A DNA stretch of 64,000 nucleotides from Rebecca billardiae RCC1528. Taxonomy: Eukaryota > Protista > Haptophyta. Below, piece after piece: positions 1-64,000 of this stretch. The notes beneath the pieces are model-generated. The model ran no database searches, was not told where the DNA came from, and saw only the letters and a list, made by a program, of their open reading frames with translations. Both the position numbers and the translations under genes were made by a program. Position 1 is the stretch's first letter. The number at the start of each line of letters is the position of its first letter. The stretch is taken from positions 2,294,001 through 2,358,000 of the forward strand of contig OZ251229.1 in assembly GCA_965240325.2 (NCBI GenBank). Direction: 5' to 3'.

Positions 1-991
1 TTGGCCGTGCTCGTCTCCTCGCCCCGCGGCAGCGCGTGCTCCACCTTCACGGTGTTGTTCGCCACCTTGGGCGGCGCTCTCCTCGCCGTGCGCGGCCGCT
101 CGGCCTTCTGCGCGCCACCGCCACCCGCGCCGTCGTCCGCGCTGGGCATCTCCGACGTGAACGTCGACAGCGGCGCGGCCGCCGATCCGGCGGCGCTTGC
201 GGGCGGGGGCGCTGTCGCGCCGCCGCCCACCGGCGGCGGCGCCGGCGGCTCGGGCACTGCTGGCCGCGGCGGTGGTGGCATCGGCGGCGGCGGCGCTGCG
301 GCGGCGGCTGTGTCCGCGACGGGGTCCGGCGGGGGGCGCTCCTTGAGCTTCGGGGCCGCCTTGGGGGCGGTGGACTCGCCGCTCAGCACGCGCGCGACGG
401 CGGCGGCGCGGTCGATGTTCGGATCGGTCGCTGCGGCCGCGAGCGCCTGCAGCAGCAGGTTGGTCGCCTGCGGCTCCATGCCGGCGACCACCTTGCTGGG
501 CCGCACGTCGATCTTCGTGCCCAGCGCGAAGGACACGCAGTCGGTGATCTTCTGCAGGTAGGCGATCTTGCTATCCTTGTCCTGCGCGCGCGCAGGGCCA
601 GCGAGGGCCACGGAGCAGCGATCCCTCCATGAGTACACGCACTGCGCGCGCGCGCGCCGCGCCGCGGCTGCGGCTGCAGCTGCGCCTACCTTGATGTTCG
701 AGGAGTTAGACTCCATCTCATCATAAAGGCCCTCTGCGAAGCTCGTCACCTTCGTCACCTCGGAGACAATGTCATGCAAGAAGCGGAACGGCGGCTTGCT
801 GAGCAGCGGCACTGTCAGCTTTGGCCGCTTGATCAGCGCGCCGAGCGTCGCCTGCGTCTCGGCGATCCATGGTTCCACCTGTTCGCGGGGCAGCACGCGC
901 GGGATCGCATGGGCTCGGCAAGCCGCAAAGCCGACAATCGCGCACCCGCGTCGGCGCACCGCCCACCCCCGCGCACCTCGGGCTCCGCCAT
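1..991 (-). CDS. IFT54: Intraflagellar transport protein IFT54 / TRAF3IP1 (MIP-T3), 5' part; exons 991-977, 878-690, 581-<1
   Basis: The spliced translation MAEPE|VEPWIAETQATLGALIKRPKLTVPLLSKPPFRFLHDIVSEVTKVTSFAEGLYDEMESNSSNIK|DKDSKIAYLQKITDCVSFALGTKIDVRPSKVVAGMEPQATNLLLQ matches the IFT54 N-terminal CH domain (LLSKPPFRxLHD, KxVAGxEPxxTN). Both introns are GT-AG and phase 0. The ORF track misses this gene. Confidence 0.93.
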
Positions 992-1131
992 CTCCACCGA
1001 CAAGCCAGCTAACGGCCCGCACATATTTCAAAATCCGACCAGAGGAAAAAACGACAAATCGCGCGTTTTTTTCTGGATCTAGGTTTTCGATCGCGCGCGC
1101 AATGATTTCTATTCTTTTCCCGGGCCCGTGC

Positions 1132-2061
1132 ATGACGATGGCGACATCATCATCATCATGGCTGTTCTCCATGGTTGTGGCAGCTGCTGCCACAACGTCG
1201 CGGTCGTCGCATGCGCCGCGGTGCACCCGATGGGGCGCAACCATGCAGCTTGCAACCATGTCTTCCCGTGTGTGGGCCGCGCCGAGGACGACGATGGCGG
1301 TTCGCATGGACGCTGCCTCAGATGCTGACGTACCGGACGGATCTGAGGGGGAGCCGCAGGAGCTCGACATGCAGCTGCTCTCCAAGCGCATCGCGGCGAT
1401 CAGCTCGCAGCAGAGCAACGCCGTGGAGCTACCGATTCTTGTGCTCGACGCAATGCTCCCTCGCCAGCGCCTGTGTATCTCCATGGACGACGATGCCGGC
1501 CTGCGCATGCTCAACGACGCTCTGGAGAGGCACGACGGCGAGCTGGGCGTGCACGGCATGGATCCAAGCACCGGCGGGGTGCTCCCCGTAGGCACACAAG
1601 TGAAGATCGTGGAGCACAGCGGCCGCAACATCTGCATCGTCGGGCAGCGGCGGTACGACCTCGTGGCTCGACCGACCCTGCATGACGACACCTACTACAC
1701 CTGCGAGATCAGCTGGTGTGAGCGCGACGAGGGGAGTGCGAGCGACGTCGCGGCTGCGCGCGAGCTCGAGGCCCTCGTGGACCAGTGGCTCGAGCTCGTG
1801 CGTAAAGGTGGGTTCGAGCGCGAGCCCAACCAGATGGATGAGGTGCTCAAGGACCTCGGGCCCAGGCCCTCCCCTGAAGACCCAGACGAATTTGCCTTCT
1901 GGGTGGCTGCGCTCGTTAACCCGCTGCCCGCGCTTGGCGTCGCATTCGAAATTCGGCCGTTCGTGCTCAAAGCCGAGAGCGCCGAAGAAAGGCTGCAAAT
2001 CGTCCGGCGGGGGCTCGAAACCAGCATTGGCCACCTCGATGGCTCGTCGCCGCTGTGGTGA
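1132..2061 (+). CDS. Lon-protease N-terminal (substrate-binding, PUA-like) domain protein with putative N-terminal targeting peptide
   Basis: Motifs LPILVLDAMLPRQRL, GTQVKI, IVGQRRY and FAFWVAALVNPLPALGVAFEIRP..L...SAEERL. The start was moved from 769 to ATG 1132 because 769-991 overlaps IFT54 exons. Confidence 0.8.
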   Translation: MTMATSSSSWLFSMVVAAAATTSRSSHAPRCTRWGATMQLATMSSRVWAAPRTTMAVRMDAASDADVPDGSEGEPQELDMQLLSKRIAAISSQQSNAVELPILVLDAMLPRQRLCISMDDDAGLRMLNDALERHDGELGVHGMDPSTGGVLPVGTQVKIVEHSGRNICIVGQRRYDLVARPTLHDDTYYTCEISWCERDEGSASDVAAARELEALVDQWLELVRKGGFEREPNQMDEVLKDLGPRPSPEDPDEFAFWVAALVNPLPALGVAFEIRPFVLKAESAEERLQIVRRGLETSIGHLDGSSPLW

Positions 2062-2976
2062 TCGGCGCCTACGCAGCTCAAGCTGCTGTACAGCGCCTCG
2101 ACTTGACTAGTCCGGGCTTGCAGTTCAGCAGTTGCACGTCACAGTGTCAGTGAATCAGGCTCGGACTCCGTCACTCACTCCGCGGTCTCGGCTATGTAGC
2201 TTGGTAGCCGCCACTCAGCGCCCTCTGACCTCCGCCTCCGAGCGGGCCGGGCCGCGGTAGTCTGAGTATACTCAGCCGGCGGACTATGCCTATGGCGGAC
2301 CGTCGTCGGACCGGGGGAGCCCTCGTCGGACCGATGGTGCCTGAACTCTGAAGACTGAAGGCGACGAGCACTACGGCTCAGCGGTGATGACCCGTTATTA
2401 CGCGCAATATGACTATATACGCCGTCTCACACGGGCGGGCACTCACGGCAGTAGTGTGACTATGCTGCCAGTGGCAGTGTGTGCCGGCTCGTCCGAATAT
2501 AAGTTTCTCAGTCGTAGTATATATATATATAGTTATTACTATACACGGATCGATTATTCCCGCCTGAATCATCACTGTCAGCCCGGTCACTCCTGCAGAG
2601 TGCCAAGTGCAGTCTGCTGCGACTCAGACGCCCCGCATCCGAGGCATCACTACCGTCTGTCGCGGATGACCGATTGTCATTTGTGACATTGACGCCGCGG
2701 TAATACGCTATACATCATTGTAGTTAGTATAATTAATCATCCGTCTCGCAGTCGCACTCGCAGACGTCCGGAGTGACGAGTTACCGCCGGAAGTCGTCGC
2801 GGCGCGGAGCCAGAGTGCCGCCCCTTCCGGGCGTAGCCTTCCGATCGGGCTTCGACGAGGCAGAGCGAACTGCGGCGGCCGGGTGACTGGAACTCTCGTC
2901 TCTCGACTGCGAGCCCAGTGCCCCAACGCTGGATAGCCGTCACAAGAGACTTCTGTCAAAGACTGTTAGGGTCGAT

Positions 2977-3927
2977 CTACAAGAGCATCGAGAGCAAGTA
3001 GTCTTCAAAGTCGTCAGCGCGCTTCACCTCCGACGTGTCGGCAGCTACCGACTCCTCGGTAGCGCCCCAAATGCTGGTCGCGTCTGCACCATTGGCGGCC
3101 GGAGTGACGGCTGTGGCTCGGGGCGTGTCCGCCGACGTCGTGCCGCCTCCGCATGCTGCGGCCGCGGGGGCCGCTGCGGATGCTTTGTGGCTGGCTGGAG
3201 CCGCGCGCTCAGGGCTGCGCCGTAGGACCGAGGTGTGGGGGTTTTCATCGGCGTCAAGCGAGTCCAGGCGTCTCTTCGACCCGCGGGCCGCGTGGCTCGG
3301 CGGCTTCGCCTCGTTGTGCTGAAAGCGGTGGTTGAGCTTGCGCGCGCAACTCTCACACGCGCGCAGCTTGACAAGCGTGCTCCTGCGCTCACTGCGCTCG
3401 ACGTAGCGGAAGTTCACCTCGTAGCTCTTCAGGCCGACGGTCTCGCCGCAGGTGCGCGAGCCGCAAACGAACTGGCCCTTGCCATCGACCACCTCGCGCT
3501 CGGTGCGCCAGCGGAGGCCGACTTGCCCCGACTCGTAGCGCGAGAGGTCGGCAATCGCATATTCTTTGAACAGGCGGTCGTAGTACAACTTGGCCACGCG
3601 TTCCTCCCACGACAGACCGTCGGCCTTCGAGGCGCCGTCCTCGGCGCGCCAGACGAAGCGCGAATGCTCCCGCACCACGTCGTACTCGCTGCGGGCCGGG
3701 GCGCTCTGCGCCGCTGCGCGTGCCCCAGATGCGAGCCGGCCGCCATACTCGGCCATGAAGCGCTTGTGGCGCGCATACGCCGTCTCGCCGTCGTGCACCG
3801 ACGGCAAGCGGCGTAGCTCTCGCGCCGTGATGCTCTGGCGGTCGACTGGGCGCTCCGCATCCCGCGCGGGAGGCCGATTCACATAGGAGGACCGTCCGTC
3901 CACCAGGGAGATGAGATGGTCCGCCAT
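2977..3927 (-). CDS. FRA10AC1: FRA10AC1 homolog
   Basis: WEERVAKLYYDRLFKEYAIADLSRYESGQVGLRWRTEREVVDGKGQFVCGSRTC...LKSYEVNFRYVE...TLVKLRACESCARKLN and the C-terminal FEDYLLSMLL are diagnostic. Start at ATG 3927 (MADHLIS). Confidence 0.93.
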   Translation of the reverse strand: MADHLISLVDGRSSYVNRPPARDAERPVDRQSITARELRRLPSVHDGETAYARHKRFMAEYGGRLASGARAAAQSAPARSEYDVVREHSRFVWRAEDGASKADGLSWEERVAKLYYDRLFKEYAIADLSRYESGQVGLRWRTEREVVDGKGQFVCGSRTCGETVGLKSYEVNFRYVERSERRSTLVKLRACESCARKLNHRFQHNEAKPPSHAARGSKRRLDSLDADENPHTSVLRRSPERAAPASHKASAAAPAAAACGGGTTSADTPRATAVTPAANGADATSIWGATEESVAADTSEVKRADDFEDYLLSMLL

Positions 3928-4179
3928 GCTTTCGGCGGGTCGCGACTGCGAGTTTCTTTTTCTTCGGGCGGAGTTGTGGCGACGGATATTCCGGTTATCC
4001 GGTAGTTGCCAGTGCGCGACGACGACGACGGGTGACGGCCTGACGGGTGGTTCGCGGGCTCGGCTCCGCTGCTTGCTCAAAAAAGCCGCCTGCCCGGGGC
4101 CCTGCCGCTGGGCTGCCGGGAACACCCAGCGCGCTCGTCGGACCGGCTGCCGGACGACCGACGACAGTCGCCGGTCGGG

Positions 4180-5422
4180 ATGCGAGGCTCGGCACTGCGC
4201 GGCACGCCGCTCGTCATGGCCGTCGTGGCATCGGCCGCGCTCGGCGTCGCCGGCATGGGCGCCAAGTCGTGCGACGGCGACTACTGCATCGACACAGCGT
4301 GGTGCAACGGGCAGAAATGTGGCGCGTACAACCTGCACGTGCCCGCGAGCGAGCACGACGCGAAGGCGTACGTCAAGTGCAAGAGCTTCAAGAACGCCAA
4401 CGTCAAGAACGTGGACAAGAGCAGCGAAGACGCCTTCTGCGTCTCGCAGGACACGTCAAAGCGCGGCTTCAAGTGCTTTGACGATCGCAGCGGCGGCTGG
4501 GTGGGCAGTATCTTCGACTTCCTGGGGGGGAACCGCGCGCTGATGGTGGAGGACTCGCTTACGCTCAACGCTACCAACTGCGAGACACTCGACCTCGGCG
4601 AAGTGCAAGGCGGCCTCGCCTTCCTCGCGGGCCGGTGCTGCGCGGGCGAGGCGATCCAGTGTCACACGGAGTCGTGCAAGATGGCGTTCGAGCCGAAGGG
4701 GTGGAGCTTCACCTCGTCGCCCGTCTCGATCATGCTGGCGATCTGCTCGATCGTCCACCTGCTCTCCTCCGGCAGGTGCATCCTCTTCGCCGAGCGGCTC
4801 ATCGCCGACATGCCGTCCGCGGACGACATGGCGCCGCTCGACAAAAAGGCGTTCAAGAATATCATCACGATGCTCGGCGCCGCGCACGGCGGGTTCGCGG
4901 CCGTGCTCGTCTTCGGCGCGCTGCAGGACTGGTACTACGGCAAGTGCCAGATCGCGCTCGCCGCGCTCGCGTGGTACGGCGTGCTAGGCCCCATCGCCGA
5001 GGCGATGCAGCACGGCTCGAAACCGTATGCGCTCTCGCATTACCTCAACGTGTGCATCTCGGTCTCCAAGGGCGAGTGCGGCGGCAAGCCGCCCAAGCTC
5101 AACTACATGATGCTGTGCGTGGGCATGCTCGTCGCGATCGGGGTGTGCGCCGCAGCGCGACAGCGCGCCGCGCGACATGCACGCCCGCGCCGGGCGCGGT
5201 GCGTCGCACTCGCGGTGTTGCGCCCACCGACTCGCGCGCGCGTTTGCGCGCATCCGCGCGCCTGATGCTGCTGCGGCACCGCAGGTGGAGGCCATCACGT
5301 CGCAGACGCTCATGTTCATCGCGGCGGCGGGCATGATCACCGTCGGCTTCATCGCCTCGGTGATCGTCTCGCAGTTGGTGCCTTCGGACAAGCTTCCGGA
5401 GACCATCAACGAAATGCGCTGA
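4180..5422 (+). CDS. Hypothetical membrane protein: signal peptide, Cys-rich ectodomain, ~5 hydrophobic helices; exons 4180-5142, 5285-5422
   Basis: Strong GC3 coding bias and a hydrophobic N-terminus. A phase-0 GT..CAG intron at 5143-5284 joins to VEAITSQTLMFIAAAGMITVGFIASVIV. Confidence 0.7.
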
Positions 5423-6063
5423 TTGGTCGCCGTGCAACTGCCAGTCGGCTCACTCGTCGCCGACGGCGGCGCCAGTGCCTGTGGACAGTCTTCGAGTACG
5501 GCGAGCGTCGCCCATGTGGGCTGGCCGCTTGGGGTTCGCCGCCCCCGCAGACGTGGCGCGCCCTCTGCCTACGCGATCGATGCCACTTTGGCGGGGCCAA
5601 GGCCTTCAGCTCTCGTCCGATGGCGAGCTCAGGCCGGACGCCGACGCGGATGCCGACTTGCGCCTGATGCGGCGGACAGGCGACAGCGGACACTGGGCAC
5701 ACTGGCCGCGGACAACCTGAGCCGGTCTGCCGGACAGGCGACGGTGCCTCTGCCGTGACTGCCAGGGCTACGGAACTTACAGAGAACTGCTTCATAAGGA
5801 GCAATATGTACTCAGGTTATGGTCTGATACGTGTCTGCGGTTACACTTTCGGCGCTTAGGTCACTGACTCGGACTGGCACCATCATGCTGCTAAGCCATG
5901 TCAGTCCCATCGCGCCGGCAGGGAGCCGCAGGGCTGACCGGTGTCAGGACCGTGCCGCGCCGGAGTCGGCTCGGCCCGATGACGTTCTTGGGCCAAGGCT
6001 CGAGACGGAGCCTGCTGGCACGTACACGAGCGTCGGAATCAATGCTTCCTCAATATCATGACG

Positions 6064-6243
6064 CTAGCGCTCGCGCACGACACTCGAGACCGCAAAGACC
6101 GTGCCCATGAACGCCCCAGCCTGCGCTGCTTGCGCGGTGTTCAGCGCGGCACCGCGGGTCATGAGAGTGTGCACGACGACACCGCCCGCGCCAACAACGG
6201 AGCCCATGACAAAGTGTGTCAGCATGGCAGAAATGGACGGCAT
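6064..6243 (-). CDS. ROMO1/Mgr2-like small mitochondrial membrane protein (59 aa)
   Basis: MPSISAMLTHFVMGSVVGAGG...AGAFMGTVFAVSSVVR resembles the Gly-rich FxMGxxVG / GxFxxxxxxxR pattern of ROMO1/Mgr2. Confidence 0.6.
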   Translation of the reverse strand: MPSISAMLTHFVMGSVVGAGGVVVHTLMTRGAALNTAQAAQAGAFMGTVFAVSSVVRER

Positions 6244-6462
6244 GTTTGAAGTCTCGTGTGGCGCGCCACGGAAAGTCGACAACTCGACGGCGATCGTCGT
6301 CGCGCCGGGGTGCGTCGCGACCGACCGAGCGGGAGGGGGCCCACGACTTTTATGCGCGCTTATTGCTGTCGATTTGTCGTGAAAAATCATCAGGCGGCGG
6401 CAGCCATCGTTGATGAACAGTTTGACTGCGCTGCTCGACCAACGGTCAAAGACGGCGCGCTC

Positions 6463-9400
6463 ATGCTGCTGGCGGCCTCAGCAGCCTGGCTCCTGCTGTC
6501 GCAGGCGGCGCCAGGCGCGCTGCCCGCGGCGAGCGGCCGCCCCTTCCCGTGGCGCCGAGGGCTGCAAGGTTTGTAGCGCCATGCGTCATCCTGCCCGCAC
6601 GCCGTGACGCTCGTTGCGGCCTCGTCTCACACGCGTCGGGCGCGCGCACGCGCCTTGCCCGCGCGGGTTCGCGCAGACACGGGTGGAGTGGCGAATGCGC
6701 GGCTGATCCGCGAGGTGAATCCGCCGTACGGCAGCGTACAGGGCACGACGGAAGTCTCGATTACTGCCGACTTCTCCGACGCGCGCCCAGGGGCGCAGGC
6801 GCACTGCAGATTCGGGGACACACACGTGGTAGCAGTCGTTGTCGGCTCGAGCACACTGCGCTGCATCGCGCCGCAGGCGGACGCCACTGGTGCGTGGCGG
6901 GGCGCGCGCCTGCGGGCTCCGTCGCACACGCCTCGCCCGGCGCGTCACCCACCCCGCGCCCACCCGCCCCACCGACCCGCCCGCCCGCCGCCGCCGCCGA
7001 GCAGGCCAGGTCTTCGTCTCGGCGAGCGTCGGCGCGCTGCAGTTCCGCACTCACGGTCCGTCCTTCACCTACTACGACCCGTACGCGCTGCCGGAGGTGC
7101 TCTCCGTCGAGCCGAGAGCCGCGGCGGTGGACTCGGGCGCTGCGGTCACAGTGCACGGCTCCAACTTCGCCGCGACGGGCGTCCGGCTCGTCTGCGAGTT
7201 CGGCTCGATCCGCGCGCTCGCGCCCGCCGCGTTTGTGGACAGTGGAAAGGTGCTCTGCACGGCGCCCATCACGACGCGGCCGCAGTCGGTGGACGTGCGC
7301 GTGGCGACGGACGGCAGCTCGTTCTCGGAGAGCTCGGCGCAGTTCACCCTCTTCGACGAGCGCGCCCCGCCGCGCATCGACTCCGTCACGCCGCAGTGCG
7401 CGGGCCGCTCCGCGCCGTCGACACAGATCACGATCGTCGGATCCAATCTGCGGCCGGGCGCGGGGCTCGGCTGCGCGTTCGGTGAGCTGCCGCTGCAGCC
7501 GGCGACGTTCGTCACGGCGTCGGTGGTGCTGTGCATGGCGCCCGCCGCGGCGCGCGCGCCGAGGGACACGCTCGACCTGCGCCTCAGCGAGGACGGCGGG
7601 CGCACGTGGTCGGAGGCCGTGCCGTTTGTTTACTACTCGCCCGACGCGACGCCCGTCGTGCGCGACGTGCGACCGCCTTTCGCGGACAACGCGGGCGCGG
7701 CCGAGCTGCGCGTGCGCGGCGCGAACTTCGCGCCGACGGGCGCGGCGCTGCAGTGCTCGTTCGAGCGCGCGACCTCGGCCCCCGACGGCGCCGCCGCCCC
7801 GCCGTCCGGCCCCGCGCTGCGCTCGGCCGCGCGGTTCGTCTCGACGTCGGAGGTGGCGTGCGACGCGCCGCAGACCGACGCAGAGGCGACGATGCGCGTG
7901 CGCGTGAGCATCGACGGGCGCACGTTCGGCACGTCGGACGGCTCGGTGGTGCTGTACGACGCGGAGCTGCCGCCGCTCGTGCGCGAGGTGCGCCCCGCGT
8001 ACGGCACGCTCGCCGGCGCGTCCGGCGTCGCGGGCCGCGGCGGCGCGGTCACGATCGTCGCGGAGAACATCGCGCCCGTCAAGGACGGGCTGGACTGCCG
8101 GTTCGGCGAGCTCGGCGACGTGCCCGCGTCCTTCGTGGACGAGCACACGGCGCTGTGCGCGCCGCCGGCGTCGGGCCGGCCGCGCACGGTCGAGGTGGCG
8201 CTCGCCTTCGACGGCGTCCACTTCTCGCACAGCCACCGCCCGTACACGTACTACGACGCGGCGCGCGGCGCGCACGTCGACGCGCTCGACCCGGGCGCGG
8301 GCGAGCTGCACGCGCGCACGCGCGTGACGGTGCTCGGCTCCAACTTCTACCCGGCGCCGCAGCTGCTGTGCGCGCTCGAGCCGGCGGCGCCGCGCGGGGG
8401 CAGCGGCGCCGCACTCGCCGCGCCGCCCGCCCAGCCCCTGCCGAGCACCGTGCGCGCCGAGTTCCTCTCCTCCGACCGGATCGCGTGCGAGCTGCCCGCC
8501 GCGACCGAGCCTTCGGCCGCGCTCGTTTCTGTTCTGGAGGAGGAGAGTGCCAACGGTCGCTCCTCGGCGGTGCTCGAGCACAACGCGATGCGCTTCGAGT
8601 ACTACGACGCGACGGCGGCGCCGACGCTCTCGCGGATCACGCCCGCGCTCGGCGCGTACGACGCGTCCACGCGCGTCACGCTCGAGGGCGCGGGCTTCGT
8701 GCCGGCCGGCCGCCGCCTCGTGTGTCAGTTTGGCGAGGCGCGCGTGGTCGCGCGATTCGTCTCGGCGTCGCTCGCCGAGTGCGACGCGCCGCCCGTCGCG
8801 GATGGCGCGGCGACGGGCGGCGCGGAGGACGGCTCGCTGGGCGACGTGGACGTCGGCATCTCCATCGACGCCGGCGGCTCGTTCGCCACGCTGCGCGCCG
8901 CATTCACCTACTGGGACGCGCACAACGTGCCGCGCGTGATCTCGGTCGAGCCAAAATTCGTCTCGGTGACAGAGCGCGCGCCGGTCGTCGCGGTGCGCAC
9001 GGCGAACAGCGCGCCGACGGCGGCGCTCGCGTGCGCGTGGGGCGCGGCGGGGCGCACGCCGGGCGCGTACCTCGGCGCCGGCCTCGTGCAGTGCGCCGTC
9101 CCCGCCGCGGAGGTGGGCGAGGAGCTGCCGCTGCAGCTCACCACCGACGGTGTGCACCTGAGCGACGAGTTAGGTGCGGCCGTGCGAGTGTACGACTCGA
9201 CGCGCGCGCCCGCCGCCGCGCGCGCGGTGCCCGCCGCGGTGCCGGTGGGCTCGCGCGCGACGGTGCGCGTGCTCGGGCACAACCTCGCGCCGACGGGCGC
9301 GGTGCGCTGCGAGCTCTCGCCCGCCGCCGACTCGGCCGTGCACACCGTCTCGGTCGCGGCCGCGGACGGCGGCGCGCGCGATTCGCTCGAGGTGAGCGGC

Positions 9401-12400
9401 ACGCTCGCCGACTCGAGCACGGTGCTGTGCGCGCTGCCAGCGTTCGACAAGCCGCAGACGCTCGAGCTCGGGCTGACGCTCGACGGCGGCGCGCACGTGA
9501 GCGAGTCCGCCGCGCGGCTCACCGTGTACGACGCGGACGCGCCCGCCGGCGTGACCAGCGTCGAGCCCGCGTACGGCGACGTTGCGCACCCGCCAGAGCT
9601 GAGCGTTCGCGGGTATAACTTTGGCGCCGGCTCGCGCGGCAGGGGCGGCGGCCGACGGCTGGCGAGCGGGCACAACGTGTGCTGCCTATTCGGCGAGCGG
9701 CTCTCCGCGCCGGCGCGCTTCGTGAGCGAGACCGAGCTGGCGTGCGTCGCGCCGCGGGCCGCCGCGCCCGGCTCCGCGCTCGTGCGCGTCTCGACGGACG
9801 GGTGCGCGGGCCGCGCGCCGCCCGAGGCCGAAGGGGCGCTGTTCACGTATTTCGACGGAGCGTACGCGCCCGCCGTGGACGCGGTGAGCCCGGCGGTGAC
9901 GGGCGCGCGCGCGCGCGCGGCGCTCGAGGTGCGCGTGCGCAACGCCGCGCCCACGCCCGGGCTGGTGTGCACCTTCGAGTCCCTCGGCGCCTCGCCCGCC
10001 ACATTCGTCGCGTCCGGGCTGGTCGAGTGCGCCGCGCCGCAGTCGGATGTGTCGCGCACCGTCGTGGTGCGCGTCTCGCGCGGCGGCGGCGCGTCGCTCC
10101 CGCCGCTGCCCGACGAGGGCGGCGAGGCGAGGCGCGACCAGCTGACGCTCGCGGACCTCGAGAGCGCGCCGCTCGCCAAGGAGTGCTCGCCGCGCGCGAT
10201 GCCCGCCGGCACGGGCGGCGCGGTCGCGGTGATGGGCGCGGGCTTTGCGCGCCCGGCCGCGGGCGCGGTGTCATGCAGATTCGGCGCGGGCGGCTACGTG
10301 GTGCGCGGTTCGTATGTCCGGCCCAACCTGGTGCGCTGCGCGGCGCCCGCGTCGGACGAGCCGCAGACGGTCGGCGTGGGCGTGTCGCTCGACGGCGGCG
10401 CCACGTACGGCTCCTCCGCCGCCGTCTTCAGCTGGTGGGTCCGCGGCGCGCCGCCGGTGTGCACCTCGGTCACGCCCAAGTTCGCGCACCTCGGAGGCGG
10501 CGAGCTAGTGCGCGTGAGCGGCTCGGGATTCGCCGACCTGGGCGACGGGCTGCGCTGCGTGATCGGCGCGACGGAGGTGCCCGCGCGGCTCGACGTGAGC
10601 GGCGAGGTGCTCTGCGTCACGCCCGCCGCGGCCGAGCCCGCCACGCGCGGCGTGTACGTCAGCGTCGACGGGCTGACGTGCGCGGACAGCGCGGACGCGC
10701 GTCTCACGTTTTACGACGCGCTCGCGCCGCCGACGGTCGATGCGCTCGCGCCCGCGTTCGTCGAGGTGGGGCAGGGCGGGCGGCTGCGCGTGCACGGCGC
10801 GAACTTCGCGCCGACGCCGCGGCTGGGCTGCTCCTTCGGCCCGGACATCGGCACCGTCGTCGCCTCCTTCGCCTCGACCAACGCGATCTTCTGCGCCGCG
10901 CCGCCGTGGGAGCGAGACACGGTGGTCCCGGTGCGTGTCACTCTGGACGGCTCAGCCTGGTCGGCCGACGCGCCCGAGCTCGCGTACTACCGCCCGCCGT
11001 CGGTGTCGTCGGTGCAGCCGCGCGGCGGCGACGTGGGCCGCGAGACGCTCGTCGACGTGCGCGGGCGCAACTTCTTCGCCGAGCACAGCGCCTCCAACCT
11101 CTTCTGCGCGCTCGGCCCGCCGCTGGATGAGGAGGATTGGGCGGACGGCGTTGACGATGACGGTGGCGGCGGCGGCGCGAGCGGCGCCGACGCGGCCGCG
11201 CTCGCCGGGCCGTCCACGCCGGGCGGCGGCGCGCGCTCCGCGGACGAGATCGGCGCGCACGACGAGCACGGCCGGCCGCTGACGGTGCTCGGCGCGCAGC
11301 TCGTGGGCGAGACGCAGCTGCGCTGCCCCATCCCTGCGCTCGGCGTGCCGTCGACGCGGCCCCTGTACGTGTCAACGACCGGCGGCGGCGTCGACGCGCA
11401 CTGGGTGCGCGGCGAGGGCGCGGCCGGCAGCTTCTCGGCGTACGACGCGCGCGCGCCCGCGCGCATCGACGAGCTCTCGCCGCGCGCGGCGAGCGTGGAC
11501 GGCGGCGACCTGATCTCCATACTCGGCGCGAACGTGCCGCCGCCCTCTGACGGCTTCGAGCTGGTGTGCCGCTTCGGGTTTGACCACGCGAGGCACGCTG
11601 ACGCGGCGGACGCGCCGCAGCGCGGCGGCGCGCGCGCGCCGCGCTCCGCGCCGATCGTGGCGCCGGCGACGCACGTGACGGTGTCGCGGCTGCGCTGCAC
11701 GGCGCCCGCCTCGCCCGGCCGCGCCAAGGTCTCGGTGCCCGTCGAGGTCTCCACCTCGGGCGCGGGCGGCGAATGGCTGCCGGCGGGCGAGCTCACTTAC
11801 TACGACCCGCGCGAACCTCCGGTCGTCACGAGCGCCACGCCCAAGTTCGGGGCCAAGGAGGAGCGCACGGCGGTGACGGTGCACGGCGCGAACTTCGCGC
11901 CGACCGCGCGGCTGGGCTGCCTCTTCGACGGCGTGGCCGACGGCCGCGTGCGCGGCTCGTTCATCTCGCCCACCTCGATCGCGTGCCTCTCGCCGCCCGC
12001 GGACGCGCCCGGAAACTTCCAGGAAGCGCACGTGCACGTCACGCTCGACGGCGCGTCGCGCTCGCGCGGGTACGCCGAGTACGTGTACTACCTCGCGCCG
12101 GTGGTGACGTCGATCGTGCCGCGCGCGGGCCCGCTCGAGGGCGGCACGCGGCTCACCGTGCGCGGCCACCGCTTCTTCCACCTCGACGAGCTCGCGTCAC
12201 GCGGCGGCAACACACTCGTGGAGTTCGGCGTGGTGGGCGCGGGCGGCGTCGCGGTGCACGCCTCGTTCGTGGACGAGGACGACCTGCTCGTCGTCACGCC
12301 GCCGGCGCCGCGCTCGCTGCAGGGCGCGGGCTCGGTGCCCGTCTCGGTCTCGGTCACCGACGGCGCCTCCTACTCCTCGTCCGTCGTGCGCTACACGTAC

Positions 12401-13852
12401 TACGACCTCAACGCGCCCGCGGACGCGCTCGCGGCCGTTCCGGCGTACGGCCCTGTTTCGTCCTTCTCGCACAGGCAGCTGTCGGAGGTGCTGGTCGTCG
12501 CGCACAACGCGGCGCCGACGGCCGCGCTCGCGTGCGACGTGGGCGGGCGCCCGACGCAGGCGACCTTCGTCAACGCCACCGCCGTGCGCTGCGAGCTGCC
12601 CGAGCGGCGCGACGGCGGCACGGTCGATGTGGCTCTCACGCTCGACGGACGCGCGCGCGGCAAGCGAGCGAAATTCACATACTACGACCCGAGCGCGCCG
12701 GTGCGCGCCACGTCCGCGTCGCCGAGCTGGGCGGCGGACTGGGAAGGCGCGGGCGTGGGCGGCGCGCCAGGCGCGCCCGGCGGCGGCGGCACAGTCGTCG
12801 CGGTGCACGGCGCCGAGTTTGTGCCGTCGGAGGCGGGCCTCGCGTGTCGCTTTGCGCCCGATGCGGGCGGCGGCGGGTTTGGCGGCGGCGCGGCGCGCGG
12901 CGCGCAGGTCGAGGCGACGTTCGACTCGTGGTCGCAGGTGCTCTGCGCGACGCCCGCGTGGCCGCAGCCCGAGCAGGTGCGCCTCTGCGTCTCGGTCGAC
13001 GGCGGCGCCACCTTCTCCGCCACGTGCGCGCCCTTCTCCTTTATGGACGCGCCGCGCCTGGACGCGCTCGAGGCGGCGACCGACGCCGGCCTGGCCGGCT
13101 GCGACAAGGACGACGCGTGCAACGTCGTCGGCCGCGGGATCAACTTCCCGCCGGGGCCCGGGCTGCTGCTGCGCTTCTACGACGGCGACGAGTACGCGCG
13201 CGCCACCGCGCTCGGCGCGCGCGCGTCGCTCGTCGCCGTCGCTGAGGTCGAGGCGACACAGACGTCCACGACTTCGCTGCGCGCGCGCCTCCTGCCGTAC
13301 CCGCGCCGCGCGACGCTCGCGGTCGCGCTCGCCGTGCGCACGGGCGGCGCGGACGGGCGCTCGACGGCGGCGGGCGCGTCGCGCTGCACCTTCACGCGCT
13401 TCGACGCCGACCTGCCGCCGACCCTCGCAGCGGTCGAGCCGGCGATCACGCGCGTGAGCCCTCGGATCGGCGCGGCGCCGGGCGCGGCCGACGAGGTGCT
13501 TGTGCGCGGCGACAACTTCCCGCCGCGGCTCGGCGCGCTGCTCAAGTGCGAGTTCGGCGCGACGGCGGTGCAGGCCACCTTCGTGAGCGTCTCCGCCGTG
13601 CGCTGCGTGCCGCCGCCCATGCACGCGCCCGCCACCGTGCAGCTCAACGTGCGCGACGGCGCGCACGGCGGCTCGCCGCGCCGCGCTGAGGAGCGCGTCT
13701 CATTCACGTGGCACAACCCGACGCGGCCGCTCGAGGCGGGCTCGGCGGAGCCCGCGTTCGAGGTGCTCGGCATGCGCGCGCACGCGATCACCGTGCGCGG
13801 CTCCAACTTCGCGCCGGCGCTGCTCCCGCCCCGGCCCTCGGAGAAAGCGCTG

Positions 13853-13890
<38 letters not shown>

Positions 13891-16800
13891 GCTGCGTTGC
13901 TCATGGTGCGGAGGCGCGTCACGCACGGCGGGCACCTTCGTCTCGCACGACGTGGCGCTGTGCCAGTCGATGCAGGGCTCGTCGCCGCACTCGTGCGCGC
14001 TCTCGCTCACGCTCGCCGGCTCGCCCTTCGACGAGTCCAACTCGCCCAACGTCACCTACACCTGGTACGATCCGTACACGCCGCCGTCGCTCGAGCGCGT
14101 GCGGCCGCGCGCCGCCGACCTCAACGCTCCGGTGGACGTCGCGTTCGACGGGCGCAACCTGGCGCCGACCGACGGGCTGCGCTGCCGCTTCGGCGAGCGC
14201 GCGGGCGGCACGCTCGTGCAGGCCTCGTTCGTCGACTCGGGCCACGTGCGCTGCACCGCGCCGCACGCGAGCGTCGCGCACGCGGTCGACGTGGCTCTCA
14301 CGCTCGACGGCGGTCTCACGTGGTCGGACGACGCGCGCGGCGCGCAGCCGGTCCGCTTCGTCTTCTTCGACATGTCGCGGCTGGCGAACGTGTTCTCGGT
14401 CGAGCCGCCGTACGGGCCGCTCGGCGGCGGCTCGTCCGTCCGCGTCACCGGCGACAACTTCGCACCGCTCGGCGCGGACGTGCTGGTGTGCCACTTCGGC
14501 GAGCTGGCGGTCGGCCCTGCCTCGTTTGTCGACGAGCGCTCAGTGCTGTGCTCGCCGCCGCGCGCGCCCGCGCCGCAGGGCGTGGACGTGCGCGTCTCGA
14601 TCGACGGCGCGCACTTCGGCTCGAGCACGGCGGTGTACGCGTACTACGACCCGCTGCGCCCGCCCGAGCTCACCGCCGTCTCGCCCGCGTTCATCGACCT
14701 CGCCACCCACGACGGCGCAGACGTGCGCGTCACGCTGCGAGGCTCCAACTTTGCGCCAACCGACCGCGGCCGCTCGGCCGCGGACGACCCGCTCCGCTGC
14801 CGCTTCGGCCCGGCCGAGGCGGCGGCGGCGTACATCGACGCGGGCGCGGTGTCGTGCATCGCGCCCGCGCAGGCCTCGCCCACCATCGTCGCGGCGCGCG
14901 CCGCGACCGACGGCGCGCGCTTCTCGCAGGCGGGCGCGGACATGGTCTGGTTTGACTCGCGGCTGCCCGCCGAGATGCGCGCTCTCTCGCCCCTCGACGG
15001 CGACAAGGACGAGACGACGCTGCTCACCGTGCGCGCGGCGAACGTGGGGCCGGTCGCTGGGCTGGGCTGCGCGCTGCGCCCGCTCGAGGGCGAGGAGGGC
15101 AGCGTGCAGCCCGCGTGGGCGCCGGGCACCCTCGTCTCCGCCGAGGAGCTGCACTGCGCCGCGCCGCCGCACCCGGAGCTTGCGACGATGCGTGTGCACG
15201 TCTCGCTCGACGGCGGTCAGACGCTCTCGACCGACTCGCGCCGCTTCACGTACTTCGACCGGGACCACCTCGCGGACGCGCTGTCGATCGAGCCCGAGGC
15301 GGGGCCGCTCGCCGGGCGCACGCTGATCACGGTGCACGGCCACGACTTCGCGCCGGAGGGCGCCGCGCTGCGCTGCCTCTTTGGCGAGGGCTCGGAGCAG
15401 GGCGCCAGGAGCGTCGCGGCCACGTTTGTGGACGCGCACGCGGTGCTGTGCAGCTCGCCGCCGGCGCGCGAGCCGCGCTCGGCGCGCGTGCACGTGACGA
15501 ACGACGGGCAGCACTACGGCCACTCCGACGCGTGGTTCTCGTGGTACGACCCGTCGCGCCTCCCGGACGCGCTCAGCATCGAGCCCCGGTACGCCGACGT
15601 GCACGGCGGCGCGCGCGTCGAAGTGCATGCCCGCAACCTCGCGCCCACGGGCGACAAGCTGCGCTGCCGCTTCAGCACGCGCGACCTGAGCGTGCAGGCG
15701 ACCGTACCGGGCACGTGGGACTCGCACGCGCGCGGCGGCAACCCGGGGCTGCTGTGCGACTCGCCGCGGATCGGCCCAAGCGCCGGCGCGGGCGCGGCGC
15801 ACATGCTGAGCGCCGCGGCGGCCGCGGGCCGCGGCGACGCGGTCGACCCTCGCAAGCTCGAGCTGGTGAAGCGCGCCTCGCTCGCGCTCGTGCAGGTGAG
15901 CATCGACGGCACGTTCGCGCCGCTCGACCAGGGGGACGCGCGCGTGCTCCCGTCGGCCGACGGCCGGCCCGGCGGCGCCGCCGTCCCCTTCGACCTGTAC
16001 GACGCGTCGGTGCCGCCGATCGTCGCGCAGCTCGAGCCGGCGGCCGGCCGGTGCGGCGACGGCGGCCGGTGGGTGCGAAACCTCGCAGAGTCGGACGGCG
16101 CGGACGGCGAGGGCGGCGAGTGCGACGTCGAGCGCGGCGGGCCGGGGTGCGTGGAGGTGTCGGCGGGGACCAACCTCACCATCCTCGGCGCGAACTACGC
16201 GCCCACGCCCGAGCTGCAGTGCGCCTTCGGCGAGCACCTCGAGGTGCGCGTGCGCGCGGCGTTCATCTCGCCTGTCGAGATCCGCTGCCCGCTGCCGCTC
16301 GCGCGGCGCGCGGACGAGGGCTTCACGACGCGGCGGAGCGTGACGGTGGACGTGTCGAACGACGGCTTCACGTGGCACACGACGCGCGCGGTGTACGTGT
16401 ACAGCAAGGGCTGCCTGATGCACCCGCACACCATGTGGGCGATCATCCTCGCCGTGCTCGGCGTGCTTCTCTGCTGCCTGTTGCTCGCGTGCGCGGCCGC
16501 GCGCGTGCGCGCGCTCAACACGCGCGAGGCGAGCATGCGCGATCGGATCCGGCTGCTCGACCAGCCGGCGGACGAGAGCGCGCACGCGCTGACGCACACC
16601 GCGGAGGAGCCCGCGCTGCTTACCGAGCCCGCCGCGTGGCAGCGCCGCGGCGTGCTGCGCCTCACGCTGATGCGCGGCTCGCTGCTGCGCGCGCGGCCCG
16701 GCGCGGACGGCGTCGCGGATTACGTCGTGCGCGTGAAGGCGGGCAAGGAGCGGTTCATCTCCACGCCGAGGCGCGGCGAGGGCTCGGCGACGTGGGAGCG

Positions 16801-17288
16801 CGGCGAGGCGTTCGACGCGCGCGGCAAGCTGGGCGACTTCGTCTCCGCGCCGATCAGCTTCCGCCTCAAGGACGCCGCCGCCCTCCGCGACGACGAGGAC
16901 GCGCTGGGCGTCGGAGTGCTCGATCTCTCGGACGTACTTCTGCCCGAGGCCCTCGCGGTCGACGCGGCAGAGGAGGCGGCCCAGGCGCGCGCCGGCGCGG
17001 GCGCCAAGCTGAGCGCGGAGGAGCTGGAGGCGCGCGCCGCCGCCGTCGCGGTCGAGATCGGCGGCACGGGCGCGGAGCACGCGCTGCAGGTGCCCCTCGA
17101 TCCGCAGGGCACGCTCTTCCTCTTCGCTCGCTGGTATGATGCTGCGCTCGGCCCGCCGCCGCCCAAGCCCGGCGCCAAGGCTGCGCGCGCGCCGCCGCTG
17201 GCGCGCCCGCCGCCCGCGCCCGCGCCCGCGCCCGAGCCGCCGCGCCCGCCGTCGCCGCGCCCGGCGCCGCCGCCCGTCGTCGAGCGCG

Positions 17289-17319
<31 letters not shown>

Positions 17320-19447
17320 CACCCTCGACCTCTCGGACGCGCGGCTCGACCGCGCGGGCACGCTGTTTGTTCACGTGATGAGCGGGCACGGCCTGCTCGC
17401 CGCCGACCGCGGCGGCACGTCCGACCCGTTCGTCAAGGTGAGGCTGGCCGGGCTGCCGAAGCAGCAGACGCGCACGATCAAGAAGACGCTCGACCCGGTG
17501 TGGGACCGCGAGGGCGACGAGCTCAAGTTCGGCCCCGCGCGGCTGCGCGAGCTGCTCCACGAGCCTATGCTCCTTAAGGTGCGCGACGCGGATTTTGGAT
17601 TCACGCCGGGACACGACGACCCGTTGGGCGATGTGGAGGTCGACCTGACGCGGCCGGAGCTGCTCGGGCTGCGCGACGACCCGGCGCCGTGCCGCGTCGA
17701 GCTGCCCACGCAGGGCTGGCTGATGGTGCGCACGCGGTTCGTCCCCACGGCGCCGCCCTCGGTCGCGAGCTCGTCGCTGTCCGACTCGAGGCCGCACTCC
17801 CCGCGCTGGTCGGAGCAGAGCGACCCCGCGGACGTGACGACGGCGCAGCGCGCGGCGGACGCGGGCGCGGCGCTGCGCGCGCGCGAGGCGCTGCTCAGCG
17901 CGCCGGGCCGCGTCGAGCTCGTGGTGGAGTCGGGCTCGCAGCTGCGCGTCGGCGACGCGAAGACGTCCGACTACTTCGTGCGCCTCACCGCCGCGGCGGC
18001 GGGCGCGGCGCGGAAGCAGCGCAAGCAGACGAGCGTTCGCGAGCGCTCCGGCACCGAGCCGCACTGGAATGAAACGCTCGAGTTCTTCGGAAGCCTCGGC
18101 TCGCTCGCCGCCACGCCGCTTCGGGTGGAGCTGTTCGACAGGGACCCGCTGCGGGACGAGAAGCTGGGCGAGGGGCAGCTCTCGCTGCAGCCGCTGATGG
18201 ACGCGCTGCGCGAGGGGAAGGGCGGCGAGGGAGAGCGCTACCCGGTGCGTGTGCCGCTCGAGCCGCAGGGCGAACTCAAGCTGAGCGCCGGATGGTTCGC
18301 CGCCAGGCGCGGGAGCGGGCTGGGGCGCACGTCGCGCGAGCCGTCGCTCCCGGGGACGCCGTCGGGGCGGCTCACGCCGCAGCCCACGCCGACGGTCGGC
18401 CGAGGCGCCGCGGCGGCCGGGCCCGGCGCGGGCGGGGCTGGCTCGCGCCCGCCCGCCGCGCAGCCGCGCGCGTCGCCGCCGCCGCAGCCGCCGCCGCAGC
18501 GCCAGCCGCAGCCCTCGCCGCCGCCCCAGTCGGCGCCGACCAGCGCCGCGCGCCCCTCGCCCTCTGGCGGGCGCTACCCGGACGAGCCGCAGCCGCCGTC
18601 GGCGCAGCGGCCGCGCGAGTCGCCCACCGCCCGCCCGCCCTCGGCCTCCCGACCGCCCGCCGGCGCCCGCCCCGGGACGGACGCGGACGAGGCGACCGAG
18701 CGCGCGGTCGCGATGGCGCAGTCGGGCGCGCTGCACGTGCTCGTGCGCGGCGCGCGCGGCCTCCGCGGCGCCGCGCGCGACGGCAGCTCCGACCCGTACG
18801 TCGAGGTGCGCCCGCCTGGCGGGGCCAAGCCCGCCAAGACGAAGCACCTCAAGAAGACGCTCAGCCCCGAGTGGAACCAGGAGCTCGTCTTCAGCGGCAA
18901 GCGGGGGTGCGCGACGCGCGACGCGCGACATGCGACGGGCCGCGCGCGACGCGCGACGCGAGACTGTGTGGGCGGCAGTAGCGCCAGCGTGCCCGCCCGC
19001 GCGCGTCTCACGCGCTCGCCCGCCGCGCGGTGCGCACGCGCTCCCCGCAGGGAGCTGACCGGCGCGCTCAACGGCGCGCCCGCGGAGCTGCACGTGCTGC
19101 ACCACGAAACGTTCCCGCGGAAGCCGGACTCGCTCGGCGCGGTGCGCGCCGACCTGCAGCCGCTGCTCGTGTCCGATGAGCAGTTCCCAATGGACCTGCC
19201 CATCCCTTCGCCGAACAGCGGCACGCTCGGCATTATTGCGTGGTTCGAGCCCACGGACCCTGCGTCCAAGCCGCGGCGCACCGCCTCGTTCCCGCGGAGG
19301 CCCTCCTTCAAGCGCAAGGATGCTGCCGCGCTGGCGGCATCCCGCACCGCAGGGAGCGGCGGCGGACGTGGTGCTCCGACCGGGGGTGCGGCCGAGGGCA
19401 CCACCGCGACCCAGCAGCCGGCAGCATCGCGGCCGCAGATGGTGTAA
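6463..19447 (+). CDS. Giant type-I membrane protein (~4205 aa): signal peptide, ~30 IPT/TIG repeats, TM helix, four C2 domains with Pro-rich linkers; exons 6463-6568, 6677-6889, 7005-18906, 19051-19447
   Basis: Repeats of P.V..V.P..G...G...V.V.G.NFAPT..L.C.FG......A.FV....V.C..P.......V.VS.DG..F.....F.YYD. TM MWAIILAVLGVLLCCLLLACAA at ~16434-16500. C2 motifs include GHGLLAADRGGTSDPFVKV..KKTLDPVW..VRDAD and DGSSDPYVEV..KKTLSPEWNQ. The three GT-AG introns have consistent phases and the spliced length is divisible by 3. Confidence 0.88.
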
Positions 19448-19516
19448 ATCAGACGAGCACTAGCTTATAGCTAGCAGTCAGTACAGTCTGAGTAAGCTCG
19501 CTAGTAGCTAGCTGAC

Positions 19517-19779
<263 letters not shown>

Positions 19780-19978
19780 CGTGCTGGTGAGTATATTGGC
19801 ACAATAATCGATGATTGTGTCCGCTGGCGAGAAGAGTACGTGGCCATACCACTCGCCGCCGATCGACTTTGTCCGCTATAGCGTCGTACCAGTACACGGG
19901 CGAACCGGAACCAGTTGGCTCTCATCGAGCGGTCAACGCACCTTCGAACGCGCTTGCTGCAGCCGCTTGCCTCGCGGT

Positions 19979-20760
19979 AAAAAATTCCCCTTTAAAATAA
20001 CGAGCTCCGGGTGATCAGACTGGCGGCCGAAGCCTCCAGCCCTACCCTGGCCAGCCCCCAACCAACCACCACCCTCACCCAACCTCAAACCACTGACCGA
20101 GACACCTAGTGCCTTGACACCACTCCACTGTGGACAGCCCGCCTCCACCAGAGGGGGCGGGGGTATGCCATTGCCAGCAGCATCTGACAAGCCCAACACT
20201 GTGGGGTGGTCCCAGGTACAAGCAGTGCACTGCCTTGCAATTCGAGATCATCGAGTGTGAGCCGAGTCGGCAGACTGGGCACCCCCTAGGGTGCCCCAGT
20301 GTGGGCAGAGGGCCAGCCACTAGCCGATCCCTGCGCGGGGAAGGGGACGGCGGGGACTGTCAGTGTCAGCGAGCCCAGTAGCTGGGCAGGGGTCTGGACC
20401 ACTGGCCCTGGCTGGCCGTGAGGCGCCTGTCTGTATTTCACTCGTGCGGCTATGGAGGCAGAGGGGGTCATGTCAGACATGTGTGCGACATCGGGCATCA
20501 AGTCCGGGCGTGGGCCGCTGTAGGACGCAAGCAGAGTGGTGGTGATGGCTAATACGCCTGGGGAGGTGTCGTTTGCGCGCCTCTTCCTGCTGTTCTTTTA
20601 GGGGGTAGCGTGCTCCGCTGCGCAGGCTGAGCCTGCCTGCCAGTTGGTCACTAGGATAGGCACATTTGCCTGGCGGGGTGGGCAGTGTCGTTTGGGCGGG
20701 GGCCTGTCTTGCTGAGCTTGACTAGGAGGAGGCGGTACCCTGCGCCTCCAGCCGAGCTGG
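19979..20760 (-). mobile_element. Degenerate CpG-depleted repeat remnant, possibly the 3' end of a non-LTR retroelement
   Basis: 19979-20048 is the reverse complement of 57150-57226 (AGGGTAGGGCTGGAGGCTTCGGCCG..CTGATCACCCGG..AAAGGGGAATTTT). The adjacent 20050-20760 is visibly poor in CpG and rich in CA/TG. Confidence 0.45.
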
Positions 20761-21038
20761 CCCACTGCTGATGAAGCGCTATACCTGTTCGCGCCTAAAG
20801 CATCATGGCGGATACAAATAATCCGGCCGCCATCATTCTGGCGACGGAGCGATCAGCACCACGAGCGCTCACCATCTCCGCCATCAAGCAAGTCATACAA
20901 GCAGCAGCTTTGGATTCATCAATGACTACAAACTCGGTCGTCCAGCGCAATATTCCAGCTCATCGATTGGCTTTCGTCTACTCATCTGCTGCAGCCGATG
21001 AAGCTGCAGTATCCGCTCACCAAGGAGGCTCGCCAAGG

Positions 21039-21557
21039 CTACCGCCTCGTCAGATTCGATCGTCTCGGCTTTTCATCCGCTCCGGCTGCTTGGCGAGCCA
21101 GCCGAGCTCGATTGATCGCCACGGTGTGAATGGCAGTCGATGGCAGGCAGTGAGGGGGACGCGCGTCGCGTTGGTCAAGCTCCTTGAGGCCGTTGAAGAG
21201 CACACGCCCGTCGTGCACGTTCGACTCCCGCGAATCGGGGCGCAGCAACACACGCTCACCCTGCTTCACGCACGCACCTGCATGCGCTGCCGTCGCAATG
21301 TCATCGACTGCGCGCTTGACGGTCCCGCAGTCGAAGTGAGCACGGAGCAACGCCGATTCGATAGAATGCGCGACGGATTCTCGCCCGTCTCCGCGTAGAC
21401 AGCGAGTAGCCCGAGGTGCACGCGCGTGTTGTTGCACTGCGCGCGCATGCGGCAGCGTTTGTGCAGATTCCGGTCCACGGTTCAGCTCGTCCTTCGACTT
21501 GATGATGTCGAGGAACACGGCGCTACCCCGGCAGAGATCGTCGTCGTTGAACGTCAC
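21039..21557 (-). pseudogene. Degenerate coding-like fragment internal to the putative element end at 21910
   Basis: Protein-like stretches (TFNDDDLCRGSAVFLDIIKSKDELN; SNVHDGRVLFNGLKELD) are interspersed with apparently frameshifted segments. No family was recognised. Confidence 0.3.
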
Positions 21558-21658
21558 TCTTCTGGCCTGGGATCAGCTAGGCCTGACTGCTCAAGGGCAC
21601 GCCGCGCACGCCGGCGGCGCGTGGGCGCAAGCGCCATCATCAGCGCGCGGGCGATCGC

Positions 21659-21908
21659 GGCAACAAACCTGAATCAAAGATGCGCAAACGGCAACACAAC
21701 TGACCCACACTACGCGACGGCAATACAGCTGGACAAAGTATTGGGCCATCATCCACGGCAATACATTTGACACAAGTATTCGACGTTGGCAACAAGATTG
21801 ACACGTGATTCCCAAACATGGAAAACGGCAATACACCTGACCACGTTAGTCAAAACGTGCGTTTGGCAATACACCTGACCACACTTTCCAAAACGGCAAT
21901 ACAGCTGA

Positions 21909-21910
<2 letters not shown>
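21659..21910 (+). repeat. Array of 8 spaced direct repeats, consensus GGCAAYACANCTGAC
   Basis: Copies start at 21659, 21690, 21719, 21757, 21788, 21827, 21865 and 21895 with unrelated 14-24 nt spacers. The last copy ends in TGACA next to a (TC)n tract. Confidence 0.9.

Positions 21911-21911
<1 letters not shown>

Positions 21912-21998
<87 letters not shown>
21912..21998. repeat. (TC)n microsatellite
   Basis: Directly visible. Confidence 0.99.
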
Positions 21999-21999
<1 letters not shown>

Positions 22000-22024
22000 A
22001 GTAGTATCGCGCGTTTATTTTTGT

Positions 22025-22266
22025 GGACCTGCACTTTCGCCCTTGCTCGGGGCACAGCAGGTCCATGCGAGCCGCGCTTCAGCCTCAACGCCCTCAAGGC
22101 CGCGCTCAAGCTTTACGATCGCGGTGCAGGCTAATGGCTATGCTCTGCCACCAGCGCCGACTTTCACTTCGACTTCGTGTCGACGATGGCGGGCACTGCC
22201 GCCGACGAATCATGGGAGACCCGCGTCGTCCTACTCCTACTCCTGTGTCGTTAAATCATAGAATGA
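22025..22266 (+). repeat. Dispersed repeat (family C), second copy at 57605-57826
   Basis: Both copies run GGACCTGCAC..CTCGGGGCACAGCAGG..GGCTATGCTCTGCCACCA..GGAGACCCGCGTCGTCCTAC..CTGTGTCGTTAAATCATAGAATGA. Confidence 0.9.
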
Positions 22267-22338
22267 CGAGTAGTAGTCTAGTACACGACCTGCGGCTGCT
22301 AGTGCCTAGTTATTTAGTATATTGTTACTGCACACACT

Positions 22339-22726
22339 AAACTCGGTCTCCACCTCTATCCCTGAAAATCGATCGCCCCGGCCGGCCCCGGCCCTTTTTT
22401 TATCTATGCTACTTTGCATGACGATCAAAGATCTTTTTGAAACGTGGTTAGTGCGGCCCGCGGGCGGGCTCCACGCTGCGCGCTCCGCCCTGCACCGCGG
22501 GCCACTTCGTCAATAAAGATGATATCTGCGCTTTTTGAAACACTGTGTGCTGGTTAACAGTGCCCGGCGCCGCGGGCCGCGCGGCTCCGCGCCGCCCCGC
22601 GGCGTCGGCCCAACGCTGCGCGCTCCTGACGCCCTGCAGGCTGACTGAGACAGAGAGTGAGAGACTGAGTGAGACTCAGACTACTGAGAGTCACTGAGTC
22701 CGGCACGGGCTGCACCGCGCGGGCCA
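22339..22726 (-). mobile_element. Two degenerate 5' ends of family A (22339-22504 and ~22515-22726)
   Basis: Reverse complement of TGGCCCGCGGTGCAGGGCGGAGCGCGCAGCGTGGAGCCCG..CACGTTTCAAAAAGATCTTTGATC..GAGACCGAGTTT. The second copy is broken by many short insertions. Confidence 0.8.
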
Positions 22727-22964
22727 TAACGACGACGACACGGAGTGGGCACCGCGCCCCACTCTGAGCAGGTGCGCGCTCACGGCCAACCCGCGATTAT
22801 TATTCCGCGCCCGCGGCTAGGCCTGGCGGCAGACCCATTCTCAGCAGACAACGACTCGGTGAACGAGTCGTGCGGCGCGCAGGCTCCGCCCGTACCCTGT
22901 AGTGATGCGACTCTGATGACTCCCGCCCGGTGAGGAAGGGCACGGCAACTCCGAAGTGAACTCG

Positions 22965-23693
22965 TCAATCGTCGGCCGGCTGGGGCTGCACGCCACCCAC
23001 AGGAAAGGTGCAAAATGTGCCGTGCTTCGCCTTCACCACTTTTTGGAAGAGCTCGAAGAACTCGCGGAAAACGCGCGCGTTGACGTGGCCGTCCTGGACT
23101 TGCACGACGCGATGATCCTCTCGAGAAATTTCGATGACGTTCGTGTACGTCATGATCGATTGATTGGTAAAAGCGATGCAGTCTCCGAAGGGGCCGTCAT
23201 CTAAGGTGCCGTTAATGAAATGGTACGCGTCCTCGTCATAGGCTTCCCCGAAGATCGCCACAAACGAATCGCAGTCGCCGTCATGCTCATCAAAATCGTA
23301 AACATGCCAAGGTTGTGCAATGACGCGAAGCCCATTCGGATCATGCGATTCTTTTATGGTGGGATGAGCAGCTTCGCCGTCGTTGTTGTCGTCGTCGTCG
23401 TCGTCGAAGTGACGCTCGTCGAACGCGATGGACAAGCGAGCCATGAGGAGGCTGTAGACCGAACTCAAGCGCCTGAGCGCAGCATCGAAATGCTCTCTGG
23501 TCTCAGGTGGATGCGAGACCAGGAGCTCCAGGTACTTGTACTGCTTCCACGTGCACCACAGGAGCTTGTGGAGGCGGCTGATAACTTTGTTGTGCGCGTC
23601 GACGTACTCGGCAATGACGCGCGCTGGGTCTCCATGGATGCGCGCGTGGCGCGTGAGAAAGCAGAGCGTGTACACGAGGCTAGCCAATGCCAT
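22965..23693 (-). CDS. Hypothetical intronless protein (242 aa), acidic
   Basis: ORF from MALASLVYTLCF with normal globular composition, unlike the R/A-rich shadow ORFs. It lies divergent to the monooxygenase. Confidence 0.65.
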   Translation of the reverse strand: MALASLVYTLCFLTRHARIHGDPARVIAEYVDAHNKVISRLHKLLWCTWKQYKYLELLVSHPPETREHFDAALRRLSSVYSLLMARLSIAFDERHFDDDDDDNNDGEAAHPTIKESHDPNGLRVIAQPWHVYDFDEHDGDCDSFVAIFGEAYDEDAYHFINGTLDDGPFGDCIAFTNQSIMTYTNVIEISREDHRVVQVQDGHVNARVFREFFELFQKVVKAKHGTFCTFPVGGVQPQPADD

Positions 23694-24106
23694 GGTGCTT
23701 TGGGATGCTCGGTGGTTGGGAATCGGTGCGAGCGAGCGCGGGAGACAGGGCCACTGGCGCCCCTCGAGGTGCGCACCCGCAAATCGCGACGCGGAAATCG
23801 CGACGCGGCTCACGCTCGTGCACCCGGTCGCTTCAGCGGGCGCGGAGCGGCGGCACTTGTTCAGGATGGAGGAAATGACGGTCACCCGACGGCTCTTTGA
23901 CGAAATCGCTGAGCTCTGGGCTCTGAGTCCTGCTGCTCCGGATTCTGCGGCTGGATTTGCACAGCGCTTGCGTCCGGACATTGAACATTACTGACCCCTT
24001 GTGAGCTTCGCGCCAGACCCACCAAACCAACTGCACACTCTTGCATTGACGGCGGCGGCGCGCCGCCTCCCGACCGGCTCCCGCCCCCCAGAGTTCAGAA
24101 AGTGCG

Positions 24107-26931
24107 ATGGCGGGCGCGGGTCGCCCCTCGATGCGCGGGCGCAGGGTGCTCGCCGCGCTGGCTGGCACGTCACTGCTGCTGGCGGGCGTCGCGCGCGGCG
24201 CGGCTGACTCCGTCGGCCGGAGCACGCTCGACCACTACCACTGCCTGGCAGAGTTCCGTGATGGCCAGTACGCGGTCCACTGGGCGCTTGGACCGCCGCC
24301 GCCGGGCTGCGACCCGACCGGGCTCGAGGAGTACCCGCATGGCCTCGTCGACCCGTGCTCGGAGCGCAAGATCGACCTCGCCGTGCAGGCGCGCTTCTTC
24401 GGCGACGACGCCGAGCGCGCCGAGCGCGAGGGCTTCTGGCTCGCGTTCGGGCTCGCCGAGGCGGGCGGCCTGCTCGGCGCGGACGTCGTCGCGTACGACT
24501 CGGCGTCCAAGCGGCTGGTGGACGCGCACACGCTCGAGACGCCGCACCTGATCGCCGACGACCGGAGCAACTGGGCGCTCGCGAACGCGAGCACGCGCGT
24601 CGAAGCGGCGCACGCGCCGCGCGGCCGCCTCTTCGAGGCGACGGTGCGCGTGAGCCGCAGCCTGCGCTCGACCGACCGCCGTCACGACCGCGACTTCGAC
24701 CCGGACGCCAACTACCCGTTCCTGCCCACGAAGGTGATCGGCAACGCGGGCGTGGGTCCGCTGCCCGCCGTGCTCGGCGAGCGCAGCCACACGCCCACGC
24801 ACGCGCAGGGCGCGCTCCGCTTCCACGCGCCCGGCTGCGTGGCGGACGTGCTGCTCGCACTGCGCGACACGCCGGGCGTTCGGCGCGTCGGCGTGAACGT
24901 CACCCACCAGCGCGTGAAGGGGCTGCGGAACAACAAGTACGCGGAGTACACGCACGTGTGCATCAACAAGGCCGACGTGCCCGGGCTCCCCGGCGGCGCG
25001 CTGCACATCCTCGCCATCGACGTGCTCCTGCAGCCCGCCAACGCCTCCAAGTATATTCACCATATGGGATTTAAGGGTGCTTACATCCCGTGCGGCCGCA
25101 AGCCGGCCGGCAAGATGATCGCCGAGGACCTGTTCTTCTGGACGGTGCGCGCCGCCGCCGCGCGCGCGCCGCCGCCGGCGAAGCTGCCCCGCCGCGCCGG
25201 CGCGAGCCGGCGCGAGCCGCGCGGGCGAGCGCTCGCGCCGACGCGCGCGCCCCCGCCACGCCGCCGCGCGCCCCCGCCCGCGCGCAGCATGGCGTGGAGC
25301 CAGTCTTGCTGCCGCCGGAGGCGGGCATCCGCATCGGCGACCGGCGCGGCTACCAGTCGTTCGTGATCCAGTACCACTACGAGCTGCCCGAGTCGAGCGC
25401 CGAGGTCTTCGACGCGTCGGGCGTGCAGCTCTACGTGACCGACCGGCTGCGCCGATACGACGCTGGAGTGATCCAGCTCGGCGACGGCGGGATCTCAATG
25501 ATCGACCGCGCGGTCGGCGAGGGGTACAACAAGCACGCGTTCACGTGCCCGTCGCAGTGCTCGCGCGACCACTTCCGGAACGACGTGCTGCACGTCTTCC
25601 GCCGCGGGCTGCACATGCACGCGCTGGGCACGATGATGAAGACCACGCAATTCTCCGCGAGCGGGCAGAAGATCCGCGAGGACGAAATCGACTTTTTCGA
25701 CTTCCATGCCGCGTCCGCGTTTGAGCCGCGCTCGATCGACAAGGGGTTCGTGATCCGGCGCGGCGACTGGTTCACGGTGGAGTGCACGTACCGCACCGAG
25801 CCGGGCTCGCCCAAGGCGAGCTTCGGCTTCGGGAGCAAGGACGAGATGTGCATTGACTTTGTGCACTGTGCGTGGCGCCGCGCGCGGCGCGCGGCCGCGC
25901 GCGCCTTGCCGCGCGCTGCGGACGGCGCACGCGCGCCGCGCCTGCTCCTGAGACGCGAGCTCGCGCCCCGCCTCTCGGTCCCGCGCCCCTGCCCTCGCCT
26001 GCGCGTGCGCCGACCGCAGATTACCCGAAGGAGGAGCCGGGTATGCCGCTCGCCCGGCACCAGCGCGCCAGGCTCCGTGGCGCCGCGCGCCCTCGCGCAA
26101 GCCCTGGCCTCCGCCGATGCGCCGGCAGGCGCCCCGCCCCGGCTCACTCGCTCCCCTCTCGTCGCGCGCGCGCGCGCGCCACCGCCGCCGCGCTCTGCGC
26201 GCGCGCGCGCCGCAGGCTACTGCTCGGCCAAGATGCCACTCGTCAAGATGATCGAGCAGTTTGTGGGCGACGACAAGCTCAAGAACAAGCTCAAGATGCT
26301 GCCAAACGCGCAGTCGATCACCGAGGGCGGCGACGACGCGTGTCACGGCTCGTACACCAACTCGGAGCGGCTGAGCTCGGCGGCCGAGCTCCGCCGCGCG
26401 TGGGGCGGCGCCGCGCCCAAGGCTCTGCCGAACAGCAGCTCCTACTTCTTCCCGGACTCGAAGCCGGTGAAGCCCGCCGCTCCGGCGAGGCCCGCAGCCG
26501 GGGCGCAGGGCGCGGCCGTCACCCCTGCACCCGCCGGCGCGGCGCCGAAGCAGGCGCAGCCAGCCGCGGCCACGCAGCCGCCCAAAGCGCCGGCCACGAA
26601 GCCGGCCCCCAGCAGCGGCACAGCCACCCCAAGCGCCAGCGCCACGGCCGCTCCTGCAGGCGCGCGCGCACCAGCGGAGCCGGTGGCTCGCAAGGGCGGT
26701 GCGACGTCAACTGCCACGCCGCCCACCCCCGCTGCTCCGTCGGCGAATCGGACAGCGGCAGCTTCGGCGAATCACGCTGCGTCTCCGTCCCTGTCGCCAG
26801 CAGCAGCACCGACGACCAGCCCCAACGTGACTGCACCCGGCAAAGCGCCACCCGCGCCGGCGGCGGCGGCGGCGGCGAGCCGGCCAGGAGCATCAGCAGC
26901 TGCTGCTGGGAATAAGGCCGCGAATAAGTAA
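24107..26931 (+). CDS. DBH/MOXD1-like copper type II ascorbate-dependent monooxygenase (signal peptide, DOMON, Cu2 monooxygenase N and C, Pro/Ala/Thr-rich tail); exons 24107-25144, 25288-25867, 26020-26040, 26216-26931
   Basis: DOMON motif GFWLAFGLAEAGGLLGADVV and Cu ligands YIHHM, LHMHALG, DEMCIDFVHYYP (completed by a 21-nt exon), plus QYHY and DASGVQLYVT..LRRYDAGVI. Intron phases are consistent (785 codons). Confidence 0.9.
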
Positions 26932-27011
26932 GCTCGGCGCTGGGACTGACCAGGCCGGCCGCCGGCAGGCGGCGCAGCGGCAGTCGCGCGCACTGCATAT
27001 ATATATAATTA

Positions 27012-29267
27012 TGGCCCGCGGTGCAGGGCGGAGCGCGTAGCGTGGAGCCCCGCCGGGGGCCCTCACTACGTTGTCAAAAAGATCTTTTGATCAAAGAAAG
27101 GGGACGGGGGACGATTTTGAGGGCTGTTGGAGGGTGAGTTTTCGCTTTTTCGAGGGGTTCATTCGCCGCCCATTGCTCTGCATTAGCAAGACGCGATTGA
27201 CGAAATAAGCGCGCCCACGCCATTCCGCATAAGTCGATGGACGGACGTGCATTTGTCAGTATATCTGGGTGAACGAATCTGCGATTTGTTGTAAATCTTC
27301 ATAGCATATTGCCAAATAGGACGAGGACCCAAGCGCTTGGGTCCTCGTCCTATTTGGCGCGTGGGTGCGGGCTGAGGGCTCCTGGCAAAAAGTCTTCGTC
27401 AAGTACTCAACTTTACTAACGACGAACCTTTGCGCGCTGCCAAATTACTCAACTTTACACCTAATAATGACCCCAGTGGGCGGAAATGGCCATATCTCCC
27501 GGAGATCGGGAGTACTCACACGTGTGAGTCATGTTTCGTCCTTTTTTCCGAGACGTTGATTGGTCAAACGCTCAGCATTCTATGTCCACAATTCCATATC
27601 GACACAACACAACTCCTACCAACCTGTGTCACTAAAAACCTTGGGTTAGCTGCACAACGACCAATCAGCGCGCAGCGAGCGGAGAGACTCGAAACCCGAG
27701 ATTCACTCACGCGCATTTACTATGATGTTTGCTCTTCGCCCATGCCAACTTTGCTATTGACAAAAACGCGCAGCGGCTTGGTTACGACCCATCATAGAAA
27801 TCTAGACGACCACCAATCAGCACACAGCAAACGAGACAACCTTCACTTTCGAGCGGGCGAAAGGAGCTTTGCCTTCAACCCGCAGGCATATGCGTTCTCG
27901 CTGGCACGCGGCGCGCGCTGCCGCTCGCCGCCGCTGCGCTCGATGCGAGCGCGGCCGCCGCCGCGGCAGCGCGCGGGCCGGGCGGCTGCGAGGACCCGGG
28001 CGCGCTCGTGCGCAAGCGGCGGCGCCCGGTGGGCGGCGCGGCGGCGCCCGCCGACGCGCACGGCAAGAGCGAAGGCTGCGGTGCGCTGAGTGACGCCGAG
28101 GTGGAGGCCGCGGCCAGCGAGCTCGCGCGGCCCGGCGCGCGCGCGGTGCGGCTCGGGCTGGGGCACGAGGCGCGGACGGCGGCGCGCTCGGCGGCACCGG
28201 CGCGCAGGATGCGCTCGCCTGCCCGCTCGCGCGGCACGCGGCTGCGAGGCGCAGCGCGAGCCGCCGGGCTAGGCCGCGTGCGCCGAGGCGGGCGAGACGC
28301 TCGGCGTGCTCGGCGGCGCGCTCGGCATCACGGCGCGCTGCTGGCGGCGCTGCTCGCGTGCCCTTCCATCGTCTCGCTCGCCACATCCGCCGCGACGGAG
28401 CAGTCCAGCAGCAGCACCGTTTCCGGCATGCGCACGCTGGCGCTCGCGCACGCCAACTGCGAGTGCGGAGGCGCTGGGCGCCGAGCTGGCGAAGCGCGGC
28501 GCCGAGCTCGACGCGCTGCGCGACGCGGCGACGGACGCGCTGCCGCTGGGCGCGCGTGGCGCCCTCGTCGCGACGCCCCGTGCAGCAGCTCGAGCAGCCA
28601 GCTGTGGAGTAGACGGCCGTCGAGGCGATCGGCGCCGGGTGCCAGCGCGCACGGGCTCAGCCCGTGCCGCTGGCTCGGGCCGCCGCAGCCGTCTTCGAGG
28701 CCGACGCGGCGGAGGAGGCGGCGGGCGAGCTGACGGCGGCGCGGTCCGGCGGTGGAGCAGGCGCGCACGCGCGGCGGCAGGCGCGACGCGCCGCTCGCCT
28801 CGTTCCACCCCGAGCTCCGCTCGGTCTCGGTGCGCGGCTGCCGGTAGCGCAGGCCGGGGCAGCACTGCGTGGCGCGCGCTCTCGCTCCGTCTGCCGGCAC
28901 GAGGTGCGCCGGCTGAGTGAGCGACCAGCGGCCCGTCGTCGAGCGCATGGCGCCGCGCGAGCACCTCAAGCAGACTGTGCGCCCGCACGCGCGCACGCGC
29001 CGGCCCGCGCCGCGCGGCGCCTATCGCCCTGCCTGCGCGCGCGCGCCGCCCCGCGGCGGCCGCTTCCCCGCGCGGCGGCCCGCCGGCGACAGTCCTCGGC
29101 CCGCCGGCCCGGTGGGCGGCAACTGAGTTGTGGCGGTGGCAGCTCCGAGGCGAACGAACTGTTACACATGATTGTCCGACTGAGACAGCACTCAGCAGCC
29201 GACGGAGGGTGCACCGCGGGCCCCTAACTGCGTTGGTTCTACGGAACGGGACCGCGGAACGCGGTCA
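27012..29267 (+). mobile_element. Family A non-autonomous Helitron2/Helentron-like element, copy 1 (2256 bp)
   Basis: 5' TGGCCCGCGGTGCAGGGCGG, sub-terminal inverted copy TGCACCGCGGGCC at ~29210-29222, and 3' terminal hairpin GACCGCG-GAA-CGCGGTCA. Near-identical to 60425-62590 apart from one cargo block. Confidence 0.85.
27311..27358. repeat. Perfect 48-bp palindrome
   Basis: GCCAAATAGGACGAGGACCCAAGC|GCTTGGGTCCTCGTCCTATTTGGC. Confidence 0.97.
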
Positions 29268-29468
29268 TAGCTGATTATTCGTAGTGATATTAAATAAGCA
29301 GCATCAGTAGCCGGCATATAGATTACTAGTGCCAGATGACGTGACGATGATATATGTAAAATATATCAGAATAAGTAATGATCGGCTACGCCGATCTTCG
29401 GGTAGTGAACAACGAAGTTGACGGCGCACGGCCCTATAGTGGCTAGTTGTCGCGTTCTGTCTTATTCG

Positions 29469-30565
29469 TCACGAATCACGCAGCTTGTGAATGTGAGCAG
29501 CAGCCGGCTTGTGACGACACGGTCGGACGGTCGGACGGTGCCATGCGCCGAATGCAGCCGAGTCACTGGCGAGTCCGACAGCCGGGCCGGGCGGCGCCGG
29601 GGGTGCACGCGAGCTCGCACGCGCGTTGTGTGCGCAGCCGCGCTGCGCGCAGAGCAGCCACTCAGCGCCGCGCCCGACCACTACGCGAGAAGCCGCTGCG
29701 CCGCGCGCAGCGGCAGCAGCGGCGCCTCCGCAGCGCGCGCCGAGCCGCCACCTCCCGCCCGCCTCACGGCCGCGGCCGCGGCGCGCGAGCGACTTGCGGC
29801 TTGCGGCGGCGGCGGGCAGCGGCGGCGCGGCGAGCGCGCACAGCGGCCCCTCGAGCGTGCGGCCGAGCGCCGCCGCGTACGTCGGGTCGCGCGCCGCGCG
29901 CCGTCGCCCACACGGCAGCAGCCCCGCGTGCGCCGCCGTCTGCCACGAGGCCGAGGGCGCGGAGCACGGTGGTGCCGACACATTTTGGAGGCGCGCGCCG
30001 TCGAGGCGCGGGACGGGCGGGAGGGCGGACGGGGGCGGGAGGAGCGGCGGCGGCGGCGGCGGCGCGTTGCGCGAGCCGCAGCGTACGCCCGCGCCGATCT
30101 TGAATCTCGACGGCGGCGGTGCGGCGGCCGTGGCAGCGCGTGCGCGCGCGTTGACCAACGGCGGCGCGGCCCGTCTGCCGTCTGCGACGGCGGCACGGTG
30201 CGGCAAGGGCAGCGGCGGCGCGACGGCGTCGGCGGTGGCGCGCTCGCACAGCGTCTGCCGCCCGCGTGCGCCGCCGTCGTCACCGTCGTCGCCGCGACGG
30301 CGGCACTGTGCGCCGACCGGTTAGCGCCCTCCGGCTCCGCCCCTGCGCTGACTGACGGGACGCCGAGGAGTTGACGGAGGGCGTGCGCGCGAGGTCGGCG
30401 GCGGTGTGCGCGGCGGCGCTGGGCGAGTGCGCCAGCTTCTCGGGCAGCGCATGCCCCGCCGCGCGCCTGCCGCCGCCCAGGCTCCCCGGCGCTCGGCCGC
30501 GCGCCACGCCGCCGCGCGCGCGCACTGGGCGGCACGTGCGCACGGCGGCACCGTCGACGGAACAT
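29469..30565 (-). other. Possible low-complexity Pro/Ala/Arg-rich gene or gene remnant; frame unresolved
   Basis: A GC-rich coding-like block following an AT-richer promoter-like region (30590-30960). No frame gives a recognisable domain. Confidence 0.25.
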
Positions 30566-31245
30566 GACGCCTCGCGATCTGAATCGTCACGCGACTTATG
30601 CTGGTAGTCTTATTTTCGATCACACCCGCATTGGCTTCGGAATCAGTTTGCAATAAGGGGTGAGGAATCTTGAATGACAATCGCAATAATTGCCCTTCCG
30701 CTCAGGCTGTCTAGGACACACTCACTACACTTCTTTCATCAGAGAGCTCTTAATCCTCGCAGATAAAGATTTCGAATCCCACCCGCATTGGGCCAAGAAG
30801 CCAATAACAGATGACTTCGTCCTATTTGCTTCCGATTTCTTCTATTACTTACTATCCAAGGATTAAGGAGCAGTACAAACGCAATCATGAGCAGCGAAAT
30901 GGACTCAAATGCTCGGTTTCACACCTAACTAAATCCACCTACAAAAATCCCCCCAAATCCTGCGCGCATCCTCTTTTTTGATTTTGCGGAGCACGTGCGC
31001 CGCCCCCCCCCGGCTTTCGCTCACGCTCAGACCTTTCGGGGGGGCCGTGCGCCATAATGCTGATATATGCCTGATGCCATCGTCCTGCGTCCAGCATTGA
31101 AGTACGGTCTACGGATGCCAGCAGCAAGTTAATAGTTATTGAGTCTGCTCCGCGCGAGTGCGCTCGTCAGATGCCGATATGCCGATGATGGCTGCTGACT
31201 ACGACAGGCCTCACTTAATTGAGCATTGACTACTAAGTAATATAT

Positions 31246-33390
31246 GTGGCGTTATGGCCCGCGGTGCAGGGCGGAGCGCGCAGCGTGGAGCCCGCACCAG
31301 CGGGCCCGAACCACGTTTCAAAAAGATCTTTGATCAAGAAAAAAGGGACGGGGGGCGGCGGAAAAAAAGGGACGGGGGGCGATTTTTAGGGCTGGCGGAG
31401 ACCGAGTTTCGAGTTTTTGAGATCGCATTGAGAGGTCTATCAGGCCAAAAAAAACCGCGCCCAGCTGATTCCCTTAAGTAAAGTGCGATCTGGACGTCAG
31501 CTGGACGTGACATTAGTGTAACGGTTCGTTACGAGCGAATCGTACTCGTCTTCCCGGATCGCGTGACGTCCGGACTGGGCCACATCCGGATCGTCGGAGG
31601 TGACGTGCCCCGGCACGATGGGCGATGGCGGATATGCGGGACGGCGCCTGCACGTGCCTCCGGACCCGCCTCCCGCTTGCTGCTCACGCAGTCAGCTGCG
31701 ACCGTGGCGCATGATCGCAGAAGCAGTGCCGGCAGTACGGCCTGCATCAGCTAGTGCCGCGCCGTCGTGGCGCGCGCGGTACGGTTGCGCGTTTGCAGCG
31801 CTCGCCGGCCTCGGCGACGGCACGCGCGTGCGGCTCAGGTGTGTCAAATGCGGTCTCGTCGGCGCGCTTTCGCCTGCCACCTCGTGCACCCGTGCCGCCA
31901 GTTTCATCGTCTTCATGAGGACTGCTGCTGCTGTCGCCATCCGCTCTCCATCACCCCGAGTCGCCGGTCGCGCGGCGCGCGCGGTAGGCACTAGGCAGGG
32001 CGTACGGTCACTCACCCGTGCAACGGGTCAAGTGGCCAGAGTACGTCTGGTCGTTGGCTGGCACGGGCCGCAGCGCTAAAGCACCCTGCTGTCACACCCG
32101 ACTCCTTCAGTACTCCGAGCTCCGCGGCACGACTCACTCGGCACGATCGCGGACGGGTCGGATCCGAGCTGATCAGCCAGAGTTGGACACAGTTTGGCAG
32201 CTACTAGTAGTAATTCCGATGCCGATGGCACGATCGCGGACGGGTCGGATCCGAGCTGATCAGCCAGTTGGACATTTGGCAGCTAGTTGTCAGACGGACG
32301 TCCGATTTGACGACCGGTGCCGGGTGCGGTCTCAGGTCCGCTGCTGTGATTGTGTGAAGTGTGAATGAGTCTCGCGGTCGCGCAGGCAGGGCGACGGTCG
32401 GACTAATATATAGCTTCAGTCATCTCAGAACCGACTTCAACTGGCGAACTGCCACTACGGCGGAGAGCCGCGATTGCACGGCCACCGCGGGCCCCCAACT
32501 GCGTTGATTCTATGCAGAAAAGGACCGCGGAACGCGGTCATATTGGCACATATCAATAACTGAGTGTCTAAGAGCGACACCAAGATCCGGCTCGCTTGGC
32601 ATCATCAACCAGCTGTCCGGCCGGGGCGCCAGCCGCCCAGCGCGCGCAGTCCTGGTCGGACCCTTTTCGGCAGCCAATCCCGATCCGGTCGGCACCGGGC
32701 ACCGCCTGCAGGACTTGCTCGGCGATTCCTGAATATCCTGTTCCATCCGAGGCGACTCTGCCGCTCGGCACGGCTCGGCCCAAGGTACGGGGGCACCATG
32801 ACACAAGGCGCCGAGCTGAGCAGGGGGCCCACGACACCGCACGCTACACTCTCCTCCGACCACTCTTGTGAGCTCGGCACACAGGAGGTGTATACTCACT
32901 GTATACGCTGCTTTGGTAGTCCCCTCTGCTCGGTGAGGTTGCTGCTGTCAGCGCCTCCGCCCTGCAGCGCCGCACCGCAGCCGCGTCGTCATCGCTCGTC
33001 CGGCATCACATTCTCGTCCAGCAGCTCACGTGCTGCCGCGTCAGCTCCACAGCGGCGGTTCACTGTTTGCCCACCCTCCCACCCTCTGTCTGGGATAACG
33101 GTGCTGTGCAACCCGTGCTGTCTGGTCAGCCAGATCGGCCGTCGACCTCCGTGACTGACGGACCTCACGGGCGCCCTCTCGACCACGGGCAGCTGCGCCT
33201 CCGCACTGCCCGCGCCCGTCGTTCGTTGGTAAAATCCCGACCTATGTAACATGATCACAGTGTCCCACTCCCAATCATGATCATCGTGCGGACTGTCCCA
33301 AGACGCAGTCCACGCCACGACCCGATCCAGCTCTCGGTCGTGCTCGACGCTTCGAGCGAGCAGGGCATGGCCGCATGGCGGAGTGGTGAC
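31246..33390 (+). mobile_element. Diverged family B element, interrupted by a family A insertion at 31255-32540
   Basis: GTGGCGTTA [A copy] TATTGG..ATAACTGAGTGTCTAAGAGCGACACCAAGATCCGGCTCGC...GCATGGCGGAGTGGTGAC is collinear with the 40032-40906 unit. Confidence 0.8.
31255..32540 (+). mobile_element. Family A element, copy 2 (1286 bp)
   Basis: Same 5' end, sub-terminal inverted repeat CACCGCGGGCC and 3' hairpin GGACCGCGGAACGCGGTCA. The internal sequence differs and includes a ~40-bp direct duplication (32140/32227). Confidence 0.85.
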
Positions 33391-33480
33391 ACACACACAC
33401 ACACACACACACTGACACACACACACACACACACATATATACATATATTCATATATATATATATATGTACATATATATAT
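33391..33480. repeat. (AC)n/(AT)n microsatellite
   Basis: Directly visible. Confidence 0.95.
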
Positions 33481-33777
33481 TAACGACGTGGTATGCAACG
33501 GGCAGGCGTCAGAGTCAGCAAGCTGTAGCAGCAGATCGAGCAGCAGCTAGAGACAAACACCAGGGTCAGCGCTCCTCGCCGTCACGTCCCCCCCCCTCGT
33601 AGTCGCCCATCACTCCATCAGTCTCCATCGCCGAGTGGAAGCTCGACGCACCGTCTGGTGTCGACGCGCGCGCGCCACCGCGGTGGTCGCGGTGCCACGC
33701 GTCGTCAGCCGTCGTATATATATATATATGCGGTTAATGCTATTTTAAACATGCATATATATTAATTTTATTAAACA

Positions 33778-35410
33778 TGACCGCGTTCCGCGGTCCTTTT
33801 CCGTAGAACGAACGTAGTTCGGGGCCCGCGGTGGCGGTGCACCCTCCGTCGCAGTCGTCCCGTACGTAACTAGACTCCATCCAGCGGCGCGCCGCCCAGC
33901 GCCGCGCCGCCGCCGGCCCGGCCGGCCGGCCGGGCGCGGGCGCGTCGGCGGCTGGCGTGCGCCGAGTGTGGATGTCGGTCGTCGGCCGAGCTGCCCTCAT
34001 CACAGAGTCAGACGGCCCTTACCTGACCCCCTGCGCGTGCGCGACGGCCGACAGGCGGATGCGACTCGGCGTGATCGACGCACGAGCGCGACTCTTGCAC
34101 GCCAGGCCACCGGCGGAGCTGACTGACAGCCAGGGAGCCGACGGTGCGGGACCGCGCATTCGACCGTTCGTTCGGGCCTGCCGCTGACCGTCGTCGCCGC
34201 GACGCCAGCAGCGCAGGAGTAGATGATAGATCTGCAGGTCAGTAGGGTTCGACCTGCGCGCCTGCGCGACGGCCGACAGGCGGGCGCGAGGCGTGAGCGA
34301 CGCATGAGCGCGACTCTACGTGCACACCAGGCGACACGCGGCCTGAGCTGACTGACCGAGCCAGGGAGCACGGTGCGAGCAGCCATGCAGCACCGGTGCT
34401 TGCGCGCGCCGCGCGTGCACGGGGTGACACACCTCGGTCAGGCTCGGCACGCGTCGCAGAGGCACGGCCAGCTCTGGGCACGCCAGGCGCCCAGGCCACG
34501 CGGAGCTGACAGCCACGAGGAGCCGACGGCGCCGCGGGGCCGCGGCCAGTTCGACTTGCGCCTGCTCTGAAGAAGAGTTCTGGGAGACCCTGGCGGAGAG
34601 GCATGGCAAGGGGGGCGTGTGGTGAAGTCGGAGACTCAGAGATCGATCAGTCCGGCATCATGCGCCGCTGCCCCCGAGCTTGCGAGAGCCCGAACACAGG
34701 GCGGCGGCTGCGGCGGCGGCGGCGCGGCCGCGCGGCCGGCCGCGCAGGCATCGACAGGGCGCGGCAGGGGCGTGCGGAGTGACTAGTGAGCGGGCACGAA
34801 CGCGATGTCGACGGCCGTCGGGACCCGCCGCAGACGCGCGCTCCAGGCGCCACTCGGCACTCGCCACTGCGCGCACCTGCCCATCGAGCGCCCCCTTGGA
34901 GGCTTGGACCAAGAGTCGTCGCGGCTGGCGCTCGCCACCCCGAAGGAACCTGCGCACGTGCTTGCGACGGCGGCAGGTTTTGAGCTCGCCAGCTCGGTAA
35001 GTCAGTGACTATGGAATGGGCTGGCAACGAATAGCTGCGCGGGTATTTTCAATAAGGCTTGCGCGGGTTTTAGACTCTAGATACCAACCGCCGCGAAGCC
35101 AAGTTCATATTCATCAAGGCGGAGGCAAACTATCACACATGAACGAGAGTCTACCCACAAAATTTACCCAGCCTGGCACACTTGGGCGTGGGTTTCGTTG
35201 ATTCCTCTGTTCACTATTCAAGACGGCGGCCGCGTCCTTTTTCGACGCTAATGCACCTGTAAGGGAGTCTCAAAATCGAAACTCGGTCTCCTCCAGCCCT
35301 AAAAAATCGCCCCCCGTCCCTTTTTTCTTGATCAAAGATCTTTTTGAAACGTGGTTCGGGCCCGCTGGTGCGGGCTCCACGCTGCGCGCTCCGCCCTGCA
35401 CCGCGGGCCA
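33778..35410 (-). mobile_element. Family A element, copy 3 (1633 bp)
   Basis: On the + strand it begins TGACCGCGTTCCGCGGTCC..GGGGCCCGCGGTG and ends GCCCTGCACCGCGGGCCA. Internal diverged repeats lie at ~34020-34150, ~34250-34380 and ~34480-34535. Confidence 0.85.
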
Positions 35411-35804
35411 TTATTGTTATTTTAACTTATTATTTATAAATAATATTTAATAAATCGGCATCACAGTGTGCAGTCTTGCCGCTCCGGGGCGTCATGATGT
35501 CACGAGACATGACCTCGACCTCGCGATCGCGTGCGATCCGCCGTGCGGAAGACGTGCGCCTGCCAGCCGCAGCAAAGTGACCCCCCCAACTCCCAAGCGG
35601 CTGCGCGCTGCAGCCTGCAGGCGAAGGCGCCACACCCCACGATGCCGCGCGCAAGGCGCCGCGGCGAGAGCCAGCAGACAACTGACAACTCACCACCCCA
35701 CAAGAGCTAGCGTGGCGCCCGCCCGAGCGTTGGGCCGACTTGGCCACGCTTGGAAAGTGGTGGGCCCGGCACGGCCATTGGCCCGATTGGCCGCGGCCGC
35801 GGAT

Positions 35805-38432
35805 CTATGGTCGGTGCATGAGCCAAGGCGCCTCGGCGCCGGGCGCAGAGTAGAAATTCATCACCTCGCGCGCGCGCGAGGCCACGTGATCCACCGTGAA
35901 GCCAAACTTTTTGTGCAGGTCCTTGGCGGGGCCGGACGCGCCGTAGCCCTCCATGCCGACAATGGCGTGTGCGTACTTGCTCCAGCCCTGCGCGGCGGCG
36001 CAGGGCGGCAGCGGCGCAGGGCGCGCGGGAGAGGTGAGTGAGTCTGCGGCGGCGCGTGAGGCGCGGCGGCGACAGAGGCGGCAGAGGCGGCAGGGTGACG
36101 CGCGCCACGCGCCGCGAGCGCGCGCGGACCTCGACCGACGCGGCCTCGACGGCGAGCACCGGCACGCCCTTGGGGAACACCGACTTGCGGTACTCGAGCG
36201 GCTGCTCGTCGAAGAGCTCCCAGCACGGCATCGAAACGACGCGCACGCGCGTGCCGCCCGCCTCCTCGAGCGTCTGTGCGACCTGGACCGTCAGGCCGAC
36301 CTGCGCGCAGCGCGGCGCGGGCGCGCGGAGAGGGGGCGTGCATGTGAGCCACGGCCCGCCCTCGCGCCGCGCGCGACCCCCGCGCCGCGCGAGGCCGCGC
36401 GCGCACACCTCCGAGCCCGAGGCGACGAGCACGAGCTGCAGCGGAGCGTCGCCGCCGGCCGCCGGCTCGTGAAGAGCGTAGGCACCCGAGGCCACGCGCT
36501 CGATCGCCGAGCCCGCGTGGTTGGGCACGCCCTGGCGCGAGAGCGCGATGACGGAGGGGCGCGTGCGGTTCTCCAGCGCCACGCGGTACGCGCCCGACAC
36601 CTCGTTCGAGTCGCACGGCCGCAGCGTGAGCACGTTGGGCATGCTGCGCAGTGACAGCAGCATCTCAATCGGCTGGTGGGTCGGGCCGTCCTCGCCCAGA
36701 CCGATCGAGTCGTGCGTCATCACGTAGATCACGCCGTACTGCGAGATGGCGGAGATGCGGATGGCGCCGAGCGCGTAGCTGCGCGCACGTCCGAGCACGC
36801 CGGGCCATCGGCCGCGCGCGGTGAGCGCCCGAGCTCGGCGCGCGCGGGGCGGCGGGCGGCGGGCGCGCGAGCGCGGAGCAGCACGCGAGCGCGGGGCGCG
36901 CGGCGCGCTCGCGCGCACCCGGCGAAGTTGAGGAAGGTGGCGCAGAACGGCACGTAGCCGCCGAAGGCGCTCATGCCGTTGCAGATGGCGGCCATCGCGT
37001 GCTCGCGCACGCCGAAGCGGATGTACCGCCCCTCGGGCGTCTCCTTCTGAAAGTCGAGCGCGCCCTTGGCCTTGGTCAGGTTGGACGGCGTGAGGTCGGC
37101 GGAGCCGCCGATCAGCTCAGGCACCGTCTCGCAGAGCTTGTTGAGGACGAGCTGCGAGGACTGGCGCGTGGCGAGCGCCTTGTCGGCGGGCGTGAAGCTC
37201 GGCAGCTGCGCCGCCCAGCCCGCCGGCAGCAGCCCCTTCACAAAGCGCCGCTCGAGCTCGGCCGCCTGTGTCGGATACATGACGCCGTAGCGCAGCAGCA
37301 TCTTGCCCCACTCCGCCTCCGCGCGCTCGCCCGCCTGCCGCTTCGCCGAGTAGAGCGCGTACACGTCGTCGGCGACGTGGAAGCTGACCTTGTCGTCGAA
37401 CCCCCACGCGCGCTTGATCGCGGCGATGTCCGCCTCGCCCAGCGGCGCGCCGTGCACGCCGCCGGTGCCCTCCTTGCTCGAACCCTTTCCGATCGTCGTC
37501 GAGACGCGGATCATCGTCGGCCGGTCGAGCTCCGCCTTCGCCTCGTCGACGGCGGCGATGATGGCGTCCATGTCGTCGTCGCCGTTCTGCACGTGGAGCG
37601 TGTGCCACCCGTACGCCTCGTACCGCGCGAGCACGTCCTCGGTGAACGACAGGTCGGTCGAGCCGTCGATGGTGATCCGGTTGTCGTCCCAGAGAACAAT
37701 CAGCCGGCCGAGCCCGAGGTGGCCGGCGAGCGAGCACGCCTCGGAGGTGACGCCCTCCTGCAGGCAGCCGTCGCCGCAGATGACGAAGGTGTGGCTGTCG
37801 AAGAGCGCGAAGCCGTCCTTGTTGTACGTCGCCGCCGCCTGCGCCTGCGCGAGCGCCATCCCCACGCCCATCGAGAGACCCTGGCCGAGCGGGCCGGTCG
37901 TCACCTCGACGCCCGCGGTGTGCGTGTTCTCCGGGTGGCCGGGGCACTTGGAGCCGAGCTTGCGGAAGGACTTGAGGTCGTCCATCGTCAGCTCCCCGCC
38001 CGACAGGTGCAGCAGCGAGTACAGCAGCGCGCACGCGTGCCCGTTCGACAGCACGAAGCGGTCGCGGTTGGGCCAGTTCGGGTTGAGCGGGTTGTACTTC
38101 ATCACGTGCGCCCACAGCGCGTGCGCCATCGGCGCGCAGCCCATCGGCGCGCCCGGGTGGCCCGAGTTGGCCGCCTGCACCATGTCCGCCGAGAGGAGGC
38201 GGATGGTGTTCACGGCCAGCTTGTCCACCGACGAGTCGTTGAGCCGGCCGCGCTTGGTGCCGTCGGCCGCGGCGGCCGCGGCGGCTGGCCGCGGCTCGGT
38301 GCGCTGGCGCTTGCTCCCGGGGGCGCTGCTCGGGCGCAGGTCATCATAGGTGATGTTGAAGGTGGTCGTCGCCTGCTGCGGGGGCAGGTAGCCGAAGTTG
38401 TAGTCGAACAGCTGGTTCGAGAAGATGGGCAT
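35805..38432 (-). CDS. TKL: Transketolase (745 aa); exons 38432-36919, 36778-36409, 36300-36130, 35987-35805
   Basis: ANSGHPGAPMG, RDRFVLSNGH, GHPE, TGPLGQG, GDGCLQEG, GGSADLTPSN, FGVREHAM and THDSIGLGEDGPTHQP. GT-AG introns with consistent phase. Confidence 0.97.
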
Positions 38433-38865
38433 GGCGCGGACTGAGCGCGGGCTGCGCGCGCGCGCGACCGGGCGCGCACGCGCACGGAGCACGCGGCAGA
38501 GGCCGGCTGAGCGGTGGCGGGTGCGCGGGTGGGGCGGATGTGCTCGCCCGCATGACCGCCGTTGGCGGAGCTGCGCTCCCGCCCGGCCCCGGCTGCCCCG
38601 CGCGCACCGTCGAGGGCGAACGGGACCTTCTCCGGCCACGAGGCTCAATTGCCGGTCGGGAAACCTGCGATGGGCCAATGAGGTGGAAGTAGGACCAACT
38701 ATGAACGAGGACAGGTAATCAGGCGGCCTAATGATGTCAGTACTTCACATATTCCTTTTACCCACTCGGACTGGGCAGCTTGTGATCCGGCCGCCCAGTT
38801 CCCTTGGTTCGTCCGACTCTCGACGTCCGGACGACAGATCGACGTGGCGAGAATTCGCAAAGCCC

Positions 38866-39394
38866 ATGGTGAGCTGCCCCCCGGCGCCGCTCGGCGCGCG
38901 GCCTGCGCGCGCACGAGACGCGGAGTGACCCGCGCGCGCGATGGCCCAGGACGTGGGCGTGTGGTCCATTCTTGCCAGCGGCTCTGCGCTTCGGCGGCCG
39001 TGGCGACGCCAGGGCAGCGCATCACGCGCGGTGCGCTCAATTGCGTCCCATGCCCGCGCGTCCGTGACACCCGCTGCCTGATGCTGCGCAGGCGCGCACG
39101 TCTGCTCCTGGCGCTGGATCGCAGCAAGGCGCACCGAAGAGCGGTGGCTCCGCGCCGCGCTCGACGGCGGTGTCCGGGGCGACATCCACCGCGCTGCGCA
39201 AGCGCGGCCCGACGCGCTCGGCTGCGGGGCGTGGCGGCGCGGGCGTCGGCGGCGGCCAGTCTGGCATCCTCCGGTTCTACACGGACGAGGCGCCCGGGCT
39301 GAAGATCGGCCCGACTGCGGTGCTCGTGCTCAGCCTGCTCTTCATCGCGTTTGTCGTCTTGCTGCACATCTGGGGCAAGTTCCGGCGGGGCTAA
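38866..39394 (+). CDS. SEC61B: Sec61 translocon beta subunit; exons 38866-38868 (ATG only) and 39092-39394
   Basis: [43 protein letters not shown]|GTGAGC donor and CGCAG acceptor are in frame. Confidence 0.95.
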
Positions 39395-40031
39395 GCTCGC
39401 AGCTGCGAGCTGGCAGCGCAGCCTGCTCGGGCGCGCAGTGGCACCGGCAGGTGAGCCATCTGCCGGTACGGATTGGGCGCACATGGCGACGCGGGAGGGG
39501 GCACGAGCCACCGTTGCTGGCGGCGGCGCCCTCCTCGCGCTCCACCCCCGGCGCGCTACTCGGCCCAGCCCCGGACGGCTTCTGCACAGCTGGACCGGCC
39601 GCGCGCTGCTACGCTGGCGGGCAGCCGACCATGGCTCGCCGCGCCCCCTCGCTGACAGTGGCGGTGAGGCGGCGACGGGTGAGGTGGCAGGCGTCTGTGT
39701 GAGTCGGCCGTGGCGTCGCAGCACGCTCGTGGCCCTGGGCTAAGTCACGCGCGCAGCCTCCAGCTTGCGGGCTGCGAACGCCCAGGGCCACGTGCGAGCT
39801 GCGCGTCTGCAAACCGCTCCAAAGTCAAAAATGCCGGGCGTGGTCGCACAGATCGTGTCCGTCCGTTACCGGGCACCGGCTCGACACAGTCACAGAGTCC
39901 GCACGCGTCACATCGCTGGCCCTGGGCCGCTGACCCTGGGACCGCCGCCGCCGATGACGATGCCTGAATATTATATATATTAATAACTACTACCCGATCA
40001 CCTATAATATAATATATATATATATATATAT

Positions 40032-42477
40032 GTGGCGTTATAGGGAACCTATAACTGAGTGTCTATGAGCGACGCCAAGAATCCGGCTCGCACGGCATTC
40101 CTGCGTTGTCCTGTGCGCACCGCCGCGCGCAGGAGTCCTGGTGCGCTGCCAATCTGGCCCACAGCGGCGCACCTGCAGGACTCGGTTGGTTACCGCTCAC
40201 ATCGGATCGATCAGGCTTCACTCTCGGGGGCGCCATGGGGCTGCTCACGACGAAGGCGCCGAGCTGGGCAAGGGAATCGCCTGCATCGGGCACTGCCGGG
40301 TGCACGCTCCGCTGCAGGAGGTGCACCGCAGTCGCCGCAGCCCCTCTGCTCGGTAAGGTCGCTGGCTGTCTGTGTGGCCCGGCTCCCCGCCTGATCGTTC
40401 GGCGGCGCGACGTCATCATCTGTCTTCGCCGCGTCGCCCCTCATGCAATGGTCTCTTGCTCTCGCCGCTGTCGCGTCAACCCGCACGCTTCATCGTTTGA
40501 GATACGCGCTCGCCTCGCGCCCGTGCGTCGCGCGGGTGCGGCGCACCGGCACTCTGACGCGTGTCTGCTCGCCGCGCGTCGCGATCGATCGTGCGCGCGC
40601 GGCCGCGCAGTCCTCGTCTCTTCTATTTCTAAACGGGATTCATCAACGACTACTTGGACGCCCGCTCCAACTTATAAACGGGACTCGCGGGCGCCCTCTC
40701 GACCTCGGGCAGCAGCTCAACCGCCACGCCGCTGCCAGCGCCCGCTGTCGTTCGTTGCTCAAATCCCAACATAGCTAACCTGATCGTTCCATGATTGATC
40801 ATTGTGGTCTGTCTACTCCACGACGCCGCGCGCCGCGACCATCCAGCTCCAGAGTCCATTCGTACCCGACGCCTTGTACGAGCCGGGCATGGCGGAGTGG
40901 CTAGACGTGGCGTTATAGGGAACCTATAACTGAGTGTCTATGAGCGACGCCAAGAATCCGGCTCGCACGGCATTCCTGCGTTGTCCTGTGCGCACCGCCG
41001 CGCGCAGGCGGAGTCCTGGTGCGCTGCCAATCTGGCCCACAGCGGCGCACCTGCAGGACTCGGTTGGTTACCGCTCACATCGGATCGATCAGGCTTCACT
41101 CTCGGGGGCGCCATGGGGCTGCTCACGACGAAGGCGCCGAGCTGGGCAAGGGAATCGCCTGCATCGGGCACTGCCGGGTGCACGCTCCGCTGCAGGAGGT
41201 GCACCGCAGTCGCCGCAGCCCCTCTGCTCGGTAAGGTCGCTGGCTGTCTGTGTGGCCCGGCTCCCCGCCTGATCGTTCGGCGGCGCGACGTCATCATCTG
41301 TCTTCGCCGCGTCGCCCCTCATGCAATGGTCTCTTGCTCTCGCCGCTGTCGCGTCAACCCGCACGCTTCATCGTTTGCCCGCCCGCCCACCCTCGGCCTC
41401 TGGCGGATATGGAAGCACTGCAGTGTCAGCGAGCCATCAGCCTTAATCGACCTTGCTCAGTGACTGACGACTCGCGGGCGCCCTCTCGACCTCGGGCAGC
41501 AGCTCAACCGCCACGCCGCTGCCAGCGCCCGCTGTCGTTCGTTGCTCAAATCCCAACATAGCTAACCTGATCGTTCCATGATTGATCATTGTGGTCTGTC
41601 TACTCCACGACGCCGCGCGCCGCGACCATCCAGCTCCAGAGTCCATTCGTACCCGACGCCTTGTACGAGCCGGGCATGGCGGAGTGGCTAGACGTGGCGT
41701 TATAGGGAACCTATAACTGAGTGTCTATGAGCGACGCCAAGAATCCGGCTCGCACGGCATTCCTGCGTTGTCCTGTGCGCACCGCCGCGCGCAGGAGTCC
41801 TGGTGCGCTGCCAATCTGGCCCACAGCGGCGCACCTGCAGGACTCGGTTGGTTACCGCTCACATCGGATCGATCAGGCTTCACTCTCGGGGGCGCCATGG
41901 GGCTGCTCACGACGAAGGCGCCGAGCTGGGCAAGGGAATCGCCTGCATCGGGCACTGCCGGGTGCACGCTCCGCTGCAGGAGGTGCACCGCAGTCGCCGC
42001 AGCCCCTCTGCTCGGTAAGGTCGCTGGCTGTCTGTGTGGCCCGGCTCCCCGCCTGATCGTTCGGCGGCGCGACGTCATCATCTGTCTTCGCCGCGTCGCC
42101 CCTCATGCAATGGTCTCTTGCTCTCGCCGCTGTCGCGTCAACCCGCACGCTTCATCGTTTGCCCGCCCGCCCACCCTCGGCCTCTGGCGGATATGGAAGC
42201 ACTGCAGTGTCAGCGAGCCATCAGCCTTAATCGACCTTGCTCAGTGACTGACGACTCGCGGGCGCCCTCTCGACCTCGGGCAGCAGCTCAACCGCCACGC
42301 CGCTGCCAGCGCCCGCTGTCGTTCGTTGCTCAAATCCCAACATAGCTAACCTGATCGTTCCATGATTGATCATTGTGGTCTGTCTACTCCACGACGCCGC
42401 GCGCCGCGACCATCCAGCTCCAGAGTCCATTCGTACCCGACGCCTTGTACGAGCCGGGCATGGCGGAGTGGCTAGAC
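40032..42477 (+). mobile_element. Head-to-tail triple tandem of family B (units 40032-40906, 40907-41693, 41694-42477) inside a (TA)n tract
   Basis: Each unit runs GTGGCGTTATAGGGAACCTATAACTGAG...GCATGGCGGAGTGGCTAGAC with CTAGAC|GTGGCG junctions, and (TA)n lies on both flanks. Confidence 0.9.
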
Positions 42478-43205
42478 ATATATATATATTCAACGACGTG
42501 CCACGTGGTATGCAACGCGCAGGGCGGCAGGCGTAAATTATGACTATATATATAGTTAATGTCATTTAAATTAATAATAAATTATTATTGCAGACAATTT
42601 GCATGCAGCACTTGTGAGAGTGTCATGAGCGCACTCTTCGGATTAATCTTGAATCGGTTCGATCCGAGGACGGAGGATGAGCTCAGTACCCCCATAGGGC
42701 TGAAAATGAACAGCAGATGGGCTCTCAGATGCTGACATTCTGGCAACCGCAATCCGCGGCATGCCAGCACCAACGGGCACGGCAACGGTGTCCGCCGGCC
42801 GTTCGTAACGCCGTAACGCCTAACGGGCATCACCGGCGGCACCAGCCCGAACCAGCAGGCCAGGCACCAGGCACCAGCACGGCCGCAGGCGCCATGGGGC
42901 CCCATGTCATCTGAGCTCGGAAAATGGCGCAGCCTGCCGAGGATCCAGATTGCATCAGGGCTGCCAGCGGCGCTGACTCACCGGGCAGGTGATGAAGTGG
43001 GGCCCAGCTGCTCGGAGCAGCGGCTCTGTTGTGGCGCGTGCCGCCGCCGCCCTGGAGCGGCGCGAGCCCGACGCTGGCGGCCGCGGCCAGCGCGCAGCGA
43101 GCAGCCCAGCAGCGCTGCGGGGCGTGCGCGCAGCGCTCCCCGCGCAGGCCTGGCCACGCGCCCCGACGCCGCCGTCGCCGGCGGAGGTCGCGCGTCGCGC
43201 CCGCC

Positions 43206-46200
43206 TCACATGTCCACGTCGGTGAGCTGGTTGAGGTAGCAGACGAGCCCGGTCGCGTCGCCGCCCGCCTCGCCCAGGTCACACACGCTGCACAGCCGGC
43301 CCTTAAACTCGGGTTTGTACGCCGCGCCGCAGTACGAGCAGCGCTCGAGCTTCGAGCCCTGCGCGCGCACGGCGGGGCGCGGCCGATGCGCGCGGGCGGG
43401 GCGCGGGCAGAGCACGCTCAGCGAACGCCGAGCCGGGCCGGCGGTGCGCCGCAGAGCGCGCGCCGCTGGGCCGACGGCGCTCGGGCGCGCGGCGCGCAGC
43501 GCGCGGCGCGCGCGCGCGCGCGCTTACCTTGTAGATGGGAGAGTGCGAAGCGTTGCACACGACGAACGGGTTGCGGTCGTCGTACTCGAGCGGAAGCGCG
43601 TCGCCCGGGTTCTGCTCGCACAGCTGCAGCACTTTGCGCGCCTGCCGCACCGTCGCAGCGGGTCGCGTGCCGCGCGCGCACGCCGCTGGTGAGCCGCGCG
43701 CGCGCGAGCGCCCGGCGCGCCGCTCGCGCGCCGCAGCGCGCGCGCGCGCGCGCCCACCTGTGTTGCAATCTCCGCCTTAGGATGGAGGTCGAGCAGGCGG
43801 CGCGAGAAGGACGCGGCCGCGTTGAAGTTGCGCATCTTGTACGCGACCTGCGGGCGTTGATTCGTCGAGGCGCGAAGCGCGTGAGCGCTCGGCGGCGGCA
43901 CACGTGCGCCAGCGTGGCAGCCGCGCGTCCCGCGCGCGCGCGCCGCCGGGCCGCGCGCCGCTGCGGTAGCGCTCGGTGCTATGCGCAGCGACGCACCGTC
44001 ATCGCCGAGCGCAGGGAGAGGATGGCGTGCGCGGGCTGCATCTGGCAGTGCGTGAAGTAGGCCGAGAGCTCCGCCTGCGCGCGCGCGATCGAGCCAGGCG
44101 CGGCGCAGCGGGCGGGCGGGCGGGCGGGATGAGCGCGTGGCAAGCCAGGCGAGCGCCGCGCGTTGCATCGCCGCGCGCCGCACACCTGGCGCTTCGGCTC
44201 GGTCGCCTCCTTGCGCGCGAGCTCGAGCTGGATGGCGGTGATGTACTCCTTGCAGATCGACTGCAGCTCCTTCAGCTCCGCCACGCCCTTGCGCGAGTCG
44301 ACCACCGTCAGCGTGATCGCCTGCAGCACGTACCGGAAATGTCCGAGCGCTTCGCCAAACTTGCCACCCGTCGTCGCGGTGTAGCCGTGCCGCAGCCGCT
44401 CGACGAGTGCGGGCAGGGTGAGCGCGAGGGCGGGGAGCGCGCCGCCGCCGCGCGGCGCGGCGCCCTCGCGCGCGAGCGGCGTGAGCACCGCCGGCGTCGA
44501 CACCGGCCCGTGCCTGAGCGCGTGCGACGCGCCGGCGAGCGCGAGAGCGTACGGCTTGAGCGGCCCAAAATTGACGAGACCGAGCTGCCGCTGAAGCATC
44601 GCCATCCCCGTGTCGAACGAGCCGGCGGCGAAGTGGTCGGCGGCGAGCGGCGAGTCGCGCGTCCAGCGCTCGGCGGCGGACTGGCCCGAGCTGGGCGCGG
44701 CGAAGTACCCCGCGCCGCCGCCCGCGCCCGAGGGCAGCGCCGGCATGTCCGGCAGGTCGAGGGCGTCCTCCATTTCCCAGCCACCGCCGCCGTCGTCGCC
44801 GTCGTCGCCGCCGCCGCCGCCGCCCAGCCCGCCGAGCTCGTCGCCGAGGCCGCCGAGGCCGGCGGCGGCGGGCATCGTCGGGTCGAGGTCGAGGTCGAGG
44901 TCGTCGCCGCCCCACCCGCCCCCCGCGCCCGCGCCGCCCGCCTCGTCCAGCGGGTCGTCCAGCCCCATCTGCATGCCGCCGACCGCCGCGTTGTCGCTCG
45001 CCGACACGTTCTCCCAGAAGTCTTTGGAGACGGCGAGCTGCGGCCAGTTGGCCTCGCGCAGGATGGGCAGCGGCGGGACGAGGAGCTTGGGCGAGGCGCA
45101 GGGCAGCTCGGGCACGGCGTCGCCGAGGCCGGCCGCCAGCTCCGCCGCCTGCTCCTCCAGCCCGTGCGCCTTCGCCAGCACGTACGCCAGCGCGGGCTGC
45201 CCCACCTCGGCGAGCACGGCCGCGCGCTCGCGCGCGTTGCCGAGGTAGAGCGCGTTGTGGAAGCGCGAGAGAGCGTCCGCGCGCATCTCGGCGATCTTGA
45301 GCATCTTGGCGAGCTTCTCGGTGTTGCCCGTGATGAGGTAGAGGAAGGAGAGCCGCTCGAAGTCCTTCGTCTTCTGGTAGCACATCTCCACCACCTGGTG
45401 GTTCCCCTGCCGCAGCGCCTCGAGCGCGAGCCGCTGCCAATTGTCCTTGGACTCGATCGCCGACGTCGCCTCGAGCGCGAGCTCAATCTGGCCGCACTCG
45501 ATCGCGAGGTTGAAGCGCACCTGCGGGTCGGTGACGAAGTGGAGCGCGACCTGCGGGAAGCCCTTCTTCTGCAGGTACGCGATGATCGCGTGCCCGCGCA
45601 GCTTCGACCGCCGGATCGTGCGCAGCACCAGGTCGAACTGCTGGTTGTGCAGCGCGAGCTTGAACGCGAGCTCGGACGTGTCGACCTGCAGCACGCGCAC
45701 CTTCGCCTCGCGGTCGAGGCAGTACAGCTTGCCGTTGGTGAACTTGGTGAGGTACAGCGGCTGCTCGAGGGTGCGGATGATGCCGCCGTCGCCGTTCGTC
45801 AGCGCGTACTTCAGGTGGTTCAGCGTCGAGTACAGGAACGTGCCGTTCCCGTCCCACACGCCCGACTTGAGCCGGATCGTCTCGTGGAGCGTCGCGAGGT
45901 GCTGCAGCCGCTTGTTCGCGAGCACGACCGCGTGCTTGGCGAGCAGCGCGACGTGCGACATGTCGGCGGACCAGACGACGTACTTGACGGCGGGGGCGGT
46001 GAGCTCGCCCACCGCCTTCCGCTGCTGCACGTCGAACAGCGTCATCCGCTCGTCCGCGCGCAGCAGCAGCGTGCCCGTCGCCGCGGGGAAGAGCATGTCT
46101 GTCGACGCGTGCGGCGGCGCGCACTTCTTCGTCACCTCGTTCTGAAAGTTCTTGATGAGGATCTGGCGGTTCTTGTCGAGGACGGCGAAGCGCTGGCGCG

Positions 46201-47875
46201 CGACGAAGACGCCCGAGCTGCCCAGCCCGCGCTTGCACTCGCCCGCGTCCGCCGAGCCGCCCGAGCCGCCGCGCGAGTCGCGGGGCACGTGGTACAGCTC
46301 ATACGTGCCGCCCTCCGTGTCCGTGCACACCAGCAGCATCGACTCGGCCTCGTTGAAGTGCATCGAGCGCACGACGGAGGAGCCGCCGTGCGCGCCCGAG
46401 CCGGAGGACGAGCGGCGGATCGAGAGCAGCGCCGCGTCCTTCCCGCTCGTGTAGTCGTACGAGCGCAGCGTGCGCTCCTTGATGAAGAGCAGCGAGCCGC
46501 CGAGCGGCACGTACGGCGGGCGCTCGCGCTCGAGCTTGAACACGATCAGCCCCGCGTCGTGGCCCGCGCCGAGCAGGTTCTGCGTCGGGTGGACGGCGAG
46601 GATCCAGAAGCGGTCGTGCTCGCGGCGGAAGGTCTGCATGCCCTGCCGCTTCGACATGTCCCACACGCGGATCGACTTGTCCTCCGAGTTGGACACGATC
46701 AGCTCCTGCTTCGGGTGGAAGACCGCGCACGACACGTTGTTGATGTGGCCGCGCAGCGTGTCCACCTCCCACGCCTTCGTCTCGTTCATGCGCCACAGCT
46801 TGACCTGCGCGCGGCGGGCGCGCGGGCGAGGGCGCGCGCGGGCGAGGGCACGGCCGCGGGTCGGTACGCGCGGCAGCCGCCTGCGCGCCGCGGCAGCCGC
46901 CTGCGCGCCGCGCGCAGGGCTCGCGGCGCACGGCGCGCGGCGCGCGGCGCACGGCGCATACCTGGCGGTCATCCGCGCCAGAGACAATCAGCGGCAGCGT
47001 CGGGTGGAACGCCGCCCAGTTGACGCCGCGGTCGTGGCCCTCGAGCACGTACTTCACTGTCGCGTCATTCCCGCCGAACAGGTCCTCCACCTGCGGCAGC
47101 TTCGACCCCAGCTTGCCCGCCGCGTGCAGCGCCGCCGTGGCCGATGCCGGCCCATCGCCGCCGCCGCCCATCAGGTCACGCGGGCCGTCGGCCGCGCCGC
47201 CCGGGCTCGCGAGCTTCTTGCGCAGGCCGCTGGTGTCCCAGACGCGCACGGTCTGGTCGAGCGAGGCGGAGAGCACGAGGTCCTCCTTCGGGTGGAATTG
47301 CGCGCACATCACGTAGTGGTTGTGCCCGGTGAGCACCGAGACACACGAGCGCGACTGCCAGTTCCAGATCCGGATCGTCTGGTCGTCGGACGCGGAGACG
47401 ATCCACGGCAGCTCGTGGTGGAACTGGACCGTGCGGATGTAGTCGAGGTGCCCGAGGAGCGTGAACAGACAGCGGCGCAGCTTGTAGTTCCACACCTGCC
47501 AGCACGCACGCGCGCGGCGAGCGCGAGCGCGCACGGGCGCCAACCGACCGGAGCAATCGCCGTCAGGCGCGCGCAAGACGCGGGTGCCCAGGGCGGGCCT
47601 GCGCTGGGCATCTGCGTGCGCGGACAAAAGCCGCATCCCAGACGTACCTTGATCTTGTAATCGTCGCCACCGGTCACGAACAGCGGCTGCGCGACGTGGA
47701 AGTGCACGCCGCGGACCGGGCCGTCGTGCTCATCGAACCGATCGATGAGTGTGCCCATGCGGTAGTCCCAGAGCTGGACCACCCCATTGTGCAGCGAGGC
47801 GAGGACCCAGGGGCGCGCGCAGTGGAAGGCGACGCCCTTCACACGGTTCGACTTCGTCTCGAACTTGGTCAGCAT
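43206..47875 (-). CDS. COPA: Coatomer subunit alpha (1271 aa); exons 47875-47648, 47495-46962, 46804-44186, 44074-43997, 43847-43758, 43641-43528, 43358-43206
   Basis: [37 protein letters not shown]40 repeats, [18 protein letters not shown] and a C-terminal CSYCGA..CSVC. All six introns are GT-AG and phase 0. Confidence 0.98.
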
Positions 47876-48054
47876 GGCGCCGCGTCCTCGCCGACGACAA
47901 GCAGCGCGGCGCGAGAGGCCTCAGCCGCCGGCTCTCGACAAAGAGACGCGTTCCCGGACCGGCGCAGTCCGGGCCTGCTCTGCATGACTGCATCCGGGCT
48001 GCCGGCTGCCGCCGGCCGCGGTGCTCGAGTGAGTCGCGGCGGACGACGACGACG

Positions 48055-48885
48055 ATGCACGCCCCGCTGGCGCACGACGACGACGACCCGCGCGAGTGGC
48101 TGGGGCTGGAGCCTCTGTTCTCCGAGTACGGGGAGAGGCTTGTCGTTGCTGGCGCTGACTTCCGCCTCGACGTGCCCGGGGGGCAGATCGTGATCAAGCA
48201 GGACGTCGATGCGTTCGCGGCCCCGCAGGCGGATGCCGATGGCGCGGCTCCGACCGAGCAGCAGCGCACGACGGGAGCTCTTTTGTGGGACGCCTCGGTC
48301 GTGCTGGCGCGCGCGCTCACCCGGCACCCTCCGCCTCTGCCCAAGCGCCCCTTGCGCGTGCTTGAGCTCGGCGCGGGCCGCGGACTGGTGGGTCTCGCGC
48401 TCGCCGCGTATGGGCACCACGTGACGCTGACGGAGCACCCATCCGTGCTGCACCTCCTGCGCCAGAGCGTGGACGCCAACGCGCGCGTGCTTCAGGGGCA
48501 CGGCACGATCGCGGTCTGCGCATTGCCTTGGGGGGACGAGCCTGCAGCCGCGCGACTCGGCCCGCTTGATCTGGTCGTGTGCGCCGACTGCGTGTATGAC
48601 ACTGCCCTGGTGGAGCCACTCATCCGTACGCTTCGCAGTCTGGATGCGCCTCGGGCCGTCGTGGCTTTCGACCGCGCCATCGGGCGTCACGAAGCCTATG
48701 CCGCGTTTGAGCGCCAAGCTGCGCGGGTGTTTGACCGCTGCGCGCCGTGGACGGAGCTGCGGCAGATGCTCGCGGAGTCTGAATCCAAGGCCAGCGTGGA
48801 GGTCATCATGCTGGCGTCTGCCTCCGCGGCGGCGACTGCGAGTCGGACGGCGTCTGTGACGCCGCTGCCGCCGGTTGCCGATTGA
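48055..48885 (+). CDS. METTL21/EEF1A-type protein lysine methyltransferase (Methyltransf_16 family)
   Basis: TTGALLWDASVVLA, VLELGAGRGLVG, LPWG and DLVVCADCVY. Confidence 0.9.
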   Translation: MHAPLAHDDDDPREWLGLEPLFSEYGERLVVAGADFRLDVPGGQIVIKQDVDAFAAPQADADGAAPTEQQRTTGALLWDASVVLARALTRHPPPLPKRPLRVLELGAGRGLVGLALAAYGHHVTLTEHPSVLHLLRQSVDANARVLQGHGTIAVCALPWGDEPAAARLGPLDLVVCADCVYDTALVEPLIRTLRSLDAPRAVVAFDRAIGRHEAYAAFERQAARVFDRCAPWTELRQMLAESESKASVEVIMLASASAAATASRTASVTPLPPVAD

Positions 48886-49141
48886 GGACTGCTGCCAGGG
48901 GGACCGCCGCCGTATGGTGAACCCTACTGCTGCCATTCCGGCCCGGGCGTGGCGGCGGCTAGTCGACGCGGGACGCCGCTGGTGCCAGGGACGAGGCACC
49001 GCCCTTGGACGAGGCATTGTCGGTCTGGGCACCAGTCCTCGGACGACACCGTTCCACTGGTCAGAGAGAGAGAGACGGTATAAGAGATGAGAGAGACGAG
49101 ATTGAGAGAGAAAGATTGATCTGATCGATCGATCGAGAGAC

Positions 49142-49146
<5 letters not shown>

Positions 49147-49219
<73 letters not shown>

Positions 49220-49233
49220 GAGAGAGAGAGAGA
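49147..49233. repeat. (GA)n microsatellite
   Basis: Directly visible. Confidence 0.97.
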
Positions 49234-49276
49234 GTCGTGATGGATGGGTATTCTCATCATGATCTGAGTTGGACTA

Positions 49277-51468
49277 TGACCGCGTTCCGCGGTCCTTTTC
49301 CGTATAGAACCAACGCAGTTCGGGGCCCGCGGCGCAGTGGTTGAGAATGAGACTGACGAGTCAGTCAGTCCGAGTCAGAAAGACAGTTCAGCCACTCTGA
49401 GAGGGAGAGTCAGACCCGAGACCGAGTCTCGGACTCGGCGCGAGTATGCGGGCGCGCACGGCCAAGGGTGGCATGGGACACCAGCGGACGGGCCGCGCGG
49501 GGAAACGGGGCGGCGCGCTCGCAGGGCGAGAGGCGCGGACGGGCCGCGCGGGGAAGCGGGGCGGCGGCGCGCGCAGGGCGAGAGGGCGAGAGGCGCCGCG
49601 CGGCGCCGGGCCGGCGCGTGCGCGCGTGCGGGCGCACCTGCTTCAGCTTGCAAGGTGCTCGCGCTGCGCCATGCGCTCGACGAAGGGCCGCTGGTCGCGA
49701 GCCGGCGCGTGCGCGCGAGCGGGCGCACCTGCTTGAGGTACTCGCCCTGCGCCATGCGCTCGACGACGGGCCGCTGGTCGCTCAGCCGGCACGCCTCGTG
49801 CCGGCAGAGCGAGAGCGCGCGCCACTGCAGACTGCTGGCCCGCCGGCCTGCCGGCTGCGCAGCCGCGCACCGAGACCGACCGAGCGGAGCTCGGGGCGGT
49901 GGAACGAGGCGAGCGGCGCGTCGCGCCTGCCGCCGCGCGTGCGCGCCTGCTCCACCGCGCCGCCGTGCTCGCCCGCCGCCTCCTCCGCCGCGTCGGCCTC
50001 GAAGACGGCGGCTGCCAGCGGCAGGCTGAGCTGCGCGCGGCTCACTCACACTGTCTGTGAGTCCTCACGCTGCTGCCGGACCTCCGCGCCGCCGTCGACC
50101 GAGTTGAGGAGGAGCTCGCGCTCGGCGTCGAGGCGCGAGCTCGCGTGCTCGAGCTCGCCCTTCAGCCGCGCGAGCTCCGGGCGCATCCGGCTCATCAGCT
50201 CTGCCGCGCCGCTCGCTCGGCGGCGGCGGGCGGCGCGCTCTGCTCCGGTCGGCGAGCGACGAGCTCGCGTGCTCCGGACTCGGCTCGCCCTTGCGCGCTG
50301 CTCCTCGAGTGACGAACGCGCCCGCGGGCAGGTTGTTGCCCGTCGCCCCCGCCGCGATCTCGCCGCCCCCGCCGCGATCTCGTCGCCCGCCGCCTCCTCC
50401 GCCGCGTCGGCCTCGAAGACGGCGGCTGCCAGCGGCAGGCTGAGCTGCGCGCGGCTCACTCACACTGTCTGTGAGTCCTCACGCTGCTGCCGGACCTCCG
50501 CGCCGCCGTCGACTGAGTTGAGGAGGAGCTCGGGCTCGGCGTCGAGGCGCGAGCTCGCGTGCTCGAGCTCGCCCTTCAGCCGCGCGAGCTCCGGGCGCAT
50601 CCGGCTCATCAGCTCTGCCGCGCCGCTCGCTCGGCGGCGGCGGGCGGCGCGCTCTGCTCCGGTCGGCGAGCGACGAGCTCGCGTGCTCCGGACTCGGCTC
50701 GCCCTTGCGCGCTGCTCCTCGAGTGACGAACGCGCCCGCGGGCAGGTTGTTGCCCGTCGCCCCCGCCGCGATCTCGCCGCCCCCGCCGCGATCTCGTCGC
50801 CCGCCGCCTCCCGCGCCGCTCGCTCGGCGGCGGCGGGCGGCGCGCTCTGCTCCGGTCGGTCGGCGAGCGACGAGCTCGCGTGCTCCGGACTCGGCTCGCC
50901 CTTGCGCGCTGCTCCTCGAGTGACGAACGCGCCCGCGGGCAGGTTGTTGCCCGTCGCCCCCGCCGCGATCTCGCCGCCCCCGCCGCGATCTCGTCGCGCA
51001 TGTGTCCGTGGCGCGCGCCTGCGAGGTGACAGGCGGGCCGCGAGCTCAGCCTCCGGGGGAGAGGGAGCGAGACGCGCGGCCTGCGAGGCGACAGGCGCGC
51101 TCGGGGAGAGCATTTTACTATTCACATTTAAAAGTGATCAAGTTTCCCGAGCCCTTGCCTTGCCGTTTTTATCGGTTGGCGGTTGGCGGCAATCTCATAC
51201 TTAAAATCGCGCTCGTAACGAACCGTTACACTAATGTCACGTCCAGCTGACGTCCAGATCGCACTTTACTTAAGGGAATCAGCTGGACGCGCTTATTTTC
51301 GGCCTAATAGACCTCTCTATGCGATCTCAAAAACTCGAAACTCGGTCTCCGCCAGCCCTAAAAATCGCCCCCCGTCCCTTTTTTCTTGATCAAAGATCTT
51401 TTTGAAACGTGGTTCGGGCCCGCTGGTGCGGGCTCCACGCTGCGCGCTCCGCCCTGCACCGCGGGCCA
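49277..51468 (-). mobile_element. Family A element, copy 4 (2192 bp), with an internal 414-bp tandem duplication
   Basis: Both family termini are present. The 5' ~280 bp match copy 2, while the 3' cargo matches copies 1 and 5. Tandem units start at 49969, 50383 and 50797 (partial). Confidence 0.85.
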
Positions 51469-52774
51469 TAAGCTACACGTCACCGGCGGTAGCGCTATGA
51501 CGACACGCCCGACCGGCGGATCGAGGCACGTGATCGATCGATCTCGCGTCACTAATACAGCGGCGCCGATTATACGTCGTATACCGTACTTTGACCGAGC
51601 GAATGAGCGATGGGCCTCGGCCCCGGACTCCGTCTCCGGCCGAGCCGCCCATCAAGCCGGGAGAAGGAGTACCGGGGCTGCTGCCACCATCTGCATGATT
51701 CGTCATATGCCATGTCACGTCCGTCTTAATGCCGCCCTCCGAGGCTGTGTCCGCTTAGCCCCGCCTGGTAGTCGCTTCCGGTGGACCTATCGGCGCAGTA
51801 TCGCGCCGCCCACAGTGCGGGCCTCAGTCAGTGCCACACGCACGGTAGGTAGTCAACGGGGAGCACCCGGACCGGTTTCTTCATTCGAGTCGTCCAGTTC
51901 AGTCTTTGAACAGCTAACAGCGGCATGATATCAGCAGCACCATAGGCCGCGCACACAGGGTCATTGCACTCGTCATTGCCGCCGTGCGAACTACAGCGCT
52001 GCTATCGCAAAGGCGGACTCGGCGAAGCTAAGCGTGTGCTGCCACGCGCGTGAGGCCCGGCCGCGGCTCCCACTTCCCAGGTCCGCCGCTGTCCGAGCGC
52101 AGCGCAGCCGCGCCTCGCCCCCGGGACTTTGGGCTCATGAAGTGTCAGTAAAAAAGCTATACATTCATCATCATGAGGCTTAGCCAGTCCGACGAACTCG
52201 AAGCACGACAGTACTCAGTAGCGGTGATGACGCGATCGTCAGCTGATTCATTACACGGCGGGCGGCGGTCTGACCGACCCACCGCGAATAACGAAACTCG
52301 CATCCATCGTCGACGTCGTCACGCGACGACTATATACATAATATCTATCGTCAGCATCAGCACGCGGTGATGCGCGGCAGCCTACGCCACTCTGACTCGT
52401 CGACGACGCGATGGCAACAGCTAGTGACCGGAACAGCAGTCAACAGACGACGAGACGACGTTAGTACGATAATATGCATGCATGCCGCACTTATTTGAGC
52501 AGAGACTGAGAGAGACGAGAGAGAGAGAGATCGATTGACGAACATTCGTCAGACAGGCAGTGTCCGCAGTGTGAGCTTGCTACCAATTGATGCTGCTGAT
52601 GATGACGATGTCATCAGATTAACTTTATAACCATTCAGGCGGGCATTGCCGGGTTGCACCCGGCAATGCTGCATTCACCCCGGTCCTACCGGAATGCAGG
52701 GCTCGCCCCGCTGGCCTACAGCTCTGTGACCGTCAGCGCCGCGCGCCACATACCAGGCCACCACGACTTCATCA

Positions 52775-53133
52775 ATACTGCTGCACGCATGATGGTACCA
52801 GTAGTGACAGAGTACTGGCGGTACCGTGCTGCTCGCATGGTATGGTACTGCTGCGCGCATGGTATGGTACTGCTGCGTGCATGATGGTATGGTACTGCTG
52901 CGCGCATGGTATGGTACTGCTGTGCGCATGGTAGTATGGTACTCTGCTGCACGCATCGGATCAGGAGTATGTACTGCTGCTGCGCGCATGGTATGGTACT
53001 GCCGCGTGCATGGTATGGTACTGCTGCACGCATGATGGTATGGTACTGGCGGTACTGCTGCGCGCATGGTATGGCACTGCTGTGCGCATGGTATGGTACT
53101 GCTGCGTGCATGGTATGCCGTACTGCTGCACGC
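52775..53133 (+). repeat. 22-25 bp minisatellite, consensus GCATGGTATGGTACTGCTGCGC
   Basis: About a dozen diverged tandem units are directly visible. Confidence 0.9.
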
Positions 53134-53712
53134 AAGACTACAAGCGCGCAGGTGGTGGGAGCCGCAAGCAGAAGCAAGCGCGCAGGTGGTGGGAGTGCTC
53201 GCAGGTGGTGGGAGAAGCAAGAAGCAGCAGCTCGAAGCAGCAGGCACTCCGATGCGGCACCTCCCGAAGCTGCTGCATCCTTCTGACCGCCCGTGGTTTG
53301 CGGACCGGAAGCGTCCGCGACTGCGAGCCGCACGCGCACGCGGTGCGCGCAGCGGTCATGGCGCTGGGTCCGGCGAGCAGCCGGGGTGAGGTTCAGGTAC
53401 GAGGGGCACACACTATTCCGCATGCGCCTTGGCACCGACCACGCGCCGCATCCACTGGGAGATCTGCGGCCGCAAGAAGCGCGCGCCTTGGCGAGGGCGA
53501 AGCATCGTAGACCCGCCTGCGCGCAGTGCTTCCGCACCGCCGGCCGGGGCGGTCCGGCACTGCTTGCTTGGTGTTGGTCCGGCTTCCTCAGCATCATGAC
53601 ATCATCACAGTCCTCACTCCTTCACCGATCACTGTGCACCGATCTCTTGAAGGGAGCGAGCAACGGCGGAGGACGAAGCTGAAGCAGTGTGCTCTTGCCG
53701 AACCGCGTGGTC

Positions 53713-53874
53713 GGCACACACTGGCACACACTGGCACACACTGGCACACACTGGCACACACTGGCACACACTGGCACACACTGGCACACACTGGCACACA
53801 CTGGCACACACTGGCACACACTGGCACACACTGGCACACACTGGCACACACTGGCACACACTGGCACACACTGG

Positions 53875-53908
<34 letters not shown>

Positions 53909-53911
53909 CAC

Positions 53912-53957
<46 letters not shown>

Positions 53958-55739
53958 GCACACACTGGCACACACTGGCACACACTGGCACACACTGGCA
54001 CACACTGGCACACACTGGCACACACTGGCACACACTGGCACACACTGGCACACACTGGCACACACTGGCACACACTGGCACACACTGGCACACACTGGCA
54101 CACACTGGCACACACTGGCACACACTGGCACACACTGGCACACACTGGCACACACTGGCACACACTGGCACACACTGGCACACACTGGCACACACTGGCA
54201 CACACTGGCACACTGGCGAAAGCGAGCCTCCCCAAGGGTGGTTGCTCAGGGTCGCCGACTCCAGCGGAGTCCGGCGCCGGAACTTCACCTCCGATTTTTT
54301 GCGGCGGCGCGGCGTGCGGGGCCGCCGCCGCTGTGGCGGGCCGCTCGGGGCGTGCACGGCGTGGGCTCGTGCGGCCGCTGCCGCGCACGCCGAGCGATCC
54401 GGCGCGGGCTCGCGGCTTGTCGATGGCCTCGCGCGCCGCAGCGCGGCGCGCGCCTTGCCTAGCTTCGCCTGTCTCGCGCCTTGGCCGCCGTGCACGCGTG
54501 CGCCGCCAAACCGCAAGCTCGGCATAGCTCTCAGCCGAGCGTGCACGTGCCTTGCGCGACGCGACGCGGGCATTGCCGGCGGGTGATGTAGCCGTAGTGC
54601 GAGCGCGCGTCGTGAAGCCTCGACGCGGATCGTGAGTGTCTTCAACGTCTCGGTCAGCTGTCGACAACAGCTGACGGCACCAACCACCAATGGACACCAC
54701 GGTCCGCTCCGTTGAACGACTCTCAGGGCTATCGCGACGCTGCAACTCGTGAAGACTAGTCGAGCGTTGTTGTCAAGAAACACACGCCACTATGTCATGC
54801 GTGCGGGCCTTGCGTGACGATGCGACATGACGATCGCCCCGGCAAGAGAGTCAGTCGTCAAGCTTTGAGCACTGCTCAACGCACAGATGGTCCACGCGCG
54901 TACGCGGCATCGTCTCATTGCTCTCGATCCGCGCCGAGGCTTCACGACGCGCGCTCGCACTACGGCTACATCGCCCGCTGGCAATGCCCGCGTCGCGTCG
55001 CGCAAGGCACGTGCACGCTCGGCTGAGAGCTATGCCGAGCTTGCGGTTTGGCGGCGCACGCGTGCACGGCGGCCAAGGCGCGAGACAGGCGAAGCTAGGC
55101 AAGGCGCGCGCCGCGCTGCGGCGCGCGAGGCCATCGACAAGCCGCGAGCCCGCGCCGGATCGCTCGGCGTGCGCGGCAGCGGCCGCACGAGCCCACGCCG
55201 TGCACGCCCCGAGCGGCCCGCCACAGCGGCGGCGGCCCCGCACGCCGCGCCGCCGCAAAAAATCGGAGGTGAAGTTCCGGCGCCGGACTCCGCTGGAGTC
55301 GGCGACCCTGAGCAACCACCCTTGGGGAGGCTCGCTTTCGCCAGTGTGCCAGTGTGTGCCAGTGTGTGCCAGTGTGTGCCAGTGTGTGCCAGTGTGTGCC
55401 AGTGTGTGCCAGTGTGTGCCAGTGTGTGCCAGTGTGTGCCAGTGTGTGCCAGTGTGTGCCAGTGTGTGCCAGTGTGTGCCAGTGTGTGCCAGTGTGTGCC
55501 AGTGTGTGCCAGTGTGTGCCAGTGTGTGCCAGTGTGTGCCAGTGTGTGCCAGTGTGTGCCAGTGTGTGCCAGTGTGTGCCAGTGTGTGCCAGTGTGTGCC
55601 AGTGTGTGCCAGTGTGTGCCAGTGTGTGCCAGTGTGTGCCAGTGTGTGCCAGTGTGTGCCAGTGTGTGCCAGTGTGTGCCAGTGTGTGCCAGTGTGTGCC
55701 AGTGTGTGCCAGTGTGTGCCAGTGTGTGCCAGTGTGTGC

Positions 55740-55785
<46 letters not shown>

Positions 55786-55793
55786 GTGTGTGT

Positions 55794-55846
<53 letters not shown>
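53713..55846. mobile_element. Foldback element: (CACACACTGG)n/(CA)n, ~420-bp arm, 292-bp spacer, inverted arm, (CCAGTGTGTG)n/(GT)n
   Basis: 54211-54632 is the near-perfect reverse complement of 54925-55346 (termini CACTGGCGAAAG...CTTTCGCCAGTG). The flanking 10-mer arrays are mirror images. Confidence 0.85.
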
Positions 55847-55849
<3 letters not shown>

Positions 55850-55991
55850 GGGGAGTCGACTGCTGACAGATTGCACGAAAAACCGTTGGCCCCAATTGGG
55901 ATCTGACTAAACTGTATTCCTCGGGATACCTATTGGAAGGCCATCAACTTTGTAAGAATCACCGGACTTCGCGTGTCCTACCGGAAAACTC

Positions 55992-56039
55992 GCTCCGCTC
56001 GCATGCTTGTTCTGACAGAACAACCAATGCGAGCGGGGC
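55992..56039. other. Strong stem-loop just downstream of the 56049 stop codon
   Basis: CCGCTCGCAT-GC-TTGTTCTG-A-CAGAACAA-CCA-ATGCGAGCGG. Confidence 0.75.
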
Positions 56040-56048
56040 TCGCGATTA

Positions 56049-57014
56049 TCATGCTGCGGCCTGATCTGTGATCACTGATGTGGTGCCAGGGACTGCGGCG
56101 GCGGCGGCTGGAGGGTCAGGGAATGCCGCCTTGACAGCGTTGAGCTCGCGCGCTTCGAGACGGCCGCGCCAGAAAGCCGCCGGCTCAGTGAGTGCGTACG
56201 CGGCGAACTCGTCCGCATGCCTCGAGCTGTGGTAGCCCAGGTCCGACATCCAGCGGCCCATGCGCGCTCCCCACTGCTGCCACGTGGCGTTGGCAGCGTC
56301 CCTGTACGCCGGCTCGAGGGCGTAGCGCGCGTGGCAAAGCTCGTGTGCGAGGGTCGTGTGTGCACCAGTGACGTGCGAGATGACCACCGCTGGCGCCCCG
56401 TGCTCGCGCCATGCGCGCAGGAAGGAGCGCTCAGGCTCGGACATCGCGCGGGCCGGGTCGTCCTCGCCAACGGCAGCCGCTCGCGCCTCAAACGCCTCGA
56501 GCACGGCAGCGTACAGGTTGTGGCCGAGGTACGCGTTGGAGGGGAGCGTGCCCTGTGTTGCCCAGTCGACGAGGCCAGGCGACTCGTCGGCACAGTGCAC
56601 CGGGTGCTCGAGCAGCGTGCTCATCCGGCCGAGGCTGTCATTCATCGTGCGCGCGTCTGCCCACTCCACCACTGCGAGCGCGTCCGAGCGCAGGCTCCAT
56701 CGTGCGGACACAGCGCGGTCCGGCTCGCCGCGACCCGATGTGTCTACCTGGTGGCGCGGGCCGGCGTACTCCTCGCCGAGCGAGACCGCCACGGTGTCGC
56801 CATTCCTCACGTGGCCCTCCAGGGTACCCTCACGTGGCAGCTCGACACCGGCGCGCCACACGAAAAGCCGAGCGCGTGTGACATCCTTCTTCTTGAGGCG
56901 CAGCTTGTTGGCAGCAGCTGTGAGCACTGCCTCGGCATCCGGGCGCACGAGGATGGCGGCCAGCGGGTCGCCCTGACGCGGCCCTACGTTCAGTGTCAAC
57001 GTCAGCCTAATCAT
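56049..57014 (-). CDS. Hypothetical protein: N-terminal doublecortin/ubiquitin-like domain plus C-terminal HExxH (zincin-like) domain
   Basis: AVLTAAANKLRLKK..ARLF...GVEL......VRNGDTVAVSLGEEY is a DCX-like signature. TLAHELCHARY...DLGY.....DEFAAY gives HExxH plus a distal Glu. Confidence 0.7.
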   Translation of the reverse strand: MIRLTLTLNVGPRQGDPLAAILVRPDAEAVLTAAANKLRLKKKDVTRARLFVWRAGVELPREGTLEGHVRNGDTVAVSLGEEYAGPRHQVDTSGRGEPDRAVSARWSLRSDALAVVEWADARTMNDSLGRMSTLLEHPVHCADESPGLVDWATQGTLPSNAYLGHNLYAAVLEAFEARAAAVGEDDPARAMSEPERSFLRAWREHGAPAVVISHVTGAHTTLAHELCHARYALEPAYRDAANATWQQWGARMGRWMSDLGYHSSRHADEFAAYALTEPAAFWRGRLEARELNAVKAAFPDPPAAAAAVPGTTSVITDQAAA

Positions 57015-57149
57015 GGCGGGCACCCAGCCGCCATCGTGCTGCGACGTCCAATACTGATGTACAGTTTTCTGGGCTACAGTTTACTATGATTTAACGTGCA
57101 CACTTGGTTACTGGGCGTGATTAACGCCATCCAACACTGCACACTCAGA

Positions 57150-57826
57150 AGGGTAGGGCTGGAGGCTTCGGCCGCTCGCCAGCCTGATCACCCGGCGGCG
57201 GAGCCCGTTATAAAGGGGAATTTTAAGAAGCGGAAGAAGAAGCCTCGGCGTGGGAAGCGCGGGCAACGGCGCGACGCCGAGGGCCATCGAGCCGTCGCTC
57301 CTCGACGCGCCGCGCCGTCAAGGAACGCCAGGCGCGCAAGGCGGCGCGCCTGGCACCGACCGCTGCACCCACGCCAGTCCCTGCTGCCCCGCTCCACGAG
57401 GACCGAGACTCGCCCCCGGGCGACGACTTGGACGACGAGGAGCTGCCGCAGCAGCGGACGAAGCGCACCCTGGACGACGCCGCAGCGCCAGCCGCCGCCA
57501 GCCAGCCAGCTGGCTCGAGCGGCAGGCGCGTACGCGACCGCTCGGGGAGCACGGGGCAGGCTCGACCAGCTGCTACCAGCGGCTGAGACTGCCAGCTGAC
57601 ATCCGGACCTGCACCATCGCCCTCGCTCGGGGCACAGCAGGGCCATGCGAGCCGCGCAGCGCAGGTGGATCGCGCTCCGGCAGCTCAAGGCCGCGCTCAA
57701 GCAATCCGATCGCGGTGCAGGCTATGCTCTGCCACCAACGCCGACTTCGTGTCGACGATCGGGCACTGCCGCCGACGAATCAGGAGACCCGCGTCGTCCT
57801 ACCTGTGTCGTTAAATCATAGAATGA
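57150..57826 (+). repeat. Composite of dispersed repeats (57150-57226 matches rc of 19979-20048; 57605-57826 matches 22025-22266)
   Basis: Direct sequence similarity within the window. Confidence 0.8.
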
Positions 57827-58353
57827 GTATACCGGCTTGAGCCCAGTGTCAATTACTGCACGTGTAGAACTTATATTGATTAATGAGTATCAATGCATGG
57901 CGGTTCAAGCAGGTTACTCATGTACATTCAGTGTCTGGCGGATGTGTCATGTGACAATCATAAAGACTGGCAGCGGCGGATGGACCTCAGGATGGAGGCC
58001 GTTTTGAACGCGCTCGCGCGCGGCGAGGTGAAGCGTGCAGGGGCGTTCGGCGCTGTGGGCCCCTCGAGGGCGTCAAGGTGGACCGCGCCCAAGCGGCTGT
58101 CGCCCCCTGGAGCGGCCTCTCCGCGCCGTGCGAGGCCGCGGCGCGCGGGCGGTACACGACCTCCTGTCTGACGCCCGAAGGTACGAGTGCCTCCGAGTGG
58201 TCGGCTCCCACTGCGCCTGCCAGCGGGCGAAGTCAGCGGCAGAGCGGCCGGGAGCGTCGCCATTTCCGCAAACGCAGCAAAATGTTTATTTTCGTGTAGT
58301 TTTGCGGCCAACGACCACTCGTACCTCGGGCCGTCAGAAAAAGCTATGGGAGC

Positions 58354-58610
58354 AAGGAGTCTTTAAAAATCCACTGGGGAGGAAGGCAAGTGGACCCATG
58401 TTCTATACGCCGCGGTTCCAGAGTCCGGTGTTTTGGAAGCCTGGTCACAGTGGCTTTTGTCCGGAGATATCGTTCAGAATAGGCGTTTCGGCTAGAAAAT
58501 CACCGCTGAAGCCTGCGAAATCACCGGACTTCAGAACCGCGGCGTACAGAACATGGGACCGAGCTCGCACTGGGGGCTTCCTCCCCAGTAGGTTATTTGT
58601 AAGACCCCTT
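58354..58610. mobile_element. MULE-like MITE (257 bp) with ~90-100 bp imperfect TIRs and a 9-bp TSD
   Basis: AAGGAGTCTT..ACTGGGGAGGAAG..CCCATGTTCTATACGCCGCGGTTC..AGTCCGGTG is matched by the inverted right arm. Flanks are TATGGGAGC (58345-58353) and CATGGGAGC (58611-58619). Confidence 0.85.
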
Positions 58611-59135
58611 CATGGGAGCGTCGCCACCAGTCTTTATGTACACGGCTGCCAGTCTGAAAACCCGGAGCCCGTTGTAAAGGCGGGGAATTTAGATTGAAGA
58701 CGTACTGGTACGGCGTTTTCTCACGGCGGAGATACGGGTGGTTTACTCGTCACCACGCGAGTGATGATTGAGCAGAGTGTCTTGGGTAATATCAACTAGT
58801 ATAGTCGCCGTAAGTTCATCGGTATTTCCTTTCGAAACCAATCTTGGGTACTACCACCCAGCACCCATGCCATCCTGTTTGTCCACTTTCAGGCCATCGC
58901 TAGAATGAAATCTCGTCGATCTCAGAAGGGGTAAGGCCTTATTAGCTGATGGTGATATCTGGTTTTAAGCCAGTACATGATTACTTGCGAACAACCCCCA
59001 TTGGTGCCCAATCAGCGCCGCTACTCATGGGCGGTATGCCCGTAATAACCCCTGGCGAGCCGCTCACCTGATCTGCGAAGAAGGATCAAATTATTATAAC
59101 CAACCTCGTCGACGTGTTCGCTAGACACGACGAAC

Positions 59136-59972
59136 ATGCCCAGCACCCGCAACATCTCGGATGCGCACGAGCGCAAGCGGTGGCGACCAGACCCGGCGCA
59201 GAGGCTGGTCCTCGAAGCTGTCTTCATGGTGTCCAACATGCCCAGCCGCCTCACCGTCGATTCACTGGCGCAGTCGCTGAAGATTGGCCGGCGCCAGGCC
59301 CGGATCTGGTTCCAGAACAAGCGGCAGCGCATGCGCAAGCTGTATGGAGCCAGCGCCGTGCCGAACTGCACCCTTGAGGGGCCGGCCGCCGCGATACTCC
59401 CGACGCTCCTCTTGATGCAGGCGCGTCCTAAAGCGCTGAATGCGGAGCTGCCTGGCATGGCGCTCATCTCCCCCCCCCCGCACCTGCCACAACTCGACTG
59501 GGCACCATCAGAGCCGGCGCCGACCGAGTCGCCGACGATGTCGCTGCCACAGCCGGAAGCGTCCATGCCCATGGCCTCGGTGTCACCGCCTCTGCAGTCC
59601 ATCGGTCCACCAATAGTGCCCGCGCCCCATCCTCCGGCCATGTCCTCGCTCGTCGCCGACGTGCCGCCCTTCGACGTCTTGCTCGGGCGCGAAATCGTGA
59701 GCTCCATGGCGAGCGCTGTCGTCCCGCCATTGCCATCACCGCGCACGGAAAACTCTCAAGCCGAGCCCAATGCCGGCTATCCGATGGCGAGCTCTCGCGC
59801 CGGCAACCTCTCGAGCAAGGAAGCACCCAACTACCTGCAGAGCTCGTCCCACTTCATCATCGGGCCGGAGCTCTCACATGCGCTCTCGTCAACTCCACCG
59901 TTCCTGCCGTCCGAGTCCGAGCTGGATGTGAACGGCCGGCGCCGAGTCCACCATGCCCTGCGGACAACTTAG
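59136..59972 (+). CDS. Homeodomain transcription factor (non-TALE, WFQNKR) with Pro/Ser-rich tail; a further exon ending at 60085 is possible
   Basis: ERKRWRPDPAQRLVLEAVFMVSNMPSRLTVDSLAQSLKIGRRQARIWFQNKRQRMRK. A downstream coding-like LLELMLSPALITDDAMSIMNDFCNGVLGCIM* lies in another frame. Confidence 0.88.
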   Translation: MPSTRNISDAHERKRWRPDPAQRLVLEAVFMVSNMPSRLTVDSLAQSLKIGRRQARIWFQNKRQRMRKLYGASAVPNCTLEGPAAAILPTLLLMQARPKALNAELPGMALISPPPHLPQLDWAPSEPAPTESPTMSLPQPEASMPMASVSPPLQSIGPPIVPAPHPPAMSSLVADVPPFDVLLGREIVSSMASAVVPPLPSPRTENSQAEPNAGYPMASSRAGNLSSKEAPNYLQSSSHFIIGPELSHALSSTPPFLPSESELDVNGRRRVHHALRTT

Positions 59973-60424
59973 CTCCCAGCTCGCACAGTCTGCTCGAGCT
60001 CATGCTCTCACCAGCGCTGATCACCGATGACGCGATGAGCATCATGAACGACTTCTGCAACGGCGTGCTCGGCTGCATCATGTAGCTTAATTGAAGTAAT
60101 CGCGGCGGAACTTATTATTCATTCACGTGCCGCGGCGCCTGTCTGACTCACTCGCGGCGCTGCGCCTCGCTGGCGCGGTGTCGACCCGGGCCGGTAGTTG
60201 GCCACTGAGGGCCGATCGTCCAATAATGCAAATGGCATGCTGTTGGTCCGGGGCCGTCAGGGCTCAATAGAATAACTTCGATGTAGTAGTCAACGGCCAC
60301 GGGCCGCACTTCAGATGCGCGCCTGACACTGCGGTGACTGCCGCGCTCGAGGCGCCGCTCCGAGGCGCGGCTCCGGGCAGACGACATGCAGCAGTGACAT
60401 ATCGGACGAATAATTTCTAATTAA

Positions 60425-62590
60425 TGGCCCGCGGTGCAGGGCGGAGCGCGTAGCGTGGAGCCCCGCCGGGGGCCCTCACTACGTTGTCAAAAAGCAGATC
60501 TTTTGATCCAAGAAAAGGGGACGGGGGACGATTTTGAGGGCTGTTGGAGGGTGAGTTTTCGCTTTTTCGAGGGGTACATTCGCCCATTGCTCTGCATTAG
60601 CAAGACGCGATTGACGAAATAGCCGCGCCCGGGCCATTTCGCATATGTCGATGGACGGACGTGCATTTGTCAGTATATCTGGGTGAACGAATCTGCGATT
60701 TGTTGTAAATCTTCATAGCATATTGCCGAATAGGACGAGGACCCAGCGCGTGCGCTGGAGGTCCTGGGCTCCTGGCAAAAAGTCTTCGTCAAGTACTCAA
60801 CTTTACTAACGACGAACCTTTATTGCGCGCTGCCAAATTACTCAACTTTACACCTGAATGACCCCAGTGGGCGGAAATGGCCATATCTCCCGGAGATCGG
60901 GAGTACTCACACGTGTGAGTCATATTTCGTCCTTTTTTCCGAGACGTTGATTGGTCAAACGCTCAGCATTCCATGTCCACAATTCCATATCGACACAACA
61001 CAACTCCTACCAACCTGTGTACTAAAAACCTTGGGTTAGCTGCACAACGACCAATCAGCGCGCAGCGAGCGGAGAGACTCGAAAACCGAGAATCACTCAC
61101 GCATTTACTATGATGTTTGCTCTTCGCCCATGCCAACTTTGCTATTGACAAAAACGCAGCGGCTTGGTTACGACCCATAGAAAGACGACCACCAATCAGC
61201 ACACAGCAAACGAGACAACCTTCACTTTCGAGCGGGCGAAAGGAGCTTTGGCCTTCAACCCGCAGGCATATGCGTTCTGGCGCTGGCCTTCGTTCGGCGC
61301 CCGAGCATCATCGGTAGACGTGTGGCGTGCCGGCCCACGGTCCGCCGCCCTCGCCCTGCTCATCTTCATCGTCTCCTCATCCTCCTCGTCGTCCGCGCCG
61401 CCGCCGTGCGCCAGCGCCTCCGCCAGCGCGGCGCCGCGCAGGTGCTCGCGGAACAGCGCGACGGCGCCAGAGCGCGCCGGCCGGCGTGGCGCCGGCGGGC
61501 GGGCGCGCGGCGCTCAGCGCGGTGCCGAGCAGCCCGCCGAGCGCGCGCAGCTGCGCACCCGCCGGCAGCTCGAGCAGCGCCGCGTGGCACGCGCCCGCGC
61601 CGGCGGCGCCGAGCTCCGCGCACAGCACGGACAGCCCTCGTGCCCACGCCGCCGCGCGCCCGCCCGCGCCCGCGGCGTGCAGCGCGCCGAGCGCGGCGCC
61701 GAGCGCGGCGCGCGCTGCGGACGTGTCGGCGGCGCACAGCGCACCCGCCGCCGCGCCCAGTGCACACGCGGCACACGCGAGCAGCTTGAGCACGCTCGCG
61801 CATGCCAACTGCGAGTGCGGAGGCGCTGGGCGCCGAGCTGGCGAAGCGCGGCGCCGAGCTCGACGCGCTGCGCGACGCGGAGACGGACGCGCTGGGCGCG
61901 CGTGGCGCCCTCGTCGCGACGCCCCGTGCAGCAGCTCGAGCAGCCAGCTGTGGAGTAGACGGCCGTCGAGGCGATCGGCGCCGGGCGCCAGCGCGCACGG
62001 GCTCAGCCCGTGCCGCTGGCTCGGGCCGCCGCAGCCGTCTTCGAGGCCGACGCGGCGGAGGAGGCGGCGGGCGAGCACGGCGGCGCGGTGGAGCAGGCGC
62101 GCACGCGCGGCGGCAGGCGCGACGCGCCGCTCGCCTCGTTCCACCCCGAGCTCCGCTCGGTCTCGGTGTGCGGCTGCCGGCAGCGCAGGCCGGGGCAGCA
62201 CTGCGCGGCGCGCGCTCTCGCTCCGTCTGCCGGCACGAGGTGCGCCGGCTGAGTGAGCGACCAGCGGCCCGTCGTCGAGCGCATGGCGCCGCGCGAGCAC
62301 GTCAAGCAGACTGTGCGCCCGCACGCGCGCACGCGCTGGCCCGCGCCGCGCGGCGCCTATCGCCCTGCCTGCGCGCGCGCGCCGCCCCGCGGCGGCCGCT
62401 TCCCCGCGCGGCGGCCCGCCGGCGACAGTCCTCGGCCCGCCGGCCCGGTGGGCGGTAACTGAGTTGTGGCGGTGGCAGCTCCGAGGCAAACGAACTGTTA
62501 CACATGTCCGACTGAGACAGCAGCCGACGGAGGGTGCACCGCGGGCCCCTAACTGCGTTGGTTCTACGGAAGGACCGCGGAACGCGGTCA
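60425..62590 (+). mobile_element. Family A element, copy 5 (2166 bp)
   Basis: Both termini are present. Collinear with copy 1 except for cargo block 61288-61792. Confidence 0.85.
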
Positions 62591-63386
62591 TATAATAATA
62601 ATTTAATATGCCCCTCGCTCCACCCTAGGTGGGACAGGGGGTGCGGGGTGTGACGAGCCCAGGGGCCAGGTTCCCCAGCATCAAGCACTGCATCTGCAGC
62701 AGCCCGCCGGCGGGCCGGGCTGCGACATCGACTACCACCTCATCTGCTTCATCGCCCAGAGCGCGCTAGGCGGCGCCCTCACTCTCCGAGCCCCTCTTCT
62801 GCAGCTGCGCGCCGCTTGGCCGGCGCGCGGCGACGCGTACTACGACCTCATCCTCATCCAGCCTTTCCAGGCGCCCACGCGGGCGCACGGGGGCGACAGC
62901 CGCGGCTGCCGCTTGCCGGAGCTGCTCGCCGCTAGGTCGGCGGGCGGCGACATCGACTACGACCTCACCCTCATCCAAGTGCTCCGGAAGGCGCTCGGCC
63001 GCGGCGGCATCTGCCGTCGCCGCCGCGTGCCCCAGGCCGAGGCGGTGCTCCACCCCGGCCCCGCTCCCGTAGGGGGGCAGGGCTGCGGGTGGCGCACTGT
63101 CTGACCTGGACGGAAGGCGCGGACGCATTTTATGTGTCTGTTGCACTCTGAGCCTGACGCTTGTCCGATGCTGCCACGTCGTTAAATATATTATTACTAG
63201 CGCCGCCTACTACTTGATTATTCAATATCGGTCGTATAAAGCGCTGCGTCAGCCCGAGGCCGGGCCGAGGCGGGCCGAGCCACCGAGCCGTGGCGCGTCC
63301 TGACGCGGTGCCCGGACGGCAGTCTGAACAGCCGCCGGTCCGAGGCCGAACACGGAACAGCTCAGATAGATAGATAGATCTAGTTA

Positions 63387-64000
63387 TGGCCCGCGGTGCA
63401 GGGCGGAACGCGCAGCGTGGAGCCCGCTCCGTGGGCCCTAACCACGTTTCAAAAAGATCTTTGATCAAGAAAAAAGGGACGGGGGACGATTTTCAAGGCT
63501 GGAAGAGACCGAGTTTCGAATTTTGAGACCGCAAAGAGACATCGATTAGCGAGAAATGGACGCGCCCACGACTTCAGATAAGCAAAGCGGGAGTGACGCC
63601 CGTCCATAAACTTCACGCCCTTTAGGATCCCTAACGTAACGAACCGTTACACGCGATTTTTTCCAGCCAATGAGATTGCCGCAAGGTCAAGGAGCGACGA
63701 CGACGTATCTAGATAGCCAAGCCGGCACAGCATTACTTGTGTGCTGGGCTGCCGCTTTGGGGGTTCTGATCAATCACCCAGGGCCCGGTCTGGTCATAAA
63801 TGAGCCCGCCGTTTATGACGACCCATTCATGTACATGTATGAACAATGGGTCATTAGACCGCGTCGTATCTTAAAAAACCGCTTCATCACGTTGGACCGC
63901 GTCGTATCAATGCTCGTAAATGAAATTCTATTCTACCGCTTCACGTAGTAACCCTGATGATGATCATAGATTATGGAAGATGCTCGCGTCGAGTCGTCGC
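63387..64000 (+). mobile_element. Family A element, copy 6, 5' part (3' end not in window)
   Basis: TGGCCCGCGGTGCAGGGCGGAACGCGCAGCGTGGAGCCCG..CACGTTTCAAAAAGATCTTTGATCAAGAAAAAAGGGACG..GAGACCGAGTTTCGA. Homology is traceable to ~63683, and the extent beyond that is uncertain. Confidence 0.75.

Follow-up and report, generated by a model that had tools for sequence, protein, structure and literature searches.

Haptophytes rank among the major primary producers of the sea. To our knowledge, almost nothing has been established at the molecular level about their cell surface, the secretion of their scales and their behaviour triggered by Ca2+. The locus considered here raises the question of whether one gene of the haptophyte Rebecca billardiae RCC1528 encodes a single protein of about 4200 residues that joins a long array of IPT/TIG repeats to a tail of C2 domains, as had been proposed by a sequence-only reading, and what such a protein may do. 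All positions refer to the window, i.e., the whole stretch of 64,000 nucleotides analysed (contig OZ251229.1, positions 2,294,001 to 2,358,000 of the forward strand).

The gene and its reading frame

The region 6463-19447 of the forward strand comprises one gene of four exons (Table 1). An open frame of 4,202 codons was found by the ORF scan at 6839-19447 (+); as a stop is expected about every 80 codons in a random frame at 76% GC, the arithmetical chance of such a frame is about 1e-23. The GC content at the codon positions 1/2/3 is 0.75/0.59/0.95 in the coding frame, with the third-position value (GC3) uniform over the TIG, transmembrane (TM) and C2 parts. The open frame, the uniform GC3 and the same layout in the homologs described below bear out the claim of a single protein. 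On the antisense strand, an ORF of 1,521 codons is present at 14540-19105.

At the 5' end, the hydrophobic signal-like peptide followed by RRGLQ, which had been pointed out previously, was recovered from position 6463, with a GT donor at 6569 directly 3' of exon 1. The start at 6463 is preferred over an in-frame ATG at about 6341, which is surrounded by AT-richer sequence and from which the hydrophobic segment would end up buried. No weight was given to RRGLQ since the N-termini of the homologs lack this motif. The frame stays open and the TIG repeat is restored only with the splice combinations using 6568 and 6677 (or 6689). When exon 2 is joined to exon 3 (starting at 7002 or 7005), TIG repeat 1 becomes complete over the splice, exon 3 contributing its 24 initial residues (a partial match, HMM positions 70-91). 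The 11.9-kb exon suggested earlier was retained, with the addition of a 144-nt in-frame intron that probably splits C2_4. Within the latter stretch the codon periodicity is gone (GC2 0.85 and GC3 0.79 vs 0.59 and 0.95 in the exons), its 48 encoded residues are missing from the ortholog P0001 of Pavlovales sp. CCMP2436, the fragment P0002 ends abruptly at the point where the intron would start, and the Pfam C2 match of C2_4 stops at the same boundary. The product would thus comprise about 4,206 residues, or 4,254 if the 144 nt are retained. The searches and folds were run on the exons individually, and the joins were used only for the frame check and for viewing C2_4.

Table 1. Features of the TIG-TM-C2 gene (positions in the window)
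Feature	Positions	Strand	Description	Basis
Exon 1	6463..6568	+	Start codon, signal-peptide-like N-terminus ending ...PWRRGLQ	Direct sequence reading
Intron 1	6569..6676	+	GT..AG, 108 nt	Splice-combination check
Exon 2	6677..6889	+	N-terminal two thirds of TIG repeat 1	
Intron 2	6890..7001	+	GT..AG; acceptor 7001 or 7004	
Exon 3	7002..18906	+	11.9 kb: end of TIG repeat 1 to repeat 30, TM helix, C2_1-C2_3, first half of C2_4	
TIG repeats 2-30	7085..16405	+	Tandem, ~90-150 aa each	
Membrane-proximal TIG and extracellular motif	16118..16438	+	Specialised TIG (RCGDGG insert), GC-x3-4-[FH]T-x2-M	
Single TM helix	16439..16501	+	Cys-Cys...Cys near cytosolic end, then Arg-rich flank	Hydropathy scan
C2_1	16640..17143	+	Divergent, ~40-residue helical-hairpin insertion, degenerate Ca2+ site	
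Pro-rich spacer	17159..17341	+	61 residues, 48% Pro	
C2_2	17342..17761	+	Canonical synaptotagmin type, ligands D-D-D-D-D	Pfam C2
C2_3	17891..18376	+	Ligand positions D-D-D-D-E	Pfam C2
Pro/Ala/Arg-rich spacer	18377..18706	+	111 residues, 29% Pro	
C2_4, first half	18707..18906	+	Pfam positions 1-60, Lys-rich strand KPAKTKHLKKT	
Intron 3 (probable)	18907..19050	+	144 nt, GT..AG, in frame, stop-free; inside C2_4	
Exon 4 start, C2_4 second half	19051..19255	+	His/Glu replacing two loop-3 Asp	
C-terminal tail and stop codon	19256..19447	+	Low complexity	

Domains on the two sides of the membrane

The product is a predicted type I membrane protein with a signal peptide, 30 TIG repeats, one TM helix and a tail of four C2 domains. 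The ectodomain comprises 3,140 residues, and the earlier estimate of about 30 tandem repeats proved accurate by Pfam and by an HMM built from the repeats, with 29 units in the large exon besides the split first one, most neighbours being just 3 residues apart. The IPT/TIG profile (PF01833) matched with E=3e-127 (415 bits vs the cut-off of 20.9) and TIG_plexin with E=5e-25, the Pfam matches to the whole protein being limited to TIG, TIG_plexin, Anth_Ig, Ig_CFAP65 (below its cut-off) and C2. Near-invariant positions include the Cys pair C37 and C58 (27 of 29 repeats), P10, G40, P61 and G77. The model of a single unit (pLDDT 95.7) is nearest to the EBF IPT/TIG fold (TM 0.82-0.85) and to the plexin and MET IPT domains, which superpose on it, and the repeats are 34-42% identical to each other, far above their likeness to the TIGs of other genes in the genome. 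The signal peptide, the near-invariant Cys pair and the IPT/TIG fold together argue for an outside-facing array.

Extracellular tandem IPT/TIG repeats before a single TM helix are also known in plexins, MET/RON, fibrocystin (PKHD1) and Dictyostelium TgrB1/TgrC1. However, the present array is 3-10 times longer than in these proteins and C2 domains form the output in the cytosol, while no Sema, PSI, kinase, RasGAP-like, G8 or PbH1 domain was found by Pfam.

Homology within the family extends through the last TIG, the juxtamembrane motif and the TM helix. The product of 16118..16438 is 33% identical to the equivalent region of Chrysochromulina tobinii (P0018; E=1e-22), its juxtamembrane motif was found in 6/6 family members examined, and the reciprocal search from the environmental P0153 matched only this locus in the 72-Mb genome. 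The single TM helix with juxtamembrane Cys, likewise anticipated, was located by the hydropathy scan at residues 3145-3165 of the translation of 7007-19444, and by the positive-inside rule the following C2 tail is predicted to be cytosolic.

The tail, of about 980 residues, carries the four C2 domains on Pro-rich spacers that had been listed from the letters. Three of them exceed the cut-off of the C2 profile (PF00168; E=3e-40); C2_1, missed by Pfam, matches the family C2 profile (hhalign 98%, E=1.3e-13) and is predicted to fold as a C2 sandwich (AF2, pLDDT 82), its top PDB structural matches by Foldseek being CAR1/CAR4, OsGAP1 and the E-Syt2 C2. The best PDB sequence match of C2_2 is the synaptotagmin-7 C2A (E=1e-12), and in the alignment to the synaptotagmin-7/-1 C2A every loop Asp is conserved. 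The five acidic ligands of loops 1 and 3 that define the synaptotagmin C2A type are present in C2_2 and C2_3, and are incomplete in C2_1 and C2_4, whose sites are degenerate both here and in the nearest ortholog, that of CCMP2436. Accordingly, the acidic loops described previously were found as described, but the proposal of Ca2+-dependent membrane binding may reasonably be kept for C2_2 and C2_3 only.

In its order, i.e., an outside or luminal N-terminus, one TM helix, Cys at the cytosolic membrane edge and then a C2 of the Ca2+-binding type, the protein resembles the synaptotagmins (Syt1, Syt7). However, in the latter the luminal segment is short and lacks a signal peptide, and the C2 domains number exactly two and are tightly linked (C2A-C2B), unlike the giant ectodomain with a signal peptide and the four widely spaced C2 domains found here. 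The extended synaptotagmins, tricalbins and MCTPs likewise carry a series of linker-joined C2 domains on a membrane anchor, but the present protein has a type I helix and a giant ectodomain in place of the SMP, the hairpin anchor or the two-TM PRT_C. The SMP lipid-transfer domain, which in extended synaptotagmins and tricalbins sits ahead of the C2 domains next to the anchor, was not found by Pfam in the whole protein or in the tail. The defining MCTP layout consists of three N-terminal C2 domains and a C-terminal two-helix PRT_C membrane region, whereas here the single TM precedes the C2 domains, with no hydrophobic segment after them in the hydropathy scan and no PRT_C by Pfam. The same scan revealed no C-terminal tail anchor, and Pfam no FerI, FerA, FerB or DysF, of the ferlins.

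Relatives in haptophytes

Judged by domain layout and motifs, the locus is a member of a small, unnamed haptophyte TIG-TM-C2 family. Relatives of the same layout were found in C. tobinii (KOO35979.1 = UniRef100_A0A0M0KB30), Pavlovales sp. CCMP2436 (KAJ1638917.1, which carries only a 'hypothetical' name) and at least five environmental protein clusters (ENA/JGI metagenome clusters P0007, P0129, P0153, P0165-P0167). They have in common with the present protein a signal peptide, an array of at least 15-18 TIG units with RCGDGG in the last one, the juxtamembrane motif, one TM helix and from 2 to 4 C2 domains; the protein of R. billardiae has the longest array and four C2 domains. It shares 44-56% identity with CCMP2436 and, at the junction, about 33% with C. 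tobinii, and C2_1 with its helical insertion was seen only in the two Pavlovales sequences. P0001, the CCMP2436 ortholog, has just two C2 domains, both degenerate, on contiguous DNA, so that Ca2+ sensing may be inessential to the family. TIG fragments lie upstream of this ortholog on the same strand, where the assembly is full of N gaps. The terminal canonical C2 of the prymnesiophyte members is nearer to another small C2 gene of the R. billardiae genome than to C2_2, so that any orthology assigned to single C2 domains is tentative. Beyond the family, the C. tobinii tail is closest to E-Syt1, tricalbin-like proteins and ferlins, which favours a Ca2+/lipid-binding tail.

These relatives bear on the possibility that a secreted TIG gene and a cytosolic multi-C2 gene were read as one at 76% GC, or that the locus is a pseudogene. 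GC-rich DNA does yield long spurious ORFs, such as the antisense one mentioned above; however, the in-frame TM helix falls precisely between the TIG and C2 parts, the codon periodicity is uniform, the junction is the most specifically conserved region, and the fused layout recurs in no fewer than seven further independent sequences. Among them, P0153 (2,990 aa) and P0007 (2,470 aa) are complete single uninterrupted ORFs on independent contigs, running from the signal peptide through the TIG array and TM helix to the C2 domains. An artefact is therefore considered highly improbable.

Within its own genome the gene is single-copy: the genome search found no paralog of the TM and C2_1 region, and none of the other giant TIG-bearing ORFs coincides with a C2 match among the matches listed in both searches. 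The top multi-C2 matches P0003, P0005 and P0011 lack TIG and were set aside, and the word-index search with C2_2-C2_3 gave only two long multi-C2 proteins, both TIG-free. The search of the same kind with the whole protein, scored on the tail, gave no match, the low-complexity Pro/Ala words having probably swamped the candidates, and the ESM Atlas search returned generic C2 clusters or no match. The search of a literature library found no paper there on the combination of a TIG array with a C2 tail, nor on the homolog accessions.

Thus, the statement that no characterised protein combines the two parts agrees with the database and literature searches, and the architecture is undescribed; it is not unique, being already public under wrong or empty names and conserved across haptophytes. 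Of the objection foreseen in the earlier reading, an architecture both described and widespread, one half therefore holds. The label of the C. tobinii homolog, 'multiple C2 and transmembrane domain-containing protein 1-like', is wrong and is corrected here, as the protein, with a TIG array, a single TM and then C2 domains, is not an MCTP. The surprise is moderate, as the building blocks are familiar, the relatives are already deposited and the function is inferred only. Nevertheless, the family, conserved in both haptophyte classes, would combine a giant Ig-like rod on the extracellular side with a Ca2+/lipid module of the synaptotagmin/E-Syt kind at the cytosolic end, and provides a concrete, testable handle on haptophyte cell-surface biology.

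Proposed function

The explanation that we favour, at slightly better than even chances, is that of a TIG rod outside the cell or in a lumen with a synaptotagmin/E-Syt-like tail that docks on acidic membranes upon a rise of Ca2+. The array would form a stiff rod with a length on the order of 100 nm, directed either outwards or into a secretory lumen, and may serve as an adhesive or coat/matrix-holding element, while the C2 domains of the tail would function as they do in synaptotagmins and extended synaptotagmins. C2_1 and C2_4, both rich in Lys and with degenerate Ca2+ sites, may stay on or near the membrane as long as Ca2+ is at its resting level, and with the Ca2+ rise C2_2 and C2_3 would dock onto acidic phospholipids, conceivably of the same membrane or of one tens of nm away within reach of the polyproline spacers. 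This could couple Ca2+ signals to the rod, be it to its position, its clustering or its delivery. The roles put forward earlier, in scale or vesicle exocytosis and in haptonema or flagellar sensing, are tentative.

A more far-reaching proposal, regarded as tentative and rather unlikely, is a new class of surface receptors or adhesins without an enzyme or adaptor domain, whose output would be the Ca2+-switched docking of C2 domains to a second membrane. If true, cortical membrane contact or fusion would be linked, mechanically and in time, to an external rod of 100 nm, e.g., in the delivery of the surface coat or of scales, or in the contact of haptophyte cells with substrate and prey.

The synaptotagmin-like order of luminal N-terminus, TM, juxtamembrane Cys and C2, together with the closeness of C2_2 to the synaptotagmin-7/-1 C2A among solved structures, would also suit a vesicle-resident Ca2+ sensor, in which the TIG rod lies in the lumen of secretory (e.g., scale- or coat-forming) vesicles and the tail triggers fusion, the protein delivering its own ectodomain to the surface by Ca2+-regulated fusion. 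However, four C2 domains on long spacers differ from a tight C2A-C2B tandem, and family members have between 2 and 4 of them, so that we hold this reading to be doubtful.

Comparably low is the probability given to a protein with a chiefly structural role in coat or adhesion, its C2 domains being constitutive, Ca2+-independent lipid or protein anchors to the cortex (e.g., the peripheral ER or the cytoskeleton). It is consistent with the degenerate C2_1 and C2_4 sites in both Pavlovales sequences, the only C2 domains of CCMP2436, with the Lys-rich strand of C2_4, a candidate of the kind binding PI(4,5)P2, and with the CAR-like helical insertion of C2_1. But the acidic sites are complete in C2_2 and C2_3 here, and all prymnesiophyte-type members, like the fragment P0002, retain one fully canonical C2, a conservation that speaks for Ca2+ binding being under selection.

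Gene model and open frame

A single receptor of 4200 aa had been proposed at 6463-19447 in the sequence-only reading, and one gene of four exons is indeed predicted there, with a product of ~4,206 residues; retention of the 144 nt of the probable third intron would raise this to 4,254. Frame +2 is free of stops from 6839 to 19447 (4,202 codons), in a window with a GC content of 60-77%, and of 72-77% over the gene; if a stop probability of ~1.3% per random codon is assumed at the local composition, the chance of such a frame is ~1e-23 by our own arithmetic. The GC content at codon positions 1, 2 and 3 is 0.75, 0.59 and 0.95, alike in the ectodomain and the tail. The splices 6568/6677 and 6889/7002 (or 7005) are the only combination that keeps the frame open, and with the same splices exon 2 and the initial 24 residues of exon 3 together yield a whole TIG repeat, downstream of a hydrophobic N-terminus that agrees with the signal peptide and RRGLQ motif noted beforehand.

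A third intron probably lies within C2_4, the last of the four C2 domains of the tail (C2_1 to C2_4, numbered from the membrane helix): the codon periodicity is lost there (GC2 0.85, GC3 0.79), the Pfam C2 match ends at its edge, at profile position 60, the 48 residues encoded by it are absent from the ortholog of Pavlovales sp. CCMP2436, and the environmental fragment P0002 ends at the same point. Searches were made with single exons, and joined exons served only for local frame checks. The long antisense frame opposite the tail-coding region is almost certainly no gene and a by-product of the 95% GC3 in the sense frame, of which such a frame is the usual mirror; nothing independent supports it, and every family match is located on the plus strand.

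Features of the gene and related frames (window positions unless a contig n of the 72-Mb R. billardiae genome, G000:Cn, or the CCMP2436 ortholog locus L016, MU631327.1 168579-192731, is named)
Feature	Location	Strand	Remarks
Exon 1	ATG 6463 to GT donor 6569	+	hydrophobic signal-peptide-like segment, C-end ...PWRRGLQ
RGD tripeptide	about 15790-15830		Ala/Gly-rich loop inserted in TIG repeat 29
TM helix, sole	16439-16501	+	Cys-Cys...Cys near cytosolic end, then Arg-rich flank
Intron 3 (probable)	18907-19050	+	within C2_4; 144 nt, in frame, GT..AG, no stop
Antisense ORF	14540-19105	-	1,521 codons
TIG fragments upstream of ortholog	L016 766-1278, 6146-6316	same as ortholog	
TIG-bearing frame	G000:C32:534194		16,357 aa
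TIG-bearing frame	G000:C10:2853545		12,452 aa
TIG-bearing cluster	G000:C19:1572552-1906003		six frames, about 5,100-5,900 aa, identical TIG scores
C2-bearing frame	G000:C7:2900471-2900776	-	6,218 aa
C2 locus	G000:C39:506558-511653	+	open frames of 2,051 and 936 aa; at least 8 C2 matches

Relatives in haptophytes and environmental sequences

With the last TIG, the TM helix and the C2 region as the query, HMMER was run exhaustively against 1.84 billion representatives and returned 1,674 matches, mostly ordinary multi-C2 proteins. When TIG, TM and C2 were located on the 150 best of these, five proved to carry both TIG and C2. With their cluster members, these five are P0001 (the best match, KAJ1638917.1, Pavlovales sp. 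CCMP2436; 44% identity over the last TIGs-TM-C2_1 and 56% over C2_4), P0018 (KOO35979.1, Chrysochromulina tobinii, 2,465 aa; SP-18 TIG-TM-2 C2) and the environmental P0007 (15 TIG-TM-4 C2), P0129 (15 TIG-TM-2 C2) and P0024/P0153 (2,990 aa; SP-18 TIG-TM-4 C2). Three further members, P0165, P0166 and P0167, came from a word search with the tail of C. tobinii, in which the next-best named proteins were E-Syt1, tricalbin-like proteins and ferlins. That the TIG and C2 regions belong to two genes, or that their union is an artefact, is highly improbable, since P0153 and P0007 are each encoded by one uninterrupted ORF on their contigs, which is independent evidence that both parts form one gene.

The family homology peaks at the TIG/TM junction, with an RCGDGG insert in the last TIG of both the R. 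billardiae and C. tobinii proteins (33% identity, E=1e-22) and the motif GC-x3-4-[FH]T-x2-M directly before the helix in all six members examined. In the reciprocal search of the 72-Mb genome with the P0153 junction, the sole match was the gene under study, and no TM+C2_1 paralog was found in this genome. The members in Pavlovales and C. tobinii indicate that the family predates the Pavlovophyceae/Prymnesiophyceae split; it may also have members outside haptophytes, the inspection having covered the best 150 of the 1,674 matches. The gene model of the CCMP2436 ortholog is broken off by runs of N. The TIG fragments upstream of it suggest that the deposited entry of 839 aa probably represents just the last, C-terminal fifth of the actual protein. 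The combination had been thought uncharacterised, and a literature search found no description of it or of the member accessions; however, such relatives as KOO35979.1 and KAJ1638917.1 are already deposited. Thus, the TIG-TM-C2 proteins are an undescribed but already deposited family of known parts, and no singleton.

The TIG ectodomain

The repeat-trained HMM resolved 29 TIG units in exon 3 which, together with the split first unit, give 30, as approximately counted before, with a Pfam TIG match at E=3e-127 and secondary matches to TIG_plexin and Anth_Ig; the gap between neighbouring units is mostly only three residues. The units are 26-47% identical to repeat 2, the first full repeat, and they resemble each other more closely than they resemble TIGs encoded by other genes of this genome, which points to an old rather than recent internal expansion. 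Near-invariant are the positions P10, C37, G40, C58, P61 and G77, and the Cys pair, retained in 27 of 29 units, is compatible with disulfide formation in an oxidising compartment, either extracellular or luminal. The structure predicted for a single unit from an alignment of the other repeats (pLDDT 95.7) was best superposed on the IPT/TIG domain of EBF (TM 0.82-0.85), followed by the IPT domains of plexin and MET. If each Ig-like domain spans ~3.5-4 nm, the array, when extended, would reach a length on the order of 100 nm.

The RGD tripeptide, at residues about 2925-2940 of the translated 7007-19444 in the long insertion of repeat 29, could easily be fortuitous, the proteome being rich in Arg, Gly and Asp. 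Giant open frames with one or a few TIG domains number in the dozens genome-wide, and the near-identical copies on contig 19 look as if they had arisen recently by tandem or dispersed expansion; among the matches listed genome-wide, none of these frames coincides with a C2 match.

Membrane helix, C2 tail and calcium-ligand positions

The single helix with juxtamembrane Cys was recovered, and by the positive-inside rule its Arg-rich flank would place the tail in the cytosol. The four C2 domains on Pro-rich linkers were likewise found, three of them by Pfam. C2_1, not detected by Pfam, aligns over its full length to a C2 profile built from the family (98% probability, E=1.3e-13), and its predicted fold (pLDDT 82) is a C2 sandwich into which two helices are inserted, the top PDB neighbours being the C2 domains of Arabidopsis CAR1/CAR4, rice OsGAP1 and E-Syt2; thus, all four domains are real. 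The spacers comprise 61 aa with 48% Pro and 111 aa with 29% Pro, and C2_4 carries a Lys-rich strand.

Five Ca2+-ligand positions were anchored on the alignment of C2_2 to the synaptotagmin-7/-1 C2A and then read in every C2. By this alignment, the acidic sites of C2_2 (D-D-D-D-D, as in its P0002 counterpart) and C2_3 (D-D-D-D-E; S-D-G-D-G in P0002) are intact, in line with the earlier claim, while C2_1 reads (P or D)-D-D-A-D (P-P-D-L-E in P0001) and C2_4, with the previously noted His at a later Asp position, (A or D)-D-H-E-D (N-D-N-A-E in P0001). The CCMP2436 ortholog has on contiguous DNA only C2_1 and C2_4, both degenerate, and among prymnesiophyte-type members the canonical terminal C2 is closer to that of a small C2 gene at another R. 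billardiae locus than to C2_2, both of which would limit a Ca2+ reading; even so, at least one fully canonical C2 is kept in every prymnesiophyte-type member and in P0002. A structural coat protein with a Ca2+-independent cortical anchor is an unlikely description.

By analogy with synaptotagmin and E-Syt, we somewhat favour a rod anchored by a Ca2+-responsive lipid-binding tail: the TIG array would form a rod on the surface or in a lumen, held by the cytosolic tail, which upon a Ca2+ rise would bind acidic phospholipids of the protein's own membrane or, via the polyproline spacers, of another one tens of nm away. A vesicle-resident fusion sensor is as doubtful as the coat protein. The architecture, the topology signals, the conservation in the family and the intact acidic sites of C2_2 and C2_3 are established. 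The initial interpretation of a tether with Ca2+-dependent membrane binding is upheld in part, as a reasonable reading for C2_2 and C2_3 but not for the degenerate C2_1 and C2_4.

In its architecture, the protein would work like an IPT receptor ectodomain joined to a tail resembling multi-C2 membrane-docking proteins, and by its predicted domains it belongs to none of the named families compared. Pfam detected no Sema, PSI, GAP or kinase domains, unlike in plexin and MET, no G8 or PbH1, unlike in fibrocystin, no SMP, unlike in E-Syt/tricalbin, no PRT_C, unlike in MCTP, and no ferlin domains; synaptotagmin proper is excluded by the C2 count and the ectodomain. For KOO35979.1 (UniRef100_A0A0M0KB30), a protein with 18 TIG domains, the public name 'multiple C2 and transmembrane domain-containing protein 1-like' misleads, and the NCBI label "MCTP1-like" was rejected, as one TM precedes two C2 domains without the MCTP-type C-terminal membrane region.

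Follow-up and report, generated by a model that had tools for sequence, protein, structure and literature searches.

Foldback transposons of the Galileo type, which belong to the P superfamily and are known from Drosophila, consist mostly of long terminal inverted repeats (TIRs). Most copies are non-coding, their termini start with CA, and they generate 7-bp target site duplications (TSDs); TIR length is dynamic, and neighbouring sequence can be recruited into the inverted repeat (PMC3573991, PMC4168063). Rearrangements mediated by inverted repeats have been described in other settings, including human DUP-TRP/INV-DUP events, fold-back priming in yeast and U-turn inversions in organelles (PMC4352052, PMC11293582, PMC10622511, PMC4417113). 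In DUP-TRP/INV-DUP-type events, a breakpoint within a pre-existing inverted repeat, combined with a non-homologous junction, places an inverted duplicate beside one arm. A third system of relevance is that of the non-autonomous Helitron2/Helentron elements (HINE/DINE-type), which have no TIR or TSD, carry terminal hairpins at both ends, insert at AT-rich T|T-type sites and combine conserved ends with variable interiors rich in tandem repeats (PMC5148889, PMC4067079).

At the locus described here, from the haptophyte Rebecca billardiae, a foldback MITE (family A) is nested in another non-autonomous element (the carrier, B), so that both the kind of element and the kind of rearrangement are known; a literature search gave no haptophyte paper on foldback or P-type elements. 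What is unusual is how well three evolutionary stages are preserved in one genome, i.e., the empty carrier, the carrier with the foldback, and the carrier in which the palindrome has been extended and then amplified. Family A has the long TIRs, non-coding copies, 7-bp TSDs and CA-starting termini of Galileo, and its surroundings recall the recruitment of adjacent sequence into an inverted repeat. In contrast to Galileo, however, the inverted repeat is here extended outward beyond the transposon end, by host-element DNA and a minisatellite, so that the mobile unit is not enlarged; moreover, no P-type transposase is linked to family A, and the host is a GC-rich alga rather than a fly. A behaves like P/Galileo-type foldbacks, with membership of that group unproven. 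Likewise, the rearrangement has the breakpoint, the non-homologous junction and the inverted duplicate of DUP-TRP/INV-DUP-type events, but at a scale of approximately 0.5 kb and inside a transposon nested in a transposon. It also differs from those events in that approximately 235 bp were deleted, no triplication is present, and the product was later amplified by transposition.

The window, i.e., the whole stretch of 64,000 nucleotides analysed, has a GC content of about 60-77% and comes from a genome of 72 Mb in 41 contigs. Positions 53713-55846 form a 2.1-kb palindrome of 10-mer arrays, 423-bp arms and a 284-bp spacer (54637-54920). The arms (54214-54636 and 54921-55343) have 4 mismatches, and the top inverted-repeat pair by length extends beyond them, joining 53879-54636 to 54921-55678 (758 nt, 97%). 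The left array (53713-54213) is composed of CACACACTGG units, 16 and 26 of them perfect, split by an interrupted (CA)n at 53875-53955, while the right array (55344-55748) has 40.5 perfect units of CCAGTGTGTG and leads into (GT)n (55742-55846). The 10-mer looks like a derivative of (GT)n in which CCA is inserted every fourth dinucleotide, and it is continuous with the adjacent (GT)n. A truncated innermost unit and approximately 16 nt of unique flank beside each arm are exact mirror images. At the outer edges of the arrays there is no direct repeat or TSD, and no conserved terminus. The same structure is present at seven loci on six contigs, with differing flanks and 31-68 units per side. These data confirm the observation in an earlier note on this DNA of mirror-image 10-mer arrays (about 40 copies per side, with (CA)n on the left and (GT)n on the right) around near-perfect inverted arms of about 420 bp, with a mirrored shortened innermost unit and no visible TSD. 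Its view that the arrays belong to the inverted-repeat structure, and are not a microsatellite split by an insertion, also stands; the spacer, given there as 292 bp, measures 284 bp.

The core of the palindrome, at 54233-55324, is one copy of the non-autonomous foldback DNA transposon family A. The copy is 1092 bp long (no strand assigned) and has 404-bp TIRs (54233-54636 and 54921-55324), a 284-bp loop (54637-54920) and CAAGGG...CCCTTG ends; the family makes 7-bp target duplications. Genome searches gave 144 first-look candidates for the arm and 60 for the spacer; the scored arm matches with 94% identity or more number 40 and are spread over many contigs. At least 12 solo copies of A elsewhere in the genome have neither a 10-mer array nor carrier sequence. 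In the 12 that we examined (L028 and L030-L040), the arms are 86-98% identical and the termini CAAGGGTGG...CCACCCTTG are conserved, with copy ends conserved as CAAGGGTGGTCAGGG...CCCTGACCACCCTTG. Both ends were readable in six solo copies, four of which (L028, L030, L031 and L037) have perfect 7-bp TSDs (CCGGCAG, GTTGTGC, CAGCAAC and GGCGCGG), with a near match in a fifth. All examined copies of A are 1.1 kb and non-coding. The P-type transposase-like domain PF21787 has a single match in the genome, at C21:1533970-1534365 (32 bits), which lies in an open frame of 1322 aa. In the palindrome, the termini of A lie 18-19 bp inside the arrays, so that the arrays are outside the CAAGGG ends.

Several proposals of the earlier note are not supported by these results. 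It had suggested that the termini of the element were extended by slippage or slide-back synthesis, yet the true ends are CAAGGG...CCCTTG with a 7-bp TSD. The CACTG motif that had been taken for a CMC/EnSpm terminus is coincidental given these ends, CACTGG being just part of the array unit; CMC/EnSpm (CACTA) transposons have CACTA/CACTG termini and a TSD of 2-3 bp. A head-to-head fusion of two tailed retroelements does not agree with a core that is a TIR element with TSD. The genome search proposed there found arms that are not always capped by arrays, as the solo copies demonstrate, and no longer copies encoding an enzyme among those examined.

The palindrome is held by B, a 3.4-kb non-coding mobile element at 52630-56046 (plus strand, as are all features of B and the arrays given below). 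B is present in the window and at six further loci with 100%-identical arms and spacer (C38, C29, C22, C12:1.30 Mb, C8:0.146 Mb and C7). At all six, similarity runs from window position ~52630 to 56046/56049, and the unrelated flanks of the seven near-identical copies diverge exactly at the ends; the TAT at 56047-56049 represents either the last bases of B or its preferred target sequence. The mirror-array variant of B thus exists in exactly seven copies, each in different flanking DNA, and the palindrome is always within B and never found outside it. B starts with two successive hairpins (52631-52710; DNA fold -28 kcal/mol, z -5.8), the first of them with an 11-bp stem, and continues with 22-bp tandem repeats, identified with a tandem repeat finder (52827-53134), the copy number of which varies among B copies. 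The left region meets the mirror array at a novel junction (53692-53714), and on the other side of the palindrome B closes with its right region and right-end hairpins (55847-56046; DNA fold -20.6 kcal/mol, z -5.4). This right region is 100% identical among the young copies, except for C29 at 98%. Genome-wide, the 39-nt left terminus occurs 44 times, 29 of them perfect, and pairing of left with right ends gives family members between 2.3 and 11.6 kb in length, the largest at C19:1167352-1178937 and C37:242383-252582. The termini read (A)CCATTCAGG... and ...GCTCGCGAT and share a direct 12-mer, and most left flanks read ...ATA and most right flanks TAT..., i.e., ATA|TAT-type insertion sites. For the B insertion in the window, no empty site on a second haplotype was found, and both flanks are single-copy. 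No Rfam family matched 52000-56600, and Pfam searches on the ORFs inside B and A gave nothing meaningful (DUF3645 at 18 bits is below cut-off). The window has no further copies of A or B. It does have a Helitron-like end at 63387, from a different family than B, and a neighbouring ORF at 59136-59972 that encodes a homeodomain (Pfam); other neighbouring ORFs showed nothing relevant.

Unlike its nesting with A, the class of B is something that we infer. As in Helitron2/Helentron elements, there is no TIR and no TSD, hairpins are found at both termini (z -5.8 left, z -5.4 right), the sites are AT-rich, and conserved ends enclose variable interiors with tandem repeats. In contrast to those elements, B lacks an asymmetric terminal inverted repeat (its inverted local alignments score at most 17, and shuffles give 13.7 +/- 2.0 with a maximum of 21), its termini are unlike those described, and no Rep/Hel partner shares a terminus with it. 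The chances that B is Helitron-like are, in our estimate, roughly even. The same nested history would hold if B were not of rolling-circle/Helitron type and belonged to another TIR-less class, for example one retroposed via an AT-site-specific LINE, or were unclassified; we consider this a serious possibility, at somewhat less than an even chance. In its favour, besides the missing asymmetric repeat, are ends unlike those of canonical Helitrons, which have 5'-TC...CTRR-3' ends and insert between A and T, and the five PF14214 (Helitron Rep) matches in the genome, none of which is near the 44 left termini or the listed right termini of B. Against it, both ends are base-conserved across ~44 copies with interiors of 2.3-11.6 kb, as is usual in DNA elements that depend on both of their ends, the hairpins at both ends are strong, and there is no poly(A) or microsatellite tail.

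The polarity of the changes is given by older copies of B. The copy at C8:750701-754147 (hereafter C8) has ends that are 100% identical to those of the window B. Its left region matches that of the window at 88%, due to the number of 22-bp repeats, which differs between B copies. Direct copies of a duplication lie on either side of the A element nested in C8, TGGAGGC to its left and GGGAGGC to its right, and they match at 6 of 7 positions. C8 has one array only, (CCAGTGTGTG)26 followed by (GT)n, adjoining the right end of B, and A is set apart from the rest of B by unique DNA, 255 bp of it towards the array and about 330 bp in the opposite direction. With the array 255 bp away from A, this copy rules out that A inserted into the array. 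About a dozen further members of the B family share positions 1-104 of the 255-bp segment and approximately 200 bp of the other one (88-96% identity), demonstrating that these segments are native to B and that their absence from the seven young copies is derived.

A further copy of B, at C13:556850-559203 (hereafter C13), is 2354 bp long, again with ends 100% identical to those of the window. It matches the 255-bp segment at 97%, beginning 59 bp from the interior of B; in C8 this interval is made up of 109 bp plus A. The distance between this segment and the right end of B is about 500 bp, leaving room for one array, and the junction between segment and array is retained, its position and orientation relative to B unchanged. 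Judged by match coordinates only, as were the loci on C19, C37 and C21, C13 would be a B copy with one array, without A and without a second array. The genome-wide count of the four-unit 40-mer is 307 forward and 301 reverse, of which the eight sequenced copies account for 288 and 301. The 19 forward matches left over are what a further array of ~22 perfect units would give, in the orientation that C13 should have. Since the sequenced copies explain nearly all matches, the arrays are private to one B subfamily, and for annotation purposes all 10-mer arrays in the genome can be assigned to this one carrier subfamily.

Compared with C8, the seven young copies have a breakpoint in a pre-existing inverted repeat, a novel non-homologous junction and a reverse-complemented flank, which together identify an inverted duplication. 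To the left of A they read GCCTCCC, the reverse complement of the GGGAGGC on the right, and there is no direct repeat. In the window, the right-hand B-native flank with the truncated unit (55325-55343) starts with GGGAGGC, the retained copy of the target duplication, and is as in C8 except for an 11-bp indel and the missing 255-bp segment; the mirrored B-native flank on the left (54217-54232) ends with GCCTCCC. Both the 255-bp deletion and the 11-bp deletion by the right arm are mirrored on the left side of the young copies. The original array (55344-55846), with 40 CCAGTGTGTG units and then interrupted (GT)n, has the position and orientation of the array in C8. The secondary, mirror array (53713-54216), consisting of 16 units, the interrupted (CA)n at 53875-53955, 26 units and the truncated unit, is not present in C8 and C13.

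Wherever sites are informative, the left arm of the young copies has the sequence of the array-side C8 arm. Their right arm is chimeric, with the form of the other C8 arm at 4 inner sites and the array-side form, including a TTGC insertion, at its outer end, and the spacer is inverted relative to B. The 23-mer across the junction between B and the left array occurs exactly seven times in the genome (allowing for up to 2 mismatches), solely in the mirror-array copies, and at this point C8 continues with different, B-native sequence; 9 nt at the left junction, CGTGGTCGG, are filler. Read along the top strand, the young element consists of the left region of B as far as the junction, a reverse-complemented C8-type segment that runs from inside the far arm via the spacer and the array-side arm into the array, and C8-type sequence from inside the array-side arm to the right end of B.

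In our view it is very probable that foldback A inserted in B, that the array was then mirror-duplicated via the arms, and that B spread the resulting palindrome. At the time of insertion, B would already have held a single (GT)n plus 10-mer array ~255 bp from the insertion point, and a 255-bp deletion would first have brought this array beside the right arm. A single rearrangement templated by the arms may then have copied the outer right arm, the flank and part of the array, reverse-complemented, to the left side. This event would amount to one non-homologous jump, at 53712/53713, and one homologous switch inside the arms; about 235 bp of B would have been replaced, as would the left copy of the original target duplication, and the loop would have ended up in flipped orientation. 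Two routes could give this outcome, namely a replication U-turn with a switch back, or arm-by-arm recombination that flips the loop, followed by fold-back priming or gene conversion that copies outward from the right arm. Since there are no informative sites between arm positions of about 20 and 395, the one-event and two-step routes are not separable, and the enzymology of the duplication is what we infer, whereas the nesting, the polarity, the seven copies and the unique junction are directly shown. The uniqueness of the junction shows that the duplication happened once and that B transposed afterwards; this transposition would have placed the palindrome at seven loci. The series suggests that foldback arms can template an inverted duplication of adjacent DNA and that a second mobile element can then spread the product.

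A variant of this history, in which the mirror duplication was a strand-switch during the movement of B itself via a single-stranded or rolling-circle intermediate, with the foldback arms snapping into a hairpin, strikes us as unlikely. Were it true, the seven later insertions would indicate that the B machinery tolerates a 2.1-kb near-perfect palindrome, and the family would be a natural record of template switching by a hairpin-ended eukaryotic transposon of unclassified type.

Other origins of the palindrome have to be weighed against nested insertion and mirror duplication. The earlier note proposed telomere-like caps, made by slippage or slide-back synthesis on a linear intermediate, and thus a telomere-bearing mobile or extrachromosomal element. 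The C/A-rich 5' side and G/T-rich 3' side do superficially look like a linear minichromosome, and array lengths differ among copies. However, the arrays lie within B, whose sequence continues from their outer edges in the same way at all seven loci; in older copies there is a single array that is part of B, 255 bp from the foldback, and solo foldbacks have no arrays. Moreover, the real telomere repeat of this genome is TTAGGG, unrelated to the 10-mer; a 72-mer made of this telomere repeat has 1521 forward and 1772 reverse occurrences (e.g., in a block at C1:5089339-5090513). This makes a telomeric origin extremely improbable. Thus, while the arrays do belong to the inverted repeat as the earlier note held, its telomere, linear-element and fused-retroelement readings are not supported, and the tempting interpretation as a telomere-capped mobile element is removed.

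That the arrays might be subterminal tandem repeats of a longer Galileo-type foldback, with its true ends at the outer array edges, has a precedent in Galileo and Tetris foldbacks, which have tandem repeats within long TIRs and unequal counts in the two arms (PMC3573991, PMC4079207). Here, however, the outer edges have no TSD or conserved terminus, the arrays are outside the conserved CAAGGG termini and past the mirrored target duplication, and the (GT)n that closes the right array passes without a break into B. The unit is also never found outside B, nor elsewhere within B, and nowhere in non-B DNA did we find arrays and arms together between direct copies of a target duplication. We therefore regard this explanation as very improbable. 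Least credible, to the point of being almost negligible, is a false palindrome made by misassembly or chimeric reads: fold-back chimeras can arise in long-read chemistries, but the exact junction is common to seven loci on six contigs that differ in flanks and in unit numbers per side, and the copy at C8:144667 additionally has a 371-bp deletion in the B left region.

If the palindrome arose by a mirror duplication that B then spread, its array lengths would have drifted after the spread. Indels aside, the sequence obtained outside the arrays of the seven young copies is 100% identical to the window in the left region, the spacer and one arm, and the other arm has the same four arm-to-arm differences in every one of them. 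The deletion at C8:144667 is one later change. Unit numbers vary by copy and by side, with perfect runs of 7 to 68 units, and a variant unit, CACACACCGG, is common to the left arrays of four copies. Long palindromes with arrays of variable length are likely fragile sites.

The (CA)n block inside the left array is specific to the window copy among the seven. It reads (CA)13 cg (CA)6 cg (CA)16, followed by units, and mirrors the outer part of the right-hand arrays, where the compared blocks are (CA)25 cgta (CA)5 cg (CA)16 in the window copy and (CA)20 cg (CA)7 cg (CA)17 in C22. The 16 units outside the left block have no right-hand counterpart. Because the left block mirrors the interruptions of the right-hand block, and does so in the window copy only, it points to a second mirror-copy event, which would have added this block to the window copy after the spread of B. 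Outward copying between the arms is thus a recurrent process.

The two ends of carrier B, the non-coding, hairpin-ended mobile element within which the foldback is nested, share, within window positions 52682-52714 and 55975-56002, a subterminal 12-mer, GTCCTACCGGAA, followed at each end by similar GC-rich sequence. The 12-mers are direct rather than inverted, which is unusual compared with described Helitron-type ends. The largest family members in the genome assembly of the same organism measure 11.6 kb (C19:1167352-1178937) and 10.2 kb (C37:242383-252582), and these might contain either the carrier-B enzyme or nested elements.

The Helitron Rep domain (PF14214) has five matches in the assembly, on contigs C39 (342498), C7 (282420), C13 (616682), C23 (65118), and C33 (783174); at each of these loci the surrounding open frame is unbroken, with lengths ranging from 2606 to 3640 aa. 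The scores of four of the five are identical, suggesting a young autonomous Helitron family. For the P-type transposase-like domain (PF21787), the whole genome gave a single match, outside the window on the minus strand of C21 (1533970-1534365); it scores 32 bits, exceeding the cut-off, and lies within an open frame of 1322 aa. The encoded protein is a candidate enzyme for the many foldback families with CAAGGG ends and 7-bp target site duplications.

In the older carrier-B copy on C8, the approximately 100-bp segment immediately left of the foldback (L029:1001-1100, corresponding to C8:752016-752120) is found with 100% identity at at least 15 further loci, with 1250 first-look candidates. The segment is the terminus of another very high-copy element, and a 22-nt part of it is repeated 118 bp right of the foldback.

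Downstream of carrier B in the window, a plus-strand ORF at 59136-59972, 3 kb from the insertion, encodes a clear homeodomain (PF00046, E 1e-14). A different hairpin-ended element lies at 63387-64000, its first letters, TGGCCCGCGG, directly following ...CTAGTTA, and has no sequence relation to carrier B.

Elsewhere in the assembly, a long, forward-oriented block of the telomere repeat TTAGGG lies 21 kb in from the start of contig C2 (21273-21956). Its orientation is that expected for a right end, and it may be either a telomere array of interstitial position or the product of a mis-join.
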